Shown here piece after piece: positions 1 through 64,000 of a stretch of DNA of 64,000 nucleotides (position 1 is the stretch's first letter; each line of letters opens with the position of its first letter). A model generated the notes under the pieces. That model did not search any database. It had not been told where the DNA came from and saw nothing but the letters and a program-made list of their open reading frames with translations. Source of the stretch: Candidatus Omnitrophota bacterium (GTDB taxonomy: Bacteria; Omnitrophota; Gorgyraeia; Gygaellales; Profunditerraquicolaceae); the NCBI GenBank assembly GCA_016867115.1, contig VGKG01000004.1:6536-70535 (forward strand), written 5' to 3'. The translations under genes and the position numbers were made by a program.

Positions 1-478
1 CTCGCGCTCTTTAAGCGAAAGGATCTCGGCGCGGATGAGCCGGGCTGTGCCCATCCAACTGGTCAGGCCGATGATGATCATGATGTTAAAGATCGAAGGC
101 CCCAGGATCGCAGTCACGGCCAGGATCAGATAAAATGTCGGAAAACAGAGCATGATATCCACGAAACGCATAATCAGGGAATCGATCAGCCCGCCGTAGA
201 AACCCGAGACCGCCCCGAAGACTAACCCTATCGCCACCGAAATCCCCACCGCGATGAGGCCGATGCTTAACGAGATCCTGGCGCCATAGATGATACGGCT
301 TAAGAGATCGCGGCCAAGGCCGTCAGTCCCCAATAAATGTCTGGCTGAAGGCGGCATAAGCAGGCCGGCCTGGTCTATACTGGAGGGATCATACGGGCTG
401 ACCAACGGAGCGGCGATAGCCAGAAGCGAAAAGATTCCGATAATTAAGCAACCAAAAAGCAGTCTTTTACTTCCCACG
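1..478 (-). CDS. ABC transporter permease, OppC/DppC family (C-terminus runs off the window start)
   Basis: Minus-strand translation: VGSKRLLFGCLIIGIFSLLAIAAPLVSPYDPS...GTDGLGRDLLSRIIYGARISL...ILGPSIFNIMIIIGLTSWMGTARLIRAEILSLKERE. It has an N-terminal anchor and the typical binding-protein-dependent permease core. The start is a GTG at 476-478, because the upstream in-frame ATG is followed directly by a stop. It sits directly downstream of the oppB-like gene. Confidence 0.75.
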
Positions 479-513
479 TTTCTCCCTACATGCTAACTAC
501 TATCTACTAACTA

Positions 514-1491
514 CTATCGTTTCCCGTACCTGATTCTCGGGTCGACATAGGCATAGGCGATATCGGCGATGAGGTTGCCCAGCATGGTCAGGATCGCCAC
601 CAGCACCACCTCGGCCATGATCAGGTTCAAATCGCGCATCGTCGCCGCCTCGTAAAAAAGCCTGCCGATTCCCGGAATGGCAAAAATCGATTCAAAGATG
701 ATGCTGCCGCCAAGGAGCCCGGGAATAGAAAGCCCGATGATGGTCACGATCGGCAGGACAGCGTTACGCAGCGCGTGTTTATAGATCACCGTGGCCTCGC
801 TTAATCCCTTTGCCCGGGCAGTATAAATGTAGGGCTGATTCATGGCTTCGATCATGTTCGAACGCATGTAGCGCGATACTCCCGCAAAACCCCCGAGGCT
901 TGAGACCAGGACCGGCAGGAACATGTGCCTGCCCAGGTCCCAGAGCTTCTTCCACCAGGGAAAATATTCGAAATCAAGCGAGGCAATCCCTGAGATAGGA
1001 AGTAAGCCTAAATTAATGCAGAATAACTGCATCAGGAGCAGGGCAAGCCAGAAGGTGGGTGCTGCAAATAAAAGGAACATAGTTAAGGCGGATGCGTTGT
1101 CAAAGAAAGTCCCTTCTTTTAAGGCGCACTTTATTCCCCAGGGAAGGGCGATGGCAAAGATAAACAACAGGGAAAGGATGTTGATGGCCAGGGTCACCGG
1201 AAGGCGCTCGATTATCTTTTCCGTCACCGGCCTGCCGTCGCTGAAAGAGCGCCCGAAATTGAAGCGCGAGAGGTTCTTCAGCCAGTTGAGGTACTGGATG
1301 TGCAGGGGTTTATCAAAACCCTCTAATTTTTCCAGCCGCCTGATCTCCTCCAGGGAGATCTTGGGGTTAAGCGAATATTGCAGCATTACCGGCTTTCCCG
1401 GCGCAAGCTTGATCACCAGGAAGCTTAAGACGGTTATCCCCAGAAGCATCGGGATTATCCCCAGTAATCTGCGTACAATATAGGTTAGCAT
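514..1491 (-). CDS. ABC transporter permease, OppB/DppB family
   Basis: 325 aa. The N-terminus MLTYIVRRLLGIIPMLLGITVLSFLVIKLAPGKP is the canonical OppB/DppB start. It has multiple TM segments and is adjacent to SBP and OppC-like genes. Confidence 0.85.
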   Translation of the reverse strand: MLTYIVRRLLGIIPMLLGITVLSFLVIKLAPGKPVMLQYSLNPKISLEEIRRLEKLEGFDKPLHIQYLNWLKNLSRFNFGRSFSDGRPVTEKIIERLPVTLAINILSLLFIFAIALPWGIKCALKEGTFFDNASALTMFLLFAAPTFWLALLLMQLFCINLGLLPISGIASLDFEYFPWWKKLWDLGRHMFLPVLVSSLGGFAGVSRYMRSNMIEAMNQPYIYTARAKGLSEATVIYKHALRNAVLPIVTIIGLSIPGLLGGSIIFESIFAIPGIGRLFYEAATMRDLNLIMAEVVLVAILTMLGNLIADIAYAYVDPRIRYGKR

Positions 1492-1497
1492 TTGCTT

Positions 1498-3093
1498 TTA
1501 ATTTGAAATTTTAAATTTGGAATTTGGATTTACCACTTTATATTTTTGTTCAGCTAAGGGCACCCACCAATCAATGAAGTTATAACCGATGCCGATGGGC
1601 GCCAGCCTGATCCCCTTAAAACGGCTGTGTAAAACAGAAAGTCCGTCCGGGACATAGATAAACATGTACGGCTGCTCCTCATAGAGTATCTCATGGATGC
1701 GCTGGTAGCAGGCCTTTCTCTTTTCGACATCGAAGTACCTGCGGCCTTCGGTAAGGAGCCTGTCCACTTCCTCGTTTTTATAGGTGACAAAGTTGAACTG
1801 GCCTTCGGCTGTCTTTGAAGAATGGAAGATATCGTAGTTATCCGGCTCGCGGGGAAGGGCCCAGCCCAGGAGCACGGCTTCGAAATTGCGCTTGTCGATG
1901 TTCTCGGTAAGAAATACGCTCCACTCAGAGACCCTAACGCTCACTTTTATGCCTATATCTTTAAGGCGGCGCTGGATGATCTGGGCAACTTTAAGCCGCT
2001 CTTCATTGCCCTGGTTGGTGATAATGGTGAACTCAAAAGCCTTGCCCTCTTTATCCAGCCAGCCATCGTTATCCGAATCGGCCCAGCCCGCCTCTTTCAG
2101 CAACTCTCTGGCTTTTTGGGGGTCAAAAGCCGCAGGCCCCACTTTCGGATTATAGGCCCAGGTGTCCGGCAGATATGGCCCGGTACAGACCCTGCCCAAT
2201 CCCAATAAAACAATACCGATGATCTCATTCTTGTCTACGGCGTAATTCAGGGCCTGGCGCACCCGTTTATCAGAAAACTTCGGGTCGCGCAGATTGTATC
2301 CTAAATAGGTATAGGCGAAACTGGGCAGCCGGAATTTCTGATAATATTTTTTAAAGAACGGTGTATCGGTCTGGCGGGTATACTGCAAAGGGGACAGGCC
2401 GGCCGAATCCACGCCCTGCGTCTGTAATTCCAGGAATATCGTCGATTCATCGGGGATGACCCGGTAGATATAGCGGTCGATGTAAGGCCGGTGTTCGAAA
2501 TAACCGTGATTCGAAACCAGCTCTATCTTCTCCTGTGTCCTCCAGGACTTGAACTTATAGGGGCCGGTCCCTATGGGATGGCGGGAGAACCTGGAGGTAT
2601 TCAAGTCCTCGCGCTCAAGAAGGTGCCTGGGAATCACCGACATCCCCCAGCTGCTTAAAGCCGGAGCAAAAGGCTCTTTATAAGTCACCTTGACCGTATA
2701 ATCATCGATCACCTCTAATGACTTTATCCGCTCAAAATCGCCTCCGTAGGGCGTCTTGACCTTGGGGTCGATAAGCTTCTGATAAGTGAACTCCACATCA
2801 TGCGCGCTAAAGCGGTGTCCGTCATGCCATAAGACATTCTTTCTTAAATGGAAGATGATCACCAGGTTATGATCCCTGATCTCCCAGCTCTCAGCCAGAT
2901 CGCCGATAAGATTGACGTCTTTATCGTATTTGACCAGGCCGTTAAAGATGAGGCCGGCGACTTCGCTTGAGGGGACATCCGAAGCCAAAAGCGGGATGAG
3001 GTTGCGGGCATCGCCGATAGAGGCGCTGACTATGGCGTCCCCGTAATCTTCGGCCAAGGCCGCGGCGGCGGATAAAAATAAAAAGACTGCCAT
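1498..3093 (-). CDS. ABC transporter substrate-binding protein, family 5 (peptide/nickel OppA/DppA-like)
   Basis: Large SBP with signal peptide MAVFLFLSAAAALAEDY and length and motifs typical of SBP_bac_5. I prefer the ATG at 3093. An in-frame GTG at 3174 would add a 27-aa basic extension overlapping secG and is considered less likely. Confidence 0.8.
   Translation of the reverse strand: MAVFLFLSAAAALAEDYGDAIVSASIGDARNLIPLLASDVPSSEVAGLIFNGLVKYDKDVNLIGDLAESWEIRDHNLVIIFHLRKNVLWHDGHRFSAHDVEFTYQKLIDPKVKTPYGGDFERIKSLEVIDDYTVKVTYKEPFAPALSSWGMSVIPRHLLEREDLNTSRFSRHPIGTGPYKFKSWRTQEKIELVSNHGYFEHRPYIDRYIYRVIPDESTIFLELQTQGVDSAGLSPLQYTRQTDTPFFKKYYQKFRLPSFAYTYLGYNLRDPKFSDKRVRQALNYAVDKNEIIGIVLLGLGRVCTGPYLPDTWAYNPKVGPAAFDPQKARELLKEAGWADSDNDGWLDKEGKAFEFTIITNQGNEERLKVAQIIQRRLKDIGIKVSVRVSEWSVFLTENIDKRNFEAVLLGWALPREPDNYDIFHSSKTAEGQFNFVTYKNEEVDRLLTEGRRYFDVEKRKACYQRIHEILYEEQPYMFIYVPDGLSVLHSRFKGIRLAPIGIGYNFIDWWVPLAEQKYKVVNPNSKFKISN
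1500..1530. repeat. Second copy of the palindromic AT-rich 11-mer pair (AATTTGAAATT-tta-AATTTGGAATTTGG) at the oppA-3'/oppB-5' junction
   Basis: Read directly. The match to 50134-50164 is in reverse-complement orientation. Confidence 0.4.
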
Positions 3094-3106
3094 TATGAGT
3101 AGCAGT

Positions 3107-3136
3107 CTTGACCTTGTGACCTTGTGACTTTGTGAC
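3107..3136. repeat. Tandem 8-bp direct repeats, CTTG(TG)AC x about 4 (minus-strand GGTCACAA), between secG stop and the oppA-like start
   Basis: Read directly: cttgac cttgtgac cttgtgac tttgtgac with period 8. Confidence 0.6.
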
Positions 3137-3160
3137 CTGAAGACTATTGTTTTTCTTCTA

Positions 3161-3541
3161 CTATGGCGTCTCACCCTTTTGGGCTTCTGGTTTAGGTGCG
3201 GATTCTGCCTTGGGGGCCTCGGGCTTAGGAGCCTCTGCCTTTGGGGCTTCTGCCTTCGGCGCTTGCGTGGCTGCCGATGCAGCGGATTCCGGCGGCCTCT
3301 GGCGCATGAGGCTCTTGCTCTGCTTTATGGAAAGAAGCGCCAGGGATAAACAGGTGAAAAAGAAAATAATGGAGAGCACGGTGGTAAAACGCGTGAGGAA
3401 CACATTGGTCCTGGTGCCGAACATGGATTCGACTCCGGAGAAGCTCTCGACCAGGCCGCCGCCCCTTCCCCTCTGTATGAGCACCAGGATTATCAGCAAA
3501 ACACACACCAGTATATGCACTCCTATGACCAAAGCCATCAT
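3161..3541 (-). CDS. secG: Preprotein translocase subunit SecG
   Basis: LLIILVLIQRGRGGGLVESFSG...MFG...FLTRFTTVLSIIFFF matches the SecG pattern (LxQxGKGGG..FG..FLxRxT). It has a C-terminal low-complexity APKAE repeat tail and sits downstream of tpiA, as in many bacteria. Confidence 0.8.
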   Translation of the reverse strand: MMALVIGVHILVCVLLIILVLIQRGRGGGLVESFSGVESMFGTRTNVFLTRFTTVLSIIFFFTCLSLALLSIKQSKSLMRQRPPESAASAATQAPKAEAPKAEAPKPEAPKAESAPKPEAQKGETP

Positions 3542-4311
3542 TTGACTACCTCGCTTGCTTTCCTGATGATCTCGCTAAAGGAATCGGCCCTTAGACTTGC
3601 ACCCCCCACTAGCGCTCCGTCGATATCCGGCTGAGCTACCAGATCGAAGGCATTCTCCGGCTTTACGCTTCCGCCGTACTGGATGCGCAATTCGTCCGCC
3701 GTTTCTCTATTATACATCTTCGCCAGTAAATCGCGAATATATTTCTGCGCATCCTCGGCCTGTTCCTTTGTGGCGGTCTTTCCGGTCCCGATCGCCCATA
3801 CCGGTTCATAGGCGATCACCACACTGGTTACGTCATCGGCGCCTATATCTTTTAAGCCGTTCTGCACATGATCATCCAGCACTTTAAAGGTGAGCCCCTT
3901 TTCTCTCTCTGCCAGGGTCTCGCCCACGCACATGATCGGCAATAATCCGCAGGCCAGGGCTGCCTTTACCTTTTTATTCACCGTTTCGTTTGTTTCATGA
4001 AAATACTGCCTGCGTTCGGAATGCCCGACGATCACATATTTGCAGCCGGCATCAAGGAGCATGGAGCATGAGACCTCTCCGGTGAAAGCCCCTTCCTTTT
4101 CCCAGTAGACATCCTGGGCGCCGAGCTGTATTCCTGAATCGCCGATCACTTCCGAGACTTCGGCCAATGCGGTAAAAGGCGGGCATAAGACCACCTCGAC
4201 GCTTAACTCCTTTAATTTAAAGAGTTCGCGTTTGAGGCCATTGGCCAATTCGATCGCCTCTTTGATGGTCTTGTACATCTTCCAGTTTCCTGCGATTATG
4301 GTCTTACGCAT
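3538..4311 (-). CDS. tpiA: Triose-phosphate isomerase
   Basis: AGNWKM, VIVGHSERR and IAYEPVWAIGTGKTAT motifs. 257 aa. Confidence 0.95.
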   Translation of the reverse strand: MRKTIIAGNWKMYKTIKEAIELANGLKRELFKLKELSVEVVLCPPFTALAEVSEVIGDSGIQLGAQDVYWEKEGAFTGEVSCSMLLDAGCKYVIVGHSERRQYFHETNETVNKKVKAALACGLLPIMCVGETLAEREKGLTFKVLDDHVQNGLKDIGADDVTSVVIAYEPVWAIGTGKTATKEQAEDAQKYIRDLLAKMYNRETADELRIQYGGSVKPENAFDLVAQPDIDGALVGGASLRADSFSEIIRKASEVVK

Positions 4312-4316
4312 AATTC

Positions 4317-4346
4317 GTTCTCTTGTTCTACAGTTCTATGGTTCTA
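4317..4346. repeat. Array of GTTCT(A) hexamers at period 8 (GTTCT, then GTTCTA x3) in the tpiA-upstream intergenic region
   Basis: Read directly: gttct ctt gttcta ca gttcta tg gttcta tgg. It is the inverted counterpart of the TAGAAC array at 4732-4767. Confidence 0.6.
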
Positions 4347-4349
4347 TGG

Positions 4350-4718
4350 TTATTTTAAAATCTGTTCCTGTATATTCTTAATTAAACCATTTATTAATTT
4401 GCTGGTTCTGGTTGCCTGATCATAGATCCTACTAAAATCTTCTTTATCGATCGTCTTCCTGTCTAGAATAACATAGAGATGGCTCTGTACTTCCGTAGCT
4501 GAGCCTCTGGCCATAGTATAGAACTGCTTACTATCCCTAAAAGCATACCTGCCGAAACCTTCGCTTATATTAGCCATCACTGACACAGCTGCTTTTTGAA
4601 TCTGATCCGCTAAACCAAAATCTCTAAAGTTCTTCTTGTCAGTTATGCCATATACTTCATTTACCAGTTTTCTTGCTTCCTGCCAGGCTATTAAATCTTC
4701 AAACTTTTCGATTTTCAT
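4350..4718 (-). CDS. Four-helix-bundle protein (23S rRNA intervening-sequence protein family, TIGR02436-like)
   Basis: 122 aa. MKIEKFEDLIAWQEARKLVNEVYGI...FRDFGLADQIQKAAVSVMANISEGFGR is the hallmark of this family. It is inserted between pgk and tpiA. Confidence 0.8.
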   Translation of the reverse strand: MKIEKFEDLIAWQEARKLVNEVYGITDKKNFRDFGLADQIQKAAVSVMANISEGFGRYAFRDSKQFYTMARGSATEVQSHLYVILDRKTIDKEDFSRIYDQATRTSKLINGLIKNIQEQILK

Positions 4719-4731
4719 TTTTTAAGCTTTT

Positions 4732-4767
4732 GAACTTTAGAACCAACGAACTTTAGAACTATAGAAC
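4732..4767. repeat. Array of TAGAAC/GAAC repeats (gaac tt tagaac caac gaac tt tagaac ta tagaac), inverted relative to the 4317-4346 array
   Basis: Read directly. Together the two arrays bracket the four-helix-bundle gene as imperfect inverted repeats. Confidence 0.6.
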
Positions 4768-4773
4768 TATCGA

Positions 4774-5955
4774 TTACTTTTCGGAAAGAGCCGCGATTCC
4801 TGGTAAGCTCTTTCCCTCAAGAAATTCTAAAGAAGCGCCGCCGCCGGTAGAGATATGCGTCATCTTATCTTCCAGTTTGAACTTGGCGACCGCTGCCGCG
4901 GTATCCCCGCCGCCGATGATCGTGGTTGCTTTCAATGTACTGATGAACTTGGCGACCTCAAGTGTCCCCGCGCTAAAGGCATCCATCTCAAAGATGCCGA
5001 GGGGTCCGTTCCAGACGATCGTCTTTGCGGACTTAAGCTTATCCTCAAAGAGCAGGATTGTCTTGGGCCCGATATCCACGGCGATCTTTCCCGCGGGGAC
5101 ATCCTCTCCTGAGATCTCAGCCGCGGCATTCGCATCAATATTATCCACTACCACGTTGTCTACGGGAAGGAGTATCTCCTTATTCAGGGACCCTGCCTTT
5201 TCGAGAATGGATTTAGCCAGGTCTAATTTATCCTTTTCAAGCTTGGAGTTGCCGATCTCTTTGCCCTTGGCCTTTAAAAAAGTATAGGCCATGCCGCCGC
5301 CGATCAGGATCGCATCGCACTCGGGAAGCAGATTCTCAATCACTCCGATCTTATCCGAGACCTTAGCGCCCCCTAAGATGACCATGAACGGCCGGCCGGG
5401 ATTCTGCACGGCATTCCCCAGGTACCGGATCTCTTTGTCCAGAAGAAAACCCGCCGCGGCTTTCAGGTAATGCGTAACTCCCTCGGTCGAGGCATGCGCG
5501 CGGTGGGCGGTGCCGAAGGCATCATTAATATAGACGTCGGCAAGCGAGGCAAGCTGCCTGGCGAAACCGGCGTCATTGGCCTCTTCTTCGGGGTGGAACC
5601 TTAAATTCTCAAGCAAAACCACCCTCTCTTTTGCGCCGTCTATCTCTTTCTTCACGCTGTCGCCTACGCAGTCATTGACGAACCTGACCGGCTCGCCGAT
5701 TAATTCCTGGAGCCTTGCGGCTACGGGCCTGAGGCTGTATTTCTCCACCACCTTGCCGTCCGGCCTGCCCAGATGGCTCATCAGGACCAGTTTCTTTGCT
5801 CCGCTCTGAAGGATGTATTTTATGGTCGGCAGGGTCGCCCGGATACGCGTATCATCGGTAATCTTAAGATCCGCGTCCTGCGGCACGTTAAAATCCGCCC
5901 GCACCAGCACCGTTTTACCCTTTAGATCCAGGTCCTTTAAGCTCATCTTCGCCAT
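4774..5955 (-). CDS. pgk: Phosphoglycerate kinase
   Basis: 393 aa with conserved LMSHLGRP and GGGASLE and full-length similarity pattern. A strong SD AAGGAGG lies 5 nt upstream. Confidence 0.95.
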
Positions 5956-5992
5956 GAGGCCTCCTTAAGTAACCCTGAAATTTGGAAGTCTT

Positions 5993-6021
5993 AATATATA
6001 CTAATCCCGCGGCTTTGTCAA
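5993..6021 (-). promoter_or_regulatory. Putative sigma70 promoter for pgk (-35 TTGACA at 6016-6021; -10 TATATT/TATATA at 5993-6000)
   Basis: The minus strand reads gggTTGACAaagccgcgggattagtaTATATTaag with 17-nt spacing, followed by about 30 nt of leader and the SD AAGGAGG before the pgk ATG. Confidence 0.5.
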
Positions 6022-6126
6022 CCCTCTTTAAATGAGCAGACACTTTACGGAGCGAGTGGAACGAGCGAACGTAAAGTGTAGCCCCTCAAGGGGCGTCTAG
6101 GCACCTTGCCCTATCGGATGGGCAAG

Positions 6127-6150
6127 TGCGCGCTTGCCGCGCGAATTTTT
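6127..6150 (+). terminator. Candidate plus-strand intrinsic terminator-like hairpin (GCGCG-cttgc-CGCGC followed by gaaTTTTT)
   Basis: A GC stem and T-run read directly on the plus strand. It is preceded by at least three further hairpins (6041-6078, 6083-6094, 6112-6126). No plus-strand gene is evident. Confidence 0.3.
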
Positions 6151-6209
6151 GAGCACAATAATCTTTTATCTAGCGAAATCCCGCGTAAGCGGGAACCCGG
6201 CAAATGCCA

Positions 6210-6234
6210 GCAAAATTTTCAAAGAAAATTTTGC
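6210..6234. promoter_or_regulatory. Perfect 11-bp inverted repeat GCAAAATTTTC-aaa-GAAAATTTTGC (operator-like palindrome)
   Basis: Read directly. It lies 6 nt beyond the stop of the 6240-8567 gene. Confidence 0.35.
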
Positions 6235-6239
6235 GGCGT

Positions 6240-8567
6240 TTATGAGCCGGGACTACTAGCTGAGCCAAAGATAAAGCCGGTCTCCAGTTTTCTATAGTTC
6301 GACAAAAGCGGAATCAGGCTGCTTAGCTTAAAGAGCACGATTACCAGGCATGTGTTAAAGAGCCCCAGGACCGGCAAAAGGATGACCCCGCCCAGTATCC
6401 CGGCAAGCCAACCGCCCATCAGGTCCGAAGCATAGAGGATGCCGGCAGTGGCGCCTACTTCTTTTTGCGTCTCAAGGTAGAGCCTGCTGGCCAGGGGAAA
6501 CTCAAGCCCCATCAGTATTCCTGAGATCAGAAATAAAAGGATAAAAGCTAAAACAGTGTAATACCCGGGCAAGAAGCCGCGCGTAATGACGCCGGCCATG
6601 ATCAGGACAAAAGCGACGAGAATGAACTCGATCAGCGCAAATGCGCGCAGCCCCTTTATCGCGCTCTTCAGGCCCGCGCTGATCAGGATGCTGCCTAAAG
6701 CGATACCGGTCATGAAGATGCTGATCAGTATGCCGATGTGGCGGTAGAGATACCCGTAAAAGACCTGGAAGGCAAATATCAGAATAAGGTTCGCCAGCAT
6801 CCCGAAAAAACCGGTGGTAAAAATGCTGTAGGCCACGATGCGTAATCCCTTCCGGCTGCAGCGTAAAAAAGCAGACAGCGCCAAAGTCAATAAAAGGAAC
6901 CCCAAAGCAACTGTTGCCAGATTCAGGCCCGCAAAGGATTGCAGAAAAGCGCCCATAGACGGGGAAAACTTCTTATTCCAGAGCACCAGAGTCTCAAAGA
7001 CGGCGATCGGAGCGAAGTCCCGGTTGACTTTTTTAGTCGCGCCGGAGATTGACTGGTTGAACCACTCGACCCATTTTCTGTCCAGCCTGTAGGCAAGATA
7101 GTCAGGCACCAGGAGCCCGGGCTTGATGCGGCGTGAGGCGAGCCTCTCCGAGACCCCTTTTACCGTCAAGTCTATCACGCGGGGAGAATCGCTGGCCAGG
7201 AACATATTATAATCTCCGGGGATTACGCGCACAAACGGGAATGCACTTTTTAGCGCCGACAATACGGAGGCATTGGTGTCCCGCAGCTGCCTGCTTAAAT
7301 GCACCAGCGACCCCGGCAGGCAAAAGGCCAGTATCCCTCCCGGATTCAGCCTCTTCTTTATCAGGCCGAAGGACTCCGCCGTAAAGAGGCGGTTAGTTGA
7401 AAGGTCGCGCGGGACGGTAAAACCGATCAGGGCCGCGTCATAGGTATCCGGGCTGATGCGCAGGTAAAAACGGCCGTCGGTATTGACGATCCTGACCCTG
7501 CGGTCAGAGAGCTCCCTGAGTGTCAGCGCAGTGGGGTACCGGGCGAGCATCTCGATCAGCAGCGGGTCAAGCTCGGCATAATGCAGCCTCTCTACCGGAT
7601 GCCCCAGTATCTCGCTGATCAGGCCTCCTGCCCCTCCTCCTATGACCAGGATGTCCCGGGGGTCATCGTGGAACAAAAGCGGGAGATTGCCGAACTCCTG
7701 CACAAAGGCGATATCCGGGTAAGGCGCGCTGATTGCCGGCACGCCGTTATAGAAGAAAGTATACTGCTCAAGCTGGCGCGTTACCGTGATATTGCCGTAA
7801 ATGGAATTCTGATAGTCCAGGACCTGCTGATTCTGCCACTGCCTGCTTATTGACAAACGCTCAAGGTCGTCTATGCCTTTGGCCAGGATAAAGACGGCGA
7901 ATATAGCAAGCAGGAACAAGGCGGCGAAACGGTAAAGCCCGCGCAGGGGCCTGAAAAAAATAAAGCAGATCAGCAGATTAAGGAGGCTGACCATGAACGC
8001 GACCTGAAAGGAATTGAAATAGGGGATGAAGATATAGGTAAGCATTATCCCGCCCAGCATCGTGCCGGCGGTCTCCCAGGCATAGACCCGGCTGATGCTT
8101 AATACCGGCTCGTTCTGTTGCGCGGGATATATCTTGCAGGCGAGGCTAAAAAGGGCGCCGTGACAGGCTGCTACCGGCAGGTTCGCCAGCAGCGAGATGA
8201 TGAAGACGCCCCAGAGGCCGACCGCTTCTCCCTGGGGGATGCCGGCTGCCACTTTGGCGATACGGGCAAGATAGATCGCAGCCGGAAGACAGAGCGCAAA
8301 TAGCGCCTGAAGAATAAAGAAGACGTCTATCTTCTTCCTTATCCCGGCGATTGCCCTGCCGAGGCTGAATACCCCCAGCGCTTCAGAGAGTATCCAGTTC
8401 GCCAGGATCACTCCGATGGTCAGCTCATTGCCGTAGAAGACGACCAGCAGCTCCCGCAGCAGGAGCACCTGCGCCACCACCCCGCTTAAACCGATGATCA
8501 GGATCGTAAAAATATACATTTTGACGGGATTAAACCTGAATCTGAAAATGCCGAAGGCAAAACCCAA
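6240..8567 (-). CDS. Membrane-fused spermidine synthase-like (polyamine aminopropyltransferase-like) protein
   Basis: 775 aa. Many TM helices flank a central Rossmann segment, VLVIGGGAGGLISEILGH ... YDAALIGFTVPRDLSTNRLFTAESF, typical of spermidine/spermine synthase-like domains fused to membrane modules. Confidence 0.7.
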   Translation of the reverse strand: MGFAFGIFRFRFNPVKMYIFTILIIGLSGVVAQVLLLRELLVVFYGNELTIGVILANWILSEALGVFSLGRAIAGIRKKIDVFFILQALFALCLPAAIYLARIAKVAAGIPQGEAVGLWGVFIISLLANLPVAACHGALFSLACKIYPAQQNEPVLSISRVYAWETAGTMLGGIMLTYIFIPYFNSFQVAFMVSLLNLLICFIFFRPLRGLYRFAALFLLAIFAVFILAKGIDDLERLSISRQWQNQQVLDYQNSIYGNITVTRQLEQYTFFYNGVPAISAPYPDIAFVQEFGNLPLLFHDDPRDILVIGGGAGGLISEILGHPVERLHYAELDPLLIEMLARYPTALTLRELSDRRVRIVNTDGRFYLRISPDTYDAALIGFTVPRDLSTNRLFTAESFGLIKKRLNPGGILAFCLPGSLVHLSRQLRDTNASVLSALKSAFPFVRVIPGDYNMFLASDSPRVIDLTVKGVSERLASRRIKPGLLVPDYLAYRLDRKWVEWFNQSISGATKKVNRDFAPIAVFETLVLWNKKFSPSMGAFLQSFAGLNLATVALGFLLLTLALSAFLRCSRKGLRIVAYSIFTTGFFGMLANLILIFAFQVFYGYLYRHIGILISIFMTGIALGSILISAGLKSAIKGLRAFALIEFILVAFVLIMAGVITRGFLPGYYTVLAFILLFLISGILMGLEFPLASRLYLETQKEVGATAGILYASDLMGGWLAGILGGVILLPVLGLFNTCLVIVLFKLSSLIPLLSNYRKLETGFIFGSASSPGS

Positions 8568-8576
8568 GAGGGGATT

Positions 8577-9800
8577 TTAGTTATTTTCAAAACTCTGACA
8601 AAACTGTTCAGAATTAAGTTTAGAGCTCAAGGCAACCGTCAAGCCCAATATAACCCAGAAAAGAAAGCTCAACTGGAAAGAATACAGATGTGTATCAAAT
8701 AAACTGTGCACTAAAAATCCCACTAATCCAGCATTTAAACCCATTAAAAGAAAAAAGTCTAAGGATTTTGGCATTCCTGATATTGATTTAATACTTCTAA
8801 AAAATACATATCCTACGAGTGACAGAAAGCATAATAAAGAAAAAATTCCTGATTCGGCCCATATTTGAAGATAACAATTATGTGCATATAATGCTCCAAA
8901 ATTATTGGTGTATTGGGCACAGTAATCCATAAAGGTTCCAATCCCCTTACCGAGAAAGGGGTTTTCTTTGATCATCCCCCAGGCGCCTCGGGCAAGCAAA
9001 AATCTGTATGAATCACCACTGGCTCTCATGAAATAGAAAATAGCTGCTATTATAGGAATCAAAAAAATAAAAGTTGAGAAAAATATTAAAGCAAACCACT
9101 TTTCTATTCGCTTGTAATTTGCTACTAATATTATATAAATTAGGCCTGATATAAGGCCAATCCATCCCCCCCGAGAAGATGCCAAGATAGAAGACGTGAT
9201 AAGCATGCCTGCAATTAAAAATAAACCCAACTTTGCCGCAATATTCTTCCATCTCCATAAACTAAGACTTAAGACAATGGGCATAATACAGACTGCATAA
9301 GCTGCCAAATAATTTTGATTTTTGAATGGTCCGGTAACAGGCGTAGAAAAGCTAGGCAAAGTTCTTCCCCGTAAAAATTCAAAACCTAAGAATCTTTGCG
9401 TAAGAACCGTGAGTCCTACCAGTGCCGCACTAAATAAAATGACCCCCGCTGCCTTAGTAATGCGTCTATTATCACGAAATGTATCTACGATCGCCCAAAG
9501 AAGCAAAGGAAATCTGCCCCATTTTATGAAAAGGGCCTTCACGCTCTTAGTAATTAATGGCCCGCTGTTAAATAGTGATAGGCCCATAAAAATAAAGAAA
9601 AATAAAAGAAATAAGAACAGCAGTTTGTTCGATTTTATAGCAGTCAAATCCCTCGAAAGTATCGTCTTAATAAAAAATAAAACACTCGCTATACCTGCGA
9701 AAATCCCGATCAGGGCTATAGAAATCGGAATAAAAAAGATTACCCCGCAGAACATATATTCAACCGCCGCATCTAATAATTTTATTATTTTTGACTTCAT
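8577..9800 (-). CDS. O-antigen ligase/polymerase family (Wzy_C domain) polytopic membrane protein
   Basis: 407 aa with about 10 TM helices. The SRGGWIGL and AHNCYLQIWAESGI motifs resemble the Wzy_C/WaaL signature. The segment is AT-rich. Confidence 0.6.
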   Translation of the reverse strand: MKSKIIKLLDAAVEYMFCGVIFFIPISIALIGIFAGIASVLFFIKTILSRDLTAIKSNKLLFLFLLFFFIFMGLSLFNSGPLITKSVKALFIKWGRFPLLLWAIVDTFRDNRRITKAAGVILFSAALVGLTVLTQRFLGFEFLRGRTLPSFSTPVTGPFKNQNYLAAYAVCIMPIVLSLSLWRWKNIAAKLGLFLIAGMLITSSILASSRGGWIGLISGLIYIILVANYKRIEKWFALIFFSTFIFLIPIIAAIFYFMRASGDSYRFLLARGAWGMIKENPFLGKGIGTFMDYCAQYTNNFGALYAHNCYLQIWAESGIFSLLCFLSLVGYVFFRSIKSISGMPKSLDFFLLMGLNAGLVGFLVHSLFDTHLYSFQLSFLFWVILGLTVALSSKLNSEQFCQSFENN

Positions 9801-11629
9801 ATTTTTATTATTTCCTGTAGCCTCTTAACTATTTCCCTATTATCCATAACATTAACCGCTCTTTCCAGATCCTTTATTTTCTCTCTCAGAATCTTTGAAT
9901 CAAATGAATCCAATTTTGCAATATAAATTTTGTCCGCTTTGGTAGCCTTATCCCTTTCGGTATTTAAAAGTGTCTCCTCAAAAAGCTTCTCGCCTGGCCG
10001 CAATCCAATATATTCTATTTTTATATCTACATCAGGTTTTAAGCCGTAAAGGATGATCATTTCCTTTGCTAAATCCAAAATTTTTATCTGCTCTCCCATG
10101 TCTAAAATAAAAATCTCACCGGCCTCCCCCATACTTCCAGCCTGCAGTACCAGCTGGGCCGCTTCATTAATACTCATAAAATACCTTTTAACTTCCGGAT
10201 GGGTTATGGTTAAAGGCCCGCCCTCTTCAATCTGCCTCTTAAACAACGGGATCACGCTTCCATTTGAACCCAAGACATTGCCGAACCTTACAGCCATATA
10301 CTTAGTCTTACTGATCTTGGCTTTAGCCTGTAAAATCATCTCCACAATTCTTTTGGTCATGCCCATTACGCTCGTAGGGTTTACTGCCTTGTCAGTAGAT
10401 ATAAAAATAAACCTTTCGGCCTTGTAATGGTTGGCGGCGTAAATAAGGTTTCTGCTTCCGATAATGTTATTTTTAACTGCCGCCCCGGGATTCCCCTCCA
10501 TAAGCGGGACATGCTTATGCGCTGCTGCATGGAAAATAATCTCGGGCCTATAAAGTGAAAAAATACTTTTTAGCAGGCCTATGTCTTTTATATCACCGAT
10601 TATAGTACTGAATTTGATGTGGCGGTATTTTGTCAGAAATTCGATCCCCAGGTAATAAACATCATTTTCATTATGATCGAATAATAAAATTTCTTTGGGG
10701 TTAAAATTAACTATCTGCCTGCATAACGCTGAACCTATTGAGCCTCCGGCACCGGTAACTAAAACTACCTTTTCAAATAAATAATCTTTAATTTCTTCCT
10801 TATTAATATTGACCGTGTCTCTGCCCAGAAGGTCTTCCGGCTTTATTTCCCGAGGCTTAGCCTCCAACTCTCCGCTGATCAGATTCTGCAAGCCCGGGAC
10901 AATCCTGATTTTAACAGAAGGAATCTTGCAGTACGCAATAATACTTCTTATCTCTTCGCCTTTGGCAGAAGGAATTGCAATGATGATCTCTTCGACCCCG
11001 TACTCTTCAACAACCGAAGGGATATCGCTACGAGTCCCTAAAATATTTACCCCCTGGACACGCAAATTTCTTTTTCTTGAGTCATCATCAATAAAACCGA
11101 CTATCTCTATATTAGATTTAAGGTTCATGCGGGTTTCTCTTAGAACCATCACCCCTGCTTCACCTGCCCCGACAATTAAGGCGTTTTTACGTTTTGTTTT
11201 ATACTCGGAACGAAATTTCTCCCTGAATAGCCGGCTAACAAAACGGATCCCCGCTATAAAGCAGAAACTTAATATAAAATCGATAGCGATAATTGAACGC
11301 GGAAAGCCCTCAAAAGTATGGATAAAAGCGATCGCGGGGACAAAACATAATACGGCTAGAACATGGGCCTTAATAATTTTCCAAATATCATCTACGCTGG
11401 CATACCTCCATAAGCCGGAATAAAGCCCAAGGTAGCCGAAAATAACCATCTTAAAGCAGACAAGGATAGGCAAGGTCTTAAGAATTATCTGCCAGGAATT
11501 ACTATCAATCTTAAAATCTAACCGTAGAAAGAAAGCAAGCAGGTAGGCGCAAATTACCAGGATTAACTGGGTAACTATGATAATTAACCGCCGTAATCTA
11601 AGGATCAGCTCTTTTAAGTTCATAACCAT
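9797..11629 (-). CDS. Membrane-anchored NDP-sugar 4,6-dehydratase/epimerase (PglF/CapD/WbpM family)
   Basis: 610 aa. It has N-terminal TM helices, then two Rossmann regions (IVGAGEAG; VLVTGAGGSIGSALCRQI) and a CapD-like C-terminus. It overlaps the downstream gene by 4 nt. Confidence 0.8.
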   Translation of the reverse strand: MVMNLKELILRLRRLIIIVTQLILVICAYLLAFFLRLDFKIDSNSWQIILKTLPILVCFKMVIFGYLGLYSGLWRYASVDDIWKIIKAHVLAVLCFVPAIAFIHTFEGFPRSIIAIDFILSFCFIAGIRFVSRLFREKFRSEYKTKRKNALIVGAGEAGVMVLRETRMNLKSNIEIVGFIDDDSRKRNLRVQGVNILGTRSDIPSVVEEYGVEEIIIAIPSAKGEEIRSIIAYCKIPSVKIRIVPGLQNLISGELEAKPREIKPEDLLGRDTVNINKEEIKDYLFEKVVLVTGAGGSIGSALCRQIVNFNPKEILLFDHNENDVYYLGIEFLTKYRHIKFSTIIGDIKDIGLLKSIFSLYRPEIIFHAAAHKHVPLMEGNPGAAVKNNIIGSRNLIYAANHYKAERFIFISTDKAVNPTSVMGMTKRIVEMILQAKAKISKTKYMAVRFGNVLGSNGSVIPLFKRQIEEGGPLTITHPEVKRYFMSINEAAQLVLQAGSMGEAGEIFILDMGEQIKILDLAKEMIILYGLKPDVDIKIEYIGLRPGEKLFEETLLNTERDKATKADKIYIAKLDSFDSKILREKIKDLERAVNVMDNREIVKRLQEIIKI

Positions 11630-11676
11630 TAATTATATAACAAATTACAACTTTATCAATTGGCTTATACGGGTTT

Positions 11677-12237
11677 TTAATGCCGCACGCCCTCCCTTTT
11701 TATAGCCTTTACCAGGGTCAAGAGGATGATATATAAATCAAAAACGAAGGAGCGATGATTAAGGTAATACTCATCAAAAGAGACCTTTGCGGGAATGAGT
11801 AAATCATCCCTTCCGTTTACCTGTGCCCAGCCGGTGATCCCCGGAATCAACTTATGGATATTTTTCTTAGTGCGTAATTCCACAAGGTCATTTTGGTTAA
11901 ATAAAGCCGGCCGCGGGCCCACAAAGCTCATATCGCCTTTTAAGACGTTAAATAATTGCGGTAGTTCATCGAGGCTGTATTTACGCAAAAATGACCCTGC
12001 AGGGATCAAATAATCATCTGGATTTTTCATTAGATGAGTGGCTACCTGGGGCGTATTTAACTTCATTGTCCTGAATTTAGCCATCTTAAAAATGGAGTTA
12101 TTTATACCTATGCGGTCTGTCCAGAATATAGCCGGGCCTTTTGAAACCAGCTTTATCAAAAGAAAAATAATCAGCATCGGAATACTTAACAGCGTCAATA
12201 AAAATAAGGCTAAGAGCAGATCAAAGGTCCGTTTCAT
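11677..12237 (-). CDS. Undecaprenyl-phosphate sugar phosphotransferase (small PglC/WbaP-C-terminal-type bacterial sugar transferase)
   Basis: 186 aa. MKRTFDLLLALFLL TM anchor, then the conserved core ...DELPQLFNVLKGDMSFVGPRP. Confidence 0.8.
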   Translation of the reverse strand: MKRTFDLLLALFLLTLLSIPMLIIFLLIKLVSKGPAIFWTDRIGINNSIFKMAKFRTMKLNTPQVATHLMKNPDDYLIPAGSFLRKYSLDELPQLFNVLKGDMSFVGPRPALFNQNDLVELRTKKNIHKLIPGITGWAQVNGRDDLLIPAKVSFDEYYLNHRSFVFDLYIILLTLVKAIKREGVRH

Positions 12238-13185
12238 TTAACTTGCGCTCCTCACAGTCTCTCTTATTCCCTGCTCGATACTAAAAGGCGCCTTCCAACC
12301 TAACCGATTACGGATCTTACTGCTATTAATAACCAGGGTCTGCGTTAACTTATCCAATTCCCTGCTCTTTCCGATCAGCCTGCAAGCTACCTTCAGAAAG
12401 CCGCTGGGAAAATAAAATAACCTTGCCTTCTTTCCCGTAGCAGAGGCAAGCATATTTATTAATTCGGTGACGGTCACATCCTGGCCGTCGCTCACTAAAA
12501 ATGTCTGGTTGGCGGCACCGGGATGCTCAACGCACTTTATTATTACATCAATAAGGTTCCCTACGTAAATAAAACTGCGTCTATTTTCTAAGTTAGCGAA
12601 CGGTAAGGGTAGGCCGGTCCGGATAAGTTGCATCAACCTGTCAAAATTCCCCGGTGAATCCATGCCATAAACCAAAGGGGGACGTAAAACTACTGTCTCT
12701 AATTCAGAATTTTGTGCAGCCCTATGGAGCACCTCCTCTGCTTCCCATTTAGAGACTGAATAAGCATTATCGGGATTTGGCCGATCCTCTTCCGAAAAAA
12801 AACCGCCCCGGCTGCTTTCTCCGTTTACTCCGATAGAGCTAAGAAAGATCAGGCGCCTTGCGCCCGCGCGTACAGCCGCGCTTGCCAAGCATTCGGTCCC
12901 AAGAACGTTTATCTTGCGGTATTCATAAAGAGGATCCCTTGCTCTTTCTTTGATAATATGGCTGCGGGCTGCCAGGTGAATGACTACATCGGTTTCGCTC
13001 AGGATCTCATCCCAATTACTCACTTGATCTATGGAGTCGATCTCTACCGGTTCTACGCCTTCAGGAAGAGTATCCTTGCTATTACGGCGTATCAGACCCT
13101 TCACCTTCCAACCTCTATGTAAAAGCTCTTTACAAAGGTTACGCCCGATAAAACCGTTTGCTCCGGTTACAAGAATATGATTCAT
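12238..13185 (-). CDS. NAD-dependent epimerase/dehydratase family protein
   Basis: ILVTGANGFIGRNLCKELL Rossmann start. 315 aa. Short-chain dehydrogenase/epimerase-like. Confidence 0.75.
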   Translation of the reverse strand: MNHILVTGANGFIGRNLCKELLHRGWKVKGLIRRNSKDTLPEGVEPVEIDSIDQVSNWDEILSETDVVIHLAARSHIIKERARDPLYEYRKINVLGTECLASAAVRAGARRLIFLSSIGVNGESSRGGFFSEEDRPNPDNAYSVSKWEAEEVLHRAAQNSELETVVLRPPLVYGMDSPGNFDRLMQLIRTGLPLPFANLENRRSFIYVGNLIDVIIKCVEHPGAANQTFLVSDGQDVTVTELINMLASATGKKARLFYFPSGFLKVACRLIGKSRELDKLTQTLVINSSKIRNRLGWKAPFSIEQGIRETVRSAS

Positions 13186-14045
13186 CTGCTCTCTCCAGCC
13201 GGATAATCCTTCCTTAAGAAGGCCTTATAGAAGTGCTTCCTTGCAAAATTGGGCATTAACCTTACTATGCTCTTCATAAAAATATTACTTAAAAATTCCG
13301 GATAACTCAGGAATCCTATGGCCAGGAACTTCTTCTGGGCCTCTATTTCATTTAATAAATACCTGAACCCGCCCCTTCTCCTGAACATGTCATCGCTGAT
13401 CCTGACCTTTGCCAGGTACTCCGGAATGTTTGCCAGCCTGCTCCCCGATTTTATCGCCCTGACCATCAGATAATAATCTTCGAATCCGAAGAGGTTCTCG
13501 TAATTTCCGGCCCTGAGGATTACATCCCTCTTGAACATGATCGTAACATGATTGACCGGCATGCGTTTTTTCGCAAAACGGACAATATCTTCATGTTCCG
13601 TGGGCAGATTTCTTCTGCCCCAGATGTTGCTTTCCTTATCCATGAACTCGAAAGCGAAAGAACCTACGATATCGATTTCACTATTATTTTCCAGAAAATC
13701 CGCCTCTTTCTTAAATCTGTCGCTGCAGCTGATATCGTCGCTGTCCATTATAGCAATAATCCCGAATTTACACCGCTCTACCCCTCGGCGCAATGCCTCG
13801 CCCCTGCCGATCTGTTTATCAAATACCAGAGCGGTGAATAAATCCGGATGGGCTTTCATAAAATATCCTAAAACCTCATCTAATTCCTTCGTCAACGGCC
13901 CGTCTTTAACGACAACTACTTGAGAGGGCATTAATGTCTGATTTATTATACTTTCCAAAGCCTCTTTGAAATATTCCGGATTCTCTTTGTCGTAGACAGT
14001 TATTAAAACAGAAAAATCTTTCATTTGTGCAATATAAGGCAACAA
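13182..14045 (-). CDS. Glycosyltransferase family 2
   Basis: 287 aa. FSVLITVYDKENPEYFKEALESIINQT ... MDSDDIS (DxD-type) is a GT2 signature. Confidence 0.75.
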   Translation of the reverse strand: MLPYIAQMKDFSVLITVYDKENPEYFKEALESIINQTLMPSQVVVVKDGPLTKELDEVLGYFMKAHPDLFTALVFDKQIGRGEALRRGVERCKFGIIAIMDSDDISCSDRFKKEADFLENNSEIDIVGSFAFEFMDKESNIWGRRNLPTEHEDIVRFAKKRMPVNHVTIMFKRDVILRAGNYENLFGFEDYYLMVRAIKSGSRLANIPEYLAKVRISDDMFRRRGGFRYLLNEIEAQKKFLAIGFLSYPEFLSNIFMKSIVRLMPNFARKHFYKAFLRKDYPAGESR

Positions 14046-14060
14046 AAAGTTAAATATATT

Positions 14061-14831
14061 CTACTGAACATTATTAACCCCTAACAGCCGGTTCCTTACA
14101 GATTCGTATCTTTCGTTTCCTATTATCCTTTTAGTGCCCTTTCTTATCTCATAGCTCAATCTGGCAAGAATTATATTAAACCAGGAAGGATCTATCCTGG
14201 ATGGCATAGTAGGGATATCAACGGCCCTGTTCATTGAATTTCTGTATAGAATCCCTTTTTGTAATTGTTTTATGCCGTTAATGCCGGGGGTTGAAGTGCA
14301 CATTATTCTATAGCCGGCCTTCTTTGCCAGGTCAATTATCCTCTTATTAAAATCGCCCTGAGGAAAAGAAAGGGCATCAATTTTTGTACCAAGCTTATCC
14401 TCGAGCAGGCAGCGGGAGGCATAAAGTTCCTCTTGCGCCTCTTCTGCCGGTAGTCTGGAAAGTATCCGGTGGCTGATTGTATGCGAGCCTATCTCCATAT
14501 TGTTATCTTTCAGCTCCCTGATCATATCCCACTGCATAAAACCGCTTTTTCCTACAAAGCTAGCTGTTATAAAGAAGCTTCCCCGAAAATCAAGCTCTTT
14601 AAGCAAAGGGAAAGCTATCTCATAATCGCTAAGTCCGCCGTCATCAAATGTAAACGTAATAGACTTATCGTGACTACTCAAAGAATTGCCGTAAAAATCT
14701 CTTAGGTTTTTTACGCTAAATGAAGAATCTTTTATCTGATTTAATAATGCCTTAAAGAAGTCTCCCGTGACTGAGTAAAAATCATGCGATGGGATACTTG
14801 TTATGTTATGAAAAAGGAGTATATTCAGCAT
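14061..14831 (-). CDS. Polysaccharide deacetylase (NodB homology domain)
   Basis: TFDDGGLSDYEIAFPLLKE ... HTISHR, typical of CE4 deacetylases. Confidence 0.7.
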   Translation of the reverse strand: MLNILLFHNITSIPSHDFYSVTGDFFKALLNQIKDSSFSVKNLRDFYGNSLSSHDKSITFTFDDGGLSDYEIAFPLLKELDFRGSFFITASFVGKSGFMQWDMIRELKDNNMEIGSHTISHRILSRLPAEEAQEELYASRCLLEDKLGTKIDALSFPQGDFNKRIIDLAKKAGYRIMCTSTPGINGIKQLQKGILYRNSMNRAVDIPTMPSRIDPSWFNIILARLSYEIRKGTKRIIGNERYESVRNRLLGVNNVQ

Positions 14832-14833
14832 TC

Positions 14834-15937
14834 TTAATTTTTCCTGCCTGCGCCGGTAAAGGCGGCCTTATTCAGGCCCTCTGCAATGTACTCCATGTGC
14901 TTCCTGGTCAAGCTATGGTTAACAGGCAAAAGCAAGAGGTTTTCATTAAAGATTTTTGTCTGTGGGTAATTATCCACGGGTACCGACACCCCCTCCTGGC
15001 CGGGCCAAATAATTGCTTCTATCCCCAGGCGGATCAATTTATCAAATACCTCTTTCCTGTCATTAACCAAAATAGGAAAAAATTGCGGGCAAGACCCGGC
15101 AGGCAAACCCGGGAAAAGAACTAAGATCCCATCCGTGTTTTTTATTAATCCAGAAAGATAGTTGTAGTTTTCTTTTCTCCGGCTAAGTGCACTTTTTAGA
15201 TAAGGATTACTAGTGTTGCCGGCTACGCGACTTTCCGTACAATATTGTGTTGCCTCTAACCCTCCGGAGAACGCCGAAGAATCGGTATTCCCGAAAAGGC
15301 TCCGGAGTGCATTCTTTACCCGTAAAATATTAATACCGGAGATAAATGCCAGCCTTTCAGCCATCATTAAAGCTTTCTTTTTGACGCCCGAATGCACCCT
15401 TGGAAAAGAAAGCAGATTATCTGTACAAGACTGGCTCTTCTCAATAACTAATCCTCCGCATGTAACCGCAAGTAGTTTCCTGAAACTGAAAATAGATATA
15501 TCCCCTGACATGCCGGCAAAACAGGTTGCATCCGCGTCAGGCAGGATATGGGCGCAATCCTCAATAAGAATAAGATTATATTTAGCACAAAGCGCCTTTA
15601 TACCTTCAAGCTCCCGTAATATACCAAAAAAGTGGACTACAAGAAGATAATCGCCTGCCGAAAATTTAAGGTTAGAAACTTGCGGCATGAATCGGTGATC
15701 TAAATCATAATATTCTATCTTTAAATTACAGCTCTGGATCGGTTTTAAAAGGCTTCTGCACATAAATGCCGGAATCCAAACGGTTTTGCCTCCTGTGCGT
15801 TTCTCTAAAACCGATTGCAATGCAGTGCGCGCACCTGGATAGATACACGATATCTCAAAAGGAAATGAACCTGCTATGTCTATAGTAGAAGGATTTCTAC
15901 CTAAAAGTGATATTGTCGGGTTGGCGGGTATGAACAT
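14834..15937 (-). CDS. PLP-dependent enzyme, DegT/DnrJ/EryC1/StrS-like (divergent)
   Basis: 367 aa. Domain order resembles DegT (…GKTVWIPAFMCRSLLKPIQSCNLKIEYYDLD … IEDCAHIL), but conservation is weak. Confidence 0.45.
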   Translation of the reverse strand: MFIPANPTISLLGRNPSTIDIAGSFPFEISCIYPGARTALQSVLEKRTGGKTVWIPAFMCRSLLKPIQSCNLKIEYYDLDHRFMPQVSNLKFSAGDYLLVVHFFGILRELEGIKALCAKYNLILIEDCAHILPDADATCFAGMSGDISIFSFRKLLAVTCGGLVIEKSQSCTDNLLSFPRVHSGVKKKALMMAERLAFISGINILRVKNALRSLFGNTDSSAFSGGLEATQYCTESRVAGNTSNPYLKSALSRRKENYNYLSGLIKNTDGILVLFPGLPAGSCPQFFPILVNDRKEVFDKLIRLGIEAIIWPGQEGVSVPVDNYPQTKIFNENLLLLPVNHSLTRKHMEYIAEGLNKAAFTGAGRKN

Positions 15938-15962
15938 TTATTCCTTATTAAATTATTGAATC

Positions 15963-17000
15963 TTAATTATGACTCGGATAATTCTTCCATTTCAGGTAAT
16001 AATTTTCATAAAAGTTCAGCGCACCTGAAAATATTCTAGAGAAACTGGCGGTAAAATATGGCTCTTTTTTATAAACTGAGCCGAAACTTGCCTTAAATCG
16101 TGAAACCCCTTCATTTTCCCTGCTACCGCCATACATATCGTATGTTTTCAAGCCCATTCCAATAAATCTTTTAATGCCTTCCCATAAAAGAAGGTTATTT
16201 ATCCTGAGCTGGCTGAATTCGGGGCTGGATGCTGAAACAAACGCATATGCTGTTTCTGTATCATATCCCCAGATATGCCCGCCTGCAAAATCACCCTTAT
16301 AAAATGCACCCAAGAAAAGCAATTGGCCGCGGGTGGCGATTGCATCATACAGATAACCCAGGCGTTCATACCTGAAAGGAACAGTCATCTTCTTTTTCTT
16401 ATATGTTTGAGTGACAAGTTCATAAAGAGGCCTGAAAAACGCTCTATCCTTCAGTTCCTTTATCTCTATCCCGCTTTTGTAGGCATTTTTTATGTTCTTT
16501 TTACAATTATAATGGAGCTTCTCCCATTGCCTGTCTTCATTTTCTTCCAGCTCCAATATCCAGGTTTCCCGGTATCTTATTGAAAATCCAGCAGAACGCA
16601 TGATCTCTTCATCGAGCAGAGCCCCTGAGGTTTCAAAGTACGCGACCTTCTCTTTCCGGCATAATCTTTTTACATCCGCGATCAATTCGCGCTTAGCATT
16701 ACCGTCCAAAGGCTCCCTAAATAATAACGGGCCCATCCTTGAAGTCAGCCATCCTCTCAAAGGGCTGCCTAAAAGACGAAACGGTCCCTTTCTTACCGTT
16801 ATGAACGGCCAGTATCCGCAAATCTCGTCGTTGATTTTTATGGAATAGACATGAAGTGCACCCTTATGCTCTCTGCAGATAAAATCCAACCAGGGCAATG
16901 AATGAAAAAGCAAAGACTTAGAGTGAATTTTAACCCAATCTGTATATTGGGCTATCTGTTTGTCGTCGTCCAAATTTACTGCAGATATAGTTTTAAACAA
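15963..17000 (-). CDS. FemAB-family/GNAT-like acyl(aminoacyl)transferase
   Basis: 345 aa. Two-lobed layout with GNAT-like segments (…FLGAFYKGDFAGGHIWGYD… NLLLWEGIKRFIGMGLKTYDMYG) resembling FemAB or BioF2-like N-acyltransferases. Confidence 0.45.
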   Translation of the reverse strand: MFKTISAVNLDDDKQIAQYTDWVKIHSKSLLFHSLPWLDFICREHKGALHVYSIKINDEICGYWPFITVRKGPFRLLGSPLRGWLTSRMGPLLFREPLDGNAKRELIADVKRLCRKEKVAYFETSGALLDEEIMRSAGFSIRYRETWILELEENEDRQWEKLHYNCKKNIKNAYKSGIEIKELKDRAFFRPLYELVTQTYKKKKMTVPFRYERLGYLYDAIATRGQLLFLGAFYKGDFAGGHIWGYDTETAYAFVSASSPEFSQLRINNLLLWEGIKRFIGMGLKTYDMYGGSRENEGVSRFKASFGSVYKKEPYFTASFSRIFSGALNFYENYYLKWKNYPSHN

Positions 17001-17017
17001 CTCTCCGACCTCGAAAT

Positions 17018-17983
17018 TTACGCATTTTCTACCAGATAGACCATATCATTACCGAGCATCTGGGCATCAAATTTATTTAAGAGAGATTGGAAGAAGATGG
17101 TCTGCATAGATGTCAACCGGATAAAATTACCCTGCTTCAACGCATGGGAAGCCAGGATGAACATATCCGGATATGAAAAAGAATATCTGTCGATGATCTT
17201 AAAGTTATATTTCTTGAAATACGCCTCTAATGTTTTCGGCGTAAAATAATAAGTATGCACAGGCACCTCTACGCAATCGGGAAAGATCCGGTAAAGGATA
17301 CCGTCGTAATTCGGCACCGCAATGATGAGCCTACCTCCTCTTTTCAATAGTTTTTTAAAAACCTTGAAATACTCTGCCGGCGATGCCGCATGCTCTAAAG
17401 ACCAGTTCATGCGGATACAGTCAAAATCCCGCTCTTCCAGTTCGAAAATAGACGGCAGGACTTTCAATCCGTATTTTTGCGTAATTTTTGTTACCTCAGG
17501 AGACGGCTCCACACCAATTACCTCAAATCCTCTTTTCTTAAGACTATATATAGAGGACCTGTAGCCGAAGAAATGTGTGTTTAATCCGCTGCCGCATCCG
17601 ACATCCAGGAACTTTCCCGGCTTGATCGTCTTTACATAGTCTTTCTTCTTCGGTTGCAGCAATTTATGGAAAATCCCCCCCGAGAACGGCACTAGCGCAA
17701 AGAGCAAATTAAGATACGGAGTTGATACTGCACGGCTGATAGCGTATCTTAGTTTATACAGATATAAGTTACGGTCGGAATAAAATTCATAGTCTTTCGG
17801 ATAAAAACACTTTAAGTCTTCATCTTTGTCTACATCCAAATAGATCAATCCGCAATCACGGCATTTTCTTAGATAGAACTCCCTATCCTGCGGAGCGCAT
17901 CTATGTATAATATCTTTTTGCGCTACCAGTAGATCGGACCTGTCTGAATTACAAAAATCGCAATATCTCGGCATCTCATTCAA
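17018..17983 (-). CDS. Class I SAM-dependent methyltransferase with N-terminal Cys4 zinc-ribbon
   Basis: CDFCNS…CRDCG ribbon, then LDVGCGSGLN motif I and RGGRLIIAV post-motif II. The architecture is reminiscent of NDP-sugar C-methyltransferases. Confidence 0.6.
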   Translation of the reverse strand: MNEMPRYCDFCNSDRSDLLVAQKDIIHRCAPQDREFYLRKCRDCGLIYLDVDKDEDLKCFYPKDYEFYSDRNLYLYKLRYAISRAVSTPYLNLLFALVPFSGGIFHKLLQPKKKDYVKTIKPGKFLDVGCGSGLNTHFFGYRSSIYSLKKRGFEVIGVEPSPEVTKITQKYGLKVLPSIFELEERDFDCIRMNWSLEHAASPAEYFKVFKKLLKRGGRLIIAVPNYDGILYRIFPDCVEVPVHTYYFTPKTLEAYFKKYNFKIIDRYSFSYPDMFILASHALKQGNFIRLTSMQTIFFQSLLNKFDAQMLGNDMVYLVENA

Positions 17984-17991
17984 TTCCGGCT

Positions 17992-19461
17992 TTATAAACC
18001 TTTCTGCGCGGCCACCTCGAGCTTATATCCAGGCGCAATCGCAAGTTTAATAAGCCAAAGAATAAATACCGCCATGAAAAATGCTTTTACTGATTCCACA
18101 ATATCTCCCCCGAGGAAAAGCTGGATCACCAGATGCTGAAAAAATAAAACCTTTAGAACTAAGCTGATATTAGATCTCATCACAATAACTGAAATCATTC
18201 CCCATAAGAAAACTACAAAAAAAGCGAAATAACCGAAAAGCAGGTAAGTGACGCCTAAAAAAGTCGGTAATTCAGTGACTTTGCTTATCTCTTCCCGGGG
18301 CAATTTCCATACAACCGTTGTATATTTCTGTAACATATTCGGTTTATCCGGAAACAGATTTGGGACGGGAATCAATCTTCTGGCGGCATCTTCACCTAAC
18401 GATGATGGATTAACACACCCCCTTAGTTCGTCTTTTTTATCCTCTGACACTGCTACGGCAAGCCAATCGACCCCCCCTAGCCTACTGGAGTTAGCTATTA
18501 AGTCATCGATATAGCCCTGGCTGGCTTTTTTAAATATCCTGCTGAACTGGTCCATTGATTTAACTCCAAGAATAATACTTGTTCTCACGCTAACGCTAAG
18601 CGGAGCCATTACCGGGAACGTAAGCATAATAATCAGGACTAGTGCCAATGTCTTTTTCTTGAATGTGTAGTTCTCAAGCATTATTTTCACAACAAAGTAG
18701 CTGAGTGCTATAGATATGACCGCGGCTTTACTCCCCTGGGAAAGCGAGGTAAGCATTAATAAGGCAAAAATAATTAAAATTGTAATATTCTCTTTAGTTT
18801 TCCTTCTTATATCCGGGTGTAACAGAATAATAAAAATAATCAATTGAACGAAATTGAAATAGAACAATAAATGCAGGACCAATTTCATAACGAAGCTCTG
18901 GGTAATCCTTGTGTTTAAAAGCGCTCCTTCGGCCGTATGCTGATAATAAACTGACATTATAATCCTTATAAGATAAACACATAGGCTTACTATGTAAAAC
19001 TTCATCCTGCTTGATTCAGAATACATCCATTTAGGCAGCCATTTGCTTTCTTTACTATTTCCTTTCTTTAAGGGGATAAATTCCCCGGCCTTAAAACCTA
19101 TGAAAACGGCGATTGTGCAGATCAGCAGATAAAGAAGGGCGGTATTAATATCGCTTGTAGTATAATTTACGGTCCGGGCATACCTTATGGATTCCGGGAA
19201 AATATACAAAAAAACGATCCTTTGCGCATAAAAAATAAGGCTTAACAGAAAAAATATGTAGACCGCAACCTTTGTGCTTCCTTTATAAAGATACAGACTT
19301 ATTATTAAGAGAACGAAGTATATGGATGACAACAGAATAGCATTTCCCTTAATGAGTATCCGGTAAGATTCCGGTAAGTTCGGAGCCAATAATAATACGT
19401 AAAGAAAAATAAGCGATCCAAGAAGTATATTACGGATATGTATTCCGGCCTCTTCTTTCAT
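17992..19461 (-). CDS. Polytopic membrane protein, putative O-antigen/oligosaccharide polymerase (Wzy-like)
   Basis: About 490 aa with at least 10 TM helices, AT-rich. Start chosen at the internal MKEEAGIH, which gives a 4-nt ATGA overlap with the upstream GT2. The track ORF extends to 19527. Confidence 0.45.
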   Translation of the reverse strand: MKEEAGIHIRNILLGSLIFLYVLLLAPNLPESYRILIKGNAILLSSIYFVLLIISLYLYKGSTKVAVYIFFLLSLIFYAQRIVFLYIFPESIRYARTVNYTTSDINTALLYLLICTIAVFIGFKAGEFIPLKKGNSKESKWLPKWMYSESSRMKFYIVSLCVYLIRIIMSVYYQHTAEGALLNTRITQSFVMKLVLHLLFYFNFVQLIIFIILLHPDIRRKTKENITILIIFALLMLTSLSQGSKAAVISIALSYFVVKIMLENYTFKKKTLALVLIIMLTFPVMAPLSVSVRTSIILGVKSMDQFSRIFKKASQGYIDDLIANSSRLGGVDWLAVAVSEDKKDELRGCVNPSSLGEDAARRLIPVPNLFPDKPNMLQKYTTVVWKLPREEISKVTELPTFLGVTYLLFGYFAFFVVFLWGMISVIVMRSNISLVLKVLFFQHLVIQLFLGGDIVESVKAFFMAVFILWLIKLAIAPGYKLEVAAQKGL

Positions 19462-20309
19462 ACCTGAAATACCCTCGGTAGAATGGTTAGCAGCCTGAAG
19501 AACATGTCTAATCTTGCGGCCCGGCATGAACGGTAGGCTGCTCCGGCAAAGATCCTCGCCCTTCTTCTTATCATCAGAAATTTATAATAGGGCGTCTTTT
19601 GCTCCCAATACTTAAAATGAGAATTAACCACATTTATGGTATTTTCTGCATGCCTGACTATATTGTTTGTAATAGAGCTGCTCTGGATCGTGTATTCCCC
19701 GAGTATCTCATGTAAATATTCTATCCTGCATATCTTAGAGAGCCTCAGCCACAGTTCATAATCTTCGACGCCGTTAAAATCCATATTTTCCGAGAATAAA
19801 CCTGCCTCGAAAAGCTTATTCCTTCGCACAATCACTGCTGATGTCGATATGCAATTTCTTCTAAAAAGCAGGTCCGGATAATCCCTGAACGGCCCGTAAA
19901 TAAGCTTTGAGATAACCCTGCCATCCTTTACCAGATATTCGTTATGGCAGATCAGATCCGCATCTCTGTGGACTTGGATATAATTATTAACATTCGCCAG
20001 CTTTTCGCTGGCCCATTTATCATCTGCGTCTAAAAAAGCGACGAAATCGCCTTCGGCTTCTCTGACGGCGCAGTTTCTTGCCCCGCCGATCCCCTTATTC
20101 TTTTGCCTTATTAACTTATATTGCGCACCCGGAAGATTCTTAAAATAATTTTCGATTACCGCGGAAGTGTTATCCGTTGAGCCGTCATCGGTAATGACCA
20201 CCTCGTAATTCCCGTAGGTCTGCTTCCGCACGGAATCTAATGTCCTGCCGATATATTTTTCAGCATTATATGCGGGGATGACCACGCTAAATTTAATATT
20301 TTCTCTCAT
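19458..20309 (-). CDS. Glycosyltransferase family 2
   Basis: FSVVIPAYNAEKYIGRTLDSVRKQT ... DADD signature. Confidence 0.75.
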   Translation of the reverse strand: MRENIKFSVVIPAYNAEKYIGRTLDSVRKQTYGNYEVVITDDGSTDNTSAVIENYFKNLPGAQYKLIRQKNKGIGGARNCAVREAEGDFVAFLDADDKWASEKLANVNNYIQVHRDADLICHNEYLVKDGRVISKLIYGPFRDYPDLLFRRNCISTSAVIVRRNKLFEAGLFSENMDFNGVEDYELWLRLSKICRIEYLHEILGEYTIQSSSITNNIVRHAENTINVVNSHFKYWEQKTPYYKFLMIRRRARIFAGAAYRSCRAARLDMFFRLLTILPRVFQV

Positions 20310-22185
20310 CTTCTATCTTTTTCAACGATTCGGCGATCCTTTCAGATGAGCGGCCGTCTGCCTTGAAAAAACATTGCCGCTCAATGAAGCTCTTTGTCGT
20401 TTCAGTGGGGTGAAATTGATGGGGATTGCTGGCGAAATTTTCTAATCCCTTTCTTAATTCTAAGACCGAGTAAAACTTCGGGATTTCCACTTCTAAATCA
20501 CGAAAGACAGAAGCATTGTAGCCTGCCGTAAGCCACTGAAATATAGGGGCGCCCTGCAGTAAAGCCTCTTCCGCCACCGTAGAGTAAGTGAATATTACCA
20601 GATCCGCCATCTTAAGGTTCTCATCGAGCGTCCCTTTTGTTGATATAATCTTATGCCGGTAAGGGCGGTATTCCCGTAAATCCTCCATTCTCGCAAACGG
20701 ATGACTTCTGATATAAAGCTTTATATTCTTAAGGCCCTCGGCGGCGGCGCTGGCTGCCTGGACCATTTCAAAATCATGCCGGGGATTCAGAGTGGCTACA
20801 AGCAGCACGTTATAAATTTCCTTATCCTGCCTGTTTTCCTGCCGGGCTGAGATCCTAATATTTTCATGCCTCGGAGAACCGGTAAGCAATATTCTTTCCT
20901 GCGAAAATCCGTCTTCTATGAAGATATCTCTCCCTAATTCGCCCATAGCAAACATGTAATCAGGTACCGGGACGCTACGATTATCAGGCTTACCGTACAG
21001 CTCTCTTTCACGGTCGAGCGCAAGGAAAGTCTTTTCTCTGTTATAACTGGCATGCTGGATCGTACAATGAATTGCTTCCGGCCTTGCGGAGCGGCCTCCT
21101 TCATACAATGCCCTTGAATGCGGATAAAATTCTAAGAAAGTAAAGTTTATCTTCGGCCCGTACTCTACAAAAGCCCTGCGGCTTGAAGATTCTATGAGCG
21201 TAAAAAGCGGAATTGTAGAACTAACAAAATCGCATATCAGAAGATGGTTTAAGAACGGAAAAAAATCTAATCCTTCTTCGGTAAAAAGATCCCTGAATGA
21301 ACTTAAACGTCTAAATCTCAGGTACCGGTATAGAGGCCGAAAATCCAAAGCGGCAAACAGGACGTCTTTTAAGCTAAGAAATTTTTGCAAAAATATAAGT
21401 TGCGGGTGCCCTTTTACGCGGCTCAGGATCTGTTTCAGGGAACGTTTCTTTGCTCCCGGCTTATGAATCGGTGAAAGCCATAAAAGCCATGCATGCGTAA
21501 AGCCTTTCAATTTTAATTGCCCGGGGAGGGATTTAAAATAAATATCGTTTAGTGACTCTGCGTCATCACCGGGACAAACGCTCCAATCCCAAAATCCCTG
21601 AAAGAGGACATCAGGCCTTGACTTTGGCAGATCGGCAAATACTTTCAATGCAAAAAGAGCGGATAAAGTATCAAAAATCAATTTCATCCGAGAGAAAGCC
21701 CCCTTGGCCAAGGCAAGGAGTCTAATAAAATATCTTTTTATGCTCTTTCGGATGCGGTAGCGGCTGGAAAGCGCCTCTCTGATCTCGCAGGGGGCGCCGT
21801 ATAGAACGATATCTTTTATGTTTTGCCGTTTAGCCACATTCAAAATAGTGAAAACTTGCAGCATCACGTTAAAAGTAGGGTCGCTTTCTACATCCTTAAA
21901 ACTAAACTTGGTATACCACCAGGGATTGCCTCTTCCCGGAAACTCAAGTGCCTGCCTTAGGGTCCTTCCGTTACAGGCTGTTGCGCTGATGCGCGCAACC
22001 ATATCTATGTAGGCAAGACGCGCCTTTTCCCTTACCGCATTCATTTCTTTCCTGCCCAAAAGAACCTCGCCTCTGTAAGAGCTTGTAAACTTATATTCAG
22101 CTTCCGGCGTTAAGAAACTTAGTACCGTAGCATCCGGAGGGATTATCCGCGAGTCGAGTTTATAAACAATATGGAGACTGGACAT
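20293..22185 (-). CDS. Uncharacterised large glycan-locus protein (possible GT-B-like surface carbohydrate biosynthesis protein)
   Basis: 630 aa with no confidently recognisable family. The C-terminal part (…NVLLVATLNPRHD…LVIFTYSTVAEEALLQGAPIFQW) resembles the C-terminal Rossmann half of TagF/KpsS/Maf-type transferases. Coding status is well supported by length and context. Confidence 0.55.
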   Translation of the reverse strand: MSSLHIVYKLDSRIIPPDATVLSFLTPEAEYKFTSSYRGEVLLGRKEMNAVREKARLAYIDMVARISATACNGRTLRQALEFPGRGNPWWYTKFSFKDVESDPTFNVMLQVFTILNVAKRQNIKDIVLYGAPCEIREALSSRYRIRKSIKRYFIRLLALAKGAFSRMKLIFDTLSALFALKVFADLPKSRPDVLFQGFWDWSVCPGDDAESLNDIYFKSLPGQLKLKGFTHAWLLWLSPIHKPGAKKRSLKQILSRVKGHPQLIFLQKFLSLKDVLFAALDFRPLYRYLRFRRLSSFRDLFTEEGLDFFPFLNHLLICDFVSSTIPLFTLIESSSRRAFVEYGPKINFTFLEFYPHSRALYEGGRSARPEAIHCTIQHASYNREKTFLALDRERELYGKPDNRSVPVPDYMFAMGELGRDIFIEDGFSQERILLTGSPRHENIRISARQENRQDKEIYNVLLVATLNPRHDFEMVQAASAAAEGLKNIKLYIRSHPFARMEDLREYRPYRHKIISTKGTLDENLKMADLVIFTYSTVAEEALLQGAPIFQWLTAGYNASVFRDLEVEIPKFYSVLELRKGLENFASNPHQFHPTETTKSFIERQCFFKADGRSSERIAESLKKIEDERKY

Positions 22186-22190
22186 ATGAC

Positions 22191-22949
22191 TTATATAAGA
22201 AAAGGATTTGATGCGGAAACATTTAAAGTGAGTTCATCCCGCGAAGGGGTAAACTCTATGGCTCCGCCTGCAGCTTTTACCAATGCAAGGCCGCCTGCCG
22301 CATCCCATATCTTTATGTCGTTCTCATGATAGAAGTCGGCCCTTCCGCATGAGACATATGCCAGAGATAACGCTGCCGAACCGAGCAGGCGCACCTTTTT
22401 AAAGGTCCTTATATCTTCTATGGCTTTAAGCACTGAGTCTTTGGAGAAATCGGTGCCGGCCGGAAATCCCGTACACAAAACTGCCTTATGTTTATCCACC
22501 ACCATGCTTACGCCTATAGGTTCGCCATTTAGCCAGGCGCCGGCTCCGACAATGCCGCTAAAGGCCTCGCCTCTGTTAAAATCGTAGACTACCCCGAGTA
22601 TGGGCTCCATGCCTTTCCAGAGGCCGATAGAAATACAGGATAGCGGTATGCCGCGGGAAAAATTGAGGCTTCCGTCAAGAGGGTCAACGATCCATCTCGG
22701 ATCTTTCTCCTGTGATGTTCCCTGTAAAAAACCCTTCTCTTCAGAAATAATAGAGTATCCGGATTTCAGCTTAAGGCGCTCTATGATAGAATCTTCAAGT
22801 TTTTTATCCGCCTCTACCTTGACGTCTCTGTCCATGTCTAAAGTAACTGCTTTTGTATCTTCTGTCGTTTTCAGGATATCCCGGGCGGCATTCCTTGCCG
22901 CATCTTGAGCCAAAGACAATAAACTCTCCAAATCAGCGCGTTGCATCAT
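22191..22949 (-). CDS. Inositol monophosphatase family phosphatase (SuhB/CysQ-like)
   Basis: WIVDPLDGSLNFSRGIPLSCISIGL and the C-terminal WDAAGG motif. Confidence 0.8.
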   Translation of the reverse strand: MMQRADLESLLSLAQDAARNAARDILKTTEDTKAVTLDMDRDVKVEADKKLEDSIIERLKLKSGYSIISEEKGFLQGTSQEKDPRWIVDPLDGSLNFSRGIPLSCISIGLWKGMEPILGVVYDFNRGEAFSGIVGAGAWLNGEPIGVSMVVDKHKAVLCTGFPAGTDFSKDSVLKAIEDIRTFKKVRLLGSAALSLAYVSCGRADFYHENDIKIWDAAGGLALVKAAGGAIEFTPSRDELTLNVSASNPFLI

Positions 22950-23872
22950 AATATCTTCCTTAGTGCTTCAATAAGGTTGTCCACTGCCTCCATCTCCATA
23001 TTACGCCGGCACTCCGAAGTATAGGAACCGATGTGCGGCGTTAATATGACCTGCTTATATTTAAGTAAGGCACCGGAATATGGCTCACTCTGAAAAGTAT
23101 CCAGCCACGCCCCTGCCACCCGCCCACTGTCAAGCGCAGCTATAAGCGCGCCTTCATCAATCAGTCCACCCCTTGCGGCATTTAATATATAAACGCCGTC
23201 TTTCATAAGGTCGAATTGGCTTTTACCAAGCAAGCACTTTTCGCCGCTGCAGTGCAGAGTGATGACATCTGCGGCTTTAAGGGCATCGTCCAGATCTACA
23301 ACGGGAAAACCGCTGACTTTCCCTGAATACGCGGGGTCAACAGCGTAAATATCAGCCCCAAAGGCATTCAGCAATTGAGCGACCCTCTGTCCGATATTGC
23401 CGAATCCGATAACGGCAACATTCATTCCGTTAAGTTGCCTGCCGATTATCTTAAACCACTTATTATTATGAAGCGACGCATCCATCTGGCGGATATGGCG
23501 TAAGATACTCAATAGACATCCGACAGTAAGTTCTGCGACTGCTTCGATAGGAGCAGTTGGTGTATTCTTGACGGTAACCCCGAATTCCTTTGCTGCATCA
23601 AGGTCTACGTTTGAAAGCCCTGAGCCGCATCTTGAGATCACCTTCAATTCTGAATTCTTCAAAACATCCCTATCCAAAGGCTCAAGCCCGGCTATGATCC
23701 CACTCACCCCCGGTAATAAGTTAATCAACTCATCTTTCGTCAGTCTACGCTTAAAAGGATTTTCCACGACCTCAAACCCCATGCCTAATAGCTTTAACAA
23801 GGGGTCTTTATCCTCTTCCGAGAAAGTCGAAGTTCCTAACAATATTTTGATTTTAGATTTTCTTTCCGTCAT
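22946..23872 (-). CDS. D-isomer-specific 2-hydroxyacid dehydrogenase (PGDH-like)
   Basis: NVAVIGFGNIGQRVAQLL NAD-binding site and a catalytic-domain pattern. Confidence 0.8.
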   Translation of the reverse strand: MTERKSKIKILLGTSTFSEEDKDPLLKLLGMGFEVVENPFKRRLTKDELINLLPGVSGIIAGLEPLDRDVLKNSELKVISRCGSGLSNVDLDAAKEFGVTVKNTPTAPIEAVAELTVGCLLSILRHIRQMDASLHNNKWFKIIGRQLNGMNVAVIGFGNIGQRVAQLLNAFGADIYAVDPAYSGKVSGFPVVDLDDALKAADVITLHCSGEKCLLGKSQFDLMKDGVYILNAARGGLIDEGALIAALDSGRVAGAWLDTFQSEPYSGALLKYKQVILTPHIGSYTSECRRNMEMEAVDNLIEALRKIL

Positions 23873-23877
23873 ATTCT

Positions 23878-24663
23878 TTACTTGCTTAATTGTGGGTCTT
23901 TAAAGAGCATGTAAGTTCCCGGAGATTTATTGTCATAGGTGTTTTCAAGAACCCGTTCCTTTGCCTTGACAAGGGCAAATGGCGACATCCACTCTTTATA
24001 GATACTGACGGGCCTGGCCCGGCTTATAAATTTATCCGCATCAGTTGCGTTCCCGGTAACTTTTATAGACTCTGTCTTTTCTATAAGTAAGATGTAGCCT
24101 CGCGGGGCGAGTTTCTTTATCTCCTCAATGACGCTGCGGCAGAACTCATCAGGAAGATGCTGAAGCACTGTGCAAATCAAAGCAAAGTCAAAGATCCCTT
24201 TACCCATCTGGCTTATCCGGTCTAGCGTATCGCATTGATAGAATTCAATATCGGGAAGGAGCGTTTTTGCTACATCCACAAGGTGTGCCTCTCTTTCAAA
24301 GCCGACCACCCTGTCGGCAAATTCTTTAAGCACCATTATCAAGCGGCCGTAACCGCAACCTACTTCGCAAGCAGACCGGATGCGGGCCTCGGGGAGAACT
24401 TCGCGCATTATTGAACGGATCGTCTTTCTCTCCAGATAATTTCTCACATTATCCGTAGGCCCTGAAACATCGCTTACCCCGGCAGCAGTCCAGACAATGC
24501 GCGCATTACGGTCTCTCCATTTACCCCATAACTTCCGTCTGACTTTAATAATTACGGCTTTTGCCAGATACCCGAACGGGAGAGCCGTGGCATCGGGCAA
24601 TAATAACTCCTTTTTCTTAAAGAACTTGATTTCATTTTGATTCATGCAAAGACACCTCCGCAC
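23878..24663 (-). CDS. Class I SAM-dependent methyltransferase
   Basis: EVGCGYGRLIMVL motif I. 261 aa. Confidence 0.65.
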   Translation of the reverse strand: MRRCLCMNQNEIKFFKKKELLLPDATALPFGYLAKAVIIKVRRKLWGKWRDRNARIVWTAAGVSDVSGPTDNVRNYLERKTIRSIMREVLPEARIRSACEVGCGYGRLIMVLKEFADRVVGFEREAHLVDVAKTLLPDIEFYQCDTLDRISQMGKGIFDFALICTVLQHLPDEFCRSVIEEIKKLAPRGYILLIEKTESIKVTGNATDADKFISRARPVSIYKEWMSPFALVKAKERVLENTYDNKSPGTYMLFKDPQLSK

Positions 24664-25294
24664 TTTTTGCCTTATATTGAAGCCAGTTGGCGATCAAGTG
24701 GTCTAAGACCACATGGATATCTTCTACCGGGCCGTATTCGCCTTTCGGGGTATTTACATGTACCACCACGTCAGAGATGTTTTTAAGCTTCCCCCCGTCA
24801 AAACCGATGAAACTGATCACTCTGCCTCCTGCCGCCTTTATCCATTCTGCGGCTTCGATGATATTCGGCGAATTCCCGCTTGCCGAGATAGCTATCAATT
24901 TATCACCCGGGCGGTAATGAATCTTAAGCTGGTTGACAAATATATTGTTGTAACCGTCGTCATTTGCAATCGCAGTCATCAAAGCAGCATTGCCTGACAG
25001 GGCAAGCGCCCGGAAAGGAGTTTTGATCCCGGCCTTCTTTAACACGTCCATGCCGATATCATTGGCCATGTGCGAGGCAGTGGTCGCAGATCCGCCGTTT
25101 CCCGCAAGAAATATGGTATTTCCATTTTTCTGTGCGTTTTCAAGCTCTTTAACAGCATCTGCGATCGCCTTCGTGTCAAGCTGGCCGAGCAGGGTTGAAA
25201 GGTAATTTAGGTAGCCCCTGGCAAACTGCTCTACGTTTTTAGACTCGTTAAAAGTTCTTTCTATATTATTCATGTTCCCTCCCCGATATTCCAT
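24632..25294 (-). CDS. SIS-domain sugar-phosphate isomerase, GmhA-like (sedoheptulose-7-phosphate isomerase family)
   Basis: FLAGNGGSATTASHMANDI and ISASGNSPNIIEAAEWIKAAGGRVISF. 220 aa. Confidence 0.75.
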   Translation of the reverse strand: MEYRGGNMNNIERTFNESKNVEQFARGYLNYLSTLLGQLDTKAIADAVKELENAQKNGNTIFLAGNGGSATTASHMANDIGMDVLKKAGIKTPFRALALSGNAALMTAIANDDGYNNIFVNQLKIHYRPGDKLIAISASGNSPNIIEAAEWIKAAGGRVISFIGFDGGKLKNISDVVVHVNTPKGEYGPVEDIHVVLDHLIANWLQYKAKSAEVSLHESK

Positions 25295-25295
25295 T

Positions 25296-26333
25296 TTAGT
25301 CAGGACAATCTATGTTATAAGCTTCTCGCCAGTCCCTGTCCGCATAATATATCTTATAAACAAGCCTCATTGTATCCAGTGCGTCGGTGCTCGTTCCGGA
25401 TTTAATTTTAGTGCCATTGACAATAGCATCCGTAAATTCATTTATTTCATCCCGCCATGAATTATCCTCGACATAAGTCTTGGTATCTTCATCGAATGCG
25501 CCAGTATCCGATTCATCGCGTCTGCCGACTGTGAGTTTTTCCTCGCCATAACTTTTTGAGCCCGACAAAATGCCGCTAAGCTGGATAAAGCCCTCAGTTA
25601 AGCTTATATCCAGGTGAAATCTGTGCTGCCACTGCGTTGCGCTTGAATGCAGGAACGCGATCCGCCCCTTCTTATCCCGCATCAGCGCATATGCATTATC
25701 CTCAACATCGTGATCCCAGTAGCTGTTGGATACATAGCTCTTGACCTCTTCAAACTCGCCACAGAAAAGCCGCATCAGGTCTACCATATGTATTCCCTGG
25801 TCAAGGAGTATTCCGCCTCCGGAATATCTACGCTCTGCCCTCCAGCCGCCTGAAAACGGAATGATCTTGCTTTTGCCGTAAACTCCACTGAGATTTATAA
25901 TTTCGCCTAATTGTCCCGACTTTATGATCTTCAGGGCATCGCGCACAGAATCGTGGTAGCGATGGTTAAAGCCGTACTTTAATAACAGTTTGGGATGCTT
26001 CTTCTCTGTCTCGATTACTTTTTTAATGTCTTCCACATCCCGTCCCGGCGGCTTCTCGCAAAAAACATGCAATCCTCTTTCAAGGCCGGCGATGGTAACC
26101 TCTGCGGCAAGATAATTCGGCAGACTTACAAATAATATGTCCAACGGCTCTTCCAGCAACTTGAGGTAATTGGGGAAAAAACCTACTCCTTCAGGCATAA
26201 TGCCGGATTCCTTAAAATTCTTGTCGCAGACGGCAACGGTTTTCAAGAAGGGATTTAGATCGATAAACTGCCTTCGTCTTTTGCCTACTACGCCATAACC
26301 GGCAATTCCGACTCTTAATAACTTTTTCTTCAC
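25296..26333 (-). CDS. Gfo/Idh/MocA family oxidoreductase
   Basis: LRVGIAGYGVVGKRR N-terminal Rossmann. 345 aa. Confidence 0.8.
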   Translation of the reverse strand: MKKKLLRVGIAGYGVVGKRRRQFIDLNPFLKTVAVCDKNFKESGIMPEGVGFFPNYLKLLEEPLDILFVSLPNYLAAEVTIAGLERGLHVFCEKPPGRDVEDIKKVIETEKKHPKLLLKYGFNHRYHDSVRDALKIIKSGQLGEIINLSGVYGKSKIIPFSGGWRAERRYSGGGILLDQGIHMVDLMRLFCGEFEEVKSYVSNSYWDHDVEDNAYALMRDKKGRIAFLHSSATQWQHRFHLDISLTEGFIQLSGILSGSKSYGEEKLTVGRRDESDTGAFDEDTKTYVEDNSWRDEINEFTDAIVNGTKIKSGTSTDALDTMRLVYKIYYADRDWREAYNIDCPD

Positions 26334-26350
26334 CTTAGGACCCCCCTGAT

Positions 26351-27127
26351 TTATTTCTTGATATACAAAGGCATAAGATCATCGTTTTTCATCAAGCCCC
26401 TGACCCTTTCCAGGTCTTGCGGCGTATCCACTCCCACCGCCTGAGAAGACGTCAAAACCGCCCTTATCTTGTATCCATGTTCAATTGCTCGCAGCATATC
26501 CACGGATTCTACTATCTCAAGCGGCGTTTGAGGCAGCTTTGAAAAAAGGAGTAGAAAGTCTTTACGAAAAGCGATGATCCCCAGTTGCTTGTATCTTTTA
26601 TAAGGCAGCCCGGAAGCCTTGTGTACTGAAGGAATGGGTTCCCGTGAAAAATATATGACGTTATTATCGGTATCGCAGACTGTCTTAACTACATTGCTGC
26701 TATTGAACTCTTCATCGCTATTTATCTCGGAGATCAGATTGGTGCAGGTAATCCCCGGCTCGTTTAGCAGGGGGGCGACTACGGAATCTAGCATCTCGGG
26801 CCTTACCATCGGCTCATCGCCCTGGACATTGATTACGATATCTGCTTCGACTGAAAGAGATGCCTCTATAATCCTGTCTGTGCAGCGCTGATGCGACGGA
26901 GAGGTCATTACCGCCTTACCGCCGCCAGCCTTTACTGCATCGAATATTTCCCGGTCGCAGGTAGCCACAATAACCCCGCTTACAGAACGGGTAAGGGCCA
27001 CCCTCTTTCTGATATGTTCGATCATGGGTAGACCATGTATATCAAAAAGAGGTTTCCCGGGAAACCTGGTTGAACCCATACGTGCCGGTATGATCGCAAT
27101 AACTTTCATCTTATTTTTTGCGGGCAA
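26351..27127 (-). CDS. KdsB-family cytidylyltransferase (CMP-3-deoxy-ulosonate synthetase-like)
   Basis: MKVIAIIPARMGSTRFPGKPLFDIHGLPMIEHIRKRV is the KdsB-type N-terminus (ARxxSTRxPGKPL). 258 aa. Confidence 0.75.
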   Translation of the reverse strand: MPAKNKMKVIAIIPARMGSTRFPGKPLFDIHGLPMIEHIRKRVALTRSVSGVIVATCDREIFDAVKAGGGKAVMTSPSHQRCTDRIIEASLSVEADIVINVQGDEPMVRPEMLDSVVAPLLNEPGITCTNLISEINSDEEFNSSNVVKTVCDTDNNVIYFSREPIPSVHKASGLPYKRYKQLGIIAFRKDFLLLFSKLPQTPLEIVESVDMLRAIEHGYKIRAVLTSSQAVGVDTPQDLERVRGLMKNDDLMPLYIKK

Positions 27128-28094
27128 GGACCCTCATATGTGAACTGAGATTATTCCTCCTGATCCAATCCTGTAATTCATCCTTTGCTTCGCTTTTACC
27201 TTTTCTGGCAAACGTCTCCCAGAATTTCCCTAACTTTATACTATCATTAACTATCGCTCCCTCTACAATATCCCAATCCAGTTGTCCGGGCGTTTCGATC
27301 TTAACCGCCTCAAACCCTTCTCTGGTCAAAAGATGCCTGATTGATCCGGGGTTAAAGAAATTTATATGGCAGGGCGGATAAATCGCCTTTGAATCCTCCC
27401 AGAGGATCCGGATATCAAAACCCTCTCCATTTAAGGTAGTCAGAAAAAGCCAGCCGCCCTTTTTAAGAAGGCGATAGACCGAAGAAAGAAAGACCGAAGG
27501 GTCATATAAATGCTCGAATAGCTCGAATGCCGTCAACAGGTTGAAACTATTATCATAACCTTTAAGCTCTTCTAAAGTGGAGCATTCTGCCTTTAAATCC
27601 AGCTTCCCGCAAAGTTCTGCCTGTTCAAGCGAAGGCTCGATAGCAATATAGCTGCTCTGTCCCCAGAGTTTATGCAGCTCATCAAGAAAAAGGCCAAACC
27701 CTGCGCCGATATCTCCGATCTGCCAGGCCGGATCTTTACCGAAATATTCTGTGATGAACTCCGCCCGGGGCCTGAAGATTTTCTCTCTTCTTGCCTCGGC
27801 AACCGGCATAAAAAACTCTTTTACCCAAAAATCAGTTGAGGCGGACCGACCATAAAACTCTTTTAAACTATCGAATGAGAGCCTGGTCTTTGCATACAGA
27901 GTTGAGCAGTTAAGGCAAGTCACGTATTCAAAACAGCTCTTCTTAAACTCAAGGATATGCTTATCTTCCTGGCAAGCAGGGCACTTTACCTTAACTAATG
28001 CTTTTTTGCTATTCAAGAAGGCCTTGCAGTCTTCCTGGACCAGCTTAAGGTAAAGTTTTAACTTATCTTTATCCCGGATATCCTTCTCTTTCAA
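27111..28094 (-). CDS. Class I SAM-dependent methyltransferase with N-terminal Cys4 zinc-ribbon (putative sugar C/O-methyltransferase)
   Basis: CPACQ…CLNCS ribbon, then IGAGFGLFLDEL motif I and KKGGWLFLTT. Confidence 0.6.
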   Translation of the reverse strand: MKEKDIRDKDKLKLYLKLVQEDCKAFLNSKKALVKVKCPACQEDKHILEFKKSCFEYVTCLNCSTLYAKTRLSFDSLKEFYGRSASTDFWVKEFFMPVAEARREKIFRPRAEFITEYFGKDPAWQIGDIGAGFGLFLDELHKLWGQSSYIAIEPSLEQAELCGKLDLKAECSTLEELKGYDNSFNLLTAFELFEHLYDPSVFLSSVYRLLKKGGWLFLTTLNGEGFDIRILWEDSKAIYPPCHINFFNPGSIRHLLTREGFEAVKIETPGQLDWDIVEGAIVNDSIKLGKFWETFARKGKSEAKDELQDWIRRNNLSSHMRVLARKK

Positions 28095-28098
28095 AAAA

Positions 28099-28881
28099 CT
28101 ATCCTTTCTTATTGACCAAAGCTTTGACCTCGCTCAGTCCGCCCCGGCACATCTCACCGAGAAACATAAAATCAACGCTATAGCCGATGAATCTATAGCC
28201 TGCATTTATCTTCTCTTTCACCAGCTTAGGGTCAGGAGGCACAATATGACAGCCGGCAGTAACCTCCAGATTAGAGGAAATTTTCTGTATCTGCTTCATC
28301 GCCTCGATAAAACTAGGATGTGAAAACTCACCCGGCACCCCCAATGAACCGGAAAGGTCGTAAGGCCCGATAATGAAAGCATCTATCCCCTTAACCGTGA
28401 GTATACTCTTAAGGTTTTCAACCGCTTTAATATGCTCTATTTGGACAATAACCATACTGTTAGCATCAGCCCATTTCCTGTATTCATCGAACTTTGTCCC
28501 GTAACCTTGTGCCCGGTAAAGCCCGACTCCCCTTGTCCCTTTAGGCGGATATTTTACGGCATTAACCGCCTTTTCAGCGTCTTCCCTTGTGTTTACCATG
28601 GGCACAATAACGCCATGTGCACCCAAATCCATCACCCTTTTTATAAGATTCGGGTTATTTTCTCCTACGCGCACTAAAGGGACGACTCCGCATAACTCGA
28701 TTACTTGTATAAGACTTTGCGCTTCGGAAAGGGTTATTGCCGAATGCTCCATATCAACGGTCAGCCAGTCAAAACCCGCTCTCGCCATGATCTCAGCAAC
28801 GGCAGGATGACCCAGCGTGACCCACGAACCGAAAGTTAACTTTTTATTTTTTATCTTTTCTTTTAAACTAGTTGCTGCCAT
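28099..28881 (-). CDS. HpcH/HpaI-family (class II, pyruvate-dependent) aldolase / citrate-lyase-beta-like
   Basis: AVAEIMARAGFDWLTVDMEHS…VRVGENNPNLIKRVMDLGAHGVIVPMV pattern. 260 aa. Confidence 0.75.
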   Translation of the reverse strand: MAATSLKEKIKNKKLTFGSWVTLGHPAVAEIMARAGFDWLTVDMEHSAITLSEAQSLIQVIELCGVVPLVRVGENNPNLIKRVMDLGAHGVIVPMVNTREDAEKAVNAVKYPPKGTRGVGLYRAQGYGTKFDEYRKWADANSMVIVQIEHIKAVENLKSILTVKGIDAFIIGPYDLSGSLGVPGEFSHPSFIEAMKQIQKISSNLEVTAGCHIVPPDPKLVKEKINAGYRFIGYSVDFMFLGEMCRGGLSEVKALVNKKG

Positions 28882-29698
28882 GCTTATAACCCTCCTTCGT
28901 TTCCTTAACTGCCAAGAAGTTTGTAAACCCTCTTTCTTTGTTTATATAAAGACGGAACCCGCAGCGATTAAACAAATCCACATAGTCATTAATGCGGTAG
29001 AAATGGTCTCCCGATTCATTATCCGCAGAGAAAAGTTGATTGAATTTCGGGAAGATCTCGTATACAACGCGCTTCTTAAGCTTCCTTACGGGTAAAATAA
29101 CCTTTATCGTGTTCTTTATATACTCTTTAATAAAATCAGTTGAGTTTACCGGTGATTCTCCGATGATCAGCACTACTCCGGAAGGCTTCAGCACTCTTCT
29201 GATCTCGCCAAGCAGCCTCACCGGATCATCGGCATGGTGGAATGCCTGTGACATAAAACAGAAGTCAAGCGACTGATCAGGCAATTTTATATCATAGAAA
29301 CTGCCGATCACCCGGGTTATCTTATTGCCGCAGCCATTAAATAAATCTATCACCAGGGGAGCGATTTTTAATAAGCGGTGCTTTGATATCTCGGTAGCAT
29401 AGATCTTCTCTATATCATCTACCCTGGATAGCAAAGCAGTTGTCCAACATACTCCTGCAGCCAGATCCGCACCTACTCCCTTAAGCGGTATTCCCATTTT
29501 CCTGGAAAAATCTAAAATCGACTCGTATTCGGCATAATATGTAGTTTTTTTCTTCAAATACCGGAGTATTTTTTCAGTATTACCATCAAGGATATACCAA
29601 TCTTTATTCTTCTCTTCCTCCTCGTTGCTCCAGTACCGGCCCGAATAAATAGTCTCAATCTCTTTATCGGTTAACCAGGATTGTATAGCGGTTTCCAT
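28868..29698 (-). CDS. Putative SAM-dependent methyltransferase
   Basis: KGVGADLAAGVCW (motif I-like) and VLKPSGVVLIIGE. Weaker than the other methyltransferases. Confidence 0.5.
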   Translation of the reverse strand: METAIQSWLTDKEIETIYSGRYWSNEEEEKNKDWYILDGNTEKILRYLKKKTTYYAEYESILDFSRKMGIPLKGVGADLAAGVCWTTALLSRVDDIEKIYATEISKHRLLKIAPLVIDLFNGCGNKITRVIGSFYDIKLPDQSLDFCFMSQAFHHADDPVRLLGEIRRVLKPSGVVLIIGESPVNSTDFIKEYIKNTIKVILPVRKLKKRVVYEIFPKFNQLFSADNESGDHFYRINDYVDLFNRCGFRLYINKERGFTNFLAVKETKEGYKHGSN

Positions 29699-29716
29699 AC
29701 TAGTTTCCCGTCTCTC

Positions 29717-30379
29717 CTATGGTAAATTCCGTATTATTTTAGCCGGTACCCCGCCTGCCAGGACATTGGCGGGTATATCTTTTGTTACCACGCTTCCGGC
29801 TGCGATCACGCTATTGTCTCCAATAGTGACCCCTTTAAGGACCATGCAACGGTTTCCTATCCAAACATTTTTGCCTATAATCACATCTGAATCATTTTCA
29901 ATAGCAGGATTGCTTATTCTATTTTCAGGAGGCCATAGCGGATGACCGTCTAAATCCATTATCAATACATTCGGAGCGATAACCGTTCCCTTCCCGACTA
30001 AAATCGTCTTTGATCTTGCAATAATCGAGGTGCCGTTTAAGCCTACATTATCTTCAATGATTATCCTGGCTGTCTTTGTAAGCGTCTTAAGCTTTGTTGG
30101 CGCAAAAATTGAGCCTGTACTGCTCCTTAATGACGATGATACATTCTGTAGATTACTGCCGATTGTTATCTGGCTCTTGGGAGCGCGCATTAGGTGTATT
30201 GGCCCGTAACTTACCGCCCCCTGGCCGAGCTTTATCCCAAAGATAAAAGATTTCACCCCTAGCATAAACGTACCCGTAAACCCGGAGTATGCCTTCTGGA
30301 CAAGGATGTATGTGTAACTGAAAAAGTCTGCCGGGCTGCTTAATAGTTCCGTTATCTTCTTTATCTTAGGATTGATCAT
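29717..30379 (-). CDS. Hexapeptide-repeat (left-handed beta-helix) acetyltransferase, PglD/NeuD/WbbJ-like
   Basis: [50 protein letters not shown]. Confidence 0.75.
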
Positions 30380-31911
30380 GCGTTATCTTTTATCAGAATA
30401 TCTGCGGTTCGTATGGAAAGATCCTCTCTTTTTATCCCGAATAAAACCGGAAAAAGATACACTGTGAAAAAAACCGTTACCGTATACAGTGCCCCTGATA
30501 GTATAAAACTGACTATGATATATCTGCCGATATTTAAAAAAGTATCTACAAAAAAGGCAATAAGAAAACTTATCGTCAATAAACATATAACGCTGATTAT
30601 CTGATGCGCCGCATATTTCCAAAATGGAAGGTCCAGAAGTTTTGCATTGAAAAATAACATGACATTAACCGCGATAAACTGTAAGATCACCATTTTAATA
30701 GCTAGCCCTGTTGCCCCCATATTTAAGCCCATATTAGCCCGGGGCGCGATCAGGAAGAAGGTCACAGGTAGGCCGATAAGCATAAAAAGTACGCCTATAT
30801 TGCGGTAAAGAGCGGTCTTTCCCGAGGCATAGAAAACCGAACCGCTTAACTGGCCGTAGGTCTGATGAATAGGATAGAATGCCATGATAGCTAAAGCAGC
30901 AGTACCGCCTCTGAACTTATCCCCTCCGAATATATAAATAACCTTACCTGCCTGAACGGCAATAAAGCAGCAGAAATATGCCGCCACTGAATAAAGCAAA
31001 GGTATATAGCGCCTGAAAAGCCTTGCCATTTCGACAAGATCCAGCTTTCCGTACGCGATGGAAAACTCTCTCATGAGCAGCGGCGTCATTGAGCTCGTAA
31101 AAAGAAAACATAGCGCCCCTATTTGGTAGGACAGACCGAAAAAACCCTGCTGGATACTTCCGCCGAAATATTGCAGGAGCCACCTGTCCAGTATTCCGGC
31201 TATTAATCCGACTGATGCATAGACAAAGAGCGGGTGGCTATAAGTATAAAATTCCTTTAAATATGCTTTGAACTGAGTAGCTGATAATTTATATTTTTCC
31301 AGGATCAAATGCCCTTTATCCTTCATGATCCAGATAAACAAAAAGCCTAATAAGAGGAACATCAGATAGTGATAATAGAAAAAACCTGCCAGGTTCAGAT
31401 TGCCGGAGATAAAAAGCAGGATTATGAGCACCAGCCCCAAAGCCCTTTGCAGCATCCGGGCAAGCTCCGCGGAAACGGTCACGCCATAAGCGTCAGCCAT
31501 CTTGTTCAATACCTGGGTGATCCAGGAAAGGATCCCCCATATGGCAGCCATATAAACGTAAAGCAGCGCCTGACCCGGCCATAACTGCCTGTAACTACGG
31601 GTTAACTGGACAAGGAGAACAAAGCCAACGACTGCCAGGGAGGCAGCGATGGTAAAATACATGTAGAAATAGACCAGCCCCCTGTCTTTCTGCCTGTGCG
31701 AAAGCTTCGTGTAAAAACCTACGGAAGTACCCATATCCAGGAATGCGGTAACCTCAGTAAAAAATCCGGAAAGGAAATTAAAGTCCCCGTAGGATTTCGG
31801 ACCAAGCCCCCTCGGTATTATTGTCTGGGTAACCATATTAATGACAAGTCCAACTAAGTTTGTGGAAAGTTTATAAAAATATCTTTTTTTAAGAGAGTCT
31901 TTTGACATCAT
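30376..31911 (-). CDS. Oligosaccharide flippase (Wzx / polysaccharide biosynthesis protein, MOP superfamily)
   Basis: About 510 aa, 12-14 TM helices and a Wzx-like topology. Start chosen at the internal MMSK, giving a 4-nt overlap. The track ORF extends to 31947. Confidence 0.7.
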
Positions 31912-33656
31912 GCTCCGCCTAAAAGCGTCTCCAGAGCCTTTGTCCATTCATTCAACCAGTTCTCGCTAGTCAGGGCAAATCTCTGGCAGAATTTATTTCT
32001 GGCATCCTGTATCCCAGGCTGTTTCCACCATCCCGCAGAATCATGCCATATCTCATTTACCTTTTTCGCTGCGCTTTCAGGACTTCTATGCAGGATACCC
32101 GCCTTCCTTAACAATTCAAAATAATCCTCTGCTTCAGGACGCATTAAATAGACATCGTGGTCCCAGTAAAAGACAGAAGGGACATTTATGACCAGCGCCT
32201 CTAAAAACGAGGTATGCGCATGGTCAGCTACGACAAGTTTTGCCTTTTTCATCCATTCGACCAGTCTGCCTCCGGTGACTACGGTAAGGTCCGGATGTCC
32301 CTCTTTTATCGTAGGCACAACATTCCAGCCGCCTTCGATATTGGGACGAAAAAGCGTTTCTTTGACTATCTCTTTCCTTAACGAACGGAAAAATGATTTC
32401 ATATTACCCAGATATCCAAACATATCCTCAGGCTGCATGCAGGCTTCAAATCTATACTGATATTTAGGCAGGCTGGTGCTCACAAAAAGGAGGTTCTCTA
32501 ACGAGCAGGAATGCTTATCTCTTACCTTTGACAGATACGGGACAGGGAGTGGCTTGGCCCTGCCTTCCTTATCTTTCCATCCCCAGGTAAAAAAGGCGTC
32601 TTTCTCCAGGCATAATTTCTCATGCGGGATAGAGAAGCTGACCCCGTATCCTCCGCCGTGCTGAAAATCCAGCAGTTTTGCTCCGTTAACAGCTGACTCC
32701 GCCGCAAAGAACTTGAACCTTTCATTGAAATACCAGTCGCCCGCAGAGCCCACGGCTTTGACCTTCCGGCTATTCTTTACGCTGCCATGGTAGGAATCAT
32801 AATCTTCCACATAGCACATGGGAATGGCGTACGGCAATACCTTATAAAGCAGCTCCCGGAAACGGTCTGAGCCGCCTTCCAGAGTCAACTTCTCTCTGGC
32901 CCCGGGCGAAAAGTTATCGTACGATTCTGAGTTCCCGGCATTGAAATCTTTAAAGCCTACCTTCCTGATCCCCGTTCTCCATTTCAGCTGCATTGAATCA
33001 ACCGGCTGTAGCTGAGACATCCCGCTAAAGATGACCTGCGGCTGAAAGATATCCGAAGAATTCAGGAAAAACCTGAATATCTTCCTTTTAATAGTCTCGT
33101 TCTTGGATCTAGAAACCGCATTCTCCTTATACTCGATGACGGCGGTATTTTCCGGAAAAATAGCATGCGCGATAAGGCTGAAGAGTTTGAGGTTATAATA
33201 ATCGTCGTTTATTTTGCCGTTAAGCAACAACGTATCGTATGTATCAATACTGGCCAGGCTGCACTGTCCGTATGGCAACGCATGGGTATACACGTCTGGG
33301 AAAAGATCGAAAGCGTGTTCCAACCTTCTGTAGCGGTCATAAAAGATCCCAATAAAATGCATCAACCAGTACCCCAGAAGGACCTCCCAGTAGCGCAAGG
33401 GGTATGAGGCACCATGCAAAACATTCAGCTTATCAGACACCCTGGGCAATAGCTCTGCATAAATAACCTGGCAGTAATCCGCGGCCTCCTTTATCTTGGT
33501 CGCAGGCTTGAACGGAGAGGGGATCATCTCGTAGGAGCGGGCTTCAAGTAATTTAATATTATCTTTGCCTGCCAGGCACCAGGGACCGAGAAGAAAAAGC
33601 TTACCGTCCAGATCCCAGATACTTGAAATCCCTGTAGTCGCCAGATATTTATTCAT
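31908..33656 (-). CDS. Uncharacterised large glycan-locus protein (possible transferase, LIC12162/TagF-like C-terminus)
   Basis: 582 aa. No clear family, but the C-terminal segment KAKLVVADHAHTSFLEALVINVPSVFYWDHDVY resembles a GT-B C-domain. Confidence 0.5.
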   Translation of the reverse strand: MNKYLATTGISSIWDLDGKLFLLGPWCLAGKDNIKLLEARSYEMIPSPFKPATKIKEAADYCQVIYAELLPRVSDKLNVLHGASYPLRYWEVLLGYWLMHFIGIFYDRYRRLEHAFDLFPDVYTHALPYGQCSLASIDTYDTLLLNGKINDDYYNLKLFSLIAHAIFPENTAVIEYKENAVSRSKNETIKRKIFRFFLNSSDIFQPQVIFSGMSQLQPVDSMQLKWRTGIRKVGFKDFNAGNSESYDNFSPGAREKLTLEGGSDRFRELLYKVLPYAIPMCYVEDYDSYHGSVKNSRKVKAVGSAGDWYFNERFKFFAAESAVNGAKLLDFQHGGGYGVSFSIPHEKLCLEKDAFFTWGWKDKEGRAKPLPVPYLSKVRDKHSCSLENLLFVSTSLPKYQYRFEACMQPEDMFGYLGNMKSFFRSLRKEIVKETLFRPNIEGGWNVVPTIKEGHPDLTVVTGGRLVEWMKKAKLVVADHAHTSFLEALVINVPSVFYWDHDVYLMRPEAEDYFELLRKAGILHRSPESAAKKVNEIWHDSAGWWKQPGIQDARNKFCQRFALTSENWLNEWTKALETLLGGA

Positions 33657-35462
33657 TTATTTTCTCTCAATCAGATAACCGTCAATAAGTAAAGCGTTCA
33701 GGTCCCCTCTTTCAAATACTCCGAACGCATCCTGCGGGGTCTGGACAATCGGCTCTCCGTGGATATTAAAAGAGGTGTTCAGCACGCCGCCAATGCCGGT
33801 GTGCTTGTGAAATGCGCTGATCAGAGCGTGGTATGCCGGATTCATCTCTCTGGATACTACCTGCGGCCTGACAGTAAGGTCATACTGGTGGAGCCCTGCT
33901 TTAAGGTCCTTCCATGCCGCTTTCTTGGTCTGGAAAGCGATAGTCATGTAAGGGGCGCTTATGGATTTAGGATTTACCAGGTACTTATCCGCCTCTTCTT
34001 CGAGAATCGAGGGCGCAAAGGGCATCCAGAAATCGCGGCATTTTATTTTTTCATTGATGACCTTGATCACTTCGGGATTCCGGGGATCTGCGATTATTGA
34101 ACGGTTGCCGAGGGCCCTTGCCCCGAACTCGCTCCTTGCCACGCACCTCCCGATAATGACCCCCTTTTCCAGCAGTTCTGCGATATATCCGGGATCGGGA
34201 TCTTTTTTAACAGAATATTTCCCGGCTCTTGAGGCCTTCACCACATCTTTAATCTGGCGCTCTGTCGCCTGCGGGCCAAGGTAGGCGTTCTTAATAGGCT
34301 TTAAGACCTTCCGCGGGTCTTTTCTCTTGCGGATGCAGATATCATGCATCGCCACATACGCCGAACCTATGGCTAGGGATTCATCCGAAGGCGTGGGGCA
34401 GATAAAGAGTCCCTTTAGCGAAGGCAGCTTCACGATATCCATTACCGCCTTGATATTCATCGCCACCCCTCCGCCGAAACAGAGCCTTTTAGCACCTGTC
34501 TCTTTCAGGGCGTTATCCGTCCAATCCGCCAGTATATCTTCGGTATATTTCTGGATAGCTCCGGCAATATTATCGAAACGGCTTCCTTCAAACTTATTCT
34601 TAAAATAAAAATACAGATCCGAGGGTTTCTCCTTATAGTCAAACCCCAGGCCATTGACAAACATAGTATTACTGAATACCCCCAGTTCCTTCTGGAAGTA
34701 TCCGGGTTTAGCGTAAGCTGCCAGGCCCATCACTTTATATTCGTGCTCATCCGGCTTCATGCCCAGAAGCAGGGTTATATACCGATAGAGCCTGCCGATG
34801 ATGAAATTCTGGGAACTGGAAAGAAGCCTTATGCCTTTATCGTCCGCGACACTTACGGAGGCGTTCATATCATCTCCCCAGGCATCCGCAGTCAGGATGA
34901 GCGTCTTCTCCTTCTTCATGGGGCTGGCGTAATAAGCGTAATAGCCGTGCGCGCGATGATGGTGGATAAAGATCACTTTTTCTCTGGCGATGCCCAGGTG
35001 CCTGCTGATGCAATCGCGGCGGAAATCCATAAAGAAGGCATTTGTCTTTGCGGAATCTCCGCTATAAAGGAAATCTATCGCCTCATTCCACTGCTTCCCG
35101 GGAAATTGCGCGGTATCAACGTGCTCCTTAAACAGGTCAAGAAAAGGTATTTCTTTGCCCTCGAATAACCTGGGATACCAATAATCGTGCTGCTCTTTGA
35201 GCCTGTCCCTTACTGACATCTTCGACCACTTATGGCAGAGTATGCCCGTAGGATCGAATCTCTCTCCCGAAACAGCGACAAGGCCAAGGTCAGAAGCTCT
35301 TACATTACCTATTTTAAGCACTGCCTCGATCGCATGAAGCGGGAAGGACTCGTCATTCTTAAAGCGGGAGAAACGCTCTTCGCTTACGCAGGCAACGACA
35401 TCCCCTGCGATCATCAGCGCTGCCGTAGAATTCGTACCCCAGTGGATAGAGAGGATCTTCAT
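33657..35462 (-). CDS. Carbamoyltransferase, NodU/CmcH/TobZ family
   Basis: 601 aa. MKILSIHWGTNSTAALMIAGDVVACVSEERFSRFKNDESFP is the N-terminal Kae1/YgjD-like carbamoyltransferase signature. The C-terminal YrdC-like part is also present. Confidence 0.85.
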   Translation of the reverse strand: MKILSIHWGTNSTAALMIAGDVVACVSEERFSRFKNDESFPLHAIEAVLKIGNVRASDLGLVAVSGERFDPTGILCHKWSKMSVRDRLKEQHDYWYPRLFEGKEIPFLDLFKEHVDTAQFPGKQWNEAIDFLYSGDSAKTNAFFMDFRRDCISRHLGIAREKVIFIHHHRAHGYYAYYASPMKKEKTLILTADAWGDDMNASVSVADDKGIRLLSSSQNFIIGRLYRYITLLLGMKPDEHEYKVMGLAAYAKPGYFQKELGVFSNTMFVNGLGFDYKEKPSDLYFYFKNKFEGSRFDNIAGAIQKYTEDILADWTDNALKETGAKRLCFGGGVAMNIKAVMDIVKLPSLKGLFICPTPSDESLAIGSAYVAMHDICIRKRKDPRKVLKPIKNAYLGPQATERQIKDVVKASRAGKYSVKKDPDPGYIAELLEKGVIIGRCVARSEFGARALGNRSIIADPRNPEVIKVINEKIKCRDFWMPFAPSILEEEADKYLVNPKSISAPYMTIAFQTKKAAWKDLKAGLHQYDLTVRPQVVSREMNPAYHALISAFHKHTGIGGVLNTSFNIHGEPIVQTPQDAFGVFERGDLNALLIDGYLIERK

Positions 35463-35465
35463 GGA

Positions 35466-36695
35466 TCAGTCCTTCCTGTCATTTATTCCGGCAAGATAAA
35501 ACGTGCCTAAACCGTTCAGCTCCCTGAACAGATTGACGCCTATCTTGAAATTCTCTGACTCCCTGCGCTGCAATTTAACGATCCGGCTTAAGACCTTATC
35601 CAGGTCTTTGAGCCTTCCGGTCAGTTCGCTCTGTAGCGCTTTATGCAGACCTAAAAGCCTGCTGTCAAAGTGCCTGATGATCATTCTGGATGCATCTCTG
35701 ACAGAAGATAGGTCGTCTTCCTGCCAATCATTCTTCTGGTTTTGCACTAAGCCGGCCAGAAGGCTTGACAGGGAATCGACGTTCCTGGCAAGCGTCCGGC
35801 ATCCGGGTGCCTCAAGGAGGCTCCCGAAGACGCCTGCATCTTCATGCTGGCTGAACAGCCACCTTAATCTTAAAAGTGCCCTGTATTCCTTCCAGAGCGG
35901 ATGCATAAAGTCTATGCGCTCCGAGGTATAGGGATTTATCTCAAGCGGCAGCTCAATAGAAGGCCAGCTGCTGTAATACGATACGCCCTCTTCTTTGAAC
36001 CAGCCGATGACATTTTCAAGCGGCAGTCCGTACATATGCCTGTTGACCAGGTAATCAAAGACGACTGAGCGCTCTGTGCGCAAACCGAATCTTACCGAAC
36101 GCCTGATATGGTCCGGAAAAGCTTGCCTGGCGATCTCCATTATCTTTTTTTCGTCAAGTCCGGCTATCGCCCTGATGATGGAGCGATGCAGCAACCGCTG
36201 CACGATCCCCAGCTCTTCCACAAAACCGACTACGATGAATCCTCCGGGCTTAGATGCCCGGATCATATTCCTGAATACTTTGGCCGGATCCTGGACATGG
36301 GGAAGTACGCCCAGGCTGATTACAAAATCTCCTCTCCTTTGCGGGAATATCCGGTTATGGATGTCAGCTACCTTGAAAGTAAGCCTTGAATTTAGAGCAA
36401 AGTGTCCTGCTAATTGCCTGGCGCGGCTGATACTGTCAGGGTTAAAGTCGGCTCCGGCTACGACCGCCTTATTCCTGGCGAGGAACACGTCTATCTCTCC
36501 TGTGCCGCAACCAAAATCAAAGACCTTTGCCCCGGATAATGCAGAGAGGGGGATCTTCAGGCGGCCCTGCCACAGCTCTTTCTGCCAGCCGAAGAGCTTA
36601 TTATAATAATCTCTGCTCTCGATGCTTATCGCCGAAGGGCTTGCTTTACGGTAAACCTCAAGGACTTCTTTTCCAACCCTGCTTCTTTTCTTCAT
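35466..36695 (-). CDS. Class I SAM-dependent methyltransferase (long form)
   Basis: VFDFGCGTGEIDVFLARNK motif I and SKPGGFIVVGF. 409 aa. Confidence 0.65.
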   Translation of the reverse strand: MKKRSRVGKEVLEVYRKASPSAISIESRDYYNKLFGWQKELWQGRLKIPLSALSGAKVFDFGCGTGEIDVFLARNKAVVAGADFNPDSISRARQLAGHFALNSRLTFKVADIHNRIFPQRRGDFVISLGVLPHVQDPAKVFRNMIRASKPGGFIVVGFVEELGIVQRLLHRSIIRAIAGLDEKKIMEIARQAFPDHIRRSVRFGLRTERSVVFDYLVNRHMYGLPLENVIGWFKEEGVSYYSSWPSIELPLEINPYTSERIDFMHPLWKEYRALLRLRWLFSQHEDAGVFGSLLEAPGCRTLARNVDSLSSLLAGLVQNQKNDWQEDDLSSVRDASRMIIRHFDSRLLGLHKALQSELTGRLKDLDKVLSRIVKLQRRESENFKIGVNLFRELNGLGTFYLAGINDRKD

Positions 36696-36704
36696 GGTCT
36701 TCCT

Positions 36705-37673
36705 TTAGAGAGGAGTTGCCGTCACTGCCAGAAATATATCCCGGCAGCGGGAATCTAACATGACTTTTTTAGGCCTTGCCATAGCAAAGTAAAATATTGA
36801 AATCACCGGCAGCCATAGATATACCCATAAAACCTTGGCGATAAACTTTAAGCGCAAATACTTAAGCAATCTGTTCATCCGGATCATCAACTTCAAAAAC
36901 GGCCTTGTCTGGGTATCGTATATCCTCCAGAGCAAGGGTGAAACCTGCGAATATGCTTCCTCTATCCTGAAGCCTCCCTTCTTGAGTAACGCCTCCCACT
37001 CCCTGGCGCTCTTTGAGAAGATGCCGCCTATCTCATCGTGTCTCCCGCCGTCAAGAGCAAGGAAATAATCTGACAAGGCTTTAAATCCTACCTTATTAAA
37101 GAACCTGTGCAACTTATAGCATACAAAGTTCTCTCTTACCCCGCTGTTTACTACCAGCATCAATAATCTTCCGTCAGACTTTATTACTCTTCTTATCTCC
37201 TGAAGCGTACGCTCATAATCAGTAAGGCCGTGAAACGTATAGAGAAAAATCGTGCCAAAATGATTATCCTTTGCCGGCAATGCTTCAGGCAGAGACGAAG
37301 TAAGATATTTACATATTCCTGTCTTGCGGGCCTTGAGTAAATGGCTTAATTTAAGGTCAATACCAAGGTCATAACGTAATGTTGCATTCTTACATATCCC
37401 TAAGCTACGACCCTCTTTATAAATATCGTAGATATCGCCTTTTTTAGCTACATCCGCCTGGTCGTACCTGTCATCCAAGAATCTAAATGCGCCTGCGTGC
37501 ATAATAAAGGAAAAAACGCCGTCCCCCCCTCCAATCTCAAGCAGAGGCCCCCTGGTCCAGTCAAATTTTAAGAGCGCTGCGGCATTCGCCGTGTCATTAA
37601 CCGCATCAAAAGGTTTAAGCCAGTACATCTGCAAATATCTCTTTAAAAGCCGGATAGTTTCGCAAGAGCCCAT
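36705..37673 (-). CDS. Putative SAM-dependent methyltransferase
   Basis: LLEIGGGDGVFSF motif I-like and IKSDGRLLMLV. Confidence 0.5.
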   Translation of the reverse strand: MGSCETIRLLKRYLQMYWLKPFDAVNDTANAAALLKFDWTRGPLLEIGGGDGVFSFIMHAGAFRFLDDRYDQADVAKKGDIYDIYKEGRSLGICKNATLRYDLGIDLKLSHLLKARKTGICKYLTSSLPEALPAKDNHFGTIFLYTFHGLTDYERTLQEIRRVIKSDGRLLMLVVNSGVRENFVCYKLHRFFNKVGFKALSDYFLALDGGRHDEIGGIFSKSAREWEALLKKGGFRIEEAYSQVSPLLWRIYDTQTRPFLKLMIRMNRLLKYLRLKFIAKVLWVYLWLPVISIFYFAMARPKKVMLDSRCRDIFLAVTATPL

Positions 37674-38728
37674 CAGCTGTTTTCCGAATATTTAAATGAA
37701 TCTTTTACTGCCTTGATGATTTCTGAAACCTGCTTATCTTTTAATGCCGGGTAGAGGGGAATGGATACTGCTTTGGCCCATACAATATCGCTTCCGGGAA
37801 AATTGCCCTTTGAGCGAATATAACGATGGAGCGGCTTATAAACCGGCCTGTCGCAGAGTATCCCGCGCTTCTGCATAGACCTGATTAAATCTTTTGACCT
37901 TGAAGTGCAGATCACAAACCGATAAAAACTTGGGGTAGTCCCGGGCAATACTTTCTGAAAATTAACCGGCAGACGCATAAATGCCTTTTCATATCTTGCG
38001 GCGATCAAAGACCTGCGGCTGACAAAAGACTCTATCTTCCTTAGCTGGCTTAAAGCAAATCCGGCGGTTAAGTCGCTCATCTTATAGTTAAAGCGCACTT
38101 TGTAATCATCCCGCATATCAGGGTCATTTAAATCCCGGATGCGCTCTGCAAGATCGAAGTCATTCGTACAGAGCATCCCGCCTTCGCCAGAACAGAGCAT
38201 CTTGGTGGCATACATAGAAAATACCGCTATTCTCCCTCTTGAGCCGGTGGGCCTGCCCTTGTAAAGCGAACCTATTGCATGAGCGCAATCCTCTATTACC
38301 GGGATGCCCGGCTTTATAATCCGCTCTAAGTCTGCCGGGAATCCAAAGGTATGGGTGACAATAATTGCCTTTGTTTTCTTTGCTAACTTTGGCTTGATTG
38401 TTTCAGGGGTCAGATTGAAAGTTTCAGGATCAATATCTGCCAATACGGGGATAGCCCCGGAATAATTAACGGCATTTAAAAGCGCGCTGCATGCGTAAGA
38501 AGGGATAATCACCTCATCAGTCTCTTTAATTCCTAAAGCAAGCAGGGCAAGATGCAATGCTGCGGTGCCGCTTGAGGTAGCGAGAGAATAGCGCAGACGG
38601 AATCTTCGCGTCATCTCATTCTGCAAAGATTCCACAAACTCTCCCCTGGCCACCTGTCCGGTTTTTATAATCTCCCTGACATAACCAAAATCCTCTTTTG
38701 CTATTAACGGCATTGCTTGCTTAATCAT
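37673..38728 (-). CDS. DegT/DnrJ/EryC1/StrS aminotransferase (PseC/PglE-like)
   Basis: SSGTAALHLALLALGIKETDEVIIPSYACSALLNAVNYSGAIPVLADID … EDCAHAIGS. Confidence 0.85.
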   Translation of the reverse strand: MIKQAMPLIAKEDFGYVREIIKTGQVARGEFVESLQNEMTRRFRLRYSLATSSGTAALHLALLALGIKETDEVIIPSYACSALLNAVNYSGAIPVLADIDPETFNLTPETIKPKLAKKTKAIIVTHTFGFPADLERIIKPGIPVIEDCAHAIGSLYKGRPTGSRGRIAVFSMYATKMLCSGEGGMLCTNDFDLAERIRDLNDPDMRDDYKVRFNYKMSDLTAGFALSQLRKIESFVSRRSLIAARYEKAFMRLPVNFQKVLPGTTPSFYRFVICTSRSKDLIRSMQKRGILCDRPVYKPLHRYIRSKGNFPGSDIVWAKAVSIPLYPALKDKQVSEIIKAVKDSFKYSENS

Positions 38729-39743
38729 TCTTTGATAAACCCTTTATGATGCACAGAATCCTCTCTGCGCCACGCCCGTCCACCAGTTCTTTACCTTTAA
38801 TGGCGTGACTTTTCCTGACTGCGGGGTCATCGAATTTATCAAGTCCCGCCAGGATCCTCTCTTTTTTAACGTTTGCTCCCTTTCCCAGGCAGGCTCCGAA
38901 ACCGCGCCTCTGAAAAGCCAGGCCGCTTTCTCTCTCGTGCTCATCTTCATAAAGCACTACCGCAGGCACGCCAAGGCAGGCAAGTTCATACAAGGTATTA
39001 CCTCCGGCAGTAAAAACCACGTCCGATTTAAGGAATAACGGCACCACATTTTTAACATTACGGTATATCTTGAAATTAAGCCTTCCCAGCACCTTCTCCA
39101 CCCTCTTGAGCTGAGAGAAGAACGGAAAGGCTGCGCCAAGGATTATATTTTTCCTTACTTCCTTGCGCCATCCGGAAAGCGCATCGATGATATTCAAGGT
39201 AGCTCCGCTCCTGTCCGCTCCTCCCATGCTTACGCTGACTTCCCTGATAACGCCTTTAAAGGCCCTGCGCCTGTCGTTTGCTTCAGCAAACTTAGGCGAG
39301 ATTGCAAGATAATCAGCTCCGGCATAAAGCCTGGCCTTTCTGCCGGATGCAGGATAACGGCGATATTTACTTACGATTAGCGGATTGACTATCGCGTCAC
39401 AATCCAGGGTGCGCCCTCCAAGCTCGTCAATGCATAGCGTCTTAAGGCCAGTGCCGGGAAGATCCCGTAAGGCGCTATTGTTTATCCTTCTGAGATTAAA
39501 TACCGCAACGTCGAATTTCTTAGCCTTCAAGACATTTACCACGCCGTGCACATCAGAAAAGGTGCCGTATGAAAACGGTATTTTATCCAGGATAGGCCCA
39601 GGCGAGCTGCGGTTTACCCAAAGCTCAACGTCCATGCCGCTCTTTCTGGCTGATTTTACCACGTTCAGACTCTCCATCAGGTGCCCGGTGCCTATTTTTC
39701 TAGATGCCTCGGTAAACACCGCTAAAGATGGCCTGTCTTTCAT
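38721..39743 (-). CDS. PseG-like UDP-sugar hydrolase (GT28 C-terminal-domain fold)
   Basis: The N-terminal LAVFTEASRKIGTGHLMESLNVVKSA matches the PseG FRxDxSxxIGxGHxxRxLxLAK motif. A SMGGAD motif is present and it is adjacent to the NeuB-like synthase. Confidence 0.6.
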   Translation of the reverse strand: MKDRPSLAVFTEASRKIGTGHLMESLNVVKSARKSGMDVELWVNRSSPGPILDKIPFSYGTFSDVHGVVNVLKAKKFDVAVFNLRRINNSALRDLPGTGLKTLCIDELGGRTLDCDAIVNPLIVSKYRRYPASGRKARLYAGADYLAISPKFAEANDRRRAFKGVIREVSVSMGGADRSGATLNIIDALSGWRKEVRKNIILGAAFPFFSQLKRVEKVLGRLNFKIYRNVKNVVPLFLKSDVVFTAGGNTLYELACLGVPAVVLYEDEHERESGLAFQRRGFGACLGKGANVKKERILAGLDKFDDPAVRKSHAIKGKELVDGRGAERILCIIKGLSKND

Positions 39744-39749
39744 TGTAAG

Positions 39750-40628
39750 TTATCCTACGCGCTGAAATCTTCCTATTAAGAAGTTCCTAAGGATCTTTTC
39801 TCCTTTAGAGCGCTCCCATTTTCTGGCTCCCAGCATACTCTCGACTTCGCGTATCTCTCTAACCATCTCCTTCAATTCCAAAGGTTCAAGAGATAAAACA
39901 TGGTCAGTACCAAGATATTTCCCGCCACTCTTAAAGTTCCTTACCGGAGTCTCCCTGTCCAACGTGATATGTTTCTCGATGACCTTAGCGCCCATAGCCA
40001 CGGCAGCTACCGGAGCAAGCATCCCGCCGGTATGGTCAGAATAGCCTACTGGCTTGCCAGGGAAAGCATCCATCAGGATCATCATCATATTTAACCTTAC
40101 ATCTCGGGGAGATAATGCCGCCAGCCCCCTCTTCTTTAATAGCGGTCCGGTAGGATATTCGGAAATGCAGTGCATGATATAAAGCTCCCGGATATTATTA
40201 AGGAGCTTTACCGCCCGCTTAACCTCGGAGAGTGAAGCCATCCCGGTTGAGATAAATATACGTTTAAAGTTTTTATTCAAGAACCTTACCAGGTTGAGAT
40301 CGTGTATCAGGGTACTTGCGATCTTGGCTTCCCGGATACCCTGGTCAAGGAGCCATTGCGCGGTCTTTACGTTCTCCGGGGTAAAAAGTATCTTTATCCC
40401 GCATCTCTTTGCGTAAGCGACCAATCCTTTAATGTCTTCGGGGTCAAGTGATACTTTTTTAAACCATTCTTTCTCCGGGTCGCTCTCCGAGATCGCCTCG
40501 CGGTCAAGGGTCTGAAATTTTACGTAGTCGCATCCGGCTTGCGATGCGGCAGTGATGAGCTTTCTTGCCGCCCTTAAATCTCCGTTAAAACATTCGCCTA
40601 CTTCCGCGATAATGATCGTCTTATTCAT
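39750..40628 (-). CDS. N-acetylneuraminate/pseudaminate synthase family (NeuB/PseI-like), short form
   Basis: MNKTIIIAEVGECFNGDLRAARKLITAASQAGCDYVKFQT TIM-barrel start. At 292 aa it appears to lack most of the C-terminal SAF/antifreeze-like domain. Confidence 0.8.
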   Translation of the reverse strand: MNKTIIIAEVGECFNGDLRAARKLITAASQAGCDYVKFQTLDREAISESDPEKEWFKKVSLDPEDIKGLVAYAKRCGIKILFTPENVKTAQWLLDQGIREAKIASTLIHDLNLVRFLNKNFKRIFISTGMASLSEVKRAVKLLNNIRELYIMHCISEYPTGPLLKKRGLAALSPRDVRLNMMMILMDAFPGKPVGYSDHTGGMLAPVAAVAMGAKVIEKHITLDRETPVRNFKSGGKYLGTDHVLSLEPLELKEMVREIREVESMLGARKWERSKGEKILRNFLIGRFQRVG

Positions 40629-40632
40629 AGCC

Positions 40633-41340
40633 TTAGAGAAACAACTCAGCCATCACTTCTACGCCTTCGCCATTGATGATCTTCATGCTTTGCGGGCCAT
40701 GGTTAAAAATCAGGTCTGCTACCGACATGCAGGGCAAAAAGGGGGCGTGGAGTTGGCTGTAGATAGGATGATGAAATTCCTGGAAGGAAACATTTATGCC
40801 GGCATTCTTAAATGCGTCCAGGTCCAGATACTCCCTGCCGGATATGCCGGAGAAATAGCTATCCGCTTTTATTTTCTTACATATATCCAGAATCAACTCG
40901 CCTGACTTGCCTTCTGCTCCGAGTTCAGAAGCAAAAACCATTCTGGCGTTTATTCCGAGGACCTTGAATGCGAATCTCAGCAGAGAAACGTTTAAAGCGC
41001 ATAAATTTACGGCTGATGTATCCAGTGCTTCGCGCAGTTCATTTTCATAGCGGTCAAAGAATTTGCCGCGCTTATAACTCAGATAAACCGCATTCCACCA
41101 CTTTTCCTTCCAGCGCGGCTCATCGCTTATCGCTACGTCCCTGATCAGTGTATCCAGCGAACGGATAACCGGGACAGTAATCCACTGCCAGCCGTCCTGC
41201 GTCCTGATCTTATTGCGGTTCTGAAAGTAGTTCTTCCTGAACTGCACGTTATCCAGGATAACGATGCAATCAGCCTGGGATGCCTTGTGAAAGAATCCAA
41301 GCCACGGAAGATGCTCGGGCTGGTGTATGGTCACTATCAT
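40633..41340 (-). CDS. WbqC-family protein
   Basis: MIVTIHQPEHLPWLGFFHKASQADCIVILDNVQF is the WbqC-like N-terminal pattern. 235 aa. Confidence 0.7.
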   Translation of the reverse strand: MIVTIHQPEHLPWLGFFHKASQADCIVILDNVQFRKNYFQNRNKIRTQDGWQWITVPVIRSLDTLIRDVAISDEPRWKEKWWNAVYLSYKRGKFFDRYENELREALDTSAVNLCALNVSLLRFAFKVLGINARMVFASELGAEGKSGELILDICKKIKADSYFSGISGREYLDLDAFKNAGINVSFQEFHHPIYSQLHAPFLPCMSVADLIFNHGPQSMKIINGEGVEVMAELFL

Positions 41341-41342
41341 GT

Positions 41343-42404
41343 CTATCTGCCTATCTCCTCGCTCCTGCCCGTATATTTCTCGACAACGATCCTCTTACCG
41401 CCGAAATGCTCTACCACAGGCTCCGCTTTCCGGGGCAAGAAACAATGCTTACAGGCGGAAAGAACTTCTACCCCTTCATGCTGCGCATGCGCCTGGCGCA
41501 CGCGTCTCATCTTGGAGCCATTCCAGATGTCATAGATAGAGCTTTCCAACACATCCCCTACGATAAACGTATTGAATTCGTCATTGTGGCAATAAGGCAC
41601 CTGGCCGTTAAAAAGCACGGTAAGCCGCTGGTACGGAGTAGGACAGTCAAAATTATCCCAGTATTCGATTGCTTCAGGGTTATCGTTATGCAGATAATCT
41701 ATGAGCGGGTTTGAAGAGATGGCATCAACAAAAGGCGAAAATAGATCGATGTATTCCCGCGCGTAATCCTTGATTGCAGGCCAGACACTCTGGATCTTGA
41801 TAACCGGTTTATCAGATCTGGCCTTCTCTTTTATGGACTTATAGGCCGTGACCTTAGCCAGTGACTCTTCGAATTTAGCGGGTTTACGGATCTCCTCGTA
41901 GGTCTTTCCCAGGCCATCAAAAGAGATAGTCAGCCAATCCAGGCCTGCCTTCATTGCTTTTTCGAAGAGCTCAGGAGTAAGCGCCAGAATATTGCTTAGT
42001 GAAGCGACCTCCTTGATCCCTTTTTGTTTGGCATAAGCGATAAAATCAACGGCCTGCGGGTGCACAAACGGCTCTCCGCGGTGGCTAATGCGTATCGAAT
42101 ATGCCTTGTAGCGGCTGGCTTCATCCACCGCCTTTTTGAACAGGGAAAACTCCATCAAGCCTTTATCTATCTTTGCTTTGAAGTCGTCGGTAGTGGTAAA
42201 ACACATCGGGCAACGCATATTGCAGACTGCGGAGGTCTCAATATCAAGATGAACCGGAAAACGGGAGACGAAATGCAGGCGTGGATAAGTATGCCAGTGC
42301 AGGCGGTTCAGTAAATACGCCCACATATGGCCCCTACCGCGGTTAAGAAAGAACCTAAAATCTTTGGCGCGGGAAATACAAACCTGATCCCTGTTAATCC
42401 TCAT
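41343..42404 (-). CDS. Radical SAM (likely SPASM-domain) protein
   Basis: ETSAVCNMRCPMCF CxxxCxxC cluster plus C-terminal cysteines (CPTPYQRL…YCHNDEFN). Start placed at the internal MRIN to avoid a 125-nt overlap. The track ORF extends to 42518, and 42326 is another possible start. Confidence 0.75.
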   Translation of the reverse strand: MRINRDQVCISRAKDFRFFLNRGRGHMWAYLLNRLHWHTYPRLHFVSRFPVHLDIETSAVCNMRCPMCFTTTDDFKAKIDKGLMEFSLFKKAVDEASRYKAYSIRISHRGEPFVHPQAVDFIAYAKQKGIKEVASLSNILALTPELFEKAMKAGLDWLTISFDGLGKTYEEIRKPAKFEESLAKVTAYKSIKEKARSDKPVIKIQSVWPAIKDYAREYIDLFSPFVDAISSNPLIDYLHNDNPEAIEYWDNFDCPTPYQRLTVLFNGQVPYCHNDEFNTFIVGDVLESSIYDIWNGSKMRRVRQAHAQHEGVEVLSACKHCFLPRKAEPVVEHFGGKRIVVEKYTGRSEEIGR

Positions 42405-43041
42405 ACGACTTTTCCTGCAATATCTTCTCAGCCAGCCAGAAATCAAAAGCATCATCAATTTCGGTATTTTCAGCCCGGCTGATCGATTTCCGACAGATCT
42501 TTTTTCCGTAACGGTCACCCTTACTGACCAGGTCAGCCCTCATCACATAGACATTGCCGTCATCGTAGAAAAAACCCTTGATATCCTGCCTTCTTAAGTC
42601 ATTCCTGGCGTACTCCGCGCATTTGCAGATAAAGCCGGTAGCCAGGGAATCATACCCACCTTCAGCAAACTCCTTTATGCAGGCATCGATTAATCCTGGC
42701 TTTCTGACGGGCGAAGTCGGCTGAAGAAGAACCAGAGTATCGCAAGGAAAAGCTTCTAAGGCGTGCTTTAAGACGTCCAGAGTATCTGCCTCATCCGTGG
42801 AAAGCTCTGCGGGTCGGTGTAAAACTAGAGCCCCAAGGCCTTTAGCGACCCTGGCGATCTCATCATCCTCGGTAGAAACGATACAGCGGTCGATCAATTT
42901 TGATCCCTTCGCCGCCTCAATGGTCCAGGCGATAAGGGGCTTTCCCGCGATAGGTTTTATATTCTTGCGCGGTATACCTTTGCTGCCTCCGCGCGCAGGA
43001 ATAACTGCCAGAATCATTTCTCCCACTTTCTCCTTATACAC
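42394..43041 (-). CDS. Acylneuraminate/pseudaminate cytidylyltransferase (NeuA/PseF-like)
   Basis: MILAVIPARGGSKGIPRKNIKPIAGKPLIAWTIEAA is the canonical CMP-NeuAc synthetase N-terminus. Confidence 0.8.
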   Translation of the reverse strand: MYKEKVGEMILAVIPARGGSKGIPRKNIKPIAGKPLIAWTIEAAKGSKLIDRCIVSTEDDEIARVAKGLGALVLHRPAELSTDEADTLDVLKHALEAFPCDTLVLLQPTSPVRKPGLIDACIKEFAEGGYDSLATGFICKCAEYARNDLRRQDIKGFFYDDGNVYVMRADLVSKGDRYGKKICRKSISRAENTEIDDAFDFWLAEKILQEKSYED

Positions 43042-43691
43042 ATAAAAGCCTCGGCATAATCATAGCCGATCTCCGTCCCTCTTTTCTGTGCCAAAACCCT
43101 GATGGCCTTTTCCGACCTGGGATGCGGATACTTCCTTCTCTCGGTTTCATAGCACATCATCGCCTTAAGTTTCTTGTCGATAAAGCGCCCGATATCGATG
43201 TAATAATTCGGCAGGAATGAAAGTCCGGAAAGCTGCGGGGACTGCTCGGTAGAAGAAGGGACCTCGTACATATTCAATTCTTTAATAAACGCTGTTGCAG
43301 CAGGCCTTAAGACCACTCTTGCCGCGTCAAAAACGGCGCGGTGATCCTGGTTATTGTCCTGCCTGAAAGGAAGGTAAATAATTTGCGGCTTTATCGCCTT
43401 CACGTGTCTCTCAAGGGGGATGATTATATCCTGAAGACATTTATCTAACCTCTCATCGTCCAGCCCTAAGAAAACCACGTCATCATAACCCAGCACCTTC
43501 TTTGCCTTTAAGGCATGGCTCTTCTCGATCTCGGACTTCTTATCGTTAAACTGGTGGTTGTAGATGCGATGCGCCACAAAGATTACGCTGACCTTATCTG
43601 CGCAGGCCTTATGTTTAAGGATCGCCCCTGCGCAGCCAAGCGCCTCGTCATCCATGTGCGCGGCAATTATCAGGATCTTTCGCTTACTCAT
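43014..43691 (-). CDS. PIG-L/LmbE family deacetylase
   Basis: ILIIAAHMDDEALGCAG signature. Confidence 0.75.
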   Translation of the reverse strand: MSKRKILIIAAHMDDEALGCAGAILKHKACADKVSVIFVAHRIYNHQFNDKKSEIEKSHALKAKKVLGYDDVVFLGLDDERLDKCLQDIIIPLERHVKAIKPQIIYLPFRQDNNQDHRAVFDAARVVLRPAATAFIKELNMYEVPSSTEQSPQLSGLSFLPNYYIDIGRFIDKKLKAMMCYETERRKYPHPRSEKAIRVLAQKRGTEIGYDYAEAFMCIRRKWEK

Positions 43692-43699
43692 CTTACTCT

Positions 43700-44644
43700 T
43701 TATTTTTTCAGGACTTCGTCAGTCTTATCCCAGTCAGCCTTGCGCTTCTCTTCGCGCTCCTTGTACCACTTGATGTACCTGCGTACACCCTCCTCAAAAC
43801 TTATCTTCGGTTCCCAGCCTAACTCCTTCTTCGCCAAGTCGCTTGAGACCTCTTTACCCGAGAAATCGCCGGGCCTGGCAGGGGTAAACTCGATTTTCAC
43901 GTCGCCGAGTATCTTTTTGACTGTCTCGGCGATCTGCTTAATGGTTACTTTTTCTTTCCCGTCAAGGTTGTATATCTTGTTCTTCCCGATTTCTTTCAGT
44001 GCCAGGACATTGCCTTCGGCCAAATCCTCGACATAGATGAACTTCCGAAACTGCATTCCGTCCCCTGCGATGGTAAGCGGCTCGCCATTTGTGGCCTTTC
44101 TTACGAAAATGGGGATGACTGCGCCGTCCCTGGCTCTGGGACCGTAGGGTATCCCGTACCTTAAGATAGTGACATCCATCCCGTAGAGCTTGCTGTAGGA
44201 CTGGCAGTAATATTCCCCGGTTAACTTAGTAGCGGTATAAAGATGCGTCGGGGCATGCAGGGGCGTGGTTTCATCCACCTGATTCTGCGTCGCTTCACTG
44301 TAAACCCAGGTGGTACTTCCGTAGATTATTCTCTTGACGCCCGCATTCCTTGCCGCCTCCAGGACATTGATAGTACCGCGCACATTAATCGACTCTGAGC
44401 GGTAAGGATCGTTATAGACGTCCTTAACGTCGGCTACCGCGGCTAGATGAAAAACAGCGTCTATACCGTGCATGGCAAAACCTAAGGAAGTGATATCCAG
44501 TATGCTTCCCTGATAGTATTCGATATCCTTCCTGTAGGTAGGCATTATCCCGTCGTAAACCCTGACTTCGATCCCTTTATCCCTCAGTTTGTCTACTACG
44601 TGTGAACCGATAAAACCCGAACCTCCCGTAACCAATGCTTTCAT
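43700..44644 (-). CDS. NAD-dependent epimerase/dehydratase (SDR-extended; UDP/dTDP-sugar 4,6-dehydratase or 4-epimerase-like)
   Basis: MKALVTGGSGFIGSHVVDKL and the YxxxK region. 314 aa. Confidence 0.8.
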   Translation of the reverse strand: MKALVTGGSGFIGSHVVDKLRDKGIEVRVYDGIMPTYRKDIEYYQGSILDITSLGFAMHGIDAVFHLAAVADVKDVYNDPYRSESINVRGTINVLEAARNAGVKRIIYGSTTWVYSEATQNQVDETTPLHAPTHLYTATKLTGEYYCQSYSKLYGMDVTILRYGIPYGPRARDGAVIPIFVRKATNGEPLTIAGDGMQFRKFIYVEDLAEGNVLALKEIGKNKIYNLDGKEKVTIKQIAETVKKILGDVKIEFTPARPGDFSGKEVSSDLAKKELGWEPKISFEEGVRRYIKWYKEREEKRKADWDKTDEVLKK

Positions 44645-44645
44645 A

Positions 44646-45620
44646 CTAAATCTCCTCTCCTTTATAATATATCGGCACGCACCAGTGATTACTAGCTACC
44701 CAATCCGTGTTAGGCAATGAGTAGTTCTTCCCCATTATCTTATGACATGGCTGGTCATACACCTTGCCTGTCGATTTCTCAATCGGATCAAATACGATAT
44801 ACTTATAATATCCCGAGATCATCCCTTCAGGAAACTTCAGTCTATTGGGAAACCTGGGATCGAGATACTTTCTGGCATATTCGTTCTTCCATACGACAAT
44901 ATCATCGATCCTTGCCGTCTGCACACAACCGATAGCAGCAGTAAATTCATTCATACGGTAATTCAGGCCTTCGACTTTATATTCAAACTTACCGTAATTC
45001 CTGTATTTCCTGGAAAACTCAGCCAATCCTTTGTCATTAGTTACCAGCATTCCTCCTTCGCCGGTAGAGACGGTCTTGGTGGCATAGAAGGAATAAACCC
45101 CGGCATCTCCCCAGACCCCGGCCTTCTTATCGCCCCAGCTTGCACCATGCGCATGCGCGCAGTCTTCAAGGAGCCTGACGCCATTTTCTTTGCATAATTT
45201 CGCGATCTCATTCACTCTGAAGGCAATATGGCCGCCTATATGCACCAACCACACCGCAACCGGTTTATATTCCCTGATCTTCTCTTTAAGATCAGATAGA
45301 TCCATGCATAGATCGTCTTTTGCGCAGTCTACAAATTCCACCCTACCTCCTGCTTTGACTACACTTAAGGGCGTAGCCATAAAGGTGTTTGAGGGGCAGA
45401 GAACCGTTTTACCCTTTACTCCGTAATATTCCAATGCCGCCAGTGCTGCACCTCCCCAGCTGGAGAAGGCAACGGAATCTGCACCGTTATAGCTAGCCCA
45501 CTTCTCCTCAAACATCTTGGTAAACTTGCCTTCTGACCACTGCTGACAGGCAATGATTTCATCCCAATACTGGTGCAAGACTTTTAAATCCTCTTTTTCA
45601 AAACCGATGGTGAACTTCAT
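44646..45620 (-). CDS. DegT/DnrJ/EryC1/StrS aminotransferase
   Basis: FSSWGGAALAALEYYGVKGKTVLCPSNTFMATPLSVVKAGGRVEFVD … EDCAHAHG. Confidence 0.8.
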   Translation of the reverse strand: MKFTIGFEKEDLKVLHQYWDEIIACQQWSEGKFTKMFEEKWASYNGADSVAFSSWGGAALAALEYYGVKGKTVLCPSNTFMATPLSVVKAGGRVEFVDCAKDDLCMDLSDLKEKIREYKPVAVWLVHIGGHIAFRVNEIAKLCKENGVRLLEDCAHAHGASWGDKKAGVWGDAGVYSFYATKTVSTGEGGMLVTNDKGLAEFSRKYRNYGKFEYKVEGLNYRMNEFTAAIGCVQTARIDDIVVWKNEYARKYLDPRFPNRLKFPEGMISGYYKYIVFDPIEKSTGKVYDQPCHKIMGKNYSLPNTDWVASNHWCVPIYYKGEEI

Positions 45621-45657
45621 AAATCCTCCTTCTAAAACGGGTTAACCTGTCCGATTC

Positions 45658-46491
45658 CTACGCGTTCTTTTTTTGACTCTCCCACCATTCCATAAGAAAA
45701 GTTGAAAAAACTCCAAGCATTAAAGCGAATATAGCTGCAATAACGATTTTTTCTTTTTTACTTATCCCTAAAGGATATGGCAAGCTAACGGCATGATCTT
45801 GTATTCCAAATTCTTTGGCCTCTGCAAGTATCATCTGTATATCTTTACGTTGGCTTTTTAGCAAAGAAAGACGATTTTCAAAAGCAGGGATAGCGTTCTG
45901 CAAAAGGTTTATTTTTAAGTTCATTCCTGCTTGATTCAAATTATTGCGCGATTGAGGAAATTCGCCAATTAAGCTCTTTGTTAATTTTATATTTGAATCG
46001 GTAGATTGAATTTCCTGCTCTAATTCTTTCAGGCGCTCGGTAATAAGCATTATCCTCTTTTCGTAAAGGGCCTGACCGTAAGAAATAAGTCTTACTGGAA
46101 GCGATTCATTTATTCTTTGTGCGTTATCCTGGCTATCAAAATGCACATTAATTCTTAGTAAATTTGAATTAGCGACATCTTCAATTACAATCTGGTTCTT
46201 TAAAGAAACTGGGTTGGCATTAAGGTTCAGTTCCTTAATTACTGCTTGCAAGTTATCCAGGCTTAAGAGTAGCTCTTTTGCTTCTTCTTTAGTGATAAGC
46301 GGCTCATCAATGCTCCCAAGCCGAATCAAAGAAACCGACTCATATGTTTTATGCGCCTTAAGGCTCATTATTGCTGCAGCTATAACCGTAGCAAAAAAAA
46401 CCGTCAGGAAGATCTTCTTTCTTTTCATAATGACATTTACGTAATCACCTAAATTTCTTTCATCAACAATCGGCCCTTTTTGGTTGTCCAT
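45658..46491 (-). CDS. Polysaccharide chain-length determinant (Wzz-like) protein
   Basis: The N-terminal Wzz pattern (DERNLGDYVNVIMKRKKIFLTVFFATVIAAAIMSL) with a TM helix at each end and a coiled-coil periplasmic region. Confidence 0.6.
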   Translation of the reverse strand: MDNQKGPIVDERNLGDYVNVIMKRKKIFLTVFFATVIAAAIMSLKAHKTYESVSLIRLGSIDEPLITKEEAKELLLSLDNLQAVIKELNLNANPVSLKNQIVIEDVANSNLLRINVHFDSQDNAQRINESLPVRLISYGQALYEKRIMLITERLKELEQEIQSTDSNIKLTKSLIGEFPQSRNNLNQAGMNLKINLLQNAIPAFENRLSLLKSQRKDIQMILAEAKEFGIQDHAVSLPYPLGISKKEKIVIAAIFALMLGVFSTFLMEWWESQKKNA

Positions 46492-46509
46492 TTATGTTCC
46501 CCCTTGAGA

Positions 46510-46851
46510 TTATAAGTCTCCTTTGGCTTTTTTTGCGGCCAGATAATCCCATTCCTGTTTCATCAGGTAATACTCTTCTTCTTTCTTTTTGAGGAAGATT
46601 TGCATCAGCTGCATTTTATGCTCAAATCCTTCCTTGGTGAGATGATAGTGTATCTTGCTCATCTTGCCGGGTTTGGTAGTAAAATTTTTAATCTCGACAA
46701 AGCCTTTTTCGATGAGGTTCTTTATGAGGTAATTGGTTTTACCTAAAGAAATGCCGATCCGGTCAGAGAGCTGCCGCTGGGTAAGGCTCGGCTCTGCCTC
46801 GATATGACGGATAATATGCAGGGTTTCTTCTTTTGGGGGTTGTTCAAGCAT
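46510..46851 (-). CDS. EPS-associated MarR-family (winged-helix) transcriptional regulator
   Basis: 113 aa. LTQRQLSDRIGISLGKTNYLIKNLIEKGFVEI helix-turn-helix. It is the first gene of the island. Confidence 0.7.
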   Translation of the reverse strand: MLEQPPKEETLHIIRHIEAEPSLTQRQLSDRIGISLGKTNYLIKNLIEKGFVEIKNFTTKPGKMSKIHYHLTKEGFEHKMQLMQIFLKKKEEEYYLMKQEWDYLAAKKAKGDL

Positions 46852-46858
46852 TGAACAG

Positions 46859-46886
46859 ATTATAGCCTTTTTATGCTAAGTGTCAA
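46859..46886 (-). promoter_or_regulatory. Near-consensus sigma70 promoter (TTGACA-16 nt-TATAAT) ending 7 nt upstream of the MarR-like ATG, suggesting a leaderless mRNA
   Basis: The minus strand reads ccTTGACActtagcataaaaaggcTATAATctgttcaATGcttgaa. -35 is at 46881-46886 and -10 at 46859-46864. Confidence 0.5.
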
Positions 46887-46958
46887 GGATTTTATTAAGT
46901 TTTTAGGCAGGATTTATAATTTTATCAGGTATGTAACTTACTGAAAAATAAGTAGCTA

Positions 46959-46989
46959 TAAAAACGGATGGGAACATATACCCACCCGT
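46959..46989 (-). terminator. Rho-independent terminator downstream of gap
   Basis: The minus strand reads ACGGGTGGG-tatatgtt-CCCATCCGT followed by TTTTTAT. The stem is 9 bp with one mismatch. Confidence 0.6.
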
Positions 46990-47015
46990 TCAACTGCTGA
47001 ACAATAATTATCTGC

Positions 47016-48080
<1,065 letters not shown>

Positions 48081-48101
48081 TCAGTTATTAGCGATCAGAG
48101 T

Positions 48102-49097
48102 TTATTTTTCCCGAAGATACCTTGCGGCCAGTTCAGGCGGGGTGGGAACAAGGTAAAAACCTGAGCCCCATTCAAAACCTGCCACGCGCATCAGCTTTGG
48201 CATAAACTCGATGTGCCAGTGATAACCCTCTGTCCCGGATTCGCCGTTTACGGGTGCAGAATGGATGATGAAATTGTACGACAGGCCCGCAAATATGCCC
48301 TTGAACCTGGTGATAGTCTCCTTAAGCATGGAGGCCAGGGACGGCACCTCCTCCGCCAGGATATTGCAGAAACTATTGCTGTGTTTCTTGGGCATGATCC
48401 AGGCCTCAAAAGGGAAACGCGAAATAAAGGGGCAGAAAGAAAGGAAATGTTTATTCTCTGAAATGATCCTCTCCTTATCCTGGATCTCCTGCCTGACTAT
48501 ATCGCAATAGATGCAGCGCTCGCGGTACTCGTAGTAATTCTGCGCCCCCTTGATCTCTTCTGCGGCGCTCTTAGGCACCATGGGCAGCGCGATGATCTGG
48601 GTGTGCGGATGCTCAAGCGATGCCCCGGCTGCCGCTCCGAAGTTCTTAAAGATCATAATGTATTTAAAACGCTTATCCCTGGCCAGGTCAAGCGCCCTGC
48701 GGCAGTACATGAGCAGGAAGTTCTCCACTTCCTGGTCAAGGAGGTCAGATATGTCTTTCTGATGGTAGGGGGTCTCGATCAACACCTCATGCGCGCCGAC
48801 GCCATTTGACATATCGTAAATGCCCAGCCCGCGCCTGTCCAGCTCCCCTTCGATCTGCAGCGCCGGGAACTTATTGGAGACAACGCGCACCTGCCAGCCC
48901 GGGGTATTGGGGCTGGTGTGCGGGTCGCGGATCGCTTCGATCTCGGGAGGGGTCATGGATTCGTTGCCGTAACAGAACGGACAGGCCCCGCCCCGCCAGT
49001 TGAGCGGCTCGTATTCATAATCCTCGGGCCGGTGCGGGTGGTCCGTATCCACGATGACCCAGCGGCCTCCGATGGGGTCTCTCCTCAATTCCGACAT
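48102..49097 (-). CDS. Galactose-1-phosphate uridylyltransferase-like (GalT/HIT superfamily) protein
   Basis: CPFC zinc knuckle and HPHTQI (HxHxQ) active-site motif. 331 aa. Ends 36 nt upstream of gap. Confidence 0.85.
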   Translation of the reverse strand: MSELRRDPIGGRWVIVDTDHPHRPEDYEYEPLNWRGGACPFCYGNESMTPPEIEAIRDPHTSPNTPGWQVRVVSNKFPALQIEGELDRRGLGIYDMSNGVGAHEVLIETPYHQKDISDLLDQEVENFLLMYCRRALDLARDKRFKYIMIFKNFGAAAGASLEHPHTQIIALPMVPKSAAEEIKGAQNYYEYRERCIYCDIVRQEIQDKERIISENKHFLSFCPFISRFPFEAWIMPKKHSNSFCNILAEEVPSLASMLKETITRFKGIFAGLSYNFIIHSAPVNGESGTEGYHWHIEFMPKLMRVAGFEWGSGFYLVPTPPELAARYLREK

Positions 49098-49098
49098 C

Positions 49099-50127
49099 TT
49101 AGACCTCTACCTCTCTTAAAAACTTCGCCGCATCCTCGGGCGTAAGCGGGCAGATATAAAAGCCGGTGCCCCATTCAAAGCCCGCTACGCGCGTCAGGCG
49201 CGGGATGATCTCGATGTGCCAGTGATAATCGTAATCCACGCTCTTCCAGTATCCTGCCTTGCTGGGCCGGCGGAAGGGCGCGGAATGGATCACGTAATTG
49301 TATGCCGGGTCGTTCAGCCCTTTTTTGAGCTTTAAAAGCACCTGTTTCATGATGCGCGCAAGGTCCCTGCGCCGGTCCTGCTCAAGCGCGGTGAAATCGC
49401 AGGAGTGCTTCTTGGGCATGATCCAGACCTCGAAGGGGAACCTTGAGGCAAAGGGCGAGATGGCGATGAAACCGTCAATATCCAGGATCATCCTGTCTTT
49501 TGAGGACATCTCCTGCTTGATGATGTCGCAGAAGACGCAACGCTCGTGATAGTCATAATAAAAGTGGGCGCCCGAAAGCTCTTCTTTCACCCTTTTGGGG
49601 TTGACCGGGGTGGCGATCAGCTGGGATCTTGAATGTTTGACCCTGCCTCCGCCCGAAGACCAGCCGTAATTTTTAAAGACCAGGACGTATTTAAAGCGCC
49701 TGTCCTTCTCAAGATCGAGCATCCGGTCGATGTAGCAGGTAATGACCCTTGAGATCTGCTCTTCGCTAATGTCGGCCATATTGGCGATGTGTTTATTGGT
49801 CTCAATCACCACTTCATGCGCGCCGATGCCGTTCATCAGGTCATAGAGGCCCTTGCCCCTGCGCTCAAGGTCGCCTTCGATCTTAAGGAACGGGGAGATA
49901 CTGGGGACCACCCTTAATTCCCAACCAGGAGAATTGGCAGGGCTGCCTCTTGGCCTGACGGAATAGATTTCGGGGGGGGTGGAGTCTTCCGCGCCTTCGC
50001 AAAAAGGGCAGGCAGTCTCGGCAGGAGCCTCGGCATAAGAACTGCTGAACTGATCGGGCCGTTTTGCCCGCTCAGTAGCGATGATCACCCATCTTCCGAT
50101 AATCGGGTCTTTTCTTAGCTCAGGCAT
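49099..50127 (-). CDS. GalT-family paralog with altered active-site motif (HSRSQ instead of HPHxQ)
   Basis: 342 aa. Collinear with the neighbouring GalT (CPFC knuckle conserved; …VFKNYGWSSGGGRVKHSRSQLIATP aligns to …IFKNFGAAAGASLEHPHTQIIALP). Confidence 0.8.
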   Translation of the reverse strand: MPELRKDPIIGRWVIIATERAKRPDQFSSSYAEAPAETACPFCEGAEDSTPPEIYSVRPRGSPANSPGWELRVVPSISPFLKIEGDLERRGKGLYDLMNGIGAHEVVIETNKHIANMADISEEQISRVITCYIDRMLDLEKDRRFKYVLVFKNYGWSSGGGRVKHSRSQLIATPVNPKRVKEELSGAHFYYDYHERCVFCDIIKQEMSSKDRMILDIDGFIAISPFASRFPFEVWIMPKKHSCDFTALEQDRRRDLARIMKQVLLKLKKGLNDPAYNYVIHSAPFRRPSKAGYWKSVDYDYHWHIEIIPRLTRVAGFEWGTGFYICPLTPEDAAKFLREVEV

Positions 50128-50133
50128 GCGGAT

Positions 50134-50164
50134 AATTCCAAATTAAAATTATGAATTTCAAATT
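50134..50164. repeat. Pair of palindromic AT-rich 11-mers (AATTCCAAATT … AATTTCAAATT) in the 5' region of the galT-galT-gap operon
   Basis: Read directly. The same two 11-mers (AATTTGAAATT, AATTTGGAATT) recur at 1500-1530 in the opposite orientation. Confidence 0.4.
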
Positions 50165-50215
50165 GATAAGATTTATTTAAGTTTTTTATTATAGCACGCG
50201 GAAGCCGTTATGCAA

Positions 50216-51160
50216 TTATTTTTTGGAGAATCTTTCGCCGGCTTTGATCTTATGGCCGGCAACAAACTCCCCTGCGGCCATCCTCCTCTTTCCGGCTATC
50301 TGTAACTCCTCGATAGCCAGCCACTTATCCTGACAGGCGACCACGATACCGCTTTTATCCGCGGTTATGATCTCACCCGGTACTTTGCCTTTAAGCTCAG
50401 ACCAAGGTTCGGTTACGCGCGCCTGATAGATCTTTAACAATTTGCCTTTATAATAGGTAAAGGCCCCCGGCCAGTCAAAAAGGCCGCGTATCTGATTATT
50501 GATCCGGAGGGCGGATCCATTCCAATCGATTGCGCCGTCCTCTTTTTTGAGTTTTGGCGCGTAAGTAGCCAGGCGCTCATCCTGCCCTTCTAATTTATAA
50601 TTATTTTTTTCGATCAGCTCAAGGGTTTCAAGCAAGCCTTCCTGCGCCAGGCGCGCCAGTTTCTCTCCGAGGCTGAGCGCGTTATCTTTATCTTCGATCG
50701 CGATCTCTTTCTTCAGTGCTACCGGCCCGGCATCCATTTTGGCGACCAGCTTCATTACTGTAACGCCGCTTTTGGCATCGCCGTTAATGATCGCCCAGTT
50801 TATGGGCGCTGCACCCCGCAGTTCCGGAAGCAGCGAGGCGTGGACATTAATACAGAATATCTTCGGCAGGGCCAGGATGCTCTCCGAGAGTATCTGGCCG
50901 TAGGCGATCACCACAAATAAATCAGCCGCGATCCCCTTCAGGAACCCTATCGTTTCTATGCTATTCACTTTATCCGGATGATAGAGCTTAAGCCCTGCCT
51001 CCAGCGCTGCCTGTTTGACCGCCGTCCCCTCAAGGTGCAGGCCCCTTCCCTTTTTGCGGTCAGGCTGGGTCACTACGCAGAGCACCTTATGAGGGCTGGC
51101 GATCAAACCCTTCAGTGCAGGAACCGCGAAAGCATCGCTTCCAAAGAAAACAATATTCAT
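50216..51160 (-). CDS. fmt: Methionyl-tRNA formyltransferase
   Basis: MNIVFFGSDAFAVPALKGL…VVTQPDRKKGRG and the C-terminal domain. 314 aa. Confidence 0.9.
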   Translation of the reverse strand: MNIVFFGSDAFAVPALKGLIASPHKVLCVVTQPDRKKGRGLHLEGTAVKQAALEAGLKLYHPDKVNSIETIGFLKGIAADLFVVIAYGQILSESILALPKIFCINVHASLLPELRGAAPINWAIINGDAKSGVTVMKLVAKMDAGPVALKKEIAIEDKDNALSLGEKLARLAQEGLLETLELIEKNNYKLEGQDERLATYAPKLKKEDGAIDWNGSALRINNQIRGLFDWPGAFTYYKGKLLKIYQARVTEPWSELKGKVPGEIITADKSGIVVACQDKWLAIEELQIAGKRRMAAGEFVAGHKIKAGERFSKK

Positions 51161-51196
51161 ATTTTACCCAGCGTAGTGCATACTGTCTACAATCGT

Positions 51197-53047
51197 TTAC
51201 AGTGGATCAACATCTACGGTCACTATTATACCTGAATGACGAAAGTCTTTTAAGCGCTTTTTCAGGAAGGCGCATCCTTTAACCGGATCTTTTACGCTGA
51301 TGAGCACCTGCCAGTAGTAATTACCCCTTAATTTGGGAGGCTCTCCCCGGGAGGCCTGAAGGACCCTGACCCCCTTTGGCTGCGGGGGCTCTTTCAGCAA
51401 CTCGCGCAGCTTAAGGGCGCTCTCCTCTGTGCGCTCGGCACTCCTTGCGCGCAACTTCACCAGCATCAGGTGCCGGAAGGGAGGAAAGGAGAGTTCCCTC
51501 CTGTGCCTGAGCTCTTCGGTGTAAAACCTCTCCGGGTCCCTCTCCAATAATGCCCTGAAACAATAGTGGCTGTGGAGGCCCGTCTCGATAAGCATCTTCT
51601 TTGCGGTCCTTGCGGCAAGCTGGTCAAGGATCAAGAATGTCCGGGTAGCCGCATCCAGCTCCGGACGGCCGAGGGTATTATCCGCATTCAGGACCGCGGT
51701 CAGGTCAAAATCAGGCGACTGCTGCCTGGTGATAAAACTGGTAGCTACGTAGATATCCGCGTCCCGGTTAAAGCCTTGCGCCCTTTTATCGAGCCTGACA
51801 ATGCGCGCGGACGGAAAAAGGCGCGCCAGTTCGCTCTCTATCTTTTCCGTGCCTGCGCCGCCGAACTTTATATATCCGGAATTACATGCCGGGCACATCT
51901 TCGGCGCCGGCATCCTGAAGCTGCAATAACGGCAGCCCAAGAAGCCCTCCTTGAAATGATAGACCAGGTTTATATCGCAGCGCGGGCACTTAAGCGCAGC
52001 ACCGCATGTCGAGCAGGAGGCGCTGGTGGCAAAACCTTTACGGTTGAGAAAAAGTAGCACTTTTTCGCTGCCGGCCAGGCTTGCGCCGATGGCGTCCTGG
52101 ATATATTTGGATAAAGCGCCTGTCTCCTGTTTTTTCCCGCGGTATCTCCTCTCGGGGCTGATGAGCTTTATTTCGGGACGAGGCGAGACGGATGGGCTGC
52201 GTAAATACCCGATTTTGCCGCTTCTGGCCAGATATACGCTTTCCAGTGAGAATGCACAGCCGGCCAGGACTACCTTTGCGCCTTCAAGCGCAGAACGCAT
52301 AAAGGCAACGCGACGGGCATGATAATGCGGCACCTGGTCCTGCTTGTAAACAGAGGCATCCTCTTCGTCTATGATGATCAGCCCTAAATTGCTTAAGGGT
52401 GCAAATATCGCCGAGCGCACGCCCACCACGACGTTGACCTCGCCGGCCCTGACCTTACGCCAGGTCTCAAGCTCCTCTTTTCCCTTACGCAATAATATCC
52501 CTACGGATGCCCCCGGAAGCAAGCTGAAAGAAGATGCGGCATCAAGGCAGGTATTTATGTCGGGGAACAGGACGATCGCTGACCGGCCGGCCTTTAATGT
52601 CAGGCTGACCTCGCCAAGGTAATGATTGAGCCTGGATTTAAGCGCCGGCTCATAGAGCAGGCCCCCCTGCAAAGCGGCCTTTCTTACGGCGCAACCGCTT
52701 TTGTTTATGCCCGTTACCTGCCTGAACTTCCTTAAGGCCGCAGGCAGCGCCGTCTCAATGGCCTCGCCCCACGAACAGCAATAATAGCGCGATACCTGAT
52801 GAGTCAGCTCAAGCAACCGCGCATCCAGCACAGGATTGTCGTCAAGGAGCCGGGTGATCTTTTTAAGGTTCCTGACCCGGCTTTTGGAGGAGAGCCCGAC
52901 GACATAACCGGTTTTTCTGCGGCGGCAGAAATCCACCTCCACCCGGAAACCCGGATCTATCAAGTCCTGCGATTCTTCGGGGACGATATAATCAAAGGGG
53001 CCTTCAACCGCAAGCCCCAGCACTACCTTCGCATACAGCATGAGCAA
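51197..53047 (-). CDS. priA: Primosomal protein N' (replication restart helicase PriA)
   Basis: Helicase motifs (IIIDEEDASVYKQ) plus the Cys-rich zinc-binding insertion CSTCGAALKCPRCDINLVYH…CRYCSF…CPAC. 616 aa. Confidence 0.85.
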   Translation of the reverse strand: MLMLYAKVVLGLAVEGPFDYIVPEESQDLIDPGFRVEVDFCRRRKTGYVVGLSSKSRVRNLKKITRLLDDNPVLDARLLELTHQVSRYYCCSWGEAIETALPAALRKFRQVTGINKSGCAVRKAALQGGLLYEPALKSRLNHYLGEVSLTLKAGRSAIVLFPDINTCLDAASSFSLLPGASVGILLRKGKEELETWRKVRAGEVNVVVGVRSAIFAPLSNLGLIIIDEEDASVYKQDQVPHYHARRVAFMRSALEGAKVVLAGCAFSLESVYLARSGKIGYLRSPSVSPRPEIKLISPERRYRGKKQETGALSKYIQDAIGASLAGSEKVLLFLNRKGFATSASCSTCGAALKCPRCDINLVYHFKEGFLGCRYCSFRMPAPKMCPACNSGYIKFGGAGTEKIESELARLFPSARIVRLDKRAQGFNRDADIYVATSFITRQQSPDFDLTAVLNADNTLGRPELDAATRTFLILDQLAARTAKKMLIETGLHSHYCFRALLERDPERFYTEELRHRRELSFPPFRHLMLVKLRARSAERTEESALKLRELLKEPPQPKGVRVLQASRGEPPKLRGNYYWQVLISVKDPVKGCAFLKKRLKDFRHSGIIVTVDVDPL

Positions 53048-54120
53048 ATCTCTCCCAGGGTATCCGTCTTCTTTATCTTTCTGATATTCTCCCTTACTTT
53101 CTCTATCTCCTGCGGATGATCGCGATAATACAGGACCCTGCGCTTTAGCTCCCTAAGAGAACGGGGGCTTAAGCCGATACCGCACTTCTTTAAGATAGCG
53201 GCGTTCTGCGCCTCCTGGCCGGGCACGGTGAAGATGAATACCGGCGGCAGTTCCATGCTTAAGATCTCCGAGACGGTCAGCCCGCCGGGCTTGGTGATGA
53301 TCAGGTCTGAAACCGCCATCAGTTCATGTATATTATCTACAAAACCGTAGGCAAAGACACCGGAAAGACCTTTTTTCTTCAATCTTTCATAAAGCCCGCT
53401 GTTTCCTGCCGAGACTACCAGCACCTGCACCTCGCCCGCAAGCATCTTTGCGATGCGCTCTAGAGGGCCCAGCCCGAAAGAGCCGGTCATCAAAAGGACC
53501 GTAAACGCATCTTTTCTTATGCCCAATTTTTCGCATAGACTGCTGCGGTCATACTCCAGGATGAACTTGGGCTCTATAGGGATACCGCAGACTTTGATCG
53601 CCGATTCCCTGATCCCCGAACCCAGCAGGCGCTGCCGGGAGGATTCGGTGGCCACGATATAAAGATCCACTCCTTTATAGACCCAGAAAGGATGCACGTC
53701 CAGGTCTGTGACTACGCAGATGATCCGGGAAGCGATCCTGCCATGCGCCTTTAAAGAGGCTGCAAGGCTCGAGGTCAGAAAATGCGTGGAGATAATAATA
53801 TCGGGATTTTCCCGGATAAGGAGATTGACGAAATCACGGGAGTTAAGGGAATCAAAAATGGAGACGGCCGGAAGGATAAGCCTGCGCACCGGCTCAAGGC
53901 CGGTGGCCCAGAAAATAAACCCCCATACCGACTGCAGATGTTCGACGAGAAAGGAATAACTCTGCGAATAAAAGGCGCGGTAAAGCGGGCCTGCCTCATC
54001 CAGCACATCGACAAACTTAAGCTCAATATCAGGGAACTTTTCACGGATATAAAGCCGCAGGGCCTGGGCAGCCTTGAAATGGCCTGCCCCTACGGAGGCA
54101 TAGGCAATGAGTATCTTCAT
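53023..54120 (-). CDS. Glycosyltransferase, MGDG-synthase/UgtP-like (GT28 family)
   Basis: MKILIAYASVGAGHFKAAQAL N-terminal signature plus a C-terminal GT-B half. Confidence 0.65.
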   Translation of the reverse strand: MKILIAYASVGAGHFKAAQALRLYIREKFPDIELKFVDVLDEAGPLYRAFYSQSYSFLVEHLQSVWGFIFWATGLEPVRRLILPAVSIFDSLNSRDFVNLLIRENPDIIISTHFLTSSLAASLKAHGRIASRIICVVTDLDVHPFWVYKGVDLYIVATESSRQRLLGSGIRESAIKVCGIPIEPKFILEYDRSSLCEKLGIRKDAFTVLLMTGSFGLGPLERIAKMLAGEVQVLVVSAGNSGLYERLKKKGLSGVFAYGFVDNIHELMAVSDLIITKPGGLTVSEILSMELPPVFIFTVPGQEAQNAAILKKCGIGLSPRSLRELKRRVLYYRDHPQEIEKVRENIRKIKKTDTLGEICSCCMRR

Positions 54121-54674
54121 TAATTTTTAAGGATTATATCCGCCGCCTCTTTGAGTCCTGCGGCAGTGAAATCAGGAAGATGTTCCCACTTCTTTGCGTT
54201 TGCGGGCTTCTCTTTTCCGGAGAATACCAGTATCGTCTTAAGGCCAGCCCGCTTTCCGGTCTCGACATCGCGGATAGTATCTCCGACGAAAAAACTCTCC
54301 GACAGGTCTACTTTTATGCCCCGCTTTTTCAGCCCCGAGAGGGCATTATCGACCAATCCGGTCATGGGCTTGCGGCAATCGCAGTTCTCCTCCTTGCGAT
54401 GGATGCAATAGTATACGCGGGATATACTAATACCGCTGCCCAGATTTTTGAGCATATTGCGCGTGATGAGCCTTAATTCCTTCTTTGAATAAATACCTTT
54501 TGAGACTCCGGCCTGGTTGGAGATGACGAAGATCTTAAAGCCGGCCCGGGTCAACTTCCGGAGCGGGGATTTTACGCGGGGCAAAAAACGGAACTCCTTC
54601 CAGGATTTCACGTATTGAAAATCGCCCGGATACCTATTGATCACCCCGTCACGGTCAAGGAATACCGCCCTCAT
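54120..54674 (-). CDS. gmhB: D-glycero-D-manno-heptose 1,7-bisphosphate phosphatase (HAD, GmhB-like)
   Basis: MRAVFLDRDGVIN … CDCRKP zinc motif. 184 aa. Confidence 0.8.
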   Translation of the reverse strand: MRAVFLDRDGVINRYPGDFQYVKSWKEFRFLPRVKSPLRKLTRAGFKIFVISNQAGVSKGIYSKKELRLITRNMLKNLGSGISISRVYYCIHRKEENCDCRKPMTGLVDNALSGLKKRGIKVDLSESFFVGDTIRDVETGKRAGLKTILVFSGKEKPANAKKWEHLPDFTAAGLKEAADIILKN

Positions 54675-55445
54675 TTAAAGCTTCCCCTCTTTCTTCAGGC
54701 ACATCTCCCGGTATTTCAGGTAGCTCAGGAACTGGTAGAGCCCGGCATTATAAGCCACGACAAACCCGATGAAACCGTCTTTATAGCCTTTTTTGCTGAA
54801 ATACGTGCGCATAAAACGGTCGTAGGTGCGCCAGAGGAACCTGCCCAAACGCATGGGCTTATCCTGATCAAACCATTTCTTTGCCTCGCGGGTAGTCTGA
54901 TTATTGAGCTTGGCAAAAAAATCCTCCAGGTTACGGTAGGAATAATGGATCAGGTCGTTTTTCAGGTGGCCGCAGGGGTCATCCATAAACGCGCGCGGAT
55001 GCACCCCCACCTCTTCGTAGCGGAACTTGTCTTTACGGAAGAGTTTCAGCTGGGCGCTGGGGTACCAGCCGCAATATTTGACCCAGTAATCCCCGATATA
55101 ATTACGCCGCGGCACGGTAAAACCGTTCTCCTGCGGCCCGGCGGAAAGCGCATCCTTTATCTCATCCCTTAACTCGGGGGTGATGACTTCATCGGCATCA
55201 AGGCTGAAGACCCATGTATTCTTTGCCTGAGCGTACGCCCAGTTACGGTGCCTGCCCTCCACTTCCATCTTCCGGGTGAATACCCTGTCGGTATACCGGC
55301 GGACGGTCTCGACGGTCTTATCCGTGCTCTCATCATCGACCACGATGACTTCATCCGCCCAGAGCGCGGATTCGATACACTTTGCGATGCGGCCTTCCTC
55401 GTTTTTAGTCAGGATCACTACGGATAAAGGGATCTTATCTTCCAC
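54675..55445 (-). CDS. Glycosyltransferase family 2
   Basis: LSVVILTKNEEGRIAKCIESALWADEVIVVDDESTDKT. Confidence 0.75.
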   Translation of the reverse strand: MEDKIPLSVVILTKNEEGRIAKCIESALWADEVIVVDDESTDKTVETVRRYTDRVFTRKMEVEGRHRNWAYAQAKNTWVFSLDADEVITPELRDEIKDALSAGPQENGFTVPRRNYIGDYWVKYCGWYPSAQLKLFRKDKFRYEEVGVHPRAFMDDPCGHLKNDLIHYSYRNLEDFFAKLNNQTTREAKKWFDQDKPMRLGRFLWRTYDRFMRTYFSKKGYKDGFIGFVVAYNAGLYQFLSYLKYREMCLKKEGKL

Positions 55446-55447
55446 CT

Positions 55448-56566
55448 TTAAAGCGCTCCTTTCAGGGCATCTGCGACGTAATTAATCTGTTTTTCTTTGA
55501 TGTGCGGATACATGGGCAAAGAGACGATCTCTCCGGAGACTCTCTCCGAAACCGGAAAATCCCCCCTCTTGTAGCCAAGCCCATTATAAGCCGGCTGCAG
55601 ATGCAGGGGTATGGGATAATGGATCAGGACACCGATCTCTTTTTCTTTGAGCCTGGCGCAGACTTCATCACGCCTTTTCACTCTTATAGCATAGACATGA
55701 TAAACGTGGCTTACGCCTTCCGATGCGAAAGGAGTAATCAGGCCTTTAAGCCCGCCTAAAAGTTTATTATAGAAAAACGCGGCTTCCTTGCGGGCATTAT
55801 TCCATTTATCCAGCAGCTTTAATTTCGCGCGCAGGAACCCTGCCTGCAGAGTATCCAGGCGCGAATTATAACCGATGAGCGCGTGTTCATATTTTGAAGT
55901 CCGGCCATAATCCCTGAGCATGAGCAATTTTTTAAATAATCCTTCGTTACTTGTCGTAATTATGCCTCCGTCGCCTAAAGCGCCTAAATTTTTAGAAGGA
56001 TAGAAGCTGAAGGCCCCCATATCACCCATAGCGCCCGCCCTCTGCCATTTTCCGCCGGGCATCTTGATCACCGCGCCGTGCGCCTGGCAGGCATCTTCGA
56101 TCACCCTTAGATTATTCCTTTTTGCTATCTTAAGGATCTCCGGCATATCTGCCGGCTGGCCGTAAAGGTGCACCGGGATGATCGCCTTGGTATTTTTAGT
56201 AATTGCCCCTTCTATCTTGCTTACGTCAATGTTGTAGGTCTTCTCATCGATATCCACAAATACCGGCTTTGCTCCGGTATAGGAAACCGCCAGGGCCGTA
56301 GCAATAAAGGTAAAATCCGGGACAATAACTTCATCGCCGGGGCCGATATCCAGGCACTTCAGCGCTAAAAAAAGGGCCGCGGTACCGGAACTGACGCCTA
56401 CTGCATAAGAAGAGCCGCAAAATGCGGCGAACTCTTTTTCAAAACACTGCAGATCTTCTCCGAGGATAAAATCGCTTCTCTTCTGGATATTTTTGATTAC
56501 CCTGTCGATATCCTTCTTTATTTCTCTGTGCTGCGCCGTTAGATCCGCAAAAGAAACTTTCACCAT
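55448..56566 (-). CDS. DegT/DnrJ/EryC1/StrS aminotransferase
   Basis: VGVSSGTAALFLALKCLDIGPGDEVIVPDFTFIATALAVSYTGAKPVFVDID … EDACQAHG. Confidence 0.85.
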   Translation of the reverse strand: MVKVSFADLTAQHREIKKDIDRVIKNIQKRSDFILGEDLQCFEKEFAAFCGSSYAVGVSSGTAALFLALKCLDIGPGDEVIVPDFTFIATALAVSYTGAKPVFVDIDEKTYNIDVSKIEGAITKNTKAIIPVHLYGQPADMPEILKIAKRNNLRVIEDACQAHGAVIKMPGGKWQRAGAMGDMGAFSFYPSKNLGALGDGGIITTSNEGLFKKLLMLRDYGRTSKYEHALIGYNSRLDTLQAGFLRAKLKLLDKWNNARKEAAFFYNKLLGGLKGLITPFASEGVSHVYHVYAIRVKRRDEVCARLKEKEIGVLIHYPIPLHLQPAYNGLGYKRGDFPVSERVSGEIVSLPMYPHIKEKQINYVADALKGAL

Positions 56567-57627
56567 AACCTCCTTACTGCCTGAAAGACTTCATCCACTC
56601 CGATTATATTTATGCACTCCCTATCCCGGTCACAGACAGGCATCCTGAACTTCCGGTAACAGGGCCGGCAGGCGATATCGCTCTTTACCACCGCATGCCT
56701 CTCTGAAGCTGGATACGGGCCGTAGACCCGCTCATCCACCGGGCCGAAGATCGATACCGTCTTTATCCCAGTGGCCACTCCGATGTGCAGCGGCCCTCCG
56801 TCATTGGTGACCAGGACCTTTAAGCGGTTTATGACCGCAATCAGGTCGTCAAGGCTGGTCCTGCCTACCAGGTCTATCGGCCTATTGCGCATAGCGTGGG
56901 CAATGACCTCCGCGATCGGCCTCTCGGATTCATCGCCGAGAATCAGGACTTTTGCGCCGAACTCATCCATGATCCGGTCCGCAAGCTTGGCATACTTGAT
57001 GGCTGACCAGTGTTTTATCGACGCCTGAGTTCCCCAGCTTCCGCCTGCGCCCGGGGCAATCCCTGCCAGGATATCCGTCCCGCCTATCCCGTAACGCCCT
57101 AAGAGCAAACCTGCCCCGGTGCGCATCCGGTCTGTCACGGGCACATACAGCTTATTGTCTTTTGGCCTAAGGTCAAGGAATTTCAATAATTCCAGGTAGT
57201 ATTCTACAACATGCTTCTCTTCATAGCCGTCGATTGTGATTTTTTCCGTAAGAAACCTTCCGCGCTTTCTGTAATCCAGGCCGATACGTCTTTTTATCCC
57301 CGCCAGTTTAGCCACTAGCCCGTAGCGGTGGTCCAGGGAAAAATCCAGCGCCGCGTCGAATCTCTCTTTTTTGATCTCGCGGAATAATCCGAGAGACTGC
57401 CTTAACCCTTCGAGAATCGACCGCTCAAAGACCTTTTTTAAGTCTCCCCGCGATAAACCTAAGACCTTATTTATATCAGGGTCGTGCTTAAAAAGATCCC
57501 TGGTGCGTTCATTACACCAGTAACCAAGATAACTCTCAGGCCAGGCATCTTTTACAGCCCGAATTAACGCAGTAGTAAATATCACATCTCCGATACCGAA
57601 AGGATTGATAAAAAGGATCTTTTTCAA
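56560..57627 (-). CDS. Glycosyltransferase family 9 (LPS heptosyltransferase-like)
   Basis: MKKILFINPFGIGDVIFTTALIRAV… and the C-terminal …TNDGGPLHIGVATG motif. Confidence 0.8.
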   Translation of the reverse strand: MKKILFINPFGIGDVIFTTALIRAVKDAWPESYLGYWCNERTRDLFKHDPDINKVLGLSRGDLKKVFERSILEGLRQSLGLFREIKKERFDAALDFSLDHRYGLVAKLAGIKRRIGLDYRKRGRFLTEKITIDGYEEKHVVEYYLELLKFLDLRPKDNKLYVPVTDRMRTGAGLLLGRYGIGGTDILAGIAPGAGGSWGTQASIKHWSAIKYAKLADRIMDEFGAKVLILGDESERPIAEVIAHAMRNRPIDLVGRTSLDDLIAVINRLKVLVTNDGGPLHIGVATGIKTVSIFGPVDERVYGPYPASERHAVVKSDIACRPCYRKFRMPVCDRDRECINIIGVDEVFQAVRRLW

Positions 57628-58583
57628 AGCTTAAGCGCCTCTTTTGCTTTAATAAAGACTTCGTTCACACTGATCTCTTCTAAACTCGGCCCTGCGACGA
57701 CAATACTGCCTGCGCTCGCCGGCCCCCAGCGGACCGGGCCTTTGCCGGGCAGGTCATTGCGGAAAATAGCGACCACCGGAGTGCCGACACATGAGGCAAG
57801 GTGAACCGGGCCGCTGTCTCCCGAGACAAGGAGCCGGCAATTCGCAAGGAGCGCGCCTAATTCAACCAGTGTGGTCTTGCCGGTAAGGTTAAGGACCAAC
57901 GGGCTGATCCCTTCAAAATACTTAAGGCCCGCTTCCCTCTCCTCTTTTCCGCCGACGATGATGACCTTTAACTTCAACTCCTCTGCCAGCCTGCGGGCCA
58001 GGCCCCGGAAATATTCCAGTGGCCACTGCTTTAGCGGATCGCTTGTCCAGGGATGCACTGCCACAAGGGGTTGGCCCGCTACACCACTAAGCAGCCCCCT
58101 TGCTTCATCCGGGCTTATCTTAAGGCTTATGGCCCTATCACATGATTCAGCGCCGGCTAAACGCGCAAGATCAAGATTATAATCGATCTCATGCTTTGCG
58201 CCAAGATATTTTGTATCTTTGATCCTGCGGTTCAGAAGAAAACCCCACTTACGGTCATAGCCGACCCTTAAAGGTATCCCGGAAAGGAATGAGAGCAGAT
58301 TGATCTCCTTTGAAGGGTTAAAGATTATACAAAGGTCAAAACCTTTTTTTCTGAGCTGCCGGGCGAACCTAAGGACCTCCATAAACCTGTGCTTCCTATT
58401 CTCCCAGACGATCACCTCATCTATCGCATCAATCCTTGCAGCAAGCTCAGCATTATAAGGATTGACTGCCAGGCTCAAAGTAGCCGTACTGAATTCCCGT
58501 TTTAACGCCCTTAATGCCGGGATATTCAGCAGAAATTCTCCGAAGCGGTCATTCCTGACCGCTAAAATCTTAATTTTTTTCAT
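57624..58583 (-). CDS. Glycosyltransferase family 9 (LPS heptosyltransferase-like)
   Basis: KILAVRNDRFGEFLLNIPALRAL … VSGDSGPVHLASCVGTP. Confidence 0.8.
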   Translation of the reverse strand: MKKIKILAVRNDRFGEFLLNIPALRALKREFSTATLSLAVNPYNAELAARIDAIDEVIVWENRKHRFMEVLRFARQLRKKGFDLCIIFNPSKEINLLSFLSGIPLRVGYDRKWGFLLNRRIKDTKYLGAKHEIDYNLDLARLAGAESCDRAISLKISPDEARGLLSGVAGQPLVAVHPWTSDPLKQWPLEYFRGLARRLAEELKLKVIIVGGKEEREAGLKYFEGISPLVLNLTGKTTLVELGALLANCRLLVSGDSGPVHLASCVGTPVVAIFRNDLPGKGPVRWGPASAGSIVVAGPSLEEISVNEVFIKAKEALKL

Positions 58584-59799
58584 CCGTAAACTTTTTAAGC
58601 CCTAAGGCAAAACCTGCCAGATACCAGAATATGACTGCCAGGCGCGAAGAATAAAGGCTGCTCTCCGTAAGGCCGTTCACCAGAAAAGATACCAGGCAGG
58701 CGATCAGCGAAAGGAGCGTTACTTTAAGATAGTCGTCTTTAAGGCGTCTGTATACCGCAGCTAGGGCCAGGAATAATTGACAGAGTAGCCAAAGAAAAAT
58801 ACCTAGGCCCACCAGGCCTATCTCCGCAGCCATATGTAAAAAATTATTATGCGCATACATATAATCTGAGGTCACAATGCCGCGGTATTCGGGCAGCTCT
58901 TTATAAGAGCTGTAATTCTTCATGAAAGTGTTTGCGCCCACGCCGATGAAGGGGTGGGCCTTGATCATCTGCAGAGTATTACGGTAGGCGGCAATGCGGT
59001 CGTCATTGCACATCACCCTTAAAGGGTTGTATTCCATAAGTCTTATCCAATCCTTCACAGATTTTGGCACAAGAATTGGTGAAATAAGGGTTAAAAGGAC
59101 CAAGGCAGCAATCAAAACTTTATCTTTCCTGGCAATAGCCAGCAGGAATAGCGCAACATAAACGGCAAGCAGGGTCGGGCGCGAATAAGTCAAAAAGATC
59201 CCGGCCATGATGATCAGGCTGGCCAGCGACATGGCAAGCTTGCCAAGGCGCCTGAAATGATAAAGGGTAAGGCCAAAGACCAGGGGTGCTGCCGCGCTTA
59301 AATATACCCCCAGGTTATTGGGGTCCTTAAACGATGCGGTAGCCCGCACCAGGTCCAGGTTATAGACCGGCGGATAGCCGCGGATGAAATCCCTGCCGGT
59401 GGCTACCTGAAAGAGCGCATCTATCGAGACCAGCAGCGCGCCCAAAGACAGGGAAAAAAAGATCTTTCTGACATGGGCCTTATCCTTTATCTCGCCGGAA
59501 AGGGCCAGAAGAATGAAGATATACTGCGCAAACCTCCCTACCCCGCCTTTAAGCGAATCTTTCAGGTCGATACTGTGGATCAGGGAGAGGCAGGTGACGA
59601 TAAAGAAAAGTAAGAGCGCCCGGTTTAAAGGCGAATCCCTGAGGATTGCCTCTCTTTTGAGGATCTTTTTGAGAAGGAAAAGGAAGATCAGCATCCCCAT
59701 GAAAACATTCATGGGCGCAGGTGCGATCGCCTGGCTGAAGGGGAGCAATATGATCAGCCAGTAAATGATGAAGTCTGCTGCCTTGATGGTCTTTTGCAT
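58570..59799 (-). CDS. O-antigen ligase (WaaL)/Wzy_C family membrane protein
   Basis: At least 10 TM helices with YMYAHNNFLHMAAEIGLVGLGIF (HNxxLxxxAExG ligase motif). Start chosen at the internal MQKTIKA. The track ORF extends to 59916. Confidence 0.65.
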   Translation of the reverse strand: MQKTIKAADFIIYWLIILLPFSQAIAPAPMNVFMGMLIFLFLLKKILKREAILRDSPLNRALLLFFIVTCLSLIHSIDLKDSLKGGVGRFAQYIFILLALSGEIKDKAHVRKIFFSLSLGALLVSIDALFQVATGRDFIRGYPPVYNLDLVRATASFKDPNNLGVYLSAAAPLVFGLTLYHFRRLGKLAMSLASLIIMAGIFLTYSRPTLLAVYVALFLLAIARKDKVLIAALVLLTLISPILVPKSVKDWIRLMEYNPLRVMCNDDRIAAYRNTLQMIKAHPFIGVGANTFMKNYSSYKELPEYRGIVTSDYMYAHNNFLHMAAEIGLVGLGIFLWLLCQLFLALAAVYRRLKDDYLKVTLLSLIACLVSFLVNGLTESSLYSSRLAVIFWYLAGFALGLKKFTDEKN

Positions 59800-59800
59800 T

Positions 59801-60481
59801 TTAGGCTCCGCTAAAACGGTACTTGAACATATAATATATCGCCCACAACCCGTCAAGCCACCTGATCTTCTTGCCTTCCCTGTAGGTACGGGGATGATAC
59901 GAAACCGGGACTTCAAGGAGCCTAAAGCCTTTTTTCAGGGCGTTGCAGACGATCTCGACGTCGATATCAAAACCGTTCGCCTTAAGGTTCAGGCCGTGCC
60001 AGACCTCTCTTCTTGCCAGTTTATAGCAGGTGGCATAATCGTTCAACTTGCTTGAGAAGAGAAGGTTAAGCAGCCCGGTCAGGAAACGGTTCCCCAGGCG
60101 GTGGATGAAGAGGCCCTGATGCCCCGCGGAGAATCTTGCCCCCAGGACCAGATCCGCCTTCGCCTCTTTTAGCGGTTCAAGCAGCTTCAGGTAGTCACCG
60201 GGGTCGTATTCAAGATCCGCGTCCTGGATCACCACAAACTCTGCGGAGGCGTTCACCAGGCCCGTAAGGCAGGCTGCCCCTTTTCCGCGGTTTGAGGTAT
60301 GGTGTATCACCTTAAAATTGTCGTACTTTATCTCCCGCAGGATCTTATCCGTGCCGTCGGTGGAACTGTCGTCCACGACGATGATCTCTTTATCCAGGTT
60401 CAGGCTGTTTATCTTTTCCAATATTCCCCTGATCGTGTTCGCCTCGTTAAAGACCGGGACAATCACCGAAAGTAGCTTCAT
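59801..60481 (-). CDS. Glycosyltransferase family 2 (DPM1-like polyprenyl-phosphate glycosyltransferase)
   Basis: LSVIVPVFNEANTIRGIL…VVDDSSTDGT…IQDADLEYDP. Confidence 0.75.
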   Translation of the reverse strand: MKLLSVIVPVFNEANTIRGILEKINSLNLDKEIIVVDDSSTDGTDKILREIKYDNFKVIHHTSNRGKGAACLTGLVNASAEFVVIQDADLEYDPGDYLKLLEPLKEAKADLVLGARFSAGHQGLFIHRLGNRFLTGLLNLLFSSKLNDYATCYKLARREVWHGLNLKANGFDIDVEIVCNALKKGFRLLEVPVSYHPRTYREGKKIRWLDGLWAIYYMFKYRFSGA

Positions 60482-60482
60482 T

Positions 60483-61181
60483 TTAACCCTTTAGCCTCCT
60501 TGAGATAGCCCAAAAATAAAGTTTAATGTAACTTGGCAGCAATCTGAATATTTTAAAGCTGGACCTGCCCGCGGTACGTTCTCTCCATGTCGTCGGCAGC
60601 TCCGTGATCCGGAAACCCGCGTAATAAGCCTTAAGCGGCAGCTCCATGGAGATCTCAAACCCCCGGGCATCGCTTTTGACCGAATCCAAGACTTTTTTCC
60701 TGTACATCTTAAAGGCATTGGCGATATCATGCGTGGGCAGCCCCAGCAAAAAAGACAGAGACCTTCCTCCCCAGCAGGATAAGAAGCCCTTCAGGCGCGA
60801 ACCGCCCAGCCTCTTCCCGCCCTTCGTGTAGCGCGAGGCGCAGACGACGTCGTAGCCGGCGTCAATCTTCTCAAGCATCGGCCCGAGCAATCTCAGGTCG
60901 TCGCAGAGGTCAGCCATCACCGGCACGACCACCTCTGCGCTTGAGCTGGCAAAACCGGTGCGCAGGGCATTGGCAAAACCCTTTTCCGACCTGTTTTCCA
61001 CCAGCCGGATATTTTTATATTCCTCTGACAGGCCTGCGACTATCGCGGCGGTTTGGTCGCTCGAATGATCGTTGACCACTACCAGCTCATGAGGAACGTC
61101 CAGCGAATCCTCGATCCTGCGGATTACCGAGGCGATATTATCCTCTTCATTATGGCAGGGCACGATAACGGATAATCTCAT
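60483..61181 (-). CDS. Glycosyltransferase family 2 (DPM1/ArnC-like polyprenyl-phosphate glycosyltransferase)
   Basis: LSVIVPCHNEEDNIASVIRRI…VVNDHSSDQT. Confidence 0.8.
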   Translation of the reverse strand: MRLSVIVPCHNEEDNIASVIRRIEDSLDVPHELVVVNDHSSDQTAAIVAGLSEEYKNIRLVENRSEKGFANALRTGFASSSAEVVVPVMADLCDDLRLLGPMLEKIDAGYDVVCASRYTKGGKRLGGSRLKGFLSCWGGRSLSFLLGLPTHDIANAFKMYRKKVLDSVKSDARGFEISMELPLKAYYAGFRITELPTTWRERTAGRSSFKIFRLLPSYIKLYFWAISRRLKG

Positions 61182-63241
61182 CTTCTGACCTTATAGATGC
61201 GCACGGTATCGTTATTAAAGACGGGGTTGAAGGCTTCCGGATGAGCCTTTGCCCAGCCGTCTTCAACGGGAAACGCGATATCCTTGGTCTGGTGCAGGGA
61301 ATAAATAAAAAGGTAGTCGGTATTGCGCCGCAGCAGATTGCGCAGCCACACGCCGTATTGCGCGTTGCCGCGGTAGTTTCCTTCCGCCTCCAGGTTCCGG
61401 TGCAGGCTTAGAAAATCATAGCCCCAGACATAGCGGCTGTCCTTGAAAAAGTGCAGCTTGACCGGATCAGTCCCGTTCACCGACACGTAATAAACATTGT
61501 TCTTAAAGTTCGTACCGTAGAGCGGAAACGGGACCGGCCTGCCCGCATAGGCGATATTATTTCCGGCGGTATTATTATTGAGCCAGTGCCAGGCCCTGAC
61601 CGCGTCAGGCCAGAAACCCGAATATTTTACCATTTTTATATAGCGCTGGAACTCGTTTTTCAGATACCATTTTTCCAGGAATATCAGGCCGGCTGCCAGG
61701 AGCAGCACCGATAAAAAGATCCTGACTGAAGTGATCCTTGGCCTTTTTAGCCTGATGAACCGGACGGAAAGCATGATCAGGATGAATACCGTAAAGGTAA
61801 GGAGCATGGAGGTCACCAGTTCCTGGCGCTTGGCCAGCTCAGACATGGAAGCCAGCGAGCAGACCAGGGCCACAACGGTGATGACCGGCCGGGGGATCCT
61901 CAGGAACTGCGCGGCATAGAAACCGAGTATCACCCCGATACCCAGGAACGGATAAAGATACCGCAGGTTCGCTAGCGGTATCACGTAACGGTAAGTCAGA
62001 TAGAGTAGTATAGGTAAGACCGCGAAGTAGATCGAGAAAAAGGACAGCTCTTTCCTCCTTTTCCATATAACAAGCCCCGGCGCAAAGAGCACCCCCGAGA
62101 GGACCAGGACCAGGGTCTGCACTCCCAGGCCTTCATGGAATAAGGCCTTGGTAAGCTTATAATCCTCCGGCTTAAAATGCGCACGGTAGGTATTCAGGTC
62201 CATGGCCCCGTTAAAAATGACCCTGCCGAAAAGCTTGAAATCAAGGGGATACAAAGGATTGCCCGTCTCCAGGAAATTGCGGATATAGCTGAACCCGCCG
62301 AGAAAAATCAGCGCGGGTATGATCATGAAAATAAAGTAGGCCCTCTTGATATCCCTTAAAAGGAGGTAGGCCAGGGGCACAAAAAGCAGGAATGAATACG
62401 GCAGGCCTACGGTCTTAGTACCAAGGAGGAGGCCCAGGCCTAGGGTGTAAGCAAATACGTTTTTCCGGTTAAGCTCCCTGTCCAGCTCGAATAAGAAGTT
62501 CAGGCAGGCGAAAAAGAGGCCCGCCACCATCATATCTACGTAGGCGATCTGCAGCTGTTTAAAGAAATTGGGGATGAGGGCAAAGAGTGCGGCGGCATAG
62601 AAGGCATGCATCTTATCAAGCCCGGCCTTGCGGGAAATATTGAAAATGCAGAAGAAGGCCAGGATAAAAAAGGGCAGCTGGCCCAGGTCCGCAAGGAAGA
62701 CATTCTTAAGCGGGAATATGAACCAGAGAAAATAAAGGCTGCCGTTTATGGGGTAATAGGTGGGGCTGGGGTCATCAAAGACGGTGATGGGGGTGTTGAG
62801 GGTGCCGGATTTAAGCCACTCCACGGCAAAGGTGAAATGGTAATTCAGCGAATCCCAGCCAAAAGGCGGATTAACCAGATTGATGGCGATCTTCACCAGG
62901 CCGAAGGAGGCGATGGCAGTGATCAGGAAAAGGGCGGGTTTCTGGCTCAATACGCCGCTGAAAGCCTTAAGCAGCCCTTCCGGATCAAAGCTGGACTCTC
63001 TTCTTCTGGCCGATAACCAGACCGCCAAAAAGACCGCCAGGTTCAGCAGAAAGAGGTTATTCAGGAAAAGCAGGCCGGATATGCCGAGTATCAACTCAAC
63101 CGAGATGACCTGCGCAAGGAAAAGCAGAAACCAGAGAATCAGGGAATCAATAAAATCAGCGGGCCTTACCAGCCTATAGGTGACAAGGGATGCGCTTGCA
63201 GCTACCGGCAGGTTCAGCAGAAAAAAATTAATAATACTCAT
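61178..63241 (-). CDS. Large polytopic membrane protein, putative GT-C-type glycosyltransferase (ArnT/PMT/YfhO-like)
   Basis: About 690 aa with at least 12 TM helices followed by a soluble about 200-aa C-terminal domain. It sits immediately downstream of two DPM1-like GT2 genes (the classic GT2+GT-C pairing). The family is not resolved. Start is the internal MSIINFF; the track ORF extends to 63286. Confidence 0.45.
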   Translation of the reverse strand: MSIINFFLLNLPVAASASLVTYRLVRPADFIDSLILWFLLFLAQVISVELILGISGLLFLNNLFLLNLAVFLAVWLSARRRESSFDPEGLLKAFSGVLSQKPALFLITAIASFGLVKIAINLVNPPFGWDSLNYHFTFAVEWLKSGTLNTPITVFDDPSPTYYPINGSLYFLWFIFPLKNVFLADLGQLPFFILAFFCIFNISRKAGLDKMHAFYAAALFALIPNFFKQLQIAYVDMMVAGLFFACLNFLFELDRELNRKNVFAYTLGLGLLLGTKTVGLPYSFLLFVPLAYLLLRDIKRAYFIFMIIPALIFLGGFSYIRNFLETGNPLYPLDFKLFGRVIFNGAMDLNTYRAHFKPEDYKLTKALFHEGLGVQTLVLVLSGVLFAPGLVIWKRRKELSFFSIYFAVLPILLYLTYRYVIPLANLRYLYPFLGIGVILGFYAAQFLRIPRPVITVVALVCSLASMSELAKRQELVTSMLLTFTVFILIMLSVRFIRLKRPRITSVRIFLSVLLLAAGLIFLEKWYLKNEFQRYIKMVKYSGFWPDAVRAWHWLNNNTAGNNIAYAGRPVPFPLYGTNFKNNVYYVSVNGTDPVKLHFFKDSRYVWGYDFLSLHRNLEAEGNYRGNAQYGVWLRNLLRRNTDYLFIYSLHQTKDIAFPVEDGWAKAHPEAFNPVFNNDTVRIYKVRR

Positions 63242-63245
63242 GGCA

Positions 63246-63962
63246 TCACTCCCTGCAAAGTGCGATAAAATCAAGGGCCGGATCAAGGCCCTCTTTTATG
63301 ATGATAAAATCCCGGTGGTCCGCCCGGGAAAAGAACTTATCCACCGGGTTGAGCGCAGGCGGAAGGAACCTCAGGATACCGCTTTTTTTCAGCCGCCGCA
63401 TGAACTTCAGTTTCCTGCTTCTTACCAGGCCGTATATCTCAACCTCCCTGAAGAAACCCTCCAGCAGCATCCGGAAATCACTCAAAAGGTACTCCCGGAC
63501 ATGGAACTTATTCAGGGGCACCGGGCTGTTAGGAGAAGAATCCAGCTTATTGCAGGTGGAACAGATAAAGACCCCTTTTTCGTTCAAAAGGCCCTTGATA
63601 TTGGAAAGGTAATGCCGGGGTTCGTTTATATGCTCAATAACCTGAAAAGAACAGACCGCGTCGAACTTGCCTCCGATGGCCCGGCACTCCTCTGCCTTTA
63701 CCGCATAGAATTGGAGGTTATCCCGCTTGTATTTTTTCTGGGCAAGGCTGATCACCGCCGGATCGTAATCTATCCCGATCGCCTCTTTTGCGAATCCGGC
63801 CAGAAAATAGGTGCCGTAGCCTTCGCCGCAGCCGATATCAAGGATCCGCTTGCCTGCCACAAAATCTTTGGCAAAACGGTAGGCGCTGAAGTGCCGCGCG
63901 ATCATCAGGGGGGTCTCTTTTTCTAAGAGTATTCTTTCTCCGGTATTGGCGATCTGTGTCAT
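63246..63962 (-). CDS. Class I SAM-dependent methyltransferase
   Basis: ILDIGCGEGYGTYFLA motif I and KGVFICST. Confidence 0.7.
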   Translation of the reverse strand: MTQIANTGERILLEKETPLMIARHFSAYRFAKDFVAGKRILDIGCGEGYGTYFLAGFAKEAIGIDYDPAVISLAQKKYKRDNLQFYAVKAEECRAIGGKFDAVCSFQVIEHINEPRHYLSNIKGLLNEKGVFICSTCNKLDSSPNSPVPLNKFHVREYLLSDFRMLLEGFFREVEIYGLVRSRKLKFMRRLKKSGILRFLPPALNPVDKFFSRADHRDFIIIKEGLDPALDFIALCRE

Positions 63963-64000
63963 CTTATCTCAATGAGTTTTGCGTTGATCAGGACGCCGCT
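63959..64000 (-). CDS. 3' end of an upstream minus-strand gene (function unknown), truncated by the window
   Basis: An in-frame ORF runs off the window end, …SGVLINAKLIEIR*, and its TGA overlaps the ATG of the next gene (ATGA). Confidence 0.3.
   Translation of the reverse strand, partial: SGVLINAKLIEIR

Follow-up and report, generated by a model that had tools for sequence, protein, structure and literature searches.

Two adjacent genes of an Omnitrophota bacterium, here called A and B, encode GalT-family paralogs that have lost complementary parts of the active site. We propose, with a probability of roughly two in three (about 0.68), that A and B form an obligate heterodimer with one active site, within the class I GalT/ADP-glucose-phosphorylase family of the HIT superfamily. 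The proposal draws on the motif losses, on a charge swap between the two proteins, on synteny across the phylum and on natural A-B fusion proteins.

The A-B-gap locus

The genes lie on the minus strand of the window, the whole stretch of 64,000 nucleotides that was analysed, with these features:

49099-50127, minus strand: gene A, ORF of 342 aa, GalT-family paralog with K-H-S-R-S-Q, putative non-catalytic subunit
48102-49097, minus strand: gene B, ORF of 331 aa, GalT-family paralog with E-H-P-H-T-Q, putative catalytic subunit
47016-48065, minus strand: gap, type I glyceraldehyde-3-phosphate dehydrogenase, 349 aa, third gene of A-B-gap
46962..46991, minus strand: intrinsic-terminator-like hairpin, 11-bp stem and 8-nt loop, then GUUUUUAU
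50132..50215, minus strand: weak promoter-like sites (consensus matches only) within the AT-rich fmt/A spacer of 88 nt

An earlier note on this DNA had described collinear tandem GalT/HIT paralogs ahead of gap, with spacings of 1 and 36 nt and an SD sequence, and all of these sequence facts hold. The stop codon of A (TAA) is separated from the ATG of B by 1 nt, and the 36 nt between the stop codon of B and the ATG of gap include AGGAGG, 7 nt 5' of that ATG. The product of gap scores 453 bits with TIGR01534 against a cut-off of 367 and has a Pfam match too. The terminator-like hairpin begins 25 nt past the gap stop codon and folds as RNA with a minimum free energy of -20.5 kcal/mol (centroid -17.8 kcal/mol; z-score -3.9), a value equalled by none of 200 shuffled sequences. 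With this strong hairpin after gap, A-B-gap looks like a complete transcription unit, and co-transcription of the three genes, which had been called probable, is now suggested by the hairpin as well as by the short spacers. At the other end, A may be transcribed by read-through from priA-fmt. The fmt/A spacer holds two candidate promoters: TTGAAA-18-AATTAT at 50161-50132, found by a scan as a consensus match only, and TTGCAT-16-TATAAT at 50215-50188, read by eye and under the -35 threshold of the scan. A search of the 64-kb window for glgA and GH57 genes found neither; pgk alone was matched.

A lies next to B in 27 Omnitrophota loci, and a 28th copy of A (L024) ends at a contig edge. The arrangement is syntenic across the phylum, gap following A-B in 24 of the 27 tandem loci as well as in both fusion loci described below. 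The linkage to gap had been called unusual; it is real, but it is a stable trait of Omnitrophota and not a peculiarity of the window. In other phyla none of 53 loci shows it, and the usual neighbour there is glgA, a glgA neighbourhood being found for 36 of the 53 single-copy relatives. Relatives have glgA or GH57 next to the gene, or gap followed by pgk, and no gal genes; neither galK nor galM was seen in the gene neighbourhoods examined.

BLASTP aligns A and B from end to end with 46% identity (E 3e-118). Sequences of the A clade share on average 64% pairwise identity and those of the B clade 59%; in 93% of matched pairs A is the better conserved protein, and of 109 columns conserved in the family (at least 90% in 53 single-copy homologues) A keeps 100 and B 90. 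In a neighbour-joining (NJ) tree A and B each form a monophyletic clade, with mirrored topologies. In the same tree, which is distance-based and midpoint-rooted, A and B group with different single-copy subfamilies, so the pair may not be a simple tandem duplication. A recent tandem duplication is disfavoured both by this placement in a midpoint-rooted distance tree and by an insertion that A has in common with about 40% of the single-copy proteins and that is missing from B.

Complementary losses, swapped charges and fusions

The usual dimer of the family has two active sites. Cis elements from one chain, namely the nucleotide motif Asn-x-Phe, a Gly/Ser loop and H-x-H-x-Q bearing the nucleophilic His, are combined in each site with trans elements of the partner, an R-x-K-R arm at the N terminus and a sugar-binding segment at the C terminus. 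The neighbouring subunit is needed to complete the site in class I GalTs and in At5g18200 (bioRxiv 10.64898/2026.09.13.751320). In human GALT, Arg48 lies close to Gln188 of the other chain (PMC5081055), and Arg48 and Arg51 form inter-subunit bonds with Phe99 and Asp98 (PMC8513031). We carried the cis/trans assignment over from the GALT enzymes of human and E. coli, only about 21-22% identical to A in structural alignment. The residues concerned are the following:

49627..49629, minus strand: A Arg167, codon AGA, in place of the nucleophilic His (His186 of At5g18200, His166 of E. coli)
49885..49905, minus strand: A residues 75-81, P-S-I-S-P-F-L, degenerate counterpart of the nucleotide-binding P-N-K-F-P-A-L (E. 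coli Asn77-Asp78-Phe79)
50056..50076, minus strand: A residues 18-24, T-E-R-A-K-R-P, basic arm at the N terminus, intact (Arg28, Lys30 and Arg31 of E. coli; Arg48 and Arg51 of human)
48603..48605, minus strand: B His165, codon CAC, predicted nucleotidyl-accepting nucleophile, aligned with E. coli His166
49026..49046, minus strand: B residues 18-24, T-D-H-P-H-R-P, degenerate acidified arm, Arg28 equivalent gone, net charge about -3 to -4

The earlier note had read A as a copy without the nucleophilic His, and alignments to the At5g18200 and E. coli structures place Arg167 at exactly that position. In a HMMER alignment every column of the HSRSQ of A falls on the HSHSQ of At5g18200 (1Z84), so the His has indeed been replaced and is not just offset; an offset His was excluded by three independent alignments. 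Among the 120 closest database homologues of A, 117 carry Arg (113) or Lys (4) at this position. Within the A clade Arg is found in 25 of 28 copies and His in the other three (lineages L016, L017 and L023), which shows that Arg is not strictly required. Six kinds of Arg codon are used across the A lineages, AGA in the window and CGC, CGT, CGA, CGG and AGG besides. This variety, together with the 113 Arg and 4 Lys in 120 homologues, indicates that the substitution is conserved and not a product of chance. In other 50%-identity clusters the position is occupied by S, V, Y, C, I or L, as read from an alignment of cluster representatives in which the most divergent ones align uncertainly.

The loss in A extends beyond the nucleophile. 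Column profiles and the per-locus table show that the nucleotide-binding NKF motif is gone in all 28 A copies, and in all 28 the cis loop is one residue longer, with R, K, S or another residue at the usual Ser position. The arm, as T-E-R-x-[KR]-[KR]-P, is intact in all 25 A-clade sequences that cover the region; single-copy homologues have an intact arm too. A structural zinc site made up of CxxC, the His of G-x-G-x-H-E and the first His of H-x-H is predicted in A, with C40, C43, H104 and H165 as ligands by sequence, in columns that are invariant across A- and B-type sequences; Gln169 and the His cluster of the second half are retained too. Structure prediction, a check proposed in the earlier note, confirmed the fold of A: the AF2 model has a pLDDT of 87.6 and a pTM of 0.89, and in Foldseek it matches 1Z84 with a TM score of 0.91 and the E. 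coli and human GalT structures with 0.80-0.82. Judged by its motifs, A is a GalT-family homologue, yet no member in the catalytic sense.

B was said to keep CPFC and HPHTQ, and both motifs were confirmed, HPHTQ aligning on the HPHGQ of E. coli (His164/His166/Gln168) in the HMMER alignment to solved structures. NKFPAL and AGAS-L-E-H-x-H-[ST]-Q are intact in 27/27 B copies. B has a defect of its own that was absent from the earlier note, the loss of the trans-acting R-x-K-R arm. The basic motif of the arm is disrupted in all 27 B copies, and the Arg at position 20, present in 53/53 single-copy homologues, survives in only two of them. Unfused B proteins still show good conservation of the C-terminal trans segment RVAGFEWG[ST]GFY, so the decay of the trans elements of B is only partial.

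The defects of the two proteins are thus complementary in every lineage examined, A having lost the cis motifs and kept the arm and B the opposite, and among 116 further homologues no protein has lost both arm and nucleophile. The charges of the corresponding regions are swapped. The mean net charge of the arm is +1.0 in A, -3.07 in B and +1.15 in single-copy homologues, and that of the cis loop is +2.4, -1.0 and -0.8, respectively. The charges of the A loop and the B arm covary over 27 pairs when phylogeny is ignored (Spearman rho -0.49, p 0.009), and the least acidic B arms are paired with the three A copies that keep His. Such swapped charges should favour A:B and disfavour A:A and B:B, and together with the complementary defects they indicate an obligate heterodimer and not a free-standing regulatory or dead paralog.

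Natural A-B fusions carry this complementary pattern to its extreme. Three fusion proteins (P0121, P0271 and P0272) of 596-599 aa, with mutual identities of 52-56%, are encoded ahead of gap-pgk-tpi. In their A half the arm and the C-terminal AGFEWGTGxY segment remain, a deletion has removed about 85 residues (zinc knuckle, NKF, GxGAHE) and H-x-H-x-Q is missing; their B half begins at CPFC, has no arm and contains all cis motifs. The AF2 model of P0121 reaches only a moderate pLDDT of 69.8 and a pTM of 0.62, with the trans segments below 50; A-type sequences had been aligned to the B half, leaving only three for the N half, and the model speaks neither for nor against an intramolecular pseudo-dimer.

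A proposed one-site heterodimer and its alternatives

In the heterodimer that we propose, A would supply the arm and the C-terminal segment and B all of the cis elements, and the only complete site would be the one made of B-cis and A-trans. The nucleotidyl group would be accepted by B His165 in an ordinary ping-pong reaction. The other site, A-cis with B-trans, would have turned into a charge-reversed contact between a basic A loop (Arg167, Lys164, Arg162) and the acidic B arm, holding A:B together and working against A:A and B:B, and Arg167 would be a latch residue and no catalyst. The most likely chemistry, by analogy, is nucleoside-diphosphate-glucose phosphorolysis or its reverse, since among characterised relatives an ADP-glucose phosphorylase is closest, and the single-copy relatives are found beside glycogen synthase. 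In Omnitrophota the enzyme would be expressed together with gap.

A different chemistry or nucleophile in A had been offered as one explanation of the missing His, and the evidence speaks against it: NKF and the loop Ser are lost, the residue at the position varies in other clusters, and the fusions delete the catalytic module of A. An alternative nucleophile was excluded on the ground that the nucleotide site has been lost as well. The other option that had been named, a non-catalytic paralog, fits the motif losses. A non-catalytic A could still act otherwise than as a structural partner. It could be a regulatory subunit of a heterodimer, whose basic pseudo-site binds an anionic metabolite and allosterically tunes B. 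This would account for the greater conservation of A than of B, for an Arg or Lys maintained specifically at the former nucleophile position, for the roughly three positive charges gained by the pseudo-site loop, for the kept zinc ligands and Gln169, and for co-transcription of the pair with gap, which pgk follows in relatives. Candidate effectors would be sugar phosphates, nucleotides or glycolytic intermediates, and A would then resemble in its action the non-catalytic subunits of plant ADP-glucose pyrophosphorylase, or GlgD. We nevertheless consider regulation of this kind unlikely, because the nucleotide-binding NKF and the loop Ser are gone and most of the A pocket is deleted in the fusions; moreover, the acidification of the B arm approximately matches the basic gain of the A loop and covaries with it, and a salt bridge filling the pocket fits this better than an open ligand site.

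Still less likely are two separate homodimers, B2 as the enzyme and A2 as a binding protein or as an enzyme with new chemistry (Arg-assisted displacement or a Lys nucleophile). Homodimers are normal for the family, the zinc site of A is kept along with Gln169 and the His cluster of its second half, and a conserved Arg or Lys could in principle be catalytic. However, B2 would be without the trans Arg that is invariant in 53/53 single-copy homologues, A2 would have no nucleophile, NKF or Ser, and like charges would face each other in both. The S, V, Y, C, I or L of the other 50%-identity clusters give no sign of a conserved new nucleophile, the fusions keep only the trans elements of A, and the strict adjacency and mirrored phylogeny of the pair also count against independent proteins. 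That A is a functionless, decaying duplicate, an incipient pseudogene, we regard as highly improbable: it would explain the loss of the catalytic His and of the nucleotide-binding motif, but none of the 28 lineages and none of 120 database clusters (77-100% identical) has a broken ORF, A evolves more slowly than B and keeps 100/109 of the family-conserved columns, and its predicted fold is confident.

A doubtful extension of the heterodimer reading is that A:B, together with the single-copy relatives immediately upstream of glgA in many other phyla, would be the main source of ADP-glucose for glycogen in place of GlgC, the dead site of A serving in Omnitrophota as a sensor or latch that ties this step to lower glycolysis (gap-pgk-tpi). 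ADP and glucose-1-phosphate would then yield ADP-glucose with no ATP spent and no pyrophosphate released. If true, this would reveal an unrecognised energy-saving entry into bacterial glycogen synthesis and the first natural heterodimeric HIT-family enzyme.

GalT-family enzymes are symmetric homodimers with two shared active sites, and the interdependence of these sites has been studied mostly through human disease alleles. The A/B locus would represent a naturally asymmetric form, maintained throughout a phylum, in which one site is kept and the second has apparently become a charge-reversed latch. It would outline a route from homodimer to obligate heterodimer: a paralog arises by duplication or is recruited, complementary parts are lost, charges are swapped and, in the fusions, the two genes are joined and the unused module is deleted. 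A practical consequence is that A or B, if expressed singly, would probably be inactive. The linkage of single-copy relatives to glgA, for its part, points to a poorly documented step of bacterial glycogen metabolism.

Comparison with known systems

Automatic annotation names both A and B "galactose-1-phosphate uridylyltransferase", a label that is probably wrong for both. Family membership is supported by Pfam, with scores of 32.6 (A) and 39.1 (B) for PF01087 (cut-off 22.1) and of 45.6 (A) and 61.2 (B) for PF02744 (cut-off 29.2), and both proteins carry CPFC. With TIGR00209 (cut-off 102.1) B lies above the threshold at 134.4 and A below it at 99.4, and with the E. coli-type model NF008724 (cut-off 448) both proteins are far below (148 and 118). 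A combines catalytic loss, purifying selection and co-occurrence with a presumably active paralog, as expected of a pseudoenzyme subunit; this assignment follows from the lost nucleophile, NKF and Ser, from evolution slower than that of B, from the adjacency in 27/28 loci and from the fusions. Our literature search, of limited coverage so that absence is unproven, found no report of a natural GalT-family heterodimer or pseudo-subunit and none of a linkage between galT-like genes and glgA; the available part of a 2024 Chem Rev review on prokaryotic alpha-glucan enzymes contains neither "ADP-glucose phosphorylase" nor "histidine triad".

The closest known protein is the ADP-glucose phosphorylase At5g18200 (1Z84, 1ZWJ, 2H39), the best sequence match for A and B and the best fold match for the A model. 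Enzymes of this type use phosphate to split ADP-glucose into ADP and glucose-1-phosphate by way of a His-AMP intermediate. 1Z84 is the best PDB match of A (E 4.5e-71, 243 bits, 36% identity in structural alignment) and is matched by B with an E of 8.2e-64 and 219 bits. The two-lobed HIT-like fold, the CxxC zinc knuckle, F-K-N and the H-x-H-x-Q layout are common to At5g18200 and A/B. At5g18200 is a homodimer with its two active sites between the subunits and His186 in each, whereas A/B would need two different chains, with His in B only and Arg in A. Class I GalT (E. coli 1HXP/1HXQ/1GUP; human 5IN3) is the family of A/B by PF01087 and PF02744 and an obligate dimer in which both chains contribute to the active sites; unlike the proposed A:B it is homodimeric. 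Its nucleophile, Gln, loop Ser and Asn-x-Phe map onto B and its trans Arg28/Arg31 arm onto A, although the E. coli and human enzymes are only about 21-22% identical to A and their gal-gene context is not seen here.

Pairs of a catalytic chain and an impaired paralog, adjacent or co-expressed, are known from the small and large subunits of plant ADP-glucose pyrophosphorylase and from GlgC/GlgD of Firmicutes, which act in glucan and nucleotide-sugar metabolism as is proposed for A/B. Those pyrophosphorylases have an unrelated fold (a nucleotidyltransferase domain with a left-handed beta-helix), catalyze a reaction of ATP with Glc-1-P and do not build their active sites across the subunit interface.

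The heterodimers of wild-type and Q188R human GALT are likewise dimers with one crippled chain. An electrostatic interaction has been proposed between the Arg that Q188R brings into H-x-H-x-Q and the arm residue Arg48 of the other chain (PMC5081055). In that disease allele the extra Arg is proposed to repel the arm of the partner, whereas the Arg of A would attract the acidic arm of B, and where Q188R is pathological, the A/B arrangement has been fixed by evolution.

The A-B-gap locus and the catalytic position of A

Two GalT-family genes, A and its downstream paralog B, precede gap, the glyceraldehyde-3-phosphate dehydrogenase gene.

Features of the A-B-gap locus (window positions)
49099-50127, minus strand: gene A, ORF of 342 aa
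48102-49097, minus strand: gene B, ORF of 331 aa
47016-48065, minus strand: gap, ORF of 349 aa (TIGR01534 score 453 bits, cut-off 367)
46962-46991: strong hairpin with a U-run after it, 3' of gap (z-score -3.9; 0/200 shuffles fold as well)

The sequence bears out the gene spacing described in the earlier note, with 1 nt between the TAA of A and the ATG of B, 36 nt between the B stop and the gap ATG, and an AGGAGG within this second spacer. Upstream of A lies an 88-nt AT-rich spacer in which a promoter scan gave only weak promoter-like matches. From the spacing, the hairpin after gap and this upstream spacer, A-B-gap looks like a transcription unit; its transcription through read-through from priA-fmt is possible. 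The two GalT-like proteins are 46% identical end to end and both GalT half-domains score above the Pfam thresholds in each. The top database match of A, at 100% identity, carries an annotation from a Candidatus Omnitrophica MAG.

Among solved structures, both A (E 4.5e-71) and B (E 8.2e-64) match best to At5g18200, the Arabidopsis ADP-glucose phosphorylase. The K-H-S-R-S-Q of A sits on its S-H-S-H-S-Q, and Arg167 therefore stands where the depositors of 2H39 put Gly by mutation. The E-H-P-H-T-Q of B aligns with H164-P-H166-G-Q168 of the E. coli enzyme. The His-to-Arg replacement that had been read from the sequence of A is thus real, since alignments to solved structures put Arg167 on the nucleophile column. 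The AF2 model of A (pLDDT 87.6, pTM 0.89) superposes on 1Z84, an At5g18200 structure, with a TM of 0.91.

In the 120 closest clusters of A (77-100% identity), the nucleophile position is Arg in 113 and Lys in 4, the remaining 3 not matching the search pattern. The Arg codon is AGA in the window and CGC, CGT, CGA, CGG or AGG in related loci; because the codons differ among loci, the position shows that Arg has long been under selection. A sequencing accident is ruled out by the conservation in close clusters and the varied codons. Three A-type copies keep His (L016 5977-7029, L017 5977-7029 and L023 5983-7014), with the motifs F-H-A-H-S-Q and K-H-A-H-T-Q and the His codon CAT. By the tree and the column table they nest among Arg-bearing A copies and have all other A-specific changes; their His could be a retention or a single-transition reversion from CGT. 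In other divergent family members, the 50%-identity representatives P0127, P0129, P0134, P0150, P0152, P0160, P0188, P0192, P0195, P0203, P0243 and P0246, the position of the nucleophilic His is occupied by S, V, Y, C, I or L. From such non-His positions, pseudo-subunits of the GalT-like family may have arisen repeatedly.

Complementary losses and the predicted A:B heterodimer

GalT-family active sites are each formed from both chains (bioRxiv 10.64898/2026.09.13.751320; PMC5081055). In human GALT, Gln188 touches Asn97 of its own chain, and the structure paper cites a proposal that the Q188R variant and Arg48 "from the opposite chain" repel each other by charge (PMC5081055). In molecular dynamics of the human enzyme, Arg48(A)-Phe99(B) and Arg51(B)-Asp98(A) are among the stable bonds between subunits, A and B being here the GALT chains (PMC8513031). 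From these contacts, the N-terminal arm of one chain completes the pocket of the other. We infer by homology that these roles carry over to our A and B, the NKF, Ser loop and H-x-H-x-Q motifs acting in cis and the arm and C-terminal segment in trans.

To locate the losses, columns were compared among 28 A, 27 B and 53 single-copy sequences, the latter from relatives with one GalT-like gene. Of 109 columns at least 90% conserved in the single-copy proteins, A retains 100 and B 90. A is the slower-evolving copy: mean pairwise identity is 64% for A vs 59% for B, and in 93% of matched pairs A shows the higher conservation. The losses of A cluster in its own catalytic pocket. In place of P-N-K-F-P-A-L, the counterpart of the E. 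coli nucleotide site Asn77-Asp78-Phe79, A has P-S-[ILV]-x-P-x-L; its A-G-A-S-L-E-H loop is longer by one residue, with R, K, S or another residue at the E. coli Ser161 position; the Glu preceding the first His is Lys or Arg; and the nucleophile is Arg. In B it is the arm that is degraded, from T-E-R-x-K-R-P to T-D-[H/K/Q/N...]-P-x-x-P. The equivalent of E. coli Arg28, invariant in 53/53 single-copy proteins, is gone, and usually those of Lys30 and Arg31 as well. The arm is intact in every A copy covering it, as are all cis motifs in 27/27 B copies. Among a further 116 homologues, His and NKF are kept in all 37 whose arm is degenerate and whose H-x-H motif is readable; the arm is kept in both of those with Arg at the nucleophile position; and none has lost both arm and nucleophile.

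If the arm completes the partner pocket here as well, four predictions follow by homology. Nucleophiles would be present and arms missing in a B:B dimer, and an A:A dimer would have arms and neither nucleophile nor nucleotide site. An A:B dimer would contain exactly one complete site, from B-cis and A-trans elements, its second site (A-cis and B-trans) being doubly degenerate.

Segment charges support a direct contact of arm and cis loop, as predicted. Net charge of the arm is +1.15 in single-copy proteins, +1.0 in A and -3.1 in B; that of the cis loop is -0.8, +2.4 and -1.0, respectively. Opposite charges meet at both A:B interfaces, and like charges would meet in A:A and B:B. Over 27 pairs, the charge of the A loop is inversely correlated with that of the B arm (Spearman rho -0.49, p 0.009, shared ancestry ignored), and the least acidic B arms belong to partners of the His-retaining A copies. 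Arg167 would be part of a basic patch holding the acidic arm of B. Such a role would explain why Arg or Lys, and not just any residue, is retained in the A clade; in 50%-identity clusters farther away, the position is S, V, Y, C, I or L.

An A-like half is fused to a B-like half in three proteins of 596-599 aa, which share only 52-56% identity. The two placed on contigs occupy the same locus as A-B-gap.

Fusion genes, both 3' of tyrS and directly 5' of gap-pgk-tpi-secG
L081 5001-6800: 599 aa
L082 5001-6791: 596 aa

The A half retains M-S-E-L-R-K-D...E-R-A-K-R-P and the C-terminal V-A-G-F-E-W-G-T-G-x-Y-I-N-P; it lacks about 85 residues, among them the zinc knuckle, NKF and G-x-G-A-H-E, and H-x-H-x-Q is absent. 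The B half starts at C-P-F-C, wholly without the arm, and retains N-K-F-P-A-L, G-x-H-E-V and A-G-A-S-L-E-H-x-H-T-Q; its C-terminal trans segment is drifting (e.g., E-I-T-G-F-E-R-E-T-E-I-Y). This anatomy matches the predicted heterodimer. One fusion was modelled with AF2 at only moderate confidence, and the model was not counted as evidence. On the comparative evidence, the proposed A:B heterodimer architecture is well supported. A phosphoglucomutase-family gene lies about 4 kb upstream of the L081 and L082 fusion genes.

Distribution and gene neighbourhoods

A homologue scan in which each species was represented by one genome gave 80 loci. An A-type gene is directly followed by a B-type gene in 27, all from Omnitrophota or from MAGs mislabelled within the PVC group; one more A-type gene, L024, is truncated by the end of its contig. 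A and B each form a monophyletic clade in a distance tree, and the branching inside one mirrors that inside the other. gap comes next in 24/27 tandem loci, often followed by pgk.

The other 53 loci (range L027-L080, for example L076 3728-5242, L078 1454-3631 and L075 4541-5866; phyla include Nitrospirota, Zixibacteria, Ignavibacteria and Acidobacteriota) each carry one copy, which has H-x-H, and gap is beside it in 0/53. The glycogen synthase gene glgA lies directly 3', on the same strand and a few bases away, in 36/53, with a GH57 enzyme nearby in 13/53 and an NTP_transf_4 (sugar nucleotidyltransferase) protein in 12/53. The single-copy neighbourhood points to nucleotide-glucose/glycogen metabolism, not galactose use. 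In the searchable part of a 2024 review on alpha-glucan enzymes of prokaryotes, neither "ADP-glucose phosphorylase" nor "histidine triad" occurs. Partner genes of the Omnitrophota pair are gap and pgk, not glgA, and neither glgA nor GH57 was found in the window.

In related Omnitrophota pgk directly follows gap, and in the fusion loci tpi comes after pgk. In the window about 41 kb separate gap from pgk (4777-5955) and tpi (3541-4311). The intervening block (8500-46900; GC 0.39-0.48 vs 0.50-0.55 in the flanks) has minus-strand genes including Wzy-like, Wzz-like, aminotransferase and epimerase genes, and resembles a surface-glycan island that has entered the gap-pgk-tpi cluster. At its head, a perfect sigma-70 consensus (46859-46886, minus strand; TTGACA, 16 nt, TATAAT; 12/12) stands just 5' of a small winged-helix/MarR-like gene (46510-46851). 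The priA ORF (TTG start 53047) shares 25 nt (53023-53047) with the end of the MGDG-synthase-like glycosyltransferase gene upstream of it; many Omnitrophota loci keep the order glycosyltransferase-priA-(fmt)-A-B.

Possible chemistry and known systems

All the sequence tests applied place B in the class I GalT/At5g18200 family. A is a homologue without the family's defining catalytic feature and should therefore not be classed as an enzyme of the family. At5g18200, which cleaves ADP-glucose with phosphate, is the closest characterised enzyme to A and B; bona fide GalT enzymes are much farther. From this enzyme and the gene neighbourhoods, we propose a reaction of the NDP-glucose phosphorylase type, in either direction, with confidence well below that in the heterodimer architecture.

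No GalT/HIT enzyme in which an inactive chain contributes to the one remaining active site was found described in the searchable literature. In plant ADP-glucose pyrophosphorylase and in GlgC/GlgD, a catalytic subunit is paired with an inactive paralogous one. The A/B pair can be likened functionally to these two systems, in that a catalytic chain is accompanied by an inactive paralog; unlike in them, the inactive chain would feed directly into the remaining active site.
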